Both the position numbers and the translations under genes were made by a program. A stretch of DNA of 64,000 bases, taken from positions 41,858,139 through 41,922,138 of the forward strand of contig NC_057719.1 in assembly GCF_004010195.1 (NCBI RefSeq), written 5' to 3'. A model generated the notes under the pieces. The model had not been told where the DNA came from. It saw nothing but the letters and a program-made list of their open reading frames with translations, and searched no databases. Shown here in pieces: positions 1-64,000 of this stretch. The DNA is from Chiloscyllium plagiosum (lineage: Eukaryota). Position 1 is the stretch's first letter. Every line of letters starts with the position of its first letter.

Positions 1-244
1 GAAAGGATACCAAACACCTTCTTCACTATCCTATCTATCTGTGACTCCACTTTCAAGGAGCTATGAACCTGCACTCCAAGTTTCTTTGTTCAGCAACACT
101 CTCTCGGACCTTACCATTAAGTGTATAAATCCTGCTAAGATTTGCTTTCCCAAAATGCAGCACCTCACATTTATCTATATTAAACTCCATCTGCCACTCC
201 TCTGCCTATTGGCCCATCTGATCAAGATCCCATTGTAATCTGAG

Positions 245-558
245 TTAAAAATCACACAACATCAGGTTATAGTCCAACAGGTTTAATTGGAAGCACACTA
301 GCTTTCGGAGCGATGCTCCTTCATCAGGTGATTGTGGAGGGCTCGATCGTAACACAGAATTCATAGCAAAAAATTTGCAGTGTGATGTAACTGAAATTAT
401 ACATTGAAAAAATTGATTGTCTGTTAAGCCTTTCATCTGTTAGAATACAATGATAGTTTCACTTCTTTCATGTGTAAATCACAAAACCCTTTTTTTTAAA
501 GTTGCATTCTCGGGTTAGCTGTTAACAATGGTGATAGCTAGACAATATGTTGAAGGTG
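245..558 (-). mobile_element. Penelope-like terminal-repeat fragment inserted in the CR1 with a 12-bp TSD
   Basis: Direct repeat ttgtaatctgag at 233-244 and 559-570 flanks it; contains a hammerhead core on the minus strand. Confidence 0.7.
296..330 (-). ncRNA. Minimal type I hammerhead ribozyme motif
   Basis: Minus strand reads CAC-CUGAUGA-A-GGAGC-AUC-GCUCC-GAAA-GCUA-GUG: intact core boxes, 5-bp stem II, palindromic AGCU stem III, 3-bp helix I. Confidence 0.65.
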
Positions 559-2659
559 TTGTAATCTGAGGTAACCTTCTTCGCTGTCCACAACATGTCC
601 AATTTTGCTGTCATCTGCAAACTTACTAACTGTACCTCTTATGCTCGCATCCAAATCATTTATATAAATGACAAAAAGTAGTGGACGCAGCACCGATCCT
701 TATGGCATTCCACTGGTCACAGGCCTCCAGTCTGAAAAACAACCCTCCACCACCACCCTCTGTCTTCTACCTTTGAGCCAGTTCTGTATTCAAATGGCTA
801 GTTCTCCCTGTATTCCATAAAATCTAATCTTGCTCACCAGTGTCCCATGGGGAACCTTACTGAAGTCCATACAGATCACATCTACCGCTCTGCTCTCATC
901 AATCCTCCTTGTTACTTCTTCAGAAAACTCAATCAAGTTTGTGAGACATGATTTCCCGTGCATAAAGCCATGTTGACTATCCCAAATCAGTCCTTGCCTT
1001 TCCAAATATATATACATCCTGTCCTTCAGGATTCCCTCCGACAACTTGCCCACCACTGACGTCAGGCTCACTGGTCTATAGTTCCCTGGCTTGTCCTTAC
1101 CACTTTTCTTAAACAATGACACCACATTAGCCAATCTTCGGTCTTCTGGCACCTCACCTGTGACTATCGATGATACAAATATCTCAGTAAGAGGCCAGCA
1201 ATCACTTCCCTAGCTTCCCACAGAGTTCTAGGGTAAAACTGATCAGGTCCTGAGGATTTATCCACTTTTTTGCATTTCAAGACATCCAGCACTTACTCCT
1301 CTGTAATATGGACATTTTTCAAGATGTCACCATCTATTTCCCTACATTCTATATGTTCCATGTCTTTTTCCACAGGAATCACTAATGCAAAATACTCATT
1401 TAGTATCTGTCCCATCTCCTGTGGCTCCACACAAAGACTGCCTTGTTGATCTTTGAGGAGCCCTATTCCCTCCCTAGTTACCCTTTTGTCCTTAATGTAT
1501 TTGTAAAAACCCTTTGGATTCTCCTTAACTCTATTTGCCAAAGCTATCTCATGTCCCCTTTTTGCCCTCCTGATTTCCCTCTTAAGTATTCTCCTACTTC
1601 TTTTATACTCTGCTAAGGATTCACTCGATCTATCCTGTCTATACCTTACATATGCTTCCTTCTTTTCTTAACCAAACCCTCAATTTCTTTAGTCATCCAG
1701 CATTCCCTATACCTACCAGCCTTTCCTTTCACCCTAACAGGAATATACTTTCTCTTGACTCTCGTTATCTCATTTCTGAAGGCTTCCCATTTTCCAGCCA
1801 TACCTTTACCGGCGCCCAATCAGGTTTTGAAAGTTCTTGCCTAATGCCATCAAAATTGGCCTTCCTCCAATGAACTTTAACTTTTAGATCTGGTCTATCC
1901 TTTTCCATCACTATTTTAAAACTAATGAAATTATGGTCACTGGCAACAAAGTGCTCCCCCACTGACACCTCAGTCACCTGCCCTGCTTTATTTCCCAAGA
2001 GTAGGTCAAGTTTTGCACCTTCTCTAGTAGGTACATCCACATACTGAATCAGAAAATTTTCTTGTACACACTTAACAAACTGCTGTCCATCAAAATCCTT
2101 AACACTATGGCAGTCCTAGTCGATGTTTGGAAAGTTAAAATCCCCTATCATGACCACCCTATTATTCTTACAGATTACCAAGATCTCCTTACAAATCTGC
2201 TTCTCAATTTCCCTCTGACTATTAGGGAGTCTATAATATAACCCCAATGTAACAAACACAAAGGTACCTTGTACCTAAGATGGCACCAAAGTAGTGACAT
2301 TACAAACTTTTCAGTGCACGCATACGAATGCACCTGACAATAAAGGTTATTCTTTGTGAAAAGTAATCCCTAGACTGTTGCCTTCATTCAGTGCTCCTAA
2401 TACTAGCATGAGACATTATAAAAACCTAAGGATTTTTTAGTCAAAAGTAGGGGGTCAACTTTTAAATGAAATTGACTGTACATGTGTACAGATCACAATT
2501 GCCTGATGTGTACAGTTGATGACCCATTGGATATCTGGGGGGCCAGCCAGAGGGCAAGACCAAGCATTCAGTCTCCTGGGCTGAACAAAATTTAGAACAA
2601 TGGAAAAAAGGAAGTGATTACAAGCAGTGATGAGTAAGACCATATCAAACTATACGTCT

Positions 2660-3340
2660 GAAGACTAAGGTAGATAGGATAGTGAATAAGGCATTTGGTA
2701 TGCTTTCCTTTATTGGTCAGAGTATTAAGTACAGGAGTTGGGAGGTCATGTTGCGGCTGTACAGGACATTGGTTAGGCCACTGTTGGAATATTGCATGCA
2801 ATTCTGGTCTCTTTCCTATATGGAAAGATATTGTGAAACTTGAAAGGGTTTAGAAAGATTTACAAGGATGTTGCCATGGTTGGAGGATTTGAGCTTCATG
2901 GAAAGGCTGAACAGGCTGGGGCTGTATTCCCTGGAGAGTCGGAGGCTGAGGGGTGACCTTATAGAGGTTTACAAAATTATGAGGGACATGGATAGGATAA
3001 ATAGACAAAGTCTTTTCCCTGGGGTTAGGGAGAAGAGAACTAGAGGGCATAGGTTTAGGGTGAGAGGGGAAAGATATAAAAGAGACCTAAGGGGCAACTT
3101 TTTCACGCAGAGAGTAATACGTTAATGGAATGAGCTGCCAGAGGATGTGGTGGAGGCTGGTACAATTGCAACATTTAAAAGGCATTTGGATGGGTATATG
3201 AATAGGAAGGGTTTGGAGGGATATGGGCTGGGTGCTGGCAGGTGGGACTAGATTGGGTTGGGATATCTGGTTCAGCATGGATCGGTTGGACTGACGGGTC
3301 TGTTTCCGTGTTGTACATCTCTATGACTCTATGACTCTAG
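2660..3340 (+). mobile_element. CR1/HER1-type LINE 3' fragment
   Basis: ORF 2868..3125 (RRLRGDLIEVYKIM...TRGH...FFTQRV) and (atgactct)n tail at about 3320-3339. Confidence 0.9.
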
Positions 3341-5273
3341 TCATTACCTTAACTATTCTAAGGTATCTGTCATTGTATATCGTGGCTCATACTTTCTCTG
3401 TTGTGCATCAGGTTTTGAGGTGGTAGTGAAGACATTAAGAATGCTTCATATTCTTTATACTTGAATATTCATGCAAAAGATTAATGGCTATGCCATACTT
3501 ACTGCAGATTTAACAAGCAATAGTCCAAAATTGATTGCCAGCTGATTTCACATCCAAGATTTGATATAAAAAAAATGTGAATTCCAAATTAATTCCTATC
3601 ATGAGACAGCTCTAATATCTCATGCATGATGAACTTACAATGACACTTTCAAAATCTTTCACTTGAGTGCAATAAATTCTTCCAGAATTCCATTACATTT
3701 TCTGCTCATATATCAGTTCATTTCGTTTGAAATGACAGAATGCTTGGAAAGGTAGCATGTAGTGAGGAAAATATTATCAGCCTTCAAATGGCCATAGACA
3801 GAGCAGTGATATGGGCAGGCATGTGACATTTAATGCATAGAAGTGTGAACAGATATATTTTGGAAGGAAAGATTATGAGGCAATATGAACTAAATGACAA
3901 AATTTCAACGTGAGTTCAGAAACAGCTCACGATTCACAGACATAAATCTTTGAAGGTGGCAGAAAAGTTGATAAAATTGTTAAAACATATGGGATCCTTG
4001 GCTTTATAAATACTGCAGAAGGATATAAAAAAGTTAGTAAGATATGTTAACCCTTTGTCACTTGTTAGACCTCAGCAGATGGGCAGAGCTTTCTCAGTCA
4101 CTGAATGATGAGCAACAGCGAATCAATTGGAGAAATATAATGAGAACAGCAAAATTAGATTCTTGATGTTGAGTTGTGAATTCTGGATGAGTCAGCAATG
4201 TAAGAACCAGCAACGCAAGGAAAATCACTCAAGTACGGACAAAATGAATGGGTGCTCAGAAAGCAAGCTCGGAGCCCAAGATGCACCCTATTCCAATAAA
4301 TGAGATGGATGTGTGTCCTGTGTGCAAAGTGACTTAGCAACAGCATTGTAATGAAAGGTGTCAGTGTGCTCCATGAGAACACAAGAAATAGGAGCAGGAG
4401 TGGGCCATCTGGCCCAATGAGCCTGCTCTGCCATTTAACAAGATCATGGCTGATGTTTTTGTGGACTCAGCTCCACTCACACCTTTCACTGCAATGCTGT
4501 TGCTAAGCCACTTCGCACAAAAAAACACTCATCCACCCGCTCATCATAACCTTTAATTCCTTTACTGTTCAAAAATCTATTTATCTTTGCCTTAAAAACA
4601 TTCAATGAGGTAGCCTCAGCTGCTTCACTGGGCAGGGAATTCCACAGATTCACAACCGTCTGGGTGAAGAAGTTCCTTCTCAACTCAGTTCAAAATCTGC
4701 TCCCCCCTCATTTTGAGGCTTTGCTCACTAGTTCTAGTTTTACCTACCAGTGGAAATAACCTCCCTGCTTCTATCTTATCTATTTCCTTCATAATTTTAT
4801 TTCTTTCTATAAGATATCATTTATTCTTCTAAACTCCACCGAGTATAGTGCCAGTATACTCAATCTCTCCACATAAGCCAACCCTCTCAACTCCAGGATC
4901 AACCTAGTGTATCTTCTCTGCACCCACTTCAGTGCCAGTACATCCTCTCTCAAGCTACCAAAACTGTTCATAGTACTCCAAGTTGGCGTCACCAGCACCA
5001 TATACAGCTGCAGCGTAATCTCCTTATTTTAAAACTCCATCCCTCCAACATGATAATCCACTTCATTTATTACTTATCTGCTGCACCTGCAACCAACTTT
5101 TTGTGATTCATGCACAAGGACACCCAGGCCCCTCTGCACAGTAGCATGCTGCAATGTTTCACCATTTAAATAACAGTCCATTTTGCTATTATTCCTAACA
5201 AAGTGGATGACCACTCATTCGCCGACATTGTACCCCATCTGTCAGATCCTTGCCCATTCACTTAACATATCGT

Positions 5274-5500
5274 GGCGGCACGGTGGCACAGTGGTTAGCA
5301 CTGCTGCCTCACAGCGCCAGAGACCCGGGTTCNNNNNNNNNNNNNNNNNNNNNNNNNNNNNNNNNNNNNNNNNNNNNNNNNNNNNNNNNNNNNNNNNNNN
5401 NNNNNNNNNNNNNNNNNNNNNNNNNNNNNNNNNNNNNNCGGCGAGTCGGTGTGGACTTGTTGGGCCGAAGGGCCTGTTTCCACACTGTAAGTAATCTAAT
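5274..5500 (+). mobile_element. HE1-type tRNA-derived SINE spanning an assembly gap
   Basis: ggcggcacggtggcacagtggttagcactgctgcctcacagcgccagagacccgggttc head (A/B boxes) and gggccgaagggcctgtttccacactgtaagtaatctaatc tail. Confidence 0.88.
5333..5438. other. Assembly gap (106 N)
   Basis: Run of N. Confidence 1.
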
Positions 5501-7519
5501 CAAATATCTATATCCCTCTGCAGACTTTCAGTGTCCTCTGCATACTTTGCACTACCACTCGCCTTAGTGCCATTTGCGAATATTGACACACTACACTTAG
5601 TCCCCAACTCTAAATCATCTATGTAAATTGTAAGCAACTGATTCCTGAGGCACACTACTAGCCAACCAGAAAACACTCATTTATCTCTACTATTTGCTTT
5701 CTGTTAGTGAGCCAATCTTTTATTCATGCTAATACATTACCCATAATGCCATGCACCTTTATCCTATGCAGCTGCCCTTTGTGTGGCAACTTGTCGAATA
5801 CCTTTTGGAAATCCAGATATACCACATCCAACAGTACCCCTTTGTCCATTGCACTTGTAATGTTCTCAAAGAATTCCAGTAAATTGTTAAACATGACCTG
5901 CCTTTTATGAACCCATGCTGCATCTGCCCAATGGGTCAATTTCTATCCAGATTTCTCACTATTTCTTCCTTAATTATAGATTCAAGCATTTTACCCACTA
6001 CAGAAGTTAAGCTAATGGGCCTATAGTTACCTGCCTTTTGTCTCCCTCCTTTTTAAAATAGTGGCATACCAATGGCTGTTTTCCAATCTGCTGAAACCGC
6101 CCCGAAAGCAGCAAATTTTGGTGAATTACCAAAAGCACATTTGCTATTCCACCCACCATCTCTTTTAGTACCCCAGGATTCATTCCACCAGGACCAGGAG
6201 ACTTGTCTCCCTTTAGCCCCTTTAGCTTGCCCAATACTACCTCTTTAGTGATAGTGTTTATTTCTAAGTCCTCACCTGCCATAGCCTCCATGTCATCAAT
6301 TACTGGCATCTTATTTATGTCTTCCACTGTGAAGACCAACATAAAATATCTGCTCAACACCTCAGCCATTTCTTCATTTCCCATTACTAAATCCCCCTTC
6401 TCATCCTCTAAAGGATCAATGTTTACCTTAGCCACTCTTTTATGTATTTGTAGAAATGTTTGCTATCCATTTTTATCTTCTGAGCTAGTTTACTCTCATA
6501 ACCCACCTTAACTTGCTTTATGATTATTTTTCATGGATTTCTGTTGATCTTTAAAGATTTCTTAATCCCCTAGGTTTTCATTCATCTTTGCCACTTTGTA
6601 TACATTAGCTTTCAATGTGATACCCTCTTTTATTTCCTTAATTATTAATGGCTGATTATCCCTTTTCCTACAGTCCTTCCTTTTCACTGGTTTATACTTT
6701 TGCTGGGCACTGTGAAGAATTGCTTTGTAAGTCCTTATCTGTTCCTCAATTGTCCCAACATATAGTATTTGCTCCCAGTTTACCTTAGCCAACTCCTCAT
6801 CCTATCCCATTGTAGTCTCAGTTGTTTAAGCACAAGACACTGGTATTGGATTTTACCTACTCACCTTCCATCTATATTTTAAATTCAACCACACTGTGAT
6901 CGTTCCTTCTGCGAAGATCCATAACTATGAGATTATTAATTATTCCCATCTCATTACACAGAGGTAGCCTACGTACTGTTCCATGGGTTCCATTACGTAC
7001 TGTTCAAGGAAAATATCATAGATGTATTCTATGAACTCCTCCTCAAGGCTGCCTTGACTGACTTGGTTTGACCAATCAATATATAGGTTAAAATGCCCCA
7101 TGATAATTGTCGTTCCATTTTTACATGCATCAGTTATTTCTTTGTTTATTGCCCATCCTAACATGATGTTATTATTTGATGGCCTATGCCCATCAGTGAC
7201 CTTTTCCCCTTACTATTTCTAATTTACACCCAAATTGATTCAACCATTTTCTCCAGAGAAAATCTCTCATCTCTTACTATGCCCTGATGTCATCCTTAAG
7301 TATCATTTCCCATTTGTTCTTGTCTGCCTTTCCCTGGATATTTAACTCCCAGTTGTGACCACCCTGCAATCATGTCTCTGTAATGGCCACTCAATCATAC
7401 CTATTTGTGATGATTTGTGCCGTCAACTCATTTACCTTATTTCAAATGCTGTGGGCATTCAGGAAAAGTGCTCTAATGCAAATTTTTGAACCATCTTTTT
7501 GAATCCTAACACCTCCACC

Positions 7520-8710
7520 AGAAGAACCATTCACAACTCCTCAATTACTGAAGCCATCCATGTTCAAATGCAACAAGATCTGGACAATATCTAGGCTTGG
7601 GCTGACAAATGGCATGTAACATTCATGCCACACAACTACCAGGCTATGACCATCTCCAATAAGAAACAATCTAACCACAGCTCTGTCAATCAATGGAGTT
7701 AACATGAAAGGGTGGCACAATGGCTCAGTGGGTAGCACTGCTGCCTCACAGTGCCAAGGACCCGGGTTTGATTCCAGCCTCGGACGACTGTCTATGTGGA
7801 GCTTGCACATTGTCTGCGTGGGTTTCCTCTGGGTGCTCTGGTTTCCTCCCACAATCACAAAGATGTGCAGGTTAGGTGAATTGGCCATGCTAAATTGCCC
7901 ATAGTGTTCAGAGATGTGCATTAGTCAGTGGTAAAAATGTAAAATAATAGGGAAAGAGAATGGGTCTGGGTAGTTTATTCTTCGAAGAGTTGGTGTGGAC
8001 TTGTTGGGCCAAATGGCCTGTTTCTACATTGTAGACATTCTATTCTATTCAATCACTGAATCCCCCAATATCAACATCCTAGGTCAGGGAGTGGAGTTGG
8101 GGGATGCGGTGGTTTACCATTGAATAGAAACTCAGCTGGATTCACTGTACAATTACAATAGCTACAAGAACCAGGCTAGAGGCTAGGGATACTGCAGTGA
8201 GTAACTCACCTCCTGACTCCCCAGAACCTGTCCATCATCTACAAGGCACAAATCAGAAATATGATGGAATACTTCCCACTTTCCTGGATGGGTGCTGCTC
8301 CAACAACACTCAATATGTTTGATACCACCCAAGACAAAGCAGGCACCACATCCACTCCCTCCACCACTTACACTCAGTAATAGGAGCATATATGATCCAT
8401 AGGATGTACTGCACAAATTAGCCCAAGATCCTGATCTAGAACCTTCCAAACCCATGACCACTTTCATCTAGAAGGACAAGGGCAGCAGCTACAGGGTAAA
8501 ACCACCACCTGCAAGGCATTCAGCATCCTGATCTGGAAATATATCACTGTTCCTTCACTGTCACTGGGTCAAAATCCTGCAATTCTCTCCCTAATGGTTT
8601 TGTCAGTCTACCTGCAGGTTCAAGTTCACCATCACCTTCTCAATGGCAATAGGGACAGATAATAGATGCTGGCCCAGCCAGCAATGCCAGCATCCATCAG
8701 AGCATAGAAA
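7520..8710 (+). mobile_element. Decayed LINE 3' fragment (second CR1-clade family) with a nested HE1 SINE at about 7710-8050
   Basis: gggctgacaaatggcatgtaacattc RT-end segment; similar to the copy at 33570-35060. Confidence 0.7.
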
Positions 8711-11354
8711 ACAAAATTACAACCAGTTTGGAAGAAAAGTGATTTAGCTTTCACAGTTGACTTATGATATGAGCGCTGAAAAATCTGCTGGTGTTATGTG
8801 GCACATTCTAGATACTTAAAATCCACCATACACTGTAGATATTATGTTAACCAACTCTAATTAGTCTTACTTTAATTCTGAATATTTGCTTTCCTCTACA
8901 TCTAGGATATTTAAAAAAAGTGAAAATATTTTCCTTCACCTCGCTGAGAATTATACAATGTAAGTAATATGGCATTTCATCCTTCAAGTTTCTGCAATGA
9001 TATATTTCTTTATATGTATTTTAGAACATTTAGGTTTATCTAATATCAACTCTAAAACTTTCATTCTCAGGTTTAAATTCCTCCTATGACCTCCCTTTGC
9101 CTATATTTGTAATCTCCTCCTGCTCTAACTCCGCGAGTTTGTCAGACTTTTGGTGATAGTACATTCAGTATCCAGCCTACCCTAAGATCTAAAATCCCCT
9201 TCCTCAATGATTGCTCTTCTCCACCACTCTCTCTCCTCTTCAAACTGCTCCTTAACTATCTTCTTTTACAAACTTTTTGTCAATTATTTTAATATCTCTT
9301 TTGTTGGCTCAAAATCCAGTTTATTTTAACATGTTACTGTGAAGAACTTTGGAATATCTAAGCATGTTAATTATGCTGTATAAATGCAATTTATTATTAC
9401 AATTAGTATTTGTCTGTAACTCTGTGAAAAGTGATCTGAAGAATCCATTGCTATAATCTGCTATATTCTGTTCATCTGTAATAGTCCAACTCAATTTTGG
9501 AGGCTTCATGCTTTCTTATGTGAGTTGAATTTCTTTGTCTAATACTTTCTTAAATTCTTAAGTAAGTATTCTTTGTACTTTATACCTTTCTTCCAATATT
9601 TAAATTTGAACACTGTTGTCTAGTATTTGTTATATATAGCCTTTTCAAATTGAAACATTTCCTTTCTTTGTCTTTCATAATCTTAAAATACCATATTTCA
9701 TTGTAAATTCAATTCCAGTCACAGGTTGGTTGGCTAAGGGGTAAATTACATATTCACAAAATAATTGGCTTACACTGTACAACTGTGTCACACTGACATT
9801 GCCTGACATTGTCCTTTGTATTTTACATATCTGGGTAAATCCTGAGCATGTAAGGTCACACTTGCATAGGTGGGAGCATATTTTTTGTATAATTCCTGCT
9901 TGTCAACATCAATCAGATCAGTTTTGTGAATAAGTAAGCCCTGTTAATATTCAAAACATATTTAAAAATCCTCCTTCCATATCCACTACTCAAAAGGAAA
10001 TTTACCAACAAAGTCATCTTTATATTTTTTCTCTATGGTAGTCTTCTAATTCCATTGAGTTTTGTCCAGCAAGTGGCACACAGAGGGAGGTAGATTATAT
10101 CCCTGTGGACGTTTATCTCAATATAAATTTAATTTAATGAGTTTAATGAATTTATTATGAATAAATAAAAGGCATTACTGATATTAAATTGTAACCTCCT
10201 CTATCTGGGATCACCATAACTGAAGTATGCTATTGGAGAAACCATGCAGAATATAATGTTAATGAAAAAACATACCATTTGGACATGTTTTTTAAGCTAG
10301 TTAAATTTTCTTTGCAGTTGGGAGGTAAATTAACTTGAAAAATTTCCATTATGGTGGCAGTGGAGTAGGGCTTCTGAATCCAGGGCTTGTCGCTCCATCC
10401 ACTTTCGTTTTTGTTTCTTTTCTCTTTCCTCTCTTCTCATTTTTTTCTATTTTTTGCCTCTTTTATGTTACTGACCATAAGAGCTTGGTTGCAGTGACAG
10501 CATCGGCAGTGGTGACTGGGCTCAGCAAGGACATGAGTGTGCACAGAGTTGGACTCAAGTGGGCCCACAGTCAGCCTCGAGTAGGCGCAGAGTGGACTTG
10601 AGCGAGCCCAGTATGGACAGAGTGTGCCCAGCATGGATTTAAGTAGGTCCAGCACAGACTTGAGTGGACTCAGCACAGACTCGAGTGGGCCCAGTGCAGA
10701 CATGAGTGGCCCAACTCAGATCCGAGTGGGCCCAGCCCGGATTTGAGTGGGCCCAGCTCAGACCCGAATCGGCCCAGTGCAAACTTGAGTGGGCCCAGCG
10801 TGGATTCAAATGGCCTAGTGCATGTACGAGTGGGTCCAGCTTGGACATGAGTGGGCCCACCTTGGACACAAGTGGGCCCAGCGTGGACATGAGTGGGCCC
10901 AGTGTGGATTCAAGTGAGCCCATTGTGGTCACGATTGGGTCCAGTGTGGGTTCGAGTGGGCCCAACGTGGACACGAGTAGGCCCAACGTGGATTCAATTG
11001 GGCCTAGTGTGGACTTGAGTGGGCCCAGCATGGACTTGAGTGGGCCCAGCGTGGATTCAAGTGAGCCCATTGTGGCCATGAGTGGGCCCAGCATGGGTTC
11101 GAGTCAGCCCAGTGTGGGCATGGGGTGGGCCCAATGTGGACACTCAAGTGGGCCCAGCACAGACTCGAGTGGGCCCAACGTGGACTTCAGTGAGCCCAGC
11201 ACCAACTCAAATGTGCCCAGCATGGGCTTGAGTGGGCCCAGCGTGGATTTGAGTGGGCCCAGTGTGGACCTGAGTGAGCCCAATGAGGATTCAAGTGAGC
11301 TGGAAATGTGTTGCTGGAAAAGCGCAGCAGGTCAGGCAGCATCCAGGGAACAGG

Positions 11355-11394
11355 AGAATCGACGTTTCGGGCATAAGCCCTTCTTCAGGAATCT
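11355..11394 (-). ncRNA. Minimal hammerhead ribozyme motif (minus-strand copy)
   Basis: AGAUUC-CUGAAGA-A-GGGC-UUAU-GCCC-GAAA-CGUC-GAUUCU; helix I pairs 5 of 6 with one U-U mismatch; palindromic ACGU stem III. Confidence 0.65.
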
Positions 11395-11426
11395 GAAGAA
11401 GGGCTTATGCCCGAAACGTCGATTCT
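11387..11426 (+). ncRNA. Minimal hammerhead ribozyme motif (plus-strand copy)
   Basis: CUGAAGA 11393-11399, stem II GGGC/GCCC, GAAA 11413-11416, CGUC; helix I is poorly paired in this orientation. Confidence 0.5.
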
Positions 11427-12109
11427 CCTGTTCCCTGGATGCTGCCTGACCTGCTGCGCTTTTCCAGCAACACATTTCCAGCTCTGATCTCCAGCATCTG
11501 CAGACCTCACTTTCTCCTCGAGGATTCAAGTGAGCCCAACGTGGACTTGAATGGGCCCTGTGTGGGTCCTGAGCTCCCAATGTGGACATGAGTGGGTCCA
11601 GCATGGACTCGATTGGATTTAGCACAGACTCGAGTGGGCCCAGCGTGGATTCAATGGGCCTACTGTGGACACGAGTGGGCCCAGTGTGGACTTGAGTTGG
11701 CCCAGCGTGGATTTGAGTGAGCCCAGTGTGGACACAAGTGGGCCCAGCGTGGATTTGAGTGAGCCCAGTGTGGACACAAGTGGGCCCACTGTGGGTTCGA
11801 GTGACCCTAGTGTGGGCACAAGTGGGCCCAAGCGATAATTAGAATTTCCTTTCTAATTATCTACATTGAAGTCAAGTCGGAATAAACAGAACCAATATTT
11901 ACATCTTGGTTTATTTATCCTAATTATATTTAATGTGGAGCTTCTGTTACTATCAAAGTTAGCAGTAGTTTTGCAAAGTCTGATTCGAATTAATCATTCT
12001 AATTTCCTTACATGTTCTTTTCAGCAAAGTACTAGAGTCCAGATGGCTGTGTTGCACACTTCGTGCTAGACTTTGTGACATTTGGTCAGAGCTGAAAAGG
12101 ATCTTACAA

Positions 12110-14340
12110 TAAGGTTCATAGAAGGTTATCGAGACAGTTTCTTAGAAACAGCGTATTCTGGTGTCTACCAGAGAGCAGAGTACATGGTATTATGTAATGA
12201 AGTAGGATTAATTAATGACCCAATAGTTCGGGCAACCTAGGTTGCACTAAGCATAATATGATTGATTTTACATTCAGTTTGAGGGTAGAAGAGTGGATCC
12301 AAGGCTAGTATTTTCAATGAAGGCATGAAAGCAGAGCTAGCTAAAGTGAACCGTCAAATGAGGTTAAGGGATAAGTAAATAGAGATGCAGAGACAGGATT
12401 TCAGGGGATATTCCAGAGCATTCAGGATAGATACATTCCAATAATAAAGAAAGAATCAAAGCAGAGAACCCATCATACATGTCAACAGATAAAAATTAAA
12501 GGCAGTGTCAAACTTAAAGAGAATGTATATAGTTACACCAAGGTGGCTGGCAGCTTAGAAGATTATACAAAATATAAAAACAGCAAAGAATGAGTAAAAT
12601 ATTTATAAGGAGAGAACAACTGGAGTATGAGAGAAAGCTAGTTAGAAATGTAGAAACAGATAGTAATAATTTCTCCAGATATTTTATAAAGAAAAGGATT
12701 AATGAAATCAATTCAGAAGTCGAGCCATATTGAACTCAAAACTTAATGTTCACCCAATTCTCTTTCCATAGACACTGCCAGTTCTGATGAGCTTCCATAA
12801 CCTTTTGATTTTTATTCTACATTTCCAGAATCCATAGCACTTTTGTTTTTATTTAACAAAGTGAGTATTGGTCATTTTGAAAATGAGCCTGAGGAAATAA
12901 CAATGGAAAATAAGGAGGTGGTAGATGAATTGAACAATTATCTTGCTTTTTGAGGTAATGTTCTAGAAATTGTTGTAAATCAAGAAGTGGAAGTGAGGGA
13001 CTATAGAAAGTTAAAGTCATCAGGGAAGTGGTACTGGGCAAATCGTTGAAGTTGTAGGATGACAAATTCCTGGGTCATGATGAATTTCATCCTAGAATCT
13101 TAAAAGAAGTACAGAAATTGCTGGAGACACTCAGCAGGTCAGGCACTATCTGTGGTAAGTAAGTTAAAATTAATGTTTTGAGTCCAGTTTCTTCAGAATT
13201 CTATTATGTGGAAAATGTGAAATAGTCCATTTTGGCAGGTTTCATAGAAAATTGCATACTATCTAAATGGTGACAGATTGTGGGGCTCTGAGCTGTAAAA
13301 CAACATGTATGATCTAGTGCAAGAATCATAAAATGCAAGTTTTCTGGTACAGAAAGTAATAAATAAAGCTAACAGAATGTTATTATTGACTGTGATGGGA
13401 ATTGAATACAAAAGAAGCGTGGTTATACTTCAATTATGCATGGCACTGGTGAAATCATATCAGGAGTAATATGTACAATATTAACTTCACTCTCTAAGGA
13501 AGGAAGTAAATGAGTTAGAACAATTCAGAGAAAGGTTACCAAACTTCTACCTGAATAAATGTATAAGGACCTTATAAGGAAAGGTCAGACGGGCTAGGCC
13601 TGCGATTGCTGGAGCTAAGACGTTTAACATATGACTTAATTGAAACATTTCCTTTTCTGGGAGAATCCCAAACTAAGGGTCACTGTTTAAAAATGATGTG
13701 GCCCCCATTTAAGACAAAAATGAGGAGAAACTTTTTCTCACAGATGGTTGTCAGTATTTTAAACTCTCTCCAAAGCAGAATGCAAGCAGAGGTTTTGAAT
13801 ATTTTAAGGCAGAAGTTAGATAGATTATTGATAAAGATGATCCTACTGAATCGTTACAGAAACAGTTTACGAGAATGTTTCTTGGTTTGGAAAGTATTAC
13901 CTGAGTAGAGATTGGAAAAATTTGGTTTCTTTTCACTGGAACATTGAAGGATGAGGGGGGACCTGATAGAAGTTTACAAAATTACAACAGACATGGATAG
14001 AATGGACAGTCAGAGTCTTTTCCCTGAGGGAAGAAGTGTCCATTACTAGGGAACATAGTTTTAAGGTAAAAGGAGGTAAGTTGAAAGGAGATGTGAGAGG
14101 AAGATTTTTTACACACAGGATGGTAAGTGCCTGAATGCACTTCCATGGGAGGCGGTGGAGGTAAATGCAATCACAATGTTTAAGAGGCATTCTGACAGAT
14201 ATATGAATAGGCACAGAATAGGGAGAATGCAGAATGCACAGAGGCAAAAGGCTTTTAGTTTAGAAAGGCAATGTGTGTTAGCATAGTCTTGGTGGGTGGG
14301 CCAAAAGGCCTGTTCCTGTGCAGTGTTGTTCTTTGTTCAT
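12110..14340 (+). mobile_element. Cluster of old decayed CR1 fragments with small Penelope-like inserts
   Basis: ORF 13606..13908 (RRLTYDLIETF...RRNFFSQMVV), CR1 3' end at about 13935-14340, inserts at about 12710-12850 and 13110-13200. Confidence 0.7.
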
Positions 14341-17300
14341 TGACAAAGATATGCATGCTATACATCTCCACAGTAGGAGTCGGTCTTCATTATTTCAATT
14401 TGAGGATATGGCTAGTTTTGTTTGTGGGGCTAGCTTTGGTCAAAATGATTCTTAAAGCAGTGTTAGACAGTGCAGCAACTCTCGTAACTCAGGTTTAAAG
14501 TTATAGTCAACTTACTTCCATAAGACCATAAGATGCAGGAGCAGAATTAGGCCATTTAGCCCATTAAGTCTGCTCTGCCATTCAATCGTGGTTGCTATGT
14601 TTCTCAACCTCATTCTCCTGCCTTCTCCCCATATCATAAGCTCCCCTCAGGCACAATTTCTCTTCAAACATGACCTTTTCTACAACAGATATTACTCTCC
14701 CTGATCCTAGCGCACCCAATAATCACAATCATTGTCAATCACACTCGATGCCACACCCTGCCCCCACCCCAGCCCCAAAAACATTCAATATTCCCAGACC
14801 ACAGGATGCCCTTGGCTGTGATCTCATCCTGCCAGTCATCTCCATGCCTGCTCCCTTGCATGCCGGTCTCCTCAATTGGAGAGGTTGATGTTCAGGCCAT
14901 TCATTCAGCAGGAAACCTAATATGCCTGTGAACAATGAGACCGATAGGGAATGGAAGTGTTAGGATTTTTCAATCTGAATTTTTATTTTCCCACTGAATT
15001 CCCCATGTCCTCCTTCCTCACATGCCTTCCTACCCAAATGCTCCTCCTGTATATCAGGGCCTATATTTCAGGTTGATGACTTTTAGGCATTAACATAAAA
15101 TGGAAAGAGATGAAGATATATGAACACCAATAGGAATACAAATTGCAGGGAACAAAACTGGGAGAGTTCACGGCTGAGTAGGAGGCTGTCTCAATTCTGT
15201 CATCACCTTTCTGTCACTCTTCATGAAAACCATTATGAAAGACCATTCTTTAACAAATACAATATTTTTAGACTTGGATTCCACTGTCAGCCCAAGATAA
15301 AAGAATGACATAATCCAAATGTTAAAAAGTATTTCTTTATGCCAACACTGGAATAAGTCCATTCCTATGATGGTAAGCACAAAATTTACCTCATCTAACT
15401 CACGCCTCTGACTGTAAAAAAAATCTTTTCGACCAGCACACCAGGCGAAAACCTTCTTATTGTGAAATATACAAAGACATTCAAGAACACAATCTGACAC
15501 ACTACAAGCCATGTCTTTATTCCTGGTTTATTTAATTTTCCCTATTATTCACATTGCTGCAGGAAAGAAAACCTTTGATTTATTTTTGGAAACTCAGTTC
15601 CAGCAATTGAAAACAATCACATAACATTGGTAATTTATTGCTTATTTGGATGAAAGACCCTTCTTATTTGTTCTTTATTTGATTTTAGAAAATATATGGA
15701 TGCAAACTGTACCAGAAGAATTTGTCATCTAGAGTAGGTGATTATATTTGGGTTACTGCAGTAGTTCACAATTTGATCCACCTTAATGCAGAAACAATAT
15801 AAATGCCACTAAATAGTATATTTCACTATTCTAATTTCAAAAAGGTCCAAATGCAAGGAGACATGAGAGTGTCCAAATCTTTGATGGTGAGAAAGCATTA
15901 TAAAGTTCATAAAGCTTTGAGTACAAAGCCAGGAAGCCAAACATTTATAAAAGACTGGACCAGCCCCAGCTGGAGTATTTTGTCCAATTCTGTACATTAG
16001 CCTTTAGGAAGAATGTGAAGACTTCAGCGATGATATCAAATTGATCTTCCAGAATGGTTTTAAGAATGAGGACGTACATTTAGTGAATAGATTCAAGGAG
16101 CTGGTATTTTTCCCCTTCAGGCAGAAAAAGCTAAGAGTTGATTAGATAACAGTTGTTTTAAAATCATGAAGGGCTTGGGAGCAGTGAATAAACATAAACT
16201 GTTTCCATTGGCTGCTGGGTTGATTACCAGAGCGCACATATTTAGAGTGCTAGGGAAAAGAAGCAGAAGTAAGAAGAAGAAAAACCATTTTCCCAAGGAG
16301 TGGGTCAGTTTTGGAATACACTGCCTAATAGGGTGGTGCATGAAAATATTCAATTGTGCTTTGAATGTAGACATTAAATATAAAAATGAATGAGATGTTG
16401 TGAAAAACTGAAATAGTGGGCCTCACTGGTATCATCAGGATGCAGGGGAATTGAATAGGCCAGAGAGCCCACCCACTTCCCAAAAGAGTCTAATCACTGG
16501 TTATGATGCCCAGAGACACCAATAATATTTTTAAAAGCAAGAAGAGCTAAAAACTTCCCAGTGACACTATCAAGTTGGAATACAACCCAGAGGTAGCGAA
16601 TTGGAGAACAAGGGAACTTTAAGTGCCAAACTTCCGACTCTGGGAAGAGGACTGATTACAGATTGCAAAGATTGTCTCCAGAAGACCAACCAGATATAAC
16701 TCTGACTGGAACATCGGAAAATATAATTCCTTCACCCAAGAATATAATTTTATTTGAATTCCACCTTCCCTCACCCTGAATCTTGTTCTGCTTGATTATA
16801 TGCAAGTGTGCATGTGTATGTCATGACCTTGAGATAGGTTTTTCCATTTTATTAACTTTTATATTTCACTTGAGTAAGTTTATAATAAAATAACTCCTTA
16901 ATTTGAATGAACTCACATGGATCAGTCTAGCTTGTTCTTGACAACTTTAATGTGTGTACGTATTTGTTTGAAATCCAAAACTCTGTTCTGCCAACCTCAG
17001 GAATGGAAAGAAGGGAATTTGTTCTGAGATTAGTTGCAACAACAGCATAAGCTGAATCTATTTTATTTGGTTCTGTGATCGTTGCATTGTTTTTCTTAGA
17101 AGGGAAGCCTGGTGAGATTCCTTACCATATCTAACCTAACTACCTTGCCCTAAGGTGTCCCTCCCACCTGATTCAAATCCTTTCTCACCATTCCTAGAGT
17201 GATTCGCCTCTCAGGACATGTCTGCTGATTGACTGGAATCCCTTCCACCAATGTCATATTTAAAAGTCCACTATGCACCCAGACAAGTATTGGCAGTCCA

Positions 17301-17744
17301 GTGTTGCCCCTCACCAGCAATGACCTGGTAAAGCAGCAACAAAGCCATGCAACTCATGGCACAGAGGCATGGCTGACACCCCCATGATAGAATGCTGCAC
17401 CCAGTTCTCATCTACAGGAGCTGGGTATCAATCAGGTCCTTGCTGATTTGTAGTGCCCAGTGCAGCTGAGCTCGGCCATACTCAAGAAGAGCTTCTTACT
17501 CCCCAACATCCTCCTCCTCAGAAGGGTGCTCCCATTCCCTCAATTCCTCAGCATATGTCTCCTCCTTCCGTGCTTCAATTGCACAGATCACAGCATGTCA
17601 AGATGATATGGCACAGTCTTACTATACTGGAGGAGCCCCCAAGACTGGTCCAAGTGACAGAATCACATTTTCAGTGGCTCTGTCATCTGCCCCACCAGGG
17701 CACTGGTCACCAACTTGGTGAAGATGCCACACTGGCAGAGTGAC

Positions 17745-18080
17745 CAACATATAACAAATAATGAGTGGCATAGATAGAGTCAATAGCCAGAGACTTTTCC
17801 CCAGGGCAGGATTGACTGGTACGAGGAGTCATAGTTTGAAGATATTAGGAGGAAGGTATAAAGGAGATGTCAGAGGTTGTGAATGCATGGAATGCGTTGC
17901 CAGCTGTGGTGATGGAAGCAGAGTCATTGGGGACATTTAAGCGACTGCTGGACATGCACATGGATAGCAGTGAGTTGAGGAGTGTGTAGGTTAAGTTACT
18001 ATATTTTACATTAGGATTAAACCTAGGCACAACATCGTGGGCCAAAGGGCCTGATCTGTACTGTACTTTTCTATGTTCTA
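17745..18080 (+). mobile_element. CR1 3' end fragment
   Basis: gaatgcatggaatgcgttgccag...gggccaaagggcctg and (atgttct) tail. Confidence 0.8.
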
Positions 18081-20565
18081 TAGCATCTAAAAGGAAGGTA
18101 CCTGCTTTGTTCTGAACCCCTTCCCATTCCAGACCCATGTCAGTCATAAAGCAATGCTTTGCTCCTCCCCCAGCACCCTTGCAAGTTTCACAAGTAGTTT
18201 GACATTTTTACACCTCTATGAGTTACCTTCTGCAGCACTGAAATGGCAATGTTAGATTTGCCAGCACAAATGACATGGTGCAAATACTCTTTAATCAGTA
18301 TTTGATGCCTGAGCACATTCAAACAGCATGCATTGCAAATAGGTAAAGGAATGCTTGCAATTAAATATAGCAACAGTCCTAGTGTGCAAGAGATGTGGAT
18401 TCCATGCTTTCACCATCAAACTGACACTGACTCCACTCACCCTTGAGAAGGTACCAGCCATTTTCCACTTGTATTTAGCATCAAGAGAAGCACAAGTGGT
18501 GACAGTGAAGGCAGCTCATGGTGGACACGCTCAGCTCTGCTTGGTCACCATGCTCTTCCTCAGATCCCCTGTGTCTTCCTTTACCTCACAGTATCCTGAT
18601 AATCTGTTTCTACCTATCCCTCACATGGGGATCCATTACATTGAACTTTGCATCTAACCGTCCTGCTTATCCTTGAACCCTGACATTACATCTTAATGAT
18701 GCCTACTTTGGTCCTCTATGCACACCTTGTGTAGGCCTCCATATTTGTCACTGTTGATAATCCACCTCTCATAGCTTACCATACCTTCCACACACATTGA
18801 GCTTCTCCCCCAGCACCAGGCTTGTTTCCATCTCTGTACATGCCTTGATTTTCTTTGTCCAGCCTTGACTGCTCCATCCCTTTTAGTTTTGATCTCCTGA
18901 TTGCACATACAGGACCCCCTTACACCTTCCTCAACATTTGACACATGACCCTCAGGTCTGTATTCATCCTAAATTTTTGACTGACTTCAACAGATAGAGA
19001 CAACTGACCAGACCCCTAACCACTGTATTTGCAGATCCCCAACTGACGTGACAGAATTCTCCTGAAAGAGAGTGCTGATTCTACAGGGCTGGCCATTACC
19101 AACTTCCCAGACTGTATTCAGAGGTATCCACTGACCATGCTGGGCACAAGTGGATGGATGACAGAGGCCAAGCCACTAGGTTGTATGCAGATTGTGCCCA
19201 TGACTGACAGTACAGGATCCCCTTACTGACAACAGCCTGCCTTGACTGGACTGTGGACCAGCCATTATGTACTTTCCAGCATGGCCATTCAATTGAATAA
19301 ATTCTCATTGTGCTTGTCACGCAGGCAGCTATCACATACTTTAGATATTGGATTGATGCCTGGGAGAGATGTATAGCAAGACTCTCACCCCATCCCTGCA
19401 CAGGAAAGTTCTCACTGACAAGTATGATAAGCAGACTGTCTATTTCTCTGCACAAAAGAACAGATCAATATTGCAGTACTGGTAGCCTTTGTCTCTGGCT
19501 GAAATGCTAATTTTTAACAATGATGGTACATCATAACAAGACAAGGTAAGGAAAGGTGTGGATTCTGACAGCATGCAGTAAAGCACCAGGTGAGCAAGTG
19601 CTAAGAGAGCAAATGAGCAGTCCTGAGATGCAGCATGGTCTAATCAGTGAGATGGATAACTCACTGTGTGTGCAATGTCCTTAAAGCTGCCTTTCAATTC
19701 TCTTTTGCTGTGCACCCGGTAATGCAGGTCTGTGCTGTCTAAGCGTCCTGAAAGTGGATTGGAGAAGTGCCAGGAGGATTGTGAGTGGTGGTGAATGTCA
19801 GATGTTAGTGTCCAAGGTCAAGGGATGCTCATGGCTGGTGCCCATGGATCATGCCTTGAGATCTTGTTTGGTATTGAATAACATGAGGGTCTCTGAAGCC
19901 AGTGGTGAGCTGAAGTCATCAGGGACTTGGTCCAACTTCCATATCAATTTTTCTCAACATTAGGCTTATTTGGCATGTTTGGTAAGATGGGAATCTGAAT
20001 ATTAATGAAGCAAGTTGTGGCCTGAATAAAGCGAGTAACAATCTATAATCCCCTTCAATTGACAACTCACCACTGCCTAATGAGAATCTAGGCAGCTCCT
20101 TGGATGCTGCCTGACCTGTTGCGCTTTTTCAGCAACACATTTTCAGCTCTAATGAGAATCTAGCCTTGCATCAGAAAAGATGCATCAAGTTGCTTCTGAA
20201 GTCAAGATAGGCCATGTCAGACTTGTCTTGCACTATTCTACCACAAGGCCTGCTATAGCCAAGGATGTTCAGAATCCCATATTTTACTTATTTGCAATAC
20301 TATTATAATTCATACCTAAAAATAGTTCATGATTAGATCTTTATCATCATACCATGCATTTCGAAGTAATATTTTGTCTAATAAGGTCCCCTTATTCGTG
20401 TCTCTCCACATTTACAATAAGTATGAAAGAGTTCTTAGTAAGTATGTAAAGTTAAAAGGATTCCATTTACTCATTCACTTTGAAAGTTTGTAGATTCTAT
20501 TGCTTCATTGTCAAATGCAAGTGCCAGTGAAAGGCAGATACTAAGGTATACTTACTAGTGGCTTG

Positions 20566-20844
20566 GAGATTGTGAGGACTGCAGATGCTGGAAAGTCAGA
20601 ATTGATAAAGTGTGGAGCTGGAAAAAGCACAGTAGGTCAAGCAGCATCAGAAGAGCAGGAGGGTTGACATTTTTGGCAGGACCCTTCATCAGGGCTGGGC
20701 AGGGGGAAGGGGGCTGAGAAATAAATGGGGGGTGGGGATGGGGAACGGTAGATGGAATGGCAATAGGTGGATGCAGGTAAGAGGTAAATAAGATTGGTCA
20801 GTGGGAAGGGTGGAGAAGATAAGTGGAAAGGGGGTTAGGTGACT
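20566..20844. mobile_element. Penelope-like fragment inserted at a kif28 exon-intron boundary
   Basis: gtgaggactgcagatgctgga...gcagcatc...cccttcatcag (same family as 11297-11519); flanked by a 13/15-identical direct repeat at 20551-20565 and 20845-20859. Confidence 0.65.
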
Positions 20845-20849
20845 CTTAC

Positions 20850-21016
20850 CAGTGGCCTGACCTCCTTCAGGTGAATTAGTCTCGCTCTCACTCCAATCAT
20901 GCTGAAATAAAATGTCTTGAGGGCCTTGGCAAACTCAGCATCCCAGCTGGGAAATGGGGACTTTTGATCAGATCGATCATTAGCGGATTTCATTGGACCT
21001 CCATTTGTAACTAATC
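20850..21016 (-). CDS. kif28: kif28 exon GLVTNGGPMKSANDRSDQKSPFPSWDAEFAKALKTFYFSMIGVRARLIHLKEVRPL
   Basis: caccag|GA acceptor after a 93-nt intron, CTG|gtaaga donor, 167 nt, phase 1 to 0; DAEFAxALKxFY motif. Confidence 0.88.
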
Positions 21017-21109
21017 CTGGTGAGAAGTTTGGGAGTTAGTTTGCCGGCAATGAATGATAGTTGAAACATATAACATTCAACAAAGCACAATAATAACAGT
21101 TTGTATTAC

Positions 21110-21263
21110 CGGAGCTTGAGGGGAGGTTTCTCAGCCTTTCGAGTTCCCTTTGCATTTTGATGTTTTCACTTTTTAAGCTTCGGTTTGCATCTTTGAGGTT
21201 TTCAATCTCTTCTTCCAACATTTTGAGTTGCTCAGATAATTTGGATCTACATTTCTCAGAATC
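21110..21263 (-). CDS. kif28: kif28 exon (C-terminal coiled coil) DSEKCRSKLSEQLKMLEEEIENLKDANRSLKSENIKMQRELERLRNLPSSS
   Basis: atgtag|GAT acceptor, CCG|gtaata donor, 154 nt, phase 0 to 1; heptad pattern. Confidence 0.88.
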
Positions 21264-21359
21264 CTACATTTGACAACAATGAATCATATTAAAGACAGAA
21301 TTTGTTTGAAATTATTTCCTTTCGGTGAAAAGAGGCTGCTTCTTTCATCAGAAGGAAAG

Positions 21360-22405
21360 ACCATAAGATCATAAGACCAAAGGAACAGAAATTAAGCCAT
21401 TTTGTCCATTGAATCTGCTCCGCCATTCGATCATGGCTGACAGGTTTTTCAAACTCATTTTCCCACTTTCTCCCCATAACCTTTGATCCCCTTGGCAAAC
21501 AAAAACCTATCTATCTCTGCCTTAAATATACTTAATGACCTGGCCTCCACAGCCCTCTGTGGCAATGAATGCCACAGATTCACCACCCTCTGCTCTAAAG
21601 GATCTTCCCTTTACTCTAAGGCTATGCCCTTGGTTCTCATTTCTCCTGCCAGTGGAAATATCTTTTCAATGTCCACTCTATCCAGGCTATTTAATATTCT
21701 GTAAGTTTCAATTAGATCCGCCCTCATCCTTCTAAACTCCCAGAGTCCTCAAATGTTCCTCATATATTAAGCCTTTCACTCCAGGGATCATTTCCATGAA
21801 CCTCCTGTGGATCAACTCCAGAGCCAGTACACCTTCCTGAGATATGGGACCCTAAATGTGGCCTGACCAGAGCCTTATAAAGTTTCAGACGCACAACCCT
21901 GCTTTGATATTCTAGTCCTCTCGAGATGAATGACAACATTGTATTTTCCTTCCTAATTACTGACTCAACCTGCAAGTTTGCATTAAGAGAATCCTAGACT
22001 AGGACTCCCAAGTCCCTTTTCACTCCAGATTTCTGAATTTTCTCCCCATTTAGAAAATAGTCCATGCCTCTAGTCTTCCTACCAAAGTGAATGACCTCAC
22101 ACTTTTTCACGTTGTACTCCATCTGCCACTTCTTAGCCCACTCTCCTAACCAGCTTCCCTGCCTCCTCAATACTACCTGCCCCCTACCTATCTTTGTATC
22201 ATCTGCAAACTTAGCCAGAACACCCTCAGATCCTTCATCCAGATCATTAATGTACAAAGTGAAAAATTGTGGTCCCAACACTGACCCTGGTTGAACACCA
22301 CTAGTCACTGGCTTCCAACCTGAGAAGGACCCTTTTATCCCCACTCTCTGCCTTCTGCCAGACAGCCAATATTCCATCAATGCTAATACCTTGCCTTTAA
22401 CACCA
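21360..22405 (-). mobile_element. CR1-type LINE RT fragment to 3' tail
   Basis: ORF 21994..22380 (VTSGVQPGSVLGP...YINDL...KFADDTK), ORF 21760..21975 (LYKALVRPHL). Confidence 0.92.
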
Positions 22406-22577
22406 AGACATTAATGATTGCAGATTATATCTAACACTAAATATTAGTTCTTGCTGCGAAATGGAATACAGTTAGGAGTGGTCTACATGTTTGAAAACTG
22501 ATGCAAATAAATATGAATCAACTGAAAGCTAATATTTCTAGTGCTGAAAAATCTTGTAATGAACAGATTCAGCATAC

Positions 22578-22684
22578 CTGTGGCACAGATGTCCATTGAT
22601 TTCTATAGCACAGATCCAACAGCACACTACCATTACCAGCTAGTGCAACATGAGCAAACTCAGTCTCCATTTCTTGACAACCTT
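22578..22684 (-). CDS. kif28: kif28 exon EGCQEMETEFAHVALAGNGSVLLDLCYRNQWTSVPQ
   Basis: tttcag|AA acceptor, CAG|gtatgc donor, 107 nt, phase 1 to 0; recreates LWGLQ-EGC as recalled for KIF28P. Confidence 0.85.
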
Positions 22685-23937
22685 CTGAAAAACAGAGTTT
22701 GGTTACTTTTCCGTTTCTTTATCAACTTGTTTCTTCTGCACTTGAGTATTTTATGGATCTGCTTTGACCAAGTAAGACCAACATTGAAAACCTCTGCATT
22801 TTTAAGGTCAATCAGATTGAGAAGGCAATGGAATATTGGAATATGATGGATGAGGACAAGGAGAATAGAAGAAGAGTAAAGGAAAGGTTGGGGAGAAAAG
22901 AGTAGAGCAAAGGACTTTGGGAAAGTGCAGGGAGAGAGAATTGGAGAGGGGAGAGGAAGATTGGGAAATGAGGGGTAGGAAGTGAGATGGGTGAGGGAAA
23001 AGGTGTAAAATGAGTGAATACTGAAATAGTTAATCTGTTGAGAAAATTTAAGAGGAATTCTTTGTTGAAGAAGGAGGGTGTTGGAGGTGACTAATTTTGC
23101 AGAATTATAATGTACAGAATCAGAAAGGAAATTGGATAAATACCTGAAGAGAAATGATTTTACAGGGCTGTGGCAAAAGATCAGGATAATGTACTTAATT
23201 AGATCACTCAATCAAAGAGCAGATACTGGGCTGATGGGCAATTAGTTTTCTTGTGTGTTGTATCCTACATGATACATTGACAGCCAATATTGCCAGTAAT
23301 AGATTCCCAAGTAATTTTAGACAGAAAGTGAAAATTTCAAACAGACATCCATAGAAGAAAACATCAATTGACCAATGTTGAATATAGCTGTTACAGCTGC
23401 TAAGAAGTGCTTAGAATGGAAATCAATCATTTGCTGTATCAAGTCCATGAGTAGCTGGCACTGCATGTCTTTTTAGAATGGAAGTTACCAGAGACAAAGC
23501 CAAGCACTGGGAATTTCTAATAATGGAATACTCCATCACATTCAACATTCTAATACATATGCGTTTGGCTTTGCCTCAGGCATTACCCTCTCATCTGGAG
23601 CACAGACATGCAGCTTGCTCCACATTTCTAGAGCTAGAACTAGCTTTTGAACTAGCCTTTATTCATCACTTAGAGTAAGCCATTGACCAATTTTGCCTCC
23701 TCACCTCCTTCAAGTTAAGCACCAACACTGTGTTTACATCTCTTCCACTTGATGATGTCAAAAATGAGAATTCAAAATGAGCAAAACTGCAACAGGAGCC
23801 TAAGCATAATCCATCACTTGGTTCACTATAATGCAGTAGCTTTGAGGTTTTAATAACAATACAGGGGATCAAATTGCATTTTTTCATATCAGATTTTCTT
23901 CATTGCCTGCAAAATGTTTGAATCTCATTTCACACAC

Positions 23938-24104
23938 CTTGCAAACCCCACAGCTCCAGTACTACTGCATGTGTTTTCAAATAACTGAGGAAATCTGCAG
24001 TAACATGTTGAATCATGAAGCACATTGTGTAATCCATTTCAAAGTTGGCATTATTCCACACAGCAGGGGTATAGAGCATTGCAGGAAGCCCATACATCAT
24101 AAAC
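23938..24104 (-). CDS. kif28: kif28 exon FMMYGLPAMLYTPAVWNNANFEMDYTMCFMIQHVTADFLSYLKTHAVVLELWGLQ
   Basis: gtacag|G acceptor, CAAG|gtgtgt donor, 167 nt, phase 2 to 1; 'VTxxFLxYL....ELWG' motif. Confidence 0.93.
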
Positions 24105-25137
24105 CTGTACACACAAGGAGATATTTGTGAACAAAATCATTGTATGTTTGAAACACAACACTCTGAAACTCTGTGATGTTGAAATCGGAAATTTATACTA
24201 AATATTGACAAATCTATTGCTTTACATATTGAGAATGTAATATAACATTGCTGAGAATTGATATTAATATCTTCAGATGCTCTTTAAGTACATGTTATAG
24301 AGATTTTAATGGTTATATAGTAAGAGTTAAACCGAAATAGATGTGGAGAAACTTCAATTACAAATGTTAACAGTTGTTTTAAATATTCTTCATCATCTGA
24401 TAAAATTATAATTCACACATTTCTAGTAACAGAGGACTTGAAATTTTTTGACACCATGTAGTGTTGACGTGACTTACACCTGAATTTTCCACTTGGCATT
24501 TTTTGTTGCATTTAAATCTGGAACAAATGAGTGTTAAATATTCATCACAGTCTGTGTAGTTTATTAAGCAGCATGTAAACATGACTGAAGTAGTATATGG
24601 TATAAGAATGTATGGAGGCATCTAAAAGTACCAACATTAAATATTTTGTAATGCTAGTGTTAGTAATGCTTTCATGTAATTGGTGCTCCACTCGACTGTG
24701 TTATGTGATAAGTTTGAAATCTCAACTGAATTGTTCCCAGTAGGAAGATAGTCACTACAAGCAGCATGTTTCTCCAGAAGGAAGGAGAGACCATACTCCC
24801 ACCAGGAAACTTGAAGAATTGATCTATTCCATACCAGAATTGACTCTCTACAAAGCTGTTGAGCTCTTAGTCTTTAACAAAATTCTACCTGGCACAAGAG
24901 CAGCCAGCACTTTACGTACTCTCTTGTTTTATAACTGGAGCAGGAAGAAATTTGCTGCAAATCTTTTATATGTAACAGCATCACTACTGAGTTTCTGTGG
25001 CCCACTTAGGAGGAGGTGAAAGAAAATTTGGAAAAAGGTTATGTCTAATTGTGAGCTGCTCATTAAAGTAAATCCTCCCGGGGTTTGAATGCTTTACGTG
25101 TCACTGATGTATGTAGATGAAAGCTGGGAAATCTCAC

Positions 25138-25272
25138 CCAATTTGAACTCCTCTGCTGCTGTTTCCTTGGATCCATTTCACTCCTAAACATAGAGTAATC
25201 TGCATTTGAAAGTCCATGCGTTTTCCCAGCAGATCATCAGGGTCAACAATGACAGATTCCTCTCCCAGTGGG
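25138..25272 (-). CDS. kif28: kif28 exon PLGEESVIVDPDDLLGKRMDFQMQITLCLGVKWIQGNSSRGVQI(G)
   Basis: gtttag|C acceptor, GG|gtgaga donor, 135 nt, phase 2 to 2; lies within ORF 25134..25319. Confidence 0.93.
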
Positions 25273-25852
25273 CTAAACGGGGAATGTACGTAAATCATAT
25301 CAGTTTTCCACAAATGCATCTTCTCTCAAGTGCTCACTTTTCAATTGAAACGAGTAAAAAGGAATGAGGTGACTTGGTTGGTTTTTGGAAAAATTATGCC
25401 CTGAAATCCTGGCTATAGGAGAACTTTTACAAAGTCTCTAATATAGTGATGAATATCTCCAGGTAGCAATGGTAATTCTTATATCAAAATATAAATATTC
25501 TGGATGTGTAGGGTTCCAAAATGCATGAAATATAAGCAACTCAAGCATGGTGAATACACAGACCTGTATACATTGCACAGTAATGAGATAGATCAGTCAG
25601 CTCAACAGGCCTTAGATACATTTGTACTGTACTTCACATGCGGGACCCTCCTCCACCTCTTTACCCCTAACTCCATATACATCATTTACTAATCCAACCT
25701 TTGTAAATTGCTTGATGTCTTACATTAATTTCTTTTCTCCTGGAATTCTTACTTATTGGCTCTGTCAATGTTATTGATCAGCATATTCAACAGCCTTTAA
25801 GTTTATGTGGCTCGGCAGGGATATATATGCTTGTGTATACTTTGGGAAGGGA

Positions 25853-26360
25853 GTATGTTTGCTTGCTGAGCTGGAAGGATCGTTTACAGATGTTTCATCA
25901 CCATACTAGGTAACATCATCAATGAGCCTCTGGTGAAGCACTGTTGTGATGGTCCAATTTCTATTATATGCTCAGGTTTCCTTGGGTTGGTGATGTCATT
26001 TCATGTGTTGATGATGTCATTTCCTGTTCTTTTTCTCAGAGGGTGATAGATAGGATCCAAATTGATGTGTTTGTTGTATGGATCCATTTGGACCTCATCT
26101 ATTACTCTCAGAGGTAAAGAAGGGGAAATGACATCACAGACACAGGAAATGACATCACCACAGGAAATGGCATCACCAACCCGAGGAAACCTAAACACAT
26201 AAATAGAAAGTGGGCCATACCACCAGTGCTTCACCGAAGGCTCACTGATAATGTTACCTAGTATGATGTTGAAATGTCTGAAAATGAACCTTCCAGCTCA
26301 GTGAGCAAACATACATCCATTATCTCAACCTGAGCTACAAATCTTCTCCAAACTTGCTAA
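25853..26360. mobile_element. Penelope-like element remnant with inverted terminal arms
   Basis: About 25853-26060 is the diverged reverse complement of about 26080-26313; both arms hold degenerate hammerhead cores. Confidence 0.65.
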
Positions 26361-26629
26361 TACTTTGCAAGCCTTGCCTAGCAAGCAGTGCCTCCCATGC
26401 AGTTTATGCACAGTTAAAAACCTTTAGTGTCTCACTTGTATTGTTTAGATGTGAAGTCCTGATCATATTACAGAGCCTGGATTCATTCTTTCACCAATAA
26501 CAAATCATTCTCAGCTCAACTAAATGTTAGGCTCATTTCAGAGAAATGTACACAAATTTCCTCATTCAAAGCCAATTCATTTACAGAGGATTAAAAATGG
26601 ATGCGCAAAGTAACAAATACATAATTCGT

Positions 26630-26890
26630 ATTTGCACATTCTCCCCATGTCTGCATGGGTTTCCTCCTGTTCTCCGGTTTCCTCCCACAGTCTAAAGATA
26701 TGCAGGTTTGGCTAGGCTAAAATTGCCCATAGTATCCAGGGGTATGTTAGGTGGATTAGCCATGGGAAATGCAGAGTTACAGGGATAAGGTAGGGGGTAT
26801 GGGTCTGGGTGGGATGCTATTCGGAGGGTCGGTGTGGACCTGAAGGGCTGAATGACCTGCTTCCACACTGGAGCGATTCTCTGATTCTAT
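26630..26890 (+). mobile_element. 5'-truncated HE1-type SINE
   Basis: tttgcacattctccccatgtctgcatgggtttcc...ccacactg body and tail. Confidence 0.8.
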
Positions 26891-27559
26891 AATGGTGAAG
26901 CCTCCCTTGATAGGTTATTGAGGTGGAATCATTACCCTCAATCTACCCGAATTAATTTGGGGCAAGTATGATTAAGTTGGTGAAAAAAATTAGCCATATC
27001 AAAATATTCTCAAATGACCTCAAATTTTGTTGTAGTTTGACATCAAAGAACAATGATTGAAAGTTGAAGTGAGAACACAAGGCCAAGTGGTAAAATTCAA
27101 AGTAAAATTAATTTTCCAATTATTGTTACAGCACTTGTGAATATTTATGAAAATTTCAACAGCTACAGAGTCCTATCAAGTTGTTAGTTATATTACTGAA
27201 AGCAAATATCTTACTGCACAGTTACATTATCCATCACATTTTCTACAGCTACAGTAATAAATATTTATGTTTAACACCGCTGTTACGTAATCCTGCTCTT
27301 GAGTTTACTTTGAAATGAAAATTTAGACTTGGAATGCTGTTAGAAGCAGGCAGAATTAATATGATATTTATTGGCTGAATAAATCAGAACTTGGAAAAAT
27401 TCAGATCAATCTGTTGTGGCTCCGATTAGATTCCTTTTAATAAATATGATGGCTGTAGACTTTCTAGTAGTCAAAAGTTTTTTTTGCCATCTGCATAATG
27501 TCATTTTATCTTTCAAAGACTTGGTTCCACATTTCAGATAAAGAGGAATGTTATTGCAT

Positions 27560-27772
27560 CACCATAGTCTTACCAGACCATAGGGGCTGTTGTCTCAGCA
27601 GAGAGAGAAGCAACTGGTTGTGATTTAACCTGAGGGCCACTAGACTTCAGGTGAGGGAAGAGGTTGAGAAGGAGAGTCCTTCATGGTAACCTCAAACTGA
27701 TGATGGGAATTAAACCCACACTGTTGGCATCACACTACTTTGCACACCAACAATCCAGCCAACTGAGCTAAG
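27560..27772 (-). mobile_element. tRNA-derived SINE (non-HE1 family)
   Basis: Minus strand begins ttagctcagttggctgga (A box) ... gggtttaattccc (B box). Confidence 0.55.
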
Positions 27773-28399
27773 GCTGCTTTTAATTTAATCACTTCCCTTT
27801 AGCAACTGTACGTATGATCTCTGGTAATCCACTGGCTCCAGTAAAATTAAACTGCTTGATGGAGGTGCTGTGCCAATCAACTATCCAACGCTACTGGAAT
27901 TTTAACAGCCTGACCACCCTTTAGTAAACTGTAAGCTGTAAGTACCTAATTAATCTCTACTTAAGACGTTATTGTCACGGAGACTGGTATTTTACCAATA
28001 GCAAGGCTGCCTATGCCACATGACCAAGGCAGCTGAATAAACTCTGGGAACCTCACTTCAGATCAGGAAACAAGCCTACTGTTTGGGCACCCGATACCCA
28101 ATGGAGTCTCTCTCCCTACACCCCAAAATTGATTGGTATTTGGAGGATCCAAATTGATCCAATCTGATTAAACCTCCGTCTTGTCTCTCTATCCCAGGAC
28201 CAGTGTCATGGGGAGAAGAAGCAATAGTTACCTTAATTCCTGATCTCTCAATATTGTTTCCATACTCTATCAATTGAGAAAATCTCCCATCGTAAAAGCC
28301 GGAATGGAAAGTCAGTCAAACATTAGCTAACATTAACCTATAATTCATGTTAATCATCCTAGCACTGCTTAAAAAGTTGGTGAAATGCAGGAAATAAAG

Positions 28400-28865
28400 G
28401 AACAGGAGTAGGCCATTCAGCCACTCGAACCTGTACTATACCAAAACTGACCTGTGGTCTAACTCCATATACCTGCCTTTGGCCCATAATCCCTTAATAT
28501 TTATGCTTGACAAAAAATGATCTATCTCAAATTTAAAACTAACAACTGATCCAGCACCCACTGCCATTTGTGGAAAACAGTTGTAAACTCTAACCACCTT
28601 TTGTGTGTAGAACTGCATCCTAACATCTCTGCTGAACATTCTGGCCCTTATTTTTAGACTTTGCTCCGCATTCTAGATTTTCCAACTAGTGGAAATAGTT
28701 TAATTTTATCTACCTTGTTTTTTCCTACTGAAACCTTTAAAACTTTGATCAGATCACCACTTACCCATCTAAGTTCTAGAGAAAACAGGTCTAATTTGTA
28801 TAATTTCTCCTCATAACCCCTGAAGTTCAGGTATCATTCTTGTAAACCTACATTGTGCTCCTCCC
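28400..28865 (-). mobile_element. CR1 3' fragment
   Basis: ORF 28436..28639 (FYTQKVVRVYN..P...FKFEIDHFL). Confidence 0.8.
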
Positions 28866-28903
28866 AAGAGTGTTAACATTTTATGGTCATGTTTTGAGCT
28901 TAC

Positions 28904-29032
28904 TTTCCACTTGGTGAGCAGGGCAGCAATCTGATCTGTATAATGGCCTCTTCTTTTCCTCGATAATTAATAGCCTCCACCTGGTCTTCATAAGCTATGC
29001 AATACGCCAAAGTTTCCAACCACACATGGGCA
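28904..29032 (-). CDS. kif28: kif28 exon SAHVWLETLAYCIAYEDQVEAINYRGKEEAIIQIRLLPCSPSG
   Basis: ttgcag|T acceptor, AA|gtaagc donor, 129 nt, phase 2 to 2. Confidence 0.93.
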
Positions 29033-29843
29033 CTGCAACACATTTACAATGGTTCATGTTGATAGAAAAATGGGCATTAATCATTTTATTGATGAATTTA
29101 TCATTTTTGATTATTCAATTTCAAAATGTATCAAATATTACTGGTTTTTTTTAATGCTACCACTTTTAAAACAGAAACCTCCTCCTTGTGAGCATTCCGG
29201 TAAATGATTTGCCTTCTCCCACTGAGCATTTGAAGACCACTTAGAGATTAAAATGCAAATAGCTCTGGAATATTGTTAATAAGCTCCATTGTCTCAAAAA
29301 TAATGAACCCTCCTGGGGGTTATACCCTCATTATACCCTCCTGAGATAGTTACCACACCTGTAATCTGAATTCTTGTTTAGAATTCTTCTCCATTTTAAT
29401 TGCTTCATCATTGCGTTTGACTACCTTCAGTCTAAGTTTTGGAGTTCCCTCCATAAACCACTCATCCTGTCTACAACCCTATTGTCATTAAATACCTGTC
29501 TTCAAACCTGGCTATTTGACCAAGATTTTGGACAGCCTTCCTGATAATTCCTGATGTGACCATATCAAATTTAGTTTGGAATGCTCTTGTGAGTAATCAT
29601 GGTAATGTTTAATTATGTTTAAAGTGAAATACAAATTTCTTTTTGGTATTCCAACTAATTTGTCCTAAGGAGCATTGCAGAAAACAGATCTCTGAAAACT
29701 AACCTTTTGTGAATATAATCCAATGTCATTGTGATACAGATTAAAACAAAATCCCTTTGAGACAAAAGGTTACATGGGCAATAATCAATAAAAAGCTTAA
29801 TGAAAACAGAATGCTTTAACAGTACGTGCTTTCTGCTTTTTAC

Positions 29844-29989
29844 CTCCCAAGATGCAAGATTTCAACAGAATCCCAGAATGGATCTTGTTCCACCATATTA
29901 GGTATTGTTCCATTTTCTAGAAAGTGTTGGTAGATGCCTTCAATTAAAAGCTTTCGATCAGTGAACTTGTCCCGTGGCCAGATCTCGAC
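29844..29989 (-). CDS. kif28: kif28 exon (KIF1B-like region) VEIWPRDKFTDRKLLIEGIYQHFLENGTIPNMVEQDPFWDSVEILHLG
   Basis: ttcaag|GTC acceptor, AG|gtaaaa donor, 146 nt, phase 0 to 2; W..KF..R....Y...DPFWD motif. Confidence 0.93.
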
Positions 29990-31234
29990 CTTGAAATAGA
30001 CCATTAGCCATTTTGATTTCCAGTCACAGACTCTGAACACAGAAATAAATGCCTAGAGGACCTATTGGTTTGATCAAGTATGGCATGTGAAAGATGAACA
30101 TGCTTGTACCAGTCTAGAAAAAAACCACAAAACAAATAAAAGCCAGTTTCCAGCTTGATTAGTGGGCTACCTTCCCTGAAGGATATTAATGAATCAGTCG
30201 GGTCTTTCCAACAATCTGACAGCACATCATGATTTCCTTTTTCCTGCAACAGCCTTCAAATGACTGAATTTATTGTAATTCATTTCACAATTTATCATGG
30301 TGGAATGTGACCTTATGACCTCTGGGTATCTAATCCATATTTTGTCTGTATAGTAATGCACCCAAGTGTAAGTGCTGTGCAGTGGGAATAATCAAAAGTG
30401 ACATCATGTTCAGAGCTCCTCATGTTAGCAACCTCTTGTCATTAGCCTTGGAGGTTCTTGGCCGAGGTAAGGCACTTTGCTACAAGAAGATGGAAAAATT
30501 CAATTTTTGAATTTCTCTGAAGTTCTGTTGTTGTATTCAGCTCATTATGGAATTGGCAGAGGTCCAGTAAGTTTCCAGAGAAAGTCGAAAGAAAACACAT
30601 GCATGCTCACCCTTGCTGTATAATCTAGTAAATTATTCAGTGTCATTATTCTTACTGTGGGAGCAACCAGATAGAAGGAAATATTTGAATTAACTTGGCA
30701 TGACTCCATTTCCTCATAACTCAGACTTCTACATGATTGCTTGCAAGATCCTATCATACCTTTAGCCCCTGCCACAATATTGACTATGCAGAGGTTTTAC
30801 TTACAGGATCACAGGTCAAATATGGGATGAGACTCACACAAATTCAAGGAACATTTTTTTTAATTAAAAGAAAAATAAGAACAGGATTTTTATTCTACAT
30901 CTTTTCACAATTTTTCATAAGTTTCTCTCTGGACAGTTAACAATGCTGACAAGACTGCATTTGTTGCCTATTCTAATTTACCTAAGAAGGTGACATTTGT
31001 CTTTTGTAAGTGTATGAATGATTAGGAGGCTTTGGAGTTAAATGGATAGTATAAAACTTGACTAAGGTAAAGTACAGACTAAGCTCTTTAGTTGAAGTAT
31101 TATAACACTTATTGAATGTCAATATATTGTTGGGAAAGAATGTTTCACTAATTAGAATTTTCCAAAATATTTGTATTAACCTGATTTGATTTGAAATTCT
31201 ACCTGAACAGAATAGAACTCCTGATGTCACTTAC

Positions 31235-31342
31235 CTGTTTCGTTACCTTGTTTATTACCTTCACAATAATTTCTTTTTCTAATCCCTCTCCCTTGGCATC
31301 TGTTGACGTCAGGTTTTTCACCTCAGGTTCAAAGATAACCCC
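31235..31342 (-). CDS. kif28: kif28 exon GVIFEPEVKNLTSTDAKGEGLEKEIIVKVINKVTKQ
   Basis: ctgaag|GGG acceptor, CAG|gtaagt donor, 108 nt, phase 0 to 0. Confidence 0.9.
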
Positions 31343-33569
31343 CTTCAGAAAGATGAAAATGCACGATTATATTGGTACTGCATTAAATTACCTTTCTTTT
31401 AATCATTTTAGCCTATTTTTCCTCTGTCATTTTATGTTCTTGACACCACTCATCATTTCAAGGATGCAAATTAGGAAAGTAAACTTTTCCCAGGCCACCA
31501 AACGTCCAGTTCTCAAATTAACCTCAGAGAGTCATGGTATGGATTGAATACTGATGGTTTTACCTCTTTGTGGCAAATATTTATTTGCAATATGGGATAT
31601 TTCTTCATGTATTAAGTGTCTTTTGCAACTTTGGACACCCCAAAGAATTTTACATCTAACAAACTACTTCTGAAATGCAGATTCCACTGTAAATGAGAAA
31701 AGATAGCAGTCAATTTGCACACAGAAAGATCCAAAAACAAGTTGATATTCTGTATCATCTTGATTGAGGATAATCATTAATAAAGATCCGAGGAAAACAT
31801 TCCTCTTCTTCAAAAAGAGGGCACAAATTCAGTTCAACATCTCAACTGCAAAAGGCACCTTTGACAGCAGAGGGCTTGCTCACTACTAGACAAATGTACT
31901 CAGGGCTCAGCAGTGGAATTGAAACTCACAAAATTTCTAACCAGGTCAGAGTGCTACCAGACTCTGCAGAGCAATGTTTACTGCAACTAGAGTTGCACAT
32001 TTTCACACAGTATAGGCCACAACACTCACTACATTTTATTCTTTGGAGGTAATTTTAACCAGGGCCTTGTTGGTGTGTTTGATGTAAACATTCAAGACAT
32101 GCAAAACCGAAGCCAATCGATCCATTCTCAGGTTTAACAAAGGCAGGGAGAGGGGATAGCTGTCAATCTACTTTAATGACATGGATTGGCCACTTGTATA
32201 CTGTAACAAGGCTGTGAGCCTCTTTTACAAGTTTAACATTGACTGGCCTGTATTCCTTGGCAGCTCAAGGAAAGCAGGCACTGCTTCAGGAAGAGATATG
32301 TGCCCTTATTGAGCTGCTTGTGGACCTATAGGACTAGGTGGAGCCAATGTAGCCTGAGTATTAATCCCTTCAGAGCCATTGTCTTTTCAAACATTTTTGC
32401 TAAGCATTTTTTCCCTATTGTTATCCCATGATAGAGTCATTATCTGGAGGACCTTTAATCCCATGAATTTTCTTCAGAGAGGAACATCTCTCCTACTTCA
32501 GATAGTTACCACATAACATCATATAGGGATCTTCATTCTTATAAATGTCCATCATGGAAGATGGCAGCTGTGTTGAAACAAGTACAAGCCTGCTGACTGA
32601 GCCCTGGCTGTATACTTGGTAATGCTGAGTGTCCTCAGAGTATCCTTTCCTTTACAGTTTTTCCAAAGGGAAGCTGGAATAACTAGTTTTTTTTTTGTCA
32701 TACACTTGGAAATTGTTCGTGATTGTGGAATGCTGTCAGAGGTCTCAGTATGCATTCTTGATCGTCTCACGGGATTTCAGGTCTAGCCATTGTTCCACAT
32801 AGTACTGGCAAACGGTAGCACACTGTTGATCATTCTTTTGCTCTTGTCAATTTTTACTGAGCCTTCTTTAGGCTTGGTGGTGGTAATTTCTTCTTGGCCA
32901 CATGAAGTATTTCTTTTATGCCATTGTAAGTAATCTCCACAGATTTGTTTCTTCCTATTTCTCACCATGGTTCAACTTTCTCTGGAGTTGGATAGTTTAT
33001 GTAACACTGTATTGAATTCTTCAATCAATTTTTAGATTGTATATTATATTCGTATTATTGACTGTTATGTGGCAATCCATCAATTTCATGCTTTGAAAAT
33101 CTGTTTACTTGTAATAATCTATCTCTGGTTTGCTCATTAGAGTTTCCCATTTTTTATTAGTGTTTTCCACCTTTTAAATAATCAAAATAGTGGCTACCAT
33201 TTATCCTAATATTTCAATAAAAGTAAAATACTGTGAATGTTGGAAATCTAACCCAAACACAGTGAATGCTGGAGAAACTCAGCAGGTCTACAAGTATCAG
33301 TAAGTAAAATAGTTAATGTTTTGAGTCCAGTATGACTCTTCTTCAGAAATACGGTTTCAACCTAAATACATTCTGAGGCCTTCCTAATCCTGGTCTAAAC
33401 TTATCCCTGGTCTAAAGTTCTTTTCTGACCTTTTTACTGTTTCTTGCAGCTGCACCTGCTATAAATTAATGATGATGGTGATGACACTGTTTTTGTACTC
33501 CCTTGGTCTTCACAATATTTATCATAAAGTTACTCCTGGCTCCTTCAGGCATCTCTACCTTTATATCCT

Positions 33570-35060
33570 GGACCCAGTAGTTGTTCCTTATCGGGTCCGC
33601 CAGGGTCACTCAATTCCCGACCTCATTATAGCCTTGGTTCAGATATATGCTAGAGAGCTGAATTCCAGAAGTGAGGTGAGAGTGACAGCACTTTACATTA
33701 AGGCTGCATTCAACCAAGTGTGGTATCAAGGACCCCTAGCAAAACATGAATCAATGGGTATCACGAGGCAAACCCTTGGCTGGTTGGAGTCATACCTGAC
33801 ACAAAGGAAGATGATTAGATTAGATTACATTACAGTGTGGAAACAGGCCCTTCGGCCCAACAAGTCCACACCGACCCGCCGAAGCGAAACCCACCCATAC
33901 CCCTACATTTACCCCTTACCTAACACTATGGGCAATTTAGCATGGCCAATTCACCTGGCCCTGCACATCTTTTGGACTGTAGGAGGAAACCGGAGCACCC
34001 GGAGGAAACCCACGCAGACATGGGGAGAACGTGCAAACTCCACACAGTCAGTCGCCTGAGGCGGGAATTGAACCCGGGTCTCAGGCGCTGTGAGGCAGCA
34101 GTGCTAACCACTGTGCCACCATGCCGCCCACCCATGATTGTTGGAGGTCATCTCAGCTCCAGAACAAATCTGCAGGATTTCCTCAGGGTAGTGTCCTAGA
34201 TCTAAGTATCTTCAACTGCCACATCAATGACCTCCATCTGTCATAAGGTCAGAAGTGGAAATGTCCACCAATGATTGCACAATGTTCAGCACCATTCACA
34301 ACTCCTCAGATACTGAAGGAGTCCATGTTGAAATGCAAAATGATCTGGATAATATACAGATTAGGGCTGACAAGTGACAAGTAACATTAATTCCACTCAA
34401 ATACTAGGCAATGACCATCTCCAATAAGAGACAATCTTATCACCATCCCTTGATATTCAGTTGTATTGCCATCACTAAATCCCCATCAACATCTTGATGG
34501 TTACCATTGACTAGAAGCTCAACTGAACCCACTACATAAACACAGTGGCATCAAGAGTAGGTCAGAAGATAGGAATACTGCATCAGGTAACTCACCTCTG
34601 ACTCCCCAAAGCCTGTCCATCATCTTCAAGGCACAAGTCAGGACTGTGATGGAGTAGTCCCTACTTGCCTGGATGGGTACTCAAACAACACTCAAGAAGT
34701 TTGACACCACCCAGGAAAAAGCAGCCCACTTGATTGGCATCACATCCATAAACATCCAATCCCTCCAGCACCTTCCAAACCCATGACCACTATCACCTAG
34801 AAGGATAAGGGCATCAGATATATGGGAACACCATGACCTGCAAGTTCCTCTCCAAGCCACTCACTATCCTGACTACGAAATACATCACTGTTCCTTCACT
34901 GTCACTGAGCCAAACTCCTGGAATTCCTTCAGCATTGGGGTCAACCTACACCACATGGACTGTGCTGGTTCAAGAAGGCAGCCCACCACCACCTTCTCGA
35001 AGACATGTAGGGATGGGCAATAAAAGCCAACCAGTGATGCTCAGGTCCCATGAGTGAATA
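33570..35060 (+). mobile_element. Decayed LINE RT fragment with a nested minus-strand HE1 SINE
   Basis: ORF 33469..34059 contains ALYIKAAFNQVWYQG...WLESYLTQR (RT) and then runs into SINE sequence. Confidence 0.8.
33812..34130 (-). mobile_element. Full-length HE1-type SINE
   Basis: Complete head (ggcggcatggtggcacagtgg) and aatct tail; atgatt repeated on both sides. Confidence 0.9.
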
Positions 35061-35229
35061 ATAAAACAAACATTCTTTAGCAAGATTTCTGTAGTTTCTA
35101 AGTTTGGCCAAACTTTCTCTGTTTTTCCAACTCACTCTTGCCTCAATGTTTCTCACTGGCTTCTGAATGTAGTTTTGCCTTTGGGTGTGGAGCTTGCATT
35201 TTTGCTTCTTCTAAGGGCACTGCTCTGTC

Positions 35230-37640
35230 TCTTATGGAGTCATAGAGTTATACAACTTGGAAACAGACCCTAATTCTAGATTAATCTAGTCCTATTTCCC
35301 AACTACTAAACTTTTCCTACTCATATACCCATCCAGATGCCTTTTAAATATTGTAATTATTCCATACACACTCTGTGTGAAAAACATGCCCCTCAGGTCC
35401 TTTTTAATTTTTTCTCTTCACACCTTAAACCTATGCCCTCTAGTTTTGGACTCTGCCATCCCTGGGAGAAAGACCTTGGCTATTCATCATATCTGTGCCC
35501 CTCATGATTTTATAAACCTCTAGAAGGTCACCCCTCAACCTCCCATACTCCACAGAAAATAGTTCCAGCCTATTCAGCCTCTACCTCATAGCTAAGAGAA
35601 GCCAGGAGGGTCATGAGAAGTCCTTAGCAGATAGGATCAAGGAAAATCCTTCTATAGGTATATCAAGATTAGAATAATGACTAGAGAACGATTAGAGCCA
35701 GTCACAGATAATAGTGGGAAGTTGTGCGTGCAGTCCGATGAGATAAGGGAAGCACTAAATGAATATTTTTCACCAGTATTCACACCAGAAAAAGACAATG
35801 TTGTCGATGGAGAATACTGAGATACAGGCTACTAGACTAGATGGGATTGAGGTTCACAAGGAGGAGGTGTTAGCAATTCTGGAAAGTGTGAAAATAGTTA
35901 AGACCCCTGGGCCAGATGGTATTTATCCTAGGATTTTCTAGGAAGCCAATGAGGAGATTGCAGAGCCTTTGGCTTTCATCTTTATGTCATCATTGTCTGA
36001 ATACTGAGATACAGGCTACTAGACTAGATGGGATTGAGGTTCACAAGGAGGAGGTGTTAGCAATTCTGGAAAGTGTGAAAATAGTTAAGACCCCTGGGCC
36101 AGATGGTTTTATCCTAGGATTTTCTAGGAAGCCAATGAGGAGATTTCAGAGCCTTTGGCTTTCATCTTTATGTCATCACTGTCTAGAGGAATAGTGCCAG
36201 AAGACTGGAGGATAGCAAATGTTGTCCCCTTGTTCTAGAAGAGGAGTACAGACAACCCTGGTAATTATAGACCAATGAGCCTTACTTCAGTTGTGGGTAA
36301 CGTGTTGGAAAAGGTTATGAGAGATAGGATTTATAATCATCTAGTGAGGAATAAGTTGTTTAGGGATTGTCAACACAGTTTTGTGAAGGTTAGGTCATGC
36401 CTTGCAAACCTTATTGAGTTCTTTGAGATGGTGACCAAACAGATAGATGAGGGTAAAGTGGTTGATGTGGTTTATATGGATTTCAGTAAGGCATTTCATA
36501 AGGTTCTCCATGGTAGGCTATTGCACAAAATATGGAGGCATGGGATTGAGGGTGAATTAACGGTTTGGATCAGAAATTGTCTAGCTGAAAGAAGACAGAT
36601 GGTGGGAGTTGATGGGAAATGTTCATCCTGGAGCTCAGTTACTCATTGTGTACCGCAAGGATCTTTTTTGGGCCACTGCTGTTGTCATTTTTATAAATGA
36701 TCTGGATGTGGGCATAGCAAGATGGGTTAGTAAATTTGTGGATGACATTTACTAATGTCTATGTCGGTGGAGTTGTGGATAGTGCTGAAGGATGTTGCAG
36801 GTTACAGAGAGACATAGATAAGCTATAGAGCTGGGCTGAGAGGTGGCAAATGGAGTTTAATGTGGAAAAATGTGAAGCGATTCACTTTGGAAAGTGCAAA
36901 CGGAGTAAAGAATACTGGGCTAATGGTAAAATTCTTGGTAGTGGAGATAAGCAGAGAGATCTCGGGGTCCATGTACATAGATCCCTGAAATTCACCACCC
37001 AGGTTGTTAGGGTTGTTAAGAAGGTATATGTGTGTTCGCTTTTATTGATAGAGGGATTGAGTTTTGGAGTCACAAGGACATGCTGCAGATGTACAAAACT
37101 CTGGTGCGGCCACACTTGGAGTATTGCATATAGTTCTGGTCATTGCATTATAGAAAAGATGTGGAAGCTTTGGAAAGGGTTCAGAGGAGATTTACTAGGA
37201 TGTTGCCTGTACAGAGGGAAAGTCTTATGAGGAAAGGCTGAGGGATTTGAGGCTGTTTTCGTTAGAGAGAAGAAAGTTGAGAGGTGACTTAATTGAGACT
37301 TATAAGATAATCAAAGGGTTAGATAGGATGGACAGTGAGAGCCTTTTTCTTCAGAGGTGATGGCTAGCATGAGGGGACATAGCTTCAAATTGAGGAATGA
37401 TAGATGCAGGACAGATGTCAGAGGTAGTTTCTTTACTCAGAGAGCAGTAGGGGCATAGGACGCCTTGCCTGCAACTGTAGTAGACTCGCCAACTTTACGG
37501 GCATTAAGATGGTCATTGGACAAACATATGGATGAAAATAGAATAGTGTAGGATAGATGGACTTCAGAATAGTTCCACAGGTTGGCATAACATTGAGGGC
37601 TGAAGGGCCTGTACTGCACTGTAATGTTCTGTGTTCAATG
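35230..37640. mobile_element. CR1 3' fragment (minus, about 35230-35590) abutting a decayed plus-strand CR1 ORF2 and 3' end (about 35590-37640)
   Basis: ORFs 35759..35941 (KTPGPDGIYPR), 36275..36700 (VDVVYMDFSKAF), 36850..37230. Confidence 0.9.
35812..36184. repeat. Tandem duplication (187 + 186 bp) within the CR1
   Basis: gaatactgagatacaggctactag... starts at 35812 and again at 35999; copies nearly identical. Confidence 0.92.
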
Positions 37641-38633
37641 CATCGTATCATGCTTCTTATCTGTGATCATATTTCAGCTGCTGGCTAACTGTATTTGTCT
37701 TCTTAAAGCAGCAATGCTCTTAGAGTGATAAGTTAACTTGCATGAAATTTGATCTTTTCTTCTGATCCTTCTGGATTTCAAATTCTCATCATGATGGTCA
37801 GATCTGCACCACTGCAGACATTTTGTATTGTCCCAAATGACCACTGCGGGCAGTATTTGTCACATGTTTAAGTGTGTAGAACAGAATTAAAGTTTTTGAA
37901 TAGTTCGTAGCTGCTAATTGTTAATTGTCTGGGCCTAACTAGTGATTAGTGGTAAAGAAAATGCCACTATAGAGTATCTACAGAAGATGCACCTTTCTCA
38001 GATGATAATGAGGTTTATTGCATGATTGCAATATGTACGACTACATTCAGGCCGGCAAAATTACTGGCGCCTCAGGGAGCTGACATAAAGACATTTGCTC
38101 ATAACAAAACCTTGAGCAAAACACTTGGTGAATCTTACATTTTTTTTGCTAATTCTGGGTTGCATCAAATTTTTTGAAAGGTTTATCACATGACCTTATA
38201 CAGCAAACAGCAGCTCAGGAACTTTACCTGGTGCTGCAGCCTGTAAGAGAGGCCTGTTAATCAGGCTGCGTTCTTGACAGGAGAATTTGCAACATGCATA
38301 TGGACACAACTCTATAACACCTTGTCAGACAAAGCACCGCCTCTGTCAATATCAAGGCTCACTACTTTATGATTCTGGAAAATATCTTTAACAAAGGAAG
38401 AGAATTTGTAAGTAATTTGTAATTAATGACAATCCACAGTAACAACGGCGCGTGGACAAGAATTGTACTCCTCTGCAAATGTAACTCATTGTGACTTCAC
38501 AACCTGTGGTTTTATTATGAGTTTCAGCTCCATGGAGCTCTGCAGTATATTGCATTGCTGAGGTAGGGTTAAAAAACCAAGATCTTAACTGCAGTCAAAA
38601 TGAAGTGCACTAGAATCATCACATGAAATGGAC

Positions 38634-38752
38634 CTTGTTAAGTTCTTCACTTATTTGGTTTGCTTGAGCCACCATTGGCATGATTGCTATAAAGTCATGA
38701 AAAATTCTGGCCAAATCAGGATCCAGATTTTCCTTCAGTTCTTCACCCATTC
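38634..38752 (-). CDS. kif28: kif28 exon GMGEELKENLDPDLARIFHDFIAIMPMVAQANQISEELNK
   Basis: ttttag|GA acceptor, AAG|gtccat (weak) donor, 119 nt, phase 1 to 0; kinesin-3 'ANxISxELxK' motif. Confidence 0.92.
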
Positions 38753-41700
38753 CTAAAAAGGTACAAGAAGCAAAAATTGGTGTCAAAGGATAAAAGCAGT
38801 TGTTCAATAATTACATAAGCTAGCTATGAAAAAGTGCAGATGGAAAATAGAGAACATATAAGAAACTAAATACATGCCTGTAGCTCAGGAAAAGAAATCA
38901 CTGTAACATTGTAGCTGAGGAATTATGAACTTAATAATTTTCTTGGTTGTTGTATATTCCATCTCATTCCAACTTCATACCAAAATTGCAGAAAATTTAT
39001 ACCGAATCAGCACAGATTAGTTTTTACAAATGGACATTTCCCGACTTCATAAATGAGTGTAGTTGGATCTTTCATTTGTCAGATAACTTTTTCATAGACA
39101 ACATCTTTTAAGAAATTTAACTCCTTAAGTGAGTATAAGTACAAGTGTAAATATTAAGTGGCACTGTGCAATGTCATGTTGCCTATGGACATCTAGAATA
39201 TTTAGTTGGTAGCTCTGCAGTAAATGTCATTGCTGTTCAGATTTAGAGGGAGCATTTTCTAACTTTTCATTTAGAAATTATTTTCTAATGGGTGGCACAT
39301 TTTCTATAATTGTTTCAAATTGGGAGTATCCCAAAACATTACTGTGCAGTAAAACAAGTTATTAAAATATTGTATAAAATCACTTATCGACTTAAAACAA
39401 TTGTAAACTAAAATTAACAGAGCATTTGCTTGAAATTGGCACAGAGCAAGGCCATTACTATTTATTGGTGATGCATTGGTCAGACTCCTATACTTTACAT
39501 GGGATTCTGGTTACAATTTTAGGATAGAGCTTGCAGGTATTTTGAAATCAGCTTATTCAGCAACACTATTGTACACCTCTGGAACAGGTAGGACTTGAGT
39601 GTGGGCCTCCTGGCTCAGAAGTAGGGGCACTAACACTCTGCAACTTGAATGGAGCTTGCATCATTCACTCTTCAATGAGTTTCGCAAGTGTTACAGCAAA
39701 TGGTGCTTTAAACAACAATAAGGTTTTTATGACACCAGGAGAGGCAGGGGTTCTGGGCTAATCTGACTCTGGGCTATCAAGAGGCAGTCTCCATTTCCAT
39801 TGGCACATGGAAACACCGAGCTGTGAACTGGATGTCATAGAATCATACAACATGGAAACAGAGCCTTCGGTCCAACTCGTCCACGTTGACAATGTTCCCA
39901 AACTAAATTAGTCCCATTTACCTGCAGTTGGCCTATATTCTCCAAATATTTTTCTATTCATGAACTTATCCAAATGTTAGAAATATCCTTTCTAATTACA
40001 ATAATACTTCTGTTAATCAAAAACGCTGCTGCCTCTCCTCTCTTGCCTCCCTTTCCATCTTTCCTATGGCATTTAAAACCTAGAACATTAAGCTGCCAGT
40101 CCTGTCCTTCCCTCAGCCAAGTTTCTATAATAGCTATGATGTCTTAGTCCCATGTTCCCATATAAGCCCTGGTTCATCAGCCTTACTTGTAAGACCCTTT
40201 GCATTGAAATAAATGTGATTAATTCTTCAGAGTTACCTAATTCTCGAACTAGATCTTGACTGCCTTTTCTAATTAACTTGCTCCCTTCTACTTCAGAACC
40301 ATCCTCATTTGTATATTTTTACAGCTACTTAGGAACTCCCCTGCACCACTTCTTTAATAGTTTAAAGGTTCCCAAAATAGAACTGGCAAATTTCCCTGCC
40401 ATGATATTAGTCCCTTCCCAGTTCAGGTGATATTTTTAGTAGGTCTTTTCTGTCCCAGAAGAAATCCCAATGATCCAAAAATCTGAATTCTCACGCATTG
40501 CCTGTCTTTTCAGCTATTGATTTATCTGCCCTATCTTTTTATTCCTATTGTCATTAGAACGTGGCACAGGGAGTAAACCAGAGATTACTACCTTTGAATT
40601 TCTGTTTTTTAACCTTCTACTAACCTCTTATATTCACTCTGCAAAGCCTTAACCCATTTCCTAACTATGTCCTTCCTCCCAATGTGCACCACAACTTCTG
40701 GCTTCTCACTCTCCCCTTTGGCAATATGTTTCAATTGTTTTGAGATGTCCTTAGCCCTGGCACCAGGAAGGCAACATATTAACCTAGATTCATGCTCCCA
40801 GCTGCAGAATCCCCTGTCTGTCCCCTATAACAATTATCCTGTTAAGTCTTGACAAACCGTGCTTAACATATAGGATTCATTCTTAGTGCCCAAGATCTGA
40901 CTGCCACTTCTTTTTTCCCTCTGAGAGACCATGCCCTTCAACAGCACCTAAAACGAAATATCTGTTTGAGATACGAATAGCCACAGGAGACTTCTGATCT
41001 ATCTTTTTAACTTTCCTGGTAGTCACCCATCTGATCCTGCAGTGTAATCACTTCTCCACATCTACTAAACATCACACTCTGCATCTTTTGAAAGCCCTCA
41101 GTAATATTAAGTCTAAAGGAAGAAGTTCTTAAAAGCATCTTATACATAAAGAAGTACCCTTCCGTACCCAAAGATTTTAACCTTAAGAATGCAAAAAAAA
41201 TTTAAAACCTCCTCCTCAAGTCCTCTACCAGTCAGCTTTCAAATCTCCAGATCAACAGAAGAAAAATCTCTAACCAGAGCCATTAACCAAGCACTTGGAT
41301 GGGCCATTCCCACAAGCTCCTTATGTAAACCAGTTTCTCTTTCATTGTGTATTTTATTTTCACATTTTTTTGATTGTTTGGTCTCACTTTCACGTGAAAT
41401 CAATGGTCAAACACAAGCATGTGTGCACTTTATAGTTCAGACCTATTGATACATGTGAACAGAAACACCAATTTTGGCACGGAACACTGTTAACAAAGGT
41501 AAAATCAACACAGCGGCTTGTAATCTTTTTAGACTTCATCATATCAGAAGTCAGAACCTACTTTCTACTGCAGTAAGGACATGTATCATCATCACACACG
41601 GGCATAGTCAGATACCCTCGTTAGATAAGTAACTAAAGACTTCTTGAAGATACTTTTGATTACTTTAAGGAAAATGAGCAGGAAGCAGGGATTTGGTTTT

Positions 41701-41885
41701 ATTTGATTACAATAAAATGAACACATCTGTAGCTTGTAACTAGCTGGTCATTAATTTTTGTTTTGCTTGTCATGATGAAGAACAGGACTGTACAAATATA
41801 GCTCCGACTCAGACCTGTCTTCCTAAGCACCATCAATATGTTTATATAGACGGCTAAATATTGTTAGACTCAAAATGAAACATAC

Positions 41886-42033
41886 CTACATTCACCTTTC
41901 CAAACCCTTCAATAGATGCCAATTCAGAAGCAAAAAATTCATAGTTGTATTTATGAATTTTATCTCTGTCATTTCGTTCATGTGGGAAACCCACGTACAA
42001 GTAGAATGAACAGGATCCAATTATAACTCTGTC
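41886..42033 (-). CDS. kif28: kif28 exon DRVIIGSCSFYLYVGFPHERNDRDKIHKYNYEFFASELASIEGFGKVNV
   Basis: tggcag|GAC acceptor, GTAG|gtatgt donor, 148 nt, phase 0 to 1; FHA end 'DRxxxG'. Confidence 0.92.
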
Positions 42034-43313
42034 CTGCCAAGGCAGAAAACAATTGTTACTGCCATCATTTGCTCTATGTTAGAGGATAGGGCAGGTCTTT
42101 ATGATCTTTATGAAACAACTTCTGATTTGTTATGCAACTATACATTAAAAATACAAATCAAATACTCTTAATAATTGAAGTTTTAGAATGCTATATTCAG
42201 CATTCCTTATGTGTGGGATTAGTTAAAAGGTACTATAAAACAATTCAATAAAGATTGAACATAAATTTTTAGATTGCCTTTCTGATGAATTATTCCACAT
42301 TCCCTCTTACTTTTGAATTAACCAATCATCATTTGGAATTCTTATAGGTACTGTTAATGCCAATCATCATCATTATAGTGTCATGTAGCCTTGAAGTTAC
42401 CAAGATTACCGCACACAAGTTGCAGCCAGAGGTTGTTGGTTCACATCCCACTCACACACAAAAATCTAGGCTGAAACCCCAGTGCAGTCATGAGGGCATG
42501 CAATACTGTCACAGAAATCATCTTTTAGATGATTTCTTAAATGAAAGGCAATGTCTACTTTCTTGGGCAAATAAAAAAGTTCCTATGGAAATATTTAAAG
42601 ATGAACAGCTGACTTATCCCTGGCCCTGATTTTCAAGTCTCCTTCAATGTCAGAATGGAGGCAGAGGCTTTATAAAGGGTGGGAGAGATCCAATTCTGGA
42701 ATTCTCATCTCTCATTCCTGGATTGTGAGTTCATAAGGTGTTCACACTTAAAACCCTGTTGCTGATTCTATCAATGAGTCTTGGAGTTGTATCTGTTCCT
42801 GTTGATATGATTGCCAGTTGGCCTTATCATGAATGATTGACTATGCTTCAAGACTCACAAAGGAAATCATTAGCAAGAGCTGTTTACAAAATCACAAGGG
42901 AAATGTTTGCTTTGATTCAGAGAAAGCAAATTATACTTTCTTTGATTTTCTTTCAAAGTCTTGATGCTTAAGAAGGAAAAGATGAAATGGTGGCAAGTGA
43001 GGGAAAGTTTTTTGTAATTGATGCTGCAAAAGACTGCCTGATTGACACTTGTGAGGTTGTGGAAAAAACACTTTTTTGAAGATTTTTTTGAATGGGTTTT
43101 TCATTTAAATTGCCCCTGTTACTATATTGCTCATTGATTCTATACATAGTGAATGAGTCAAAGGTCAGAGAGGATGCAGGGGAACGTGGAAAAGGAAAAG
43201 GAAGATTGAGAGGGGGCAAGAGTTCATGAGAGACATAGGGAGAGAGTGAGAGAGAGAGAGAGAGATGGGTTGTGAGGTGGTGTGAGGCTACTTTGCTTTT
43301 AGATAGACCACAC

Positions 43314-43655
43314 GGGGTGACTCGGTGGCTCAGTGGTTAGCAATGCTGCCTCGCAGCGCCAGGGACCCACATTCAATTCCAGCTTTGGCAACTGTATGTA
43401 TGGAGTTTGCACATTCTCCCCATGTCTGCGTTGTTTCTTTGGGTGCTCCGGTTTCCTTCCACAGTCCAAAGATGTGCAGGTTAGATGAACTGGTTGCGCT
43501 AAATTGCCCAGTGTTCAGGGATATGTAGGTTAGGTGCATTAGTCATGGGAAATGTAGAGTAATAGAGCAGGTTTGGGTGGGATACCCTTTGGAGGGTCTG
43601 TGTGGACTTGTTGGGCCTAATAGCCTGTTTCCACATTGAAAGGTTTCTACGATTT
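43314..43655 (+). mobile_element. HE1-type SINE
   Basis: ggtggctcagtggttagcaatgctgcc head, body and cctgtttccaca tail. Confidence 0.85.
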
Positions 43656-43730
43656 CTATGATGACCATTAGGAGGTAATGTTATATCAGTAAAGTCATAC
43701 AACGACAACCAGTGGAGATGGAGACCTCAC

Positions 43731-43854
43731 CAAATGCTGTAGCTGATGCTTTGTTAGAACAGGTACTCCATTGATCAAAATCCGAGCCTTGTTTATGGGC
43801 TCAAGAACCACTTTATGGTCATGACTAGTAAGCACTGCATGCTTGTCCAGAATC
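43731..43854 (-). CDS. kif28: kif28 exon (FHA) ILDKHAVLTSHDHKVVLEPINKARILINGVPVLTKHQLQHL
   Basis: ttttag|G acceptor, TTG|gtgagg donor, 124 nt, phase 2 to 0; lies within ORF 43695..43877. Confidence 0.93.
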
Positions 43855-44199
43855 CTAAAAATATAAAGCAAACCCAATTAGAGATCACTTCATTCAAAAG
43901 TTCAATCTGACATCTTATATAAAAAATTTCTTTTGGAAGTATGTACATTACCTTTCAAAATTACCATGACCTTTGGTGAATGGGGAAGGAGTAAAATACC
44001 AGAAGGTAAGTCATTCTTTGCTGCACTTACACATCCACATGCATTTTATGACAACATAATCTTAACTGAGGTGTAAAAGAAATTTCTAAGTCTATGAATC
44101 ATGGACATGAAATATTATGGTGACAGAGGTACAACTTGGAGAGCAACAAAATTAATAACCAAATATTGAAAAAAAAATCGCAAATCAAATGCTAAGACA

Positions 44200-45980
44200 A
44201 AGGAGGAACCCCAAAGTGCTGCACAGGAGTACAAATGATAAAAAGAATGGTAAAAAGAGCAGGGACAATTAGGGGCCAAAAAGAAGATTTACACATAGAG
44301 GCAGAGGATATGGCTAAAGTCTTAAATACATACTTAGCATCTGTCTTTATCAGTTAAGAAAATGCCACCCAGCCATGGTGAAGAAAAGGAAATGTAGTCA
44401 TCAGAAAGATTTACAATTGGTAAGATGGAAGTATTGAATAGGCTGTCAGTGCGTAAAATTGACAAATCACTGAGACCACATGGGATGCATCCAAGAATAT
44501 TGAGAGCAGTAAGAATGGACTGGTCCCAAAGGACAGGAGAATTGCAAACATTATACTCTTGTTCAAAAAATAGTGTAAGATAAGCCGAGCAAATATAGGC
44601 TAGTTAATTTAAATATCACAGCAGGAAAATTCTGGCTTCAATAATTTGGAGCAGAATTAATAGACAATGTGGGTTAATTGAGAATTATTCCTAAAGAAAA
44701 TCATGTTTAACTAATTGGCCAAATTTTTTGAGGAGGTAACAGAATAGGTTTATGAGGGCAGTCGGCTTGATGTAGTATACATGGATTTCCAGAAGACGTT
44801 TGCTTCAATGTCACACAACTGACTTGTGAGCAAAGATTCAGCTCATGGAACAAAAAGCACAGCGGCAACATCGATCCAACATTGGCTGAGTGACAGGAAA
44901 CAAAGAGTAATGGTTAATGGATGTTTTTTTGAGCAGGGTGAAATGCTTTGTGCTAGGGTCAGTTTGGACCCTTGTTTTCCCAAATATAATAGAAATGACC
45001 TGGACTTTAATGCACAGGCTCAATTCCAAAAGATGAAACTTGGAATCATTGGAAACTGTGAGGAGCATAATGTAGAGAATCAAAAGGAGACAGAGAGGTT
45101 AGTGGAATGGATGGATAGGTGGCGTCAGATGATGTTCAATGCAGAAAACATGAGGTGATGCATTTTGGAAGCAAATAAGTGTGGACAAACTATATTTAAA
45201 AAGTGGTACAATTCTTAAAAAGTGAAAGAGCAGAGACCTGAGTACACAGGTGTACATAAGTCATTGAAGTTGACAGTACAGCAATCAACAAAGTATACAA
45301 TATCATAGGAGAGTTCTCATGATGCAGTGGTAGTGCCCATACCTTTGAGCCAGAAGGTCCCAGTTTTCAGTCCAACCTGTTCCGGAGGTATGTAATAACA
45401 TCTATGATCAGTTTGATTAGAAAATACCTACAATATCTTAGGTTTTGTTAATAGGGGCACAGAGTACAAGAGCAATTTGTTTAAGACATTATTCAGCTTT
45501 AGCTAAGTATTGTGTCCAGTTCTCGGTGCCACACTTTAGGAAGGATGTGAAGGCATTGGAGAGAGTGCAGATAGTGTTTGCAAGAATGATTCCAGAAATG
45601 AGAAATTTCACTTATGAAGATATATTAGACAAGTTAGAGCTGCTTTCCTGAGAGAACAAAAGGCTAGCAGGAGATCTAATAAAAGTGTTCAAAGGAACAG
45701 AGGTCTGGATAGAGTAGATTGGACAATAACGTTCACACTTATGGACAGATAGAGAATGAGAGAGCACAGATCTACAGTAATCAGAACAGAGGCAACAATG
45801 ATATGACGAGAAACATTTCACACAGTGAGTTATTAGTGTTGGAATGCTCTGCCACAGATTGTGATGAACGTGAATTCAATCTCAGCAGCCAAAGGCAATT
45901 AGATAGTCATTTAAAAGGAAAAACGTGTAAGATAGCAGGGAGAAGGCAGGAGAATGGCTCTAATCAAGATGCTCATTAGG
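44200..45980 (+). mobile_element. Heavily decayed CR1 ORF2
   Basis: gatgtagtatacatggatttccagaag (DVVYMDFQK); ORFs 44826..45158 and 45445..45651 (YCVQF...RKDVKALERVQ). Confidence 0.75.
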
Positions 45981-46199
45981 TGAAACGGCTGCACTATAAC
46001 AGTTCTGTTGCGGTCACTTATTACCTTTTATGATGAGGTTGCTTTGAAAGGCCTCACTTCTGGACAATCAAGAAGAAGATCCTCTGCTCAAACAAATCTG
46101 TGTCTTTATATTGTATTTAAAACACAGATTGCAGTCTCAGTAGGCACTGCTGGTCTGTGTGCTTAAGGTGTATGTATACTGGGATTGAGCAGTTTAAAA

Positions 46200-46945
46200 A
46201 TTAGAATTCCTGCAGTGTGGAAACAGGCCCTTTGGCCCAACAAGTCCACACCAACCCTCCAAAGGGTAACCCAACCAGACAAATTCCCCTACCTTATATT
46301 TGTCTAATGCAGTTAACCTGCATCTAACCTGAATACTGTGGGAAATTTAGCATGGCCAATTCACCAAACCTGCACATCTTTGGATTGTGGGAGGAAACCG
46401 GAGCACCCGAAGGAAATCCATGCAGACACGGGGAGAATGTGCAAACTCCACACAGACAGTCACTGAGGCTGGAATCAAACCGGGTCCCTGGCACTGTGAG
46501 ACAGCAGTGCTAACCACTGAGCCACTGTGCCATCCTTCACTGCTGCTGAAGTTTTAAGAAAGGCCTGCTTTGCCTGATTGGCTTCACCCCTTTCCTCCCC
46601 AGGACACACATGATCCACTGACAGTTCAACTCACTGGCATTCCTCGGGTCTGATTAGATTGCTTACTTACAGTGTGGAAACAGGCCCTTCGACCCAACAA
46701 GTCCACACTGACCCTCTGAAGAGTAGCCCACCCAGAACCATTCCCCTACATTTACCCCTTTACCAAACACTAGGGGCAATTTAGCATGGCCAATTCACCT
46801 AACCTGCACATCTTTGGACTGTGGGAGGAAACCCACACAGACACAGGGAGAATGTGCAGGGAGAATGTTGCCTGAGGCAGGAATTGAACCCAGGTCTCTG
46901 GCGCTGTGAGGCAGCAGTGCTAACCACTGTGCCAGCATCACTGTG
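46200..46945 (-). mobile_element. Two tandem HE1-type SINEs (about 46200-46530 and 46650-46945)
   Basis: Two reverse-oriented copies of the SINE head, body and tail. Confidence 0.85.
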
Positions 46946-46979
46946 CCCCTGATATAGGAGAGAAACATCGGGAACCTGT

Positions 46980-47065
46980 TAGGCGAAAGTGAGGACTGCA
47001 GATGCTGGAGATCAGAGTCTAGATTAGAGTGGTGCTGGAAAAGCACAGCAGGGCAGGCAGCATCC
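46980..47065. mobile_element. Short Penelope-like terminal fragment
   Basis: aaagtgaggactgcagatgctggagatcagag...ggcagcatcc, same family as 11297-11519. Confidence 0.6.
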
Positions 47066-47260
47066 TAATCTACAGCTTGTCAGTCAGATTCAAAATGGTA
47101 GCTGCCCCTTCACCAGCAAAATGAATAGCTGACCAATGTGCTCAACAAGTTAAAATTTAAATGCCTGTCTTTCAATAGACTATTAAACTGGTTAAACTTT
47201 AGCTTTTCTTGTTGCATTTGATAACAATGGAAGGTAACTTAATCCCTAGGTTTCACTTAC

Positions 47261-47321
47261 CCCAGTCCTTTCAAAACAATGTCCTGCTGTAAACCAGCTG
47301 TTCGCCCAATTGTAGTAATGC
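47261..47321 (-). CDS. kif28: kif28 exon (FHA) GITTIGRTAGLQQDIVLKGLG
   Basis: ttgcag|GC acceptor, GG|gtaagt donor, 61 nt, phase 1 to 2; FHA 'TxIGR...DIVLxG' motif. Confidence 0.93.
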
Positions 47322-47806
47322 CTGCAATATTAAAATCAGTTCTTGGCTTCATAACTCAGCAGTTTGCAATTATAGAACACTGGCTCATTCTAGATACCTA
47401 CTTGGCACACAGCAAGAAGTCAGCTTATTCAATTGTAAATGAGAGTCAGGATTTTAGTAAGTGCTCTCAGCCACAGGGAATGCATGCAATAATCTCCCTG
47501 AGATATATAAAAAGAAACTCCCTGAATACTAAGTACAGTACTGTATAAGGTTGAAGCAAATATAACTCTGTTATCTTTATTTTGTCTCTTCCATACATGA
47601 ATCAATTCTGAATGTTTCAAAACGGCATTAAATACTACAGCAGTCAAATAAAACAGAATGGGTCCTTGTGCATTGTAACAAGCTTGATTTTCTGCCACAG
47701 CAGCAATGCACTACAAATGCATAAGATGATTAAACAGCTTGAAAACTGATCACCACTTGCACCATTAGTCATGCAAATTGGAGATGTTCTTAAAGTGTTC
47801 ACCCAC

Positions 47807-47897
47807 CATGATGAATAAAGTGTTTAACTGCCCCAGACAATTGGGGATCCTCATTAACATTTAGGAAATAGGGAAGTTCTGCCATCATTTGCTCTTC
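47807..47897 (-). CDS. kif28: kif28 exon EEQMMAELPYFLNVNEDPQLSGAVKHFIHH
   Basis: tttcag|GAA acceptor, CATG|gtgggt donor, 91 nt, phase 0 to 1; LNxNEDP motif preceding the FHA domain. Confidence 0.93.
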
Positions 47898-48407
47898 CTG
47901 AAATTAAAAATAATTGGTTACAGTTCTATTCTCTGTGTTTTTTGAATTAAAAATCAAATTGCAATGCCATTTAAATAGAAGATTCATTCGAAATCAATAT
48001 TCACTGTGTAAAGCAATTTAAATTATTCACACTTAATGGTTTTAATTGCAGTTCTTGAGTTTGGATTTTCACAACATTAATGTATGATCCTGCAGTATGG
48101 GCTCTTTTGACAACAGATTTGACATTTATTTGATTTTTCTTCTATATCAAACAAATACATTTAAACAGAACTATTCTGTTTCACTTTACCAGTTTGAAAC
48201 TCTTATGCATGTGCTTTTTTGAAAATAATATCTAAGTAAAACATTGAAATGTGAAATGAGCTTTGAAACTCCTCAAAAAAAAAACACAACACTAAAACTA
48301 TTGACTTTGGAACTTTAAATGTAATCTGGCTACAGCAAATTGCCCAATACATTTTCTTAAACTATTTATACAGTATCTAGTAAAACATTATGGACACAAA
48401 TAATTAC

Positions 48408-48529
48408 CTTTATAATACAGCTATATTGCTGCTCCCATTCCCTCCTTGCTTCTTCAAGTTTCTGCTGCCATGATTTCTGCATATCTTTCAATTGTCGTTC
48501 ATTGTCAACAATTAATTTTTTGAGCACCT
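48408..48529 (-). CDS. kif28: kif28 exon (coiled coil) EVLKKLIVDNERQLKDMQKSWQQKLEEARREWEQQYSCIIK
   Basis: atatag|AG acceptor, AAG|gtaatt donor, 122 nt, phase 1 to 0; SWxxKL motif of kinesin-3. Confidence 0.93.
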
Positions 48530-49129
48530 CTATATTGAATGATAATGTTATTTTTCCAATAAATATCCCATATTGAGATCATCATAACCAGGACATCACA
48601 TTTCATAAACATTTCATAAACATGGCATCAAATCTGTAAAGAATTTATGTTATTAAATTAACATTTAGAAGATAAATCAAGGCAGTAAATCAAACAATTT
48701 GATTTCAGAATTCGATTTGATATCCAAAAATGATCATTTAGTGAATTTAAGAAAGTAAAAATCCAGATGGCATTAATCCTAGTAATACAGAAGAATTGTG
48801 ATGCTTATGTGACTAGTTTACGAAGTGGAAAACTGCATTACTGCAGTAGAAAGTATTTTTTCCCCCCAATTGTAATACAATTGAAAACACTCCTGACCAA
48901 CAGTTAACTTCAAATTGATCACAGCACTCAATGGATGGAGCCAAATTTGAAAATCACCTCTTGTGCCCTGGAGGCTAAATTCTTTTTCTTTAATACTATA
49001 TTTTCTTGCTTATTGTTTTTTGGACTTTGCTGTATTGATAATATGACCGCTGTTGATCACTTGTTGGCAGTTGATCACAATTTCGAGGAAGTTCTGGTCT
49101 ACTGTAACAAAGGGACAAGTGCTTACATG

Positions 49130-49410
49130 GCGGCACCGTGGCTCATTGGTTAAGCACTGCTGCCTCACAGCACCAGGGTCCCAGGTGTCTTGGGCAACTG
49201 TCTGTGTTCAGTTTGCACATTCTTACTGTGTCTGTGTGGATTTCCTCTGGGTGCTCTGGTTTCCTCCCACAGCCCAAAAATGTGCAGGTTAGGTGAATTG
49301 CCCATAGTGTTAGGTGTATTAGTCAAAGGGGAAATGGGTCTGGGTGGGTTACTATGTGCAGACTGGTTGGGCAGAAGGGCCTGTTTCCACACTGTAGGTG
49401 ATCTAAACTA
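49130..49410 (+). mobile_element. HE1-type SINE
   Basis: gcggcaccgtggctcattggttaagcactgctgcctcacagc head; ctgtttccacactgta tail. Confidence 0.85.
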
Positions 49411-49629
49411 AATTCCTGGAATATCACACACCTTGCATTGCATAACCATTCCAATCAAACCAACATTTAGGAATTGCACATGGCTTGCTGCACTAGCTAT
49501 TCTGAACCAAGATAGAGCAATTGAAACTCCTTATATCTAAGATAATGTTAACATACCCACTGTAATTTGAGACAATAGACAATGGGTTTTGACAAGATGC
49601 ATCAAAGCTATTCATTAACTATAGTGACT

Positions 49630-50200
49630 GACAAGGCACAAGTCAGACCCCAGCTAGAAGACTGTTTTTGGCCTCTGATCCAAGGAAAGCTTTACTCCCA
49701 TTGGAGGCAGTTCAGAGGAGGTTTATTAGGGCTGATATCTAGAATGGAGAGACTGTCTCATGAGGGGAGGTTGAGTAAATCGGGCCTCCACTCATTGGAA
49801 TGTAGACAAATATAAAAGAATATGAGTCAACTTTATTAAGGATACAAGATTCTTAGAGGACTTGGCAGGGTAGATGTGGAGAGGTTGTTTCCTCTCATCG
49901 GACTGGAAGTAGAAGGCTTCACAGAATAAGCGGTTGTACATTTAAGACAGAAGTGAAAAGGAATTTCTGGGATTCTTTACCACAGAAGGCTGTTGAGGCT
50001 GGGTCTTTAAGTATATTCAAGGCTGTGCTACATAGATTTTTTTAGTCAATAAGGGAATCAATTATTATTGGGAAATAGCAGGAAAGTGGAGTTGAGGATG
50101 ATTAGTTGAGGATGATTAGTTGAGGATGATGATCTCATTAAATGGTGGAGCTGACTCGTGTTGAATGGCCGACTCCTGCTTCTATGTCTCATGGTGTCAT
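49630..50200 (+). mobile_element. CR1 3' fragment with a 14-bp x3 local tandem repeat (50090-50131)
   Basis: ORF 49582..49815 (VRPQLEDC); (agttgaggatgatt)x3. Confidence 0.75.
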
Positions 50201-51956
50201 GGACTTAACTGGGAGTTTGAGTCATTTCACTGAAATGTTTGGACTACTTTAAACAGCTTTAAATGTACATATTTTATTTGTTCCCTTAATCTGCATTTTA
50301 AATCAGTACAATCACAAAGAAAGAGCTTCAAGTTTAGCTGTCGTCTATTGTTCATCTTGACTTCTTCTCCCAGAAGAATCCTGCATTTTACTTTAAAGTG
50401 ATCTAATTTACCAATTTACAAGATTTTTTTTTTGCATCCACTGCAAGTTCCTATGAAAAGGAATTCTACCAGAATAGCCAACTGCAAGAACTCACTGGAG
50501 ATTGACTTACAAGGCTATAACTCACATGAATTAATGCTGCTTATTTTTTAACTGATGCATAATTGTAATGTCTTTCAATTCTTTATTTTTCTTCCCTATC
50601 TGCATTCGTGCATGAGTGCTATGAACAATGCCCCTGGGGTTTTAATGTATTAATGCAATCTGGTTTGATTTAACACTAAGGAATTTGCTTTGGGTCATTT
50701 TAAATTGGACTTCGCAACAGGATTTGGGAAATTATACACCTGCTTATTTTAAAAGGGAAAAGAAGTAAAATAAAAATTAAGAACCAGTTATGTTATGGAC
50801 AGGAGAGGAGAAAAGTAAAAGAAATCCCTTTTCTCTCTTGCATATGAAAGAAATCGAGACCTAACTTCAGAGATAAATCCATTAAAATGAGCCAGATATG
50901 GCCAAAATGCACAAACATCTGATCAGCGTTCAAATTAAGACAATGATTCTGAATCCGATACTGAAAGAACCAATTGGAAGTCTGGTAAGGGAGATTTCCA
51001 TGGGTGAAATTATTTTACTGCAAGTAAATGTAACTGCAGCAAATTCTCTTAATGTGACTTTAATGTGGTGTGATAATTTATGCAAAAAGATGGCTGAAGA
51101 TCGCACATCATTGGTATCTCTCAGTAAAAGACCTTTGGAAGTTGTAACTAGGTAAATACTTGTGAAAGTACCTGGTGAGGCAAAAAGTCCTGAGTTACTT
51201 TGGAAGTTCTTGAGCAATTGGACCCTAGTCTAAATCTAGAACAGACAGAGGGATCAGAACTAAAAGCTAATTGGATTGCTTTACCCAGAACTCCACCCTA
51301 ATTTAGAAAATGGCTCATGATGCTGGAAAGGAGAAAACTGTGGCAAGAGTTTCAGGGAAGAGAGAGAGTTTCAGGGAAGAGAGAGAGTTTCAGAAGAAAG
51401 AAAGAGAAGCTCAGAGAAAGAGAATGAATGAGAACATGCTTTTCAGAAAAAAAAACGGCTTGAGATGAAATTAGAAACCCAAGAAAAGATTAACCAAGAT
51501 AGAGAGAACTGGCTGCTTCAAGGGAAATGGTTTGGGAACATTTCTAGCACTGTGCCTCAAGAATTCAAAACAGTCCAAAAAACAATCTGAAAAAAAAACA
51601 GAAGGCAACCAGAAATGGCTGTTTAACTTCCCATAGCTGAAGAGGTCCTGAACATAGAAAAAAGGACACCATGTTAAGAAGCAGAATTCAAAGGTCATAA
51701 TCTCTGAATCATTGTCTGAGTCATGTGCAAATTGGCATAGTGCAAATCAGATTAGAGCGATGAACTCATGGCTCAAAGATTGCTGTGACAGAAGTGGATT
51801 CTGGTTTGTAGCACGGTGGCACTAGAACTGGGCAATGTGGGATCTGTACCGATGAGACAATCCACCTGAACTGGTGGGCTAGTGTTCTTGCTGATCCCAT
51901 AACTAGGGAAGTAGAAAGGACTTTAAATTAAATAGTGGTGGTAAGGGATCAAATTG

Positions 51957-52275
51957 GCGGCACGGTGGCTCAGTGGTTAGTACTGCTGCTTCACAGCACC
52001 AGGGACCCGGGTTTGATTCCAGCCTCGGGCGACTGTCCGTGTGGAGTTTGCACATTGACATCATGTCTGTGTGGGTTTCCTCCGGGTGCTCCAGGTTCCT
52101 CCCACAGTCCAAAAGATGTGCAAGTCAGGTGAATTGGCCATGCTAAATTGCCCATAGTGTTAGCTGCATTAGTCGGGGGGTAAATGTAGGGAAATGAGTC
52201 CGGGTGAGTTACTCATTGGAGGATTGGTGTGGATTTGTTGGCCTGAAGGGCCTGTTTCCACACTGTAGAATCTCA
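51957..52275 (+). mobile_element. HE1-type SINE nested in a decayed LINE (about 51600-52720)
   Basis: Complete SINE head and tail; flanks resemble the CR1 ORF1-end/endonuclease region. Confidence 0.85.
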
Positions 52276-53079
52276 ATTAGTAAATCAAGGCTAATGAGAA
52301 CTTTGCTAATACAGGAAATTATAAACAGCCCATGAAAGGAAGATAGAGAGAGAAAGAGTACAAGTTTAAGAGTCAACCAACATATAAAACTGGAATTTAC
52401 AAAGCATTTACATAGCATTACAAAACTGGATGAACTTAGAGAACAAAAAGAAATGGATAAGAATTATCTGGTAGCTGTTACAGACAAATGGCTGGAGGAT
52501 GACATGGACTAGGACCTGAATCTTGAACTATAGAAGACATTTAGGAATGATAGGAAGTGAGGAAAAGGTGGAGGGGCAGCTCTGTTCATTAATGATAGTA
52601 TTATCTCTAGAGAAGTGAGTTAAACCTTTGGAGCTGTGAGCTGTCAAGTATCTGGATCCAGATGGATTTCATCCTGGAATCTTAAAAGAAATGGCTTGTG
52701 AGATACTTGATGCATTTCCAAAGGAAAAATCCTAGTAAATAGTAATACTTTCAAATGAATATACTGGTTGTACTGGAGCTCTATTTTGATAAATACAAGA
52801 TAAGTTGGATAGGATTTGAAAAGGTGGCAGAAATGTCATTGAAATAAAAGTCTGTGGCTCATAACTATTGTCTTCAATAATATGGTGTCTTTAGGGTTTC
52901 CAACTTCAGCAGGACATATTTCAGGAGGTGTCATCACATGATTTCCTGTCATTAACTCTCCCTTCCCCAGACTCTTGTCATCAGTTGCCCACAATGTTCA
53001 TCATCACAGAGATCTGCCTTCCCGAGTCTTTGCAAGATGTCCTGCTTTAACGTTTGAAAATCTGGTCACCTATCTGGCA

Positions 53080-53392
53080 GAGATTAGATTAGATTACTTA
53101 CAGCGTGGAAACAGGCCCTTCAGCCCAACAAGTCCACACCGACCTGCCGAAGCACAACCCACCCAGATCCATTCCCCTACATTTACCCCTTCACCTAACA
53201 CTACGGGCAATTTAGCATGGCTAATTCACCTAACCTGCATGTTTTTGGGCTGTGGGAGGAAACCGGAGCACCCCAACGCAGACACGGGGAGAATGTGCAA
53301 ACTCCACACAGTCAGCTGCCTGAGGCAAGAATTGAACCTGGGTCTCTAGTGCTGTGATGCAGCAGTGCTAACCACTGTGGCACCGTGCCGCC
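53080..53392 (-). mobile_element. HE1-type SINE
   Basis: Complete reverse-oriented copy with (aatct)n tail. Confidence 0.88.
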
Positions 53393-55081
53393 CACTCCTA
53401 AACTCACTTTCAGCTGTGCAGAGTAAAGAAAGTGTGTTAGCTGGAGTGATTACCTTTCAAACAAACAGTAATGTGGACCATCTGAGTCCCTTCTAGTGTG
53501 CTGTCACCGTAAATCTGTCAGAATAGACATAATCTTGGCTGGAATGCACTTCCTCCAGAAAATCCAAGTTTGAGCACGCTGGGTGGTACAGTTGCATAAA
53601 TATTGGGGGTGGATTGATCTAAATCTTCTGACATTCAAAGAAAACCTGTGGCAAGATTATCCCTTTTGAATATTAAATGTCTTCAACATGTCCTGGCCCT
53701 GCTGAAGACCCAGTGTCAATTTCATTGCTGCAGATTAAAAGCATCACTGGGGTTAAATCACATTATCAGACCTTGACTTTTAAATCCCACAAGTTATTCA
53801 AATCATGCCTATTAGATTAGCACAGGCCTCGTGTAGAGTGCCAAGCTGCCTATATTTTAGCACCCTGTCTCATTTTCATGGGCCTTAGCTTTTGCATATA
53901 AAATGGAGGAGCAGCACTTTACAGACTCAGTCCATCTGTTTTGCCATTACTCTTATTTGCCATTTGGCTCTGAGTTTTATGCTGAAGGCTTGGTGGCTAT
54001 TTCCCATCCTTCACTGTACCACCTTGTTGTGCCTTGAACATTTTAGTCTCATTTCTACACCATCTGCCTTGCATTCAGCATATGTTACATGCAGTCAAGT
54101 ATATTGATATATACAATACCTGTTTGCATTCTCATGGAAATGCCTAGATGCAAAAGAACCAACAAAATGTATCATATTATCTGCAATGTAGAACTGCAAG
54201 GAGAATAGTTCTTAATATAATGTTACCTAACCTGTTTCAATATTGAATCTGCCGATAGTAGTGCAGCCTTCAAGTTGACTATTTAATATGACTTGAAATA
54301 TGTTAAAAGATCTTATTTGTCTTGGTCTAGTGCTAGGTAAATAGGAAGATGGGTCATCAATACTAGTCTTGGCTCAATGGTGGAACGTTAGCTTTGTCAG
54401 CAGAGTTGGCCTGTTCAATGTTACATACCAGCACTAAAACAATAAATTATTTCATTTCTTGTGGTCTTGGCATACTCAAATTCACAGCCTCATTTCCCAA
54501 TCTTAAGTCTGTGATTATACTCAAAAATCCTTCATTTTTAGGATATTCTGTGGTTGTCAATGGTGCTATTTAAATGAAACTTCTTTCTTTAATAATGCCT
54601 CATCTACCTTCATCGAAAAGAAATGATAAAGCAAAATATTTCTAAATTTAATCAAATAGATAATGAATGCTCTCTCAAGGGTACAACAATTAAGCAAGTA
54701 TAATATGATAATATGCGAGCATCATTCAAGTGATAATATGCCCGAACAATCATAGTTACTTATTTCTAATCTGAATTCTGAATGCTCACTATGTATTAGT
54801 TTGTATTCTTGTCAAAAATTGAGTATCATACTGAGATGACAAAAAAAAGACAGCAATCAAGTACAGCAAAACAAAGGCAGTATTAAATCATCTCAATGGC
54901 TACAATCCTTTTAAAAAAATCTTAACAGCACAATAGCATAAATATATTTGCTTATTTACTGTTACCATGTTGCTGGGATATCTAGGATAACCCACTGATC
55001 CCATAATACTGGACCTTTAATAATTTCTCAAACACCTCCATGGTAGTGTTCAACCAGTGTACAGTAAAATAATAAACCTAC

Positions 55082-55224
55082 CTTGCTCATCAATATGAAC
55101 ATCTCCAGCTTTCTCCAGGTCAGCGATTCTTGCTCGGAGCCCAGTATTATCCTCTTTCAGATCCATGAGAAGCTGCTCAGTTAGGCTTTCATTAATGACT
55201 GCTCTGTTCTGTACATTCTTAGCT
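55082..55224 (-). CDS. kif28: kif28 exon (neck linker/neck coil) AKNVQNRAVINESLTEQLLMDLKEDNTGLRARIADLEKAGDVHIDEQ
   Basis: ttaaag|A acceptor, CAAG|gtaggt donor, 143 nt, phase 2 to 1; kinesin-3 AVINE neck motif. Confidence 0.95.
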
Positions 55225-56169
55225 CTTTAAAGACAAGAAATGTGCAGATGATGTGTGTGCAGTTGGCTATAGGTTTATATTATTATAATACATAACTGTA
55301 CTGCACTTTGTCACATCACATTATTTTAAAATCTCTGAGGTATCTTTATTCAGCAGGTAGTATTATTACATGAGAGATGGACATCGGAAGTAGATGAAGT
55401 GGTTTTGTCTCATTTCTATAGGATCTCAATGCAGCTAAAGATGTGTCTTTATAGATAAAAAGCACAGATCTTTGCGTTTTTAATATGTCATGGCATTTAA
55501 TAAAAAAGTCAAATATATTTCAGTGCTTCATTATATACATACTTTCATCCAGTGCTTGATAGCCCTATTCTCCTGAACAAGGCACAAAAGTGCAGGCTGC
55601 AGCTTGGATGTTTGTGTAGAAATCTAGACCTTGTTATGTCCAATGCATAATGTATGTATTAGTGAGACAAAATTTCCATATGGGAAAAATAAACAGGATT
55701 CTTATCATAGCACAATTGGACATTATCCTATCTCTGCTTACTATTTTAGAGTGGCTGTCAGCACAAGTACTGGGGAAATTCTGCCATAAAATCATTAGGC
55801 TAATGAAGCAATCAGTGCACATATCATAGCATTATAGAATCCCTGCTGGGACAGAAAGAGGCCATTTGGTCCATTGAGTCTGCATGGACCCTCCAAATGG
55901 CATCCAAACCCAAACCCATACTCTATCCCTGCAACCCTGCATTTACCTTGACTAATCCACCTAGCCTACACAATGTTGGTCCAGATATTCCGGTTCGGAC
56001 AATCAGAGACAAGGCATCTGAGAGATACAAGTTGAAATCCAAGAGAGTTCCGATGCATTATCCAACATGAATTGTCCAGGAACTTTGAATTTCCAACTTG
56101 GAACTTTCCCTGATCCCTGGGACCATCCAAAAATGTCTCCAACTTTGGGTTAAAGTTGGAGATTTCATA

Positions 56170-57210
56170 CATGGGCTGAGGAGTGGCAGATGGAGTTTAA
56201 TTTGGATAAATGGGAGGAATTGCATTTTGGTAATACAAACAAGGTTAGAACTTTATACAATTAATGGTAGGACTGTGTTGTAGAACAGAGACACCTAGGG
56301 GTTCAGGTACATAATTCATTGAAATTTGTGTCACAGGTAAACAAGGTGGTTAAGGAGGCATTTAGCATGCTGGCCTTCATTGCTCAGACCTTTGAATATA
56401 GGAATTGGGATGTCATGTTGAGGTTGTATTGGATGTTGGTGAGGCTTTTCTAGAGGACTTTATTTTATTCACTGAGTATTGCTGGCTGGCCAGCATTTAT
56501 TTCCCATCCCTAGTTGCCTTTGAACTCAATGGCCTGCTGGGCCATTTCAAAGGGTAGTTGGTAGTCATCCACATTGCTATGAGTCTGGAATCACATGTAG
56601 GCCAGACCAGGAGAGGATAGCAGTTTCCTTCCCTGCAGGACATTTGTGAACCAGATAGCTTTTTTCAACAATCGGCAATGTTTTCATGGTCATCAGTAGA
56701 TTCTTAATTCCAGATTATTAACAAATTCAAATAACAGTGTGCAGTTCTGGTCGCCCTGTTAAAGGAAGGATATTATTAAACTGGAGAGGGTTCAGAAAAG
56801 ATTTACCAGGATATTGCTGGGAATAGAAGGCTTAACTTATAAAACCTGGAAAGGCTGGGACTTTTTCACTGGAGTTTAGGAGGTTTATTGAGATTTATAA
56901 AATCATGAGGTGATAGGTGAATGACAGGGGTCTTTTCCCTAATGTGGGGGAGTTCAAAACCAGGGGGCCTATTTTTAAGATAAAAGAGTTAAAAAGGACA
57001 TGACATGCAACTTTTTCACAGGGAGAATGGTTCATGAGTGGAATGAACTGCCAGAGAAAGTGGTAAATGCAGCTACAATGTGTTTAAGAGACATTTGGAA
57101 AAATATGGACCAAACACAGGTAGGTGCGATTAATTTAGTTTGGGAACATGTTTGGCATGGACTGGTTGGACCTAACTGTCTGTTTCTGGGCTGTATGACT
57201 CTGAATCTAT
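56170..57210 (+). mobile_element. CR1 RT-end/3' fragment, interrupted by another repeat at about 56455-56735
   Basis: tgggctgaggagtggcagatggagtttaat; ORF 57000..57212 (FFTGRMVHEWNELP). Confidence 0.8.
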
Positions 57211-58709
57211 GATCCTATTTTTTACCTGTATAGCTACCCCGGAAATGTAGAACAGATTAAAACCATGACTAACAGCTGTGTAACAAAACAACTGACTCCT
57301 TTAACTCCTCCAAGACCCCTTGACAACTTTACCCTGACCCCTTGACTCCTAGATCCAGCCTGACTAGACCGCACTACATCGTTTCCTTCTGACTTCCTCA
57401 TTCTCAATACTGGAAACTAATATCTAAGAAAAAAATATTGAATCTGGCCTACTAGTATGTGAGAAGAGAAACGATTTCAATGTAGATCATAAATTAAAAC
57501 TGGAAATTTGAATAAGTAAACTGTCTGACAAGACCAAGTAAAGGCAATGGGAAAAGATGAAATGGGGAATCATGAATCAGGAATAGTAATTCACACCGTA
57601 AAGCAGCTAAGCATGTTTTGTCTAATAATGAGATAAATACAAACCTTTACATCCCAGAGTGTTGTCATAAAAATAATGCAATAATGTATACAGTATGGCT
57701 GGCAATCTGCCAACACAAGACTTTTATGAATACAATTGTACACAAGAATCTACCAAACTATAAAGACAGAGACAACAAGTGTGTCCCAACATAGTGTAAG
57801 TTAAATGTTCATTCATTCTTTTCTACTCTATACTCACACAAACTCATGGGAGGAACAAAATCATAGAAAACCCTAAAGTCGCTTTAGGAAAGAAATGTGT
57901 CAAGTTTCTTTCAGATCCAGTTCTGACCAAACAAGCCCTGAGTAACAAAATAGCAATATTACTTTGTTTTCTGAAGAAAGTGTCACTAAAAACCTTAATT
58001 CTATTTTCCATTCAAAGATACTGCTAGACCTGCTAAGTTTCTTCAGTACTTTATTTTATTAATGGCATACTAACTTTGCACTTCTAAGAACTCACCAGCT
58101 CCTGTAATGGTAACATCTGTGCACCTAAGGTAGAATGCTGCTGCCAATCCTTCTTCCAGGGCGCATCTAAGATTTCTAGCATTTTGTGCAGAAGGATGAG
58201 CAATTGCAGTGCTTGTCTTCAAGAAGAAGATAAGGAATGTTCCATAGTACTATATACCTGTACAGACTATATTATACTGATGAAAACATGAGGAGCAGAA
58301 GACATGACTCTCTCCCATTACAACTTTTCTGAACACCTCAAGACTTTTCAAGACTCCTCAAGATTGCTCAACACTGACAAGTGGCTGTGTTACATATCAG
58401 AATCTATGAAGTTTCAGCTGGGCTCCTAGGTTAAGTATTTCAGATCCATTATCGAAGATAATGCTCCTTTACCAAAATGTTTGCAGTAAATCTACCCTCC
58501 CTAAATGTAGCAATCTATTCCTGAGGTTGATGACTGTCTTTAAAATGTAAGATTCCTAACAGCTAAACTATTTCCTTTACCCTATCTTCCTCCCTGAATT
58601 ATCCTGTTTAAATGTGGGTGGTTTGATCTTTTCATTATTTCATTACCTCTACAATTTCTCCCAGTAATTTATGTTTTCCTAATGTTAAATAGCCCTTGCC
58701 CACAAAACT

Positions 58710-59630
58710 TAGAGTCATAGAGTCACAGAGATGTACAGCATGGAAACAGACCCTTTGGTCCAACCCGTCCATGTCGACCAGATATCCCGACCCAATCTAT
58801 TCCCACCTGCCAACACCCGGCCCGTATCCCTCCAAACCCTTCCTATTCATATACCCATCCAAATGCCTCTTAAATGTTGCAATTGTACCAGCCTCGACCA
58901 CTTCCTCTGGCAGCTCATTCCTTACACGTACCACCCTCTATGTGAAAAAGATGCCCCTTAGGTGTCTTTTATATCTTTCCCCTCTCACCCTAAACCTATG
59001 CCCTCTCGTTCTGGACTACCCAAACCCAGGGATAAGACTTTGTCTATTTACCCTATCCATGCTGCTCATAATCTTGTAAACCTCTATAAGGTCACCCCTC
59101 AGCCTCCGACGCTCCAGAGAACACAGCCCCAGTCCAAACCCTTCCTATTCATATACCCATCCAAATGCCTCTTAAATGTTGCAATTGTACCAGCCTTGAC
59201 CACTTCCTCTGGCAGCTCATTCCATACAGGTACCACCCTCTATGTGAAAAAGATGCCCCTTAGGTGTCTTTTATATCTTTCCCCTCTCACCCTAAACCTA
59301 TGCCCTCGAGTTCTGGACTACCCAACCCCAGGGATAAGACTTTGTCTATTTACCCTATCTATGCCCCTCATAATCTTGTAAACCTCTATAAGGTCACCCC
59401 TCAGCCTCCGACGCTCCAGAGAACACAGCCCCAGCCTGTTCAACCTCTACCGATAGCTCAAATCCTCCAACCTTGGCAACATCTTTGTAAATCTTTTCTG
59501 AACCTTTTTAAGTTTCACAACATCTTTCCAATAGGAAGGAGACCAGAATTCCACGCAATATTCCCACAGTGGCCTAACCAATGTCCTGTACAGCCGTAAC
59601 ATGACCTCCCAACTTCTGTATTCAATACTC
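58710..59630 (-). mobile_element. CR1/HER1 3' fragment containing a 302-bp tandem duplication
   Basis: Reverse of the 2660-3340 family; unit starts tccaaacccttcc at 58831 and 59133. Confidence 0.9.
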
Positions 59631-60643
59631 TTACCTGATAACTAAAGACCCTTGATTAGGTGTGAGGTCAAAATACTGTCATCCTGATTGATTTGTGATT
59701 GGGAGTTCAATTTTCCAGATGGAAGAGATGACCATAATTATCTCTGCGAACAGTTTGTGATTTGTAATGGTAGCCTATGAATGGCTGCTGTCTGACTCTA
59801 GTGAGCTCTGCAAGCTCTTTTATTCACTCTGCTGTCTATAATGCTGTTCTGTCTAAGTATAACACCCACTAATGTAGTTGATTTCATCCCAGTCACTTGC
59901 ATAAGACAGCTAATGTCTCTCCTGCTCCTCAGATGCTGCCTGTGCTTTTCCAGGACCATAAGTTTTGGCGGCTAATGTCTCTAGTACATTGTGATTTTTT
60001 TTAATCATCATTTCATTATCATATCTATTCTCATTATACCATGCAAATATTTTCCACACCTGTCAGATTTCCCACCATATGAAGGGCCATGGTTATAGAT
60101 GAGGCTTAACATTCACTTCGCTTAGAATGTGGATTGCATATTTCATTTCATATTCTGTTGTCCTGGCAATGCATCTTGAGACCCTATTTCTTTTCAGACC
60201 TGCCTCCCCAACTTGTTATGGATTTCTAACTAATCAAGTTATGGAACCCCCAGTCCGTTCTCCATTTAACTTTTCTGTTTAGAGCCTCTCCACCCAAATG
60301 CATTATGCCAATCTACGAATCTTAACGGCTATTCATCTGACAGAGGCCTGTTCTCTCACCTTATCAGTTACAATCTATCCTTTCGTGTTTTTTTTCCACT
60401 AATGTAATCACTTCACTTGCATATTTGTACAAGTTTTCCTCTATGCCTTCATCCAAATCACTGATAAAAATAATAAAAAGCAATTTGTGTGATACTTGTA
60501 ATAGTGACTAGGCCACAGAGACTTCACCATCTGTCTACACTGAAGAACAGATTGTAAGGATCAAAATGCTACACATTTCATTCAATATGGTTTTGTTACT
60601 GATTTTGAGAGAAAACGTATAAATAAATTATGGTGTACTTTAC

Positions 60644-60711
60644 CTTTCTGCAAATCGTAATGTTGACATGGTCTCATCATAATAGATGTCTGCTGGACTA
60701 ATCATTGTAAC
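60644..60711 (-). CDS. kif28: kif28 exon (motor C-terminus) VTMISPADIYYDETMSTLRFAE(R)
   Basis: ttccag|GTT acceptor, AAAG|gtaaag donor, 68 nt, phase 0 to 2; canonical kinesin alpha6 motif ETxSTLRFA. Confidence 0.95.
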
Positions 60712-60964
60712 CTGGAAATAGTTCTTACAGTTAATGATCAGTATGCTACAGTAAATGCAGTAATCATTATGAATTAGACGCCACACCTTTCACTGCCATT
60801 TAGTCATTTCAAAATTTGAAGAAGGGATGCCCATAAAGATTTGTTCAACCATGCCTGCTTTTCACATGGATTAAAAACAGAATCTCTTACTTTAAAAATT
60901 AGAAGGGCCTCATGTGGAAGTTAATGTAATTTAAAGTTCTATTCTAAATATATGTACTGTACAT

Positions 60965-62095
60965 AGGCCAAGGAATGGCATAATGGAATTTCATTTAGAT
61001 AAATGTTAGGTGTTAGAGCCATAGAGTCATACAATCCTACAGCATGGAGACAGGCCCTTTGGTCCAAACTGGTCCATGCCGACCAAAATGTCCGTCAATG
61101 CTAACCCCATTTCCCTGCATTTGACCCATATCCTTCTCATCCTTTCCTATCCATGTACTTGTCCAAATGCCTTTTAACTGTTGTTAATGTACCCGCTTCA
61201 ACCACTGCTGCTAGCAGCTTATTCCACATGCATACCACCCTCTGTGTGAAAAAGCCACCCCTCGGGTTCCCTTTTATTCTTTCCCCTCTAACCTGAAATT
61301 GATGCCCTCCAGTTCTTGATTCCCTAAACCTGGGAAAAAGCTGTTGTATTTTGATAATACAAACCAGGACAGGAGCTACACTATTACCACAGTAGGGCCT
61401 TGGGGAGTGTTGTTGAACATCTAGAGGTTCAGGCACATAGCTCCATGAAAGTGGTGATGCAGGTAGACTGGGTGGTGAAGAAGGAATTCGACATGTTTGC
61501 CTTCATTGGTCAGAATGTTGAGTTGGGACGTCATGTTATGTCTGTACAAGATATTGGTAAGGCAACATTTGGAGTACTCAAACAATTCTGGTTGCCCTGC
61601 TATAGGAAGGATGTTAGTAAACTGGAAAGGGTGCAAAAAAGATTCACGTGGATGTTACTGAGACTGGAGGGTTTGCATTATAAGGATAGACCAGATAGGC
61701 TGGGACTTTTTTCCCTGGAGTGTAGGAGGCTGAGGAGTGACCTTATGAAATAATGAGAGGCATAGATAAGGTGAAGAGCCAAGGTCTTTTCCTCAGGCTG
61801 AGGAGTCCAGAACTAGAGGGCATACGTTTAAGGGGAGAGGGGAAAGATTTAAAAGGGACCTGAGGGACAATTTTATTCACACAGAGGGTGATGTGTGTAT
61901 GGAATACAGTGCCAGAGGAAGTGGTAGAGATGAGTACAATTACAACAATTAAAGGACATTTGGACAGTACATGGATAGCAAAGGTTTCGAGGGATATGGG
62001 TGAAACACAGGTAAATGGGGCTAGCTCAGTTTAGGAGAGCTGGTCAAGGAATTGGATGGAAGGGCCTGTTTCTGGGCTTTATGACTCTATGACTC
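60965..62095. mobile_element. Plus-strand CR1 3' fragment with a nested minus-strand CR1 3' end (about 61015-61345)
   Basis: ORF 61400..61753 (KLERVQKRFT...RRLRSDL) and minus ORF 61137..61436 (FFTQRVV..WN). Confidence 0.85.
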
Positions 62096-63787
62096 AAAAG
62101 GAAAAGGAAAATGGGGGTCTCCAGTGTTCCATTCACTGAGGTCTTATTCAGGGAGTTTTGCCAGTCTCAATACATTCTTGCCAAATTAATAAATTAACTT
62201 CATGCCAAAGGCCTGACCAATCCATTCAGATACTTCTGGATTTCAATACTGTTCAACGCCAGTTACATCAGGTTTTTTTCAGTCCAGATTCCTGAAGTAT
62301 TTCCACTCCAGCATGTCAGGCAGGATGCACTCTGAAGTTGTGGGAAATCCTCTGCAAATAAAGAGCTCTTTGGTATGTTGGTCAATTTCTGACCAACAGG
62401 AGAACACTTCGGCTATTGCTCTCAGCTGCCCTGATTTTAATTTTCAAGGAAGTCTGAGACTAGAGAACATGTAACAGAAAATCTTAGATTTTGTGTTCAG
62501 CAGATGGAAAGATCAAAATTATTAAGGTCACTGGAGAGGCTTCAATTGGTAGAAGGCATTTTATTGTTTTGATCGGGAGAAGAGTCATGCTCATGTTTGT
62601 CACCATATTATACAGATGTACCACAAGGGTTTATCTCAAAGTGAGTTATAATCCTGCATTATGTACTCTGAAACAAATGGGGAATGTTGTCAGCCAGTTT
62701 TCATGAAGATGATATCCTTTAAATATTTACCAAAGCATAAAGCAATTTCACTGCTGCATGCAGGAATATTAACCTATAAAATCAGCTATGTAAATAACAT
62801 TCTATTTAAAATCATAGTCCTTGAAATTATACAGTATGGAAATAGGTTGAAAAGCGTAATGCATTTGAAATTCTTCTTTCCTGCTATTGTGAGTTGTATT
62901 AATCAATTTATTTTGAAAGGTTAATGCTAAAGTTAAAAACGCGAAAAAAGCAATTTGAAATGAACATATTAAATGTTCATATGTATCAACCCATATCATA
63001 ATTTCAAGGTCATTTAAAAAATTCATTGTTATTTATTTGGAGGTTGGTTGCTTTCCTTCCACTGTTTAATAGATTGCCAAACCCTACTGGTTTCTTAAAT
63101 ATTTGCAGAAACATGTTGGAAACATAGCATTTACTTTTTGAAATGTTCTATGTGTCTCTTATAGAATGTGCAACAATTATCTTTTGCTATTTTGATTTTC
63201 TTTCGCTCCTGTATCCATAGATTCCAGACCTTTGGTCCTTTTGCAAGGATGCTTTTTAATATAATCATGTAAACAGGAAGATGTGGAAATCCCTTGACTG
63301 GTCTCGCAGAGTAACTTTGGTAGACAGAAGACCAGCAGAACTTTTGGAGAAAAAGTCGATAATCAATTGAGGATCAGTTGACTTCCCACCAGCATTACAA
63401 CTTGAGACTGTGAAATCCCTGGGGGAGCATCAGTAATGTAAACTGAGGACAATAACCATGTAATTTCCATTTGTTTTCCAATGTCCAAATATGTTAGCTT
63501 TCTGTCAACCAACACTAGATAGCTACCAGAATTAGAAGTATAGGTTCATTCTTCAATCCTTCAAGAATGGCTACACAATGGCTAGTAATAACTCCTAATC
63601 CCTACTGCAACTGAGAAAAACCAATAAAGGACTGAGTAAGCACATTGCTAGCCTGTATGGTTCAAATGTTATATTCAGTCACTGAAGAGCTCTCAAAAGC
63701 TTGTCTGCAAATTTCTTTCCTTCATAGTTAAGTGGACTGTGTTGTATGGTTTGCAAGTATGTTAATCCTGTTGAATTTTCTTTTTTC

Positions 63788-64000
63788 CAGTGTGGAAACA
63801 GGCCCTTCGGCCCAACAAGTCCACACCGACCCGCTGAAGCGCAACCCACCCCTCTACATTTATCCCTTCACCTAACATTACGGGCAATTTAGCATGGCCA
63901 ATTCACCTAACCTGCACATTTTTTGAATGTGGGAGGAAACCGGAGCACCCGAAGGAAACCCACGCAGACACAGGGAGAATGTGCAAACTACACACAGTCA
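63788..64000 (-). mobile_element. HE1-type SINE (runs off the window end)
   Basis: cagtgtggaaacaggcccttcggcccaacaagtcc... as in the other copies. Confidence 0.88.

Follow-up and report, generated by a model that had tools for sequence, protein, structure and literature searches.

The palindromic insert at 11297–11519 of the window, by which we mean the whole 64,000-nucleotide stretch of Chiloscyllium plagiosum DNA analysed here, is very probably the dead-on-arrival end of an endonuclease-bearing (EN+) Penelope-like retroelement (PLE), laid out as an inverted truncated copy plus a one-sided tail. The putative PLE membership is grounded in architecture and motif. The inverted truncated copy, the one-sided tail and the target-site duplication (TSD) together support the origin from a PLE terminal repeat with a minimal type I hammerhead, which a previous sequence-only reading of this DNA had proposed. 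The features are collected in Table 1.

Table 1. Features of the insert, its target array and the neighbouring host gene (positions in the window).
Feature	Position	Strand	Remarks
21-nt GC-rich minisatellite, left part	10595..11284	.	target array; units ~70% alike
TSD, left copy, 16 nt	11285..11300	+	11297-11300 also complement the putative element at its tail-start terminus
Inverted, tail-less, 5'-truncated copy of the putative PLE end	11297..11392	-	loop 11389-11392 included as native sequence
Minimal type I hammerhead core	11361..11388	-	C17 at 11361; native stem I weak
Forward 5'-truncated copy	11393..11484	+	begins at hammerhead C3; blunt join to inverted copy
Minimal hammerhead core	11393..11420	+	C17 at 11420; native stem I 5' strand absent
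One-sided tail of the putative PLE, 34-35 nt	11485..11519	+	finishes at the outer terminus of the family
TSD, right copy, 16 nt	11520..11535	+	
21-nt minisatellite, right part	11536..11830	.	orientation and phase as in the left part
Most downstream KIF28 coding exon in the window	20850..21017	-	context

Structure of the insert and its target site

The two arms, 11297–11388 and 11393–11484, are exact reverse complements of each other over 92 bp (100%) and are separated by a 4-nt spacer, just as the sequence-only reading had described them. The fold of the insert region has a calculated energy of −213.8 kcal mol−1, which corresponds to z = −25 against 200 shuffles. On each strand the sequence CUGAAGA-A-GGGC(UUAU)GCCC-GAAA-CG-UC is present, and both this core and the cut positions previously assigned to it are confirmed, with C17 located as given in the table. 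An unpaired tail of 34–35 nt (11485–11519), which the previous reading does not mention, is found on the right side only; its final base may be non-templated.

The nature of the spacer can be deduced from other copies of the element. Behind 11392, the loose ends in all three of the DNA runs described below run on with GAGGAAAGTGTG, and the 4-nt loop is therefore native sequence of the inverted arm. This means that the forward arm begins exactly at C3 of the hammerhead and that the junction is blunt. The plus-strand core is severed exactly at this nucleotide and is without the 5' strand of its native stem I. The arrangement is thus one of two antisense arms facing each other. One of them sets out from the start of the tail and the other from its end, and their facing ends, which lie 4 nt apart immediately 5' of the hammerhead core or at it, are bluntly joined. 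The first four nucleotides of the left arm, GAGC, are at the same time the final four of the left TSD copy.

As to the target, 11285–11300 is identical to 11520–11535 over 16 nt. Within 10500–11830 the exact 16-mer is found in just these two places, and two further array units match it with one mismatch. Deletion of the insert together with one 16-nt copy yields an unbroken run of 21-nt units, and since the 21-nt phase is restored in this way, the repeat is a real duplication and not a pair of array units. The same restoration of phase bears out the earlier description of an insertion into a minisatellite with an intact 16-nt TSD. The stagger of the target cut is 16 nt, and the bottom-strand nick sits before ATT, which is not the case for the top-strand nick.

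Some long open reading frames extend over the minisatellite, and a coding role for them was considered and rejected, as the frame is broken by units that measure 20, 22 and 23 nt. Elsewhere in the window, at 26 kb, there is a second palindrome. One search with its 42-aa frame gave no match, another led to two repetitive proteins without a reverse transcriptase or endonuclease domain, and it was likewise rejected.

Family assignment and other copies

The hammerhead motifs of the insert have the features of the minimal hammerhead (min-HHR) consensus as given in the excerpted part of PMC4209133, namely the core, the extra base after A9, the G–C closing pair and the palindromic 15.2–16.2. The features of EN+ PLE insertions are present as well, that is, a tail of 30–40 nt on one side only, an adjacent head-to-head inverted 5'-truncated copy, and a TSD. 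The Rfam hammerhead models, to which the sequence-only reading had looked for confirmation, gave no match: there was no hammerhead among 17 matches, and then none in one match, at E ≤ 10. The hammerhead call rests therefore on the published min-HHR consensus. The Rfam miRNA matches were all far below the gathering score and represent a generic hairpin signal.

Searches with the DNA pattern of the element returned 0 loci in viral contigs and 0 in metagenomes. With a shorter pattern, 17 loci were obtained in the metagenomes, but all 17 match over just 20–26 nt and were dismissed as chance. For the 41-codon open frame that crosses the forward arm and the tail, there were three protein candidates, none of them at E ≤ 0.01, and no Pfam family; a crude regular expression found no GIY-YIG-like motif in the window. 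These searches of viral contigs, metagenomes, proteins and the window thus yielded no ORF for reverse transcriptase and GIY-YIG endonuclease joined to the terminal repeat, the association that defines the class.

To view the family as a whole, three public DNA runs (X1, X6 and X7) were aligned to 11100–11750 at 90% likeness. The matching contigs amount to 62,643 of 16.5 million for X1, 68,884 of 25.8 million for X6 and 54,728 of 21.2 million for X7, with the depth concentrated on the insert, and the element family is thus very abundant in the three runs. From the raw RNA run X22, 0 of 8.3 million reads aligned, a figure to which no weight is given; shares of 0.08–0.20 in organisms B–D are likewise left aside. 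The rows read from the DNA runs number 15 for joints (of 651), 12 for inserted letters (of 600) and 18 for loose ends (of 1,061). As the reference is biased towards joints near 11389–11392, the joint rows give no frequencies.

Among the loose ends listed, long AT-rich ones lie behind 11517–11519 in all three runs. In X1, they also occur before 11304, shortly after the tail start, while in X6 and X7 just short loose ends, before 11311, are found in that part (all among the rows listed). From the loose ends at these two places it follows that the family possesses a pair of termini, separated by about the length of one tail. The head-to-head joints in other copies have variable centres, the forward piece beginning anywhere from 11397 to 11489 in the 15 listed of 651; in 8 of these 15 it starts at 11474–11489 and comprises hardly more than the tail. 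Two whole cores are kept in none of the 15 listed of 651, and copies that keep them would not show as skips.

No difference listed from the DNA runs exceeds 69% of depth, which means that, among these rows, the present copy is without a private substitution. At 11435 and 11478, the letter present in both arms is the minority one, the other letter making up 56–69% of depth. That the minority letters are common to both arms fits with one source for the two, or with later homogenisation.

Three other copies in the window are long enough to align. They are single-armed and have differing 5' ends; the one at 20095–20153 ends at the inner terminus (tail start) and has a 15-nt TSD, and those at 46981–47065 and 20565–20692 both end at the outer terminus (tail end). 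The 20.1-kb copy was also considered as a second mini-hairpin, an idea that was dropped as there are just ca 3 extra bases. Two further candidate signals were set aside. For a pile-up at the cleavage sites, 1 of the 12 inserted-letter rows listed resumes at 11421 and another at 11361, which may be chance. For a 5'-truncation hot spot at the hammerhead, the reference ends there and permits no inference. A joint corresponding to the empty site is absent among the 15 listed of 651.

Formation of the head-to-head pair

For the way in which the insert arose, a mechanism with two primers and two nicks is in our judgement evenly poised between holding and failing. It would be a single event, in which each nick primes a cDNA on the same RNA or on the same source. 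The top-strand nick would prime at the tail start, by way of the 4-nt complementarity, and the bottom-strand nick, located before ATT, would prime at the tail end, after which host repair would join the two cDNA ends. The hammerheads would then be passengers of the terminal repeat, both of them retained only because both cDNAs happened to extend that far. Two independent cDNAs alone leave it unexplained that both ends fall within 4 nt.

It is here that the main rival enters. It keeps the same identity for the insert and proposes another way of building it, in which one cDNA, or the antisense template, primes itself or folds back and so copies the second arm. The identity of the arms, minority alleles included, and the arm ends within 4 nt of each other speak for this possibility. 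In addition, Arkhipova et al. (2013) attribute the head-to-head repeats of PLEs, with their palindromic inverted junctions, to self-priming on an antisense template (excerpt of PMC3846280). Frangieh et al. (2024) leave the later steps of insertion unvalidated (excerpt of PMC11167929). Against fold-back, the present junction offers no self-complementary stretch from which priming could start, the arm to which the loop belongs is tail-less and could not have templated the tail of the other arm, and the two outer ends coincide with the two termini of the family. A fold-back origin of the second arm is for these reasons doubtful.

Much less probable is that the insert represents a SINE- or MITE-like non-autonomous hairpin of fixed length which moves as a palindromic unit. 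Such hairpin units have constant ends and a constant centre, and their inverted repeats adjoin the TSD on both sides. The very high copy number and the clean TSD would suit this description, but the other copies join at many centres (15 of 651 joints listed), the three other aligned copies of the window have a single arm and differ in their 5' ends, and the tail is one-sided, which sets one of the inverted repeats apart from the TSD. The short non-autonomous unit suggested in the sequence-only reading is thus probably not what is present here, the variable joints being as in 5'-truncated insertions.

Hairpin centre and target microhomology

A tentative and rather unlikely addition to the two-primer mechanism concerns the mirror point of the hairpin, which might be set by target microhomology, and not by self-priming or ribozyme cleavage. 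Past the centre, the element continues with GAGGA, a continuation taken from the loose-end consensus, and these are the first 5 nt of the TSD; AAT precedes both, giving an 8-nt identity across the nick. In the window, the 5-mer has a frequency of 1.3e-3 and the 8-mer one of 7e-5, and 0 of 80 internal arm points match the TSD start beyond 3 nt, for a match that was spotted after the fact at a single locus (n = 1). If the 127-nt forward copy is left out, what remains is an ordinary single insertion with 5-nt 5' microhomology.

In terms of mechanism, the template RNA or the first cDNA would pair with the 3' overhang of the target, whereby both cDNAs would be halted or captured at a single point. 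We found no report of microhomology between centre and target in the literature searched, which had most subscription journals and Repbase/Dfam outside its scope. Should the match between centre and overhang recur in a large number of shark copies, the symmetric-centre step could be tested from genome data alone.

Host gene and folding of the transcripts

The exon at 20850–21017 shows 100% identity with the kinesin KIF28P of Chiloscyllium plagiosum, and the search with it gave 12 matches among 16 candidates, all of them cartilaginous fishes by name. The KIF28P protein maps to exons that span the window from 60.7 kb down to 20.85 kb, and its last 55 residues lie outside. Because the final 55 codons are absent from the window, the insert is probably located in the last KIF28 coding intron, with transcription of the minus strand. 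The previous reading had envisaged transcription from either strand; a likely host transcript, that of KIF28, is available for the minus strand only.

The read-through RNA, most likely the KIF28 pre-mRNA, would form the 92-bp duplex with neither core folding. Forcing stem II together with a free core is calculated to be 41.5–46.5 kcal mol−1 worse than the hairpin on both strands, and the probability of stem II is ca 5e-15, likewise in transcripts that end 6 or 15 nt beyond the cut, in a thermodynamic model without protein-assisted refolding. Owing to the head-to-head order, the antisense arm is transcribed ahead of the core on both strands, and stem III, which is required for the dimer, is buried in the hairpin as well. 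Considered alone, the plus-strand motif is predicted to have its C3 captured by an off-register helix, and the minus-strand motif does not stand out from its shuffles in folding (z = −0.9). The native stem I of the minus core consists of C–G, U–A, a U·U mismatch and A–U.

According to this model, both hammerhead motifs are almost certainly locked in the hairpin rather than forming a switch. Of the earlier proposal that a transcript can fold either as hairpin or as ribozyme, one part stands, namely that the two folds exclude each other, but not the part in which the RNA chooses between them, as one always wins.

A functional RNA switch, or self-cleaving regulatory element, that alternates between hairpin and hammerhead in the KIF28 intron is accordingly a most improbable reading. 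It would make use of the two intact cores and of the probable site within a transcribed intron. Against it stand the 41–46 kcal mol−1 and the minute stem II population given above, the order of arm and core on both strands, and the plus core without its native stem I. Furthermore, metazoan min-HHRs do not cleave as monomers and cleave weakly as dimers (excerpt of PMC4209133), and the hammerhead of the anole element requires the PLE protein (excerpt of PMC11167929). With the motifs locked in the hairpin, the KIF28 pre-mRNA would contain a perfect 92-bp duplex, which we infer to be a likely substrate for editing or dicing.

Authenticity and age of the insertion

An assembly or library fold-back artefact, to which the perfect arm identity and the absence, among the contigs listed from the DNA runs, of one bridging the locus-specific junctions might point, is hardly credible, as it would mirror the flank, whereas beyond the unmirrored tail and the 16-nt duplication the array goes on with its orientation and phase unchanged, and as both ends of the insert fall on the termini of the family. 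The insertion is therefore taken as real.

Regarding its age, the arms of a palindrome can homogenise. There are 0 differences over 88–104 bp, which bounds the divergence at 2.8–3.3%. With the mutation rate of the epaulette shark, 7e-10 per base per generation (excerpt of PMC10587355), this bound corresponds to 20–24 million generations, or to 10–12 million at the upper confidence limit of the rate. Each arm retains four CpGs, with an observed-to-expected ratio of 0.61 vs 0.19 for the window, and these CpGs, together with the absent private changes, fit with a young copy. The recent insertion proposed in the sequence-only reading is thus compatible with the CpGs; the zero divergence of the arms, on which it had also been based, allows for ca 20 million generations and does not carry the argument.

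Comparison with known systems

The published systems are compared here as they are described in the excerpted parts of the cited papers. The head-to-head arrangement has been described previously for Penelope-type elements, and the shark insert adds one case. According to Arkhipova et al. (2013), adjacent inverted pLTRs with a 31-bp tail on one of them and TSDs of 8–10 bp are typical (PMC3846280), and Craig et al. (2021) describe an inverted 5'-truncated copy together with a 30–40-bp tail at one end as common in PLEs (PMC8557442). Like such EN+ PLE units (Pen2a_Av of Adineta vaga in PMC3846280; Fig. 2 of PMC8557442), the shark insert has a head-to-head inverted terminal copy and a TSD, as well as a tail of 30–40 nt on one side only and strong 5' truncation. 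Unlike Pen2a_Av, it is without an ORF or a direct pLTR pair and consists of just two stubs, of 127 nt and 92–96 nt. The TSD has 16 nt, compared with 8–10 nt in the rotifer cases, and the target is a GC-rich minisatellite, not AT-rich DNA.

The minimal hammerhead was defined by Cervera and De la Pena (2014), who found monomers uncleaved and dimer cleavage low, and who also reported dual min-HHRs on opposite strands, 100–700 bp apart (PMC4209133). The cores of the shark insert lie on opposite strands just 4 nt apart. Their stem II has 4 bp, vs 7–8 bp in the min-HHRs of S. mansoni, and the native stem I is weaker than the 4–5 bp of the latter; for the plus-strand core, stem I is non-native, unlike in the metazoan min-HHRs of that paper.

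Another class of small hammerhead elements to be considered is that of the retrozymes, which are defined as direct tandem units (bioRxiv 10.64898/2026.07.22.740005). Like the non-LTR retrozymes, the shark insert is non-coding, carries a type I hammerhead and appears to be PLE-derived. However, while the hammerheads of those retrozymes, for which abundant circular RNA is a further mark, occur in direct tandem and in the same orientation, the shark insert is a single inverted pair.

The two-primer mechanism is proposed by analogy with the anole PLE studied by Frangieh et al. (2024), PAc (Poseidon, Anolis carolinensis). Its protein nicks and extends both strands with a preference for ATT, reverse transcription sets out from two RNA sites, one on each side of the tail, and the hammerhead, whose activity is protein-dependent, is dispensable for insertion (PMC11167929). 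In the shark insert, too, two termini bracket the tail, both strands appear to have been primed, and one nick lies before ATT. The insert differs from PAc in its top-strand nick, which does not coincide with ATT and is complementary to the RNA over 4 nt, whereas in PAc the start takes place without homology. As one of very many stubs, the shark insert matters little by itself. It cleanly illustrates the published pattern of an inverted copy plus a tail, and its ends fit the two in vitro start sites of the lizard PLE.

Relatives and resemblances of the main insert

The main insert is very probably derived from the end of a Penelope-like element (PLE) with a minimal type I hammerhead, here called the main family. 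The short copy of this family (see the table for this and the other features) has a TSD of 15 nt and ca 3 additional bases at its 5' junction, which could be a tiny inverted piece. The older relative has a long upstream part that is pyrimidine-rich and that starts just behind the splice donor near 20848 of KIF28, the probable host gene, on the minus strand.

In the main family, a likeness of ca 10 nt was found between the end of the tail (11505-11519) and the bases that directly precede the hammerhead on its upstream side, where other copies continue beyond 11392, the last base of the 4-nt loop. The right junction of the main insert (11515-11524) constitutes a 10-nt palindrome.

Repeats and other features of the window
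Feature	Position	Strand	Remarks
Short main-family copy	20077-20163		Ends at the inner terminus (start of the family's tail)
Main-family relative	20565-20845	-	Older; hammerhead decayed
Second head-to-head palindrome	25845-26360		Older; family other than that of the main insert
Third hammerhead-bearing end	225-345	-	Core at 327
Further repeat	33225-33350, 13111-13198, 57968-58046, 12712-12746		Decayed copies
Minisatellite	10595-11830		21-nt units
Old palindrome	4306-4535		Arms ca 45 nt
Tandem duplication	58831-59434		302 nt, 97% identity; within a LINE-like repeat
Assembly gap	5333-5438		106 bases; within the inferred last KIF28 intron

Other repeats

The arms of the second palindrome are ca 176 nt long with an identity of 84%, and there is an extension on one side only. 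A hammerhead-like motif is located at 25922, in the minus arm, and a candidate TSD of 8 nt could be identified. The inner part resembles the end of a PLE endonuclease ORF; protein searches gave no confirmation of such an ORF end there. The old palindrome is split by a LINE-like repeat, of which the 3' end is present, and a search for a TSD at this palindrome found none.

In the third end, the hammerhead has a stem II of 5 bp, a stem I of 3 bp and a UA cut site. This end is present as a single copy within the window, and no TSD was found at it. The further repeat opens with a CUGAAGA-like box and has one motif in common with the main family.

Finally, the minisatellite is the only 21-nt array of its kind in the window. 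Its depth in the public DNA sequencing runs is 400-1,400 for some units, compared to 4-25 for others, and related arrays are therefore probably present elsewhere in the genome.
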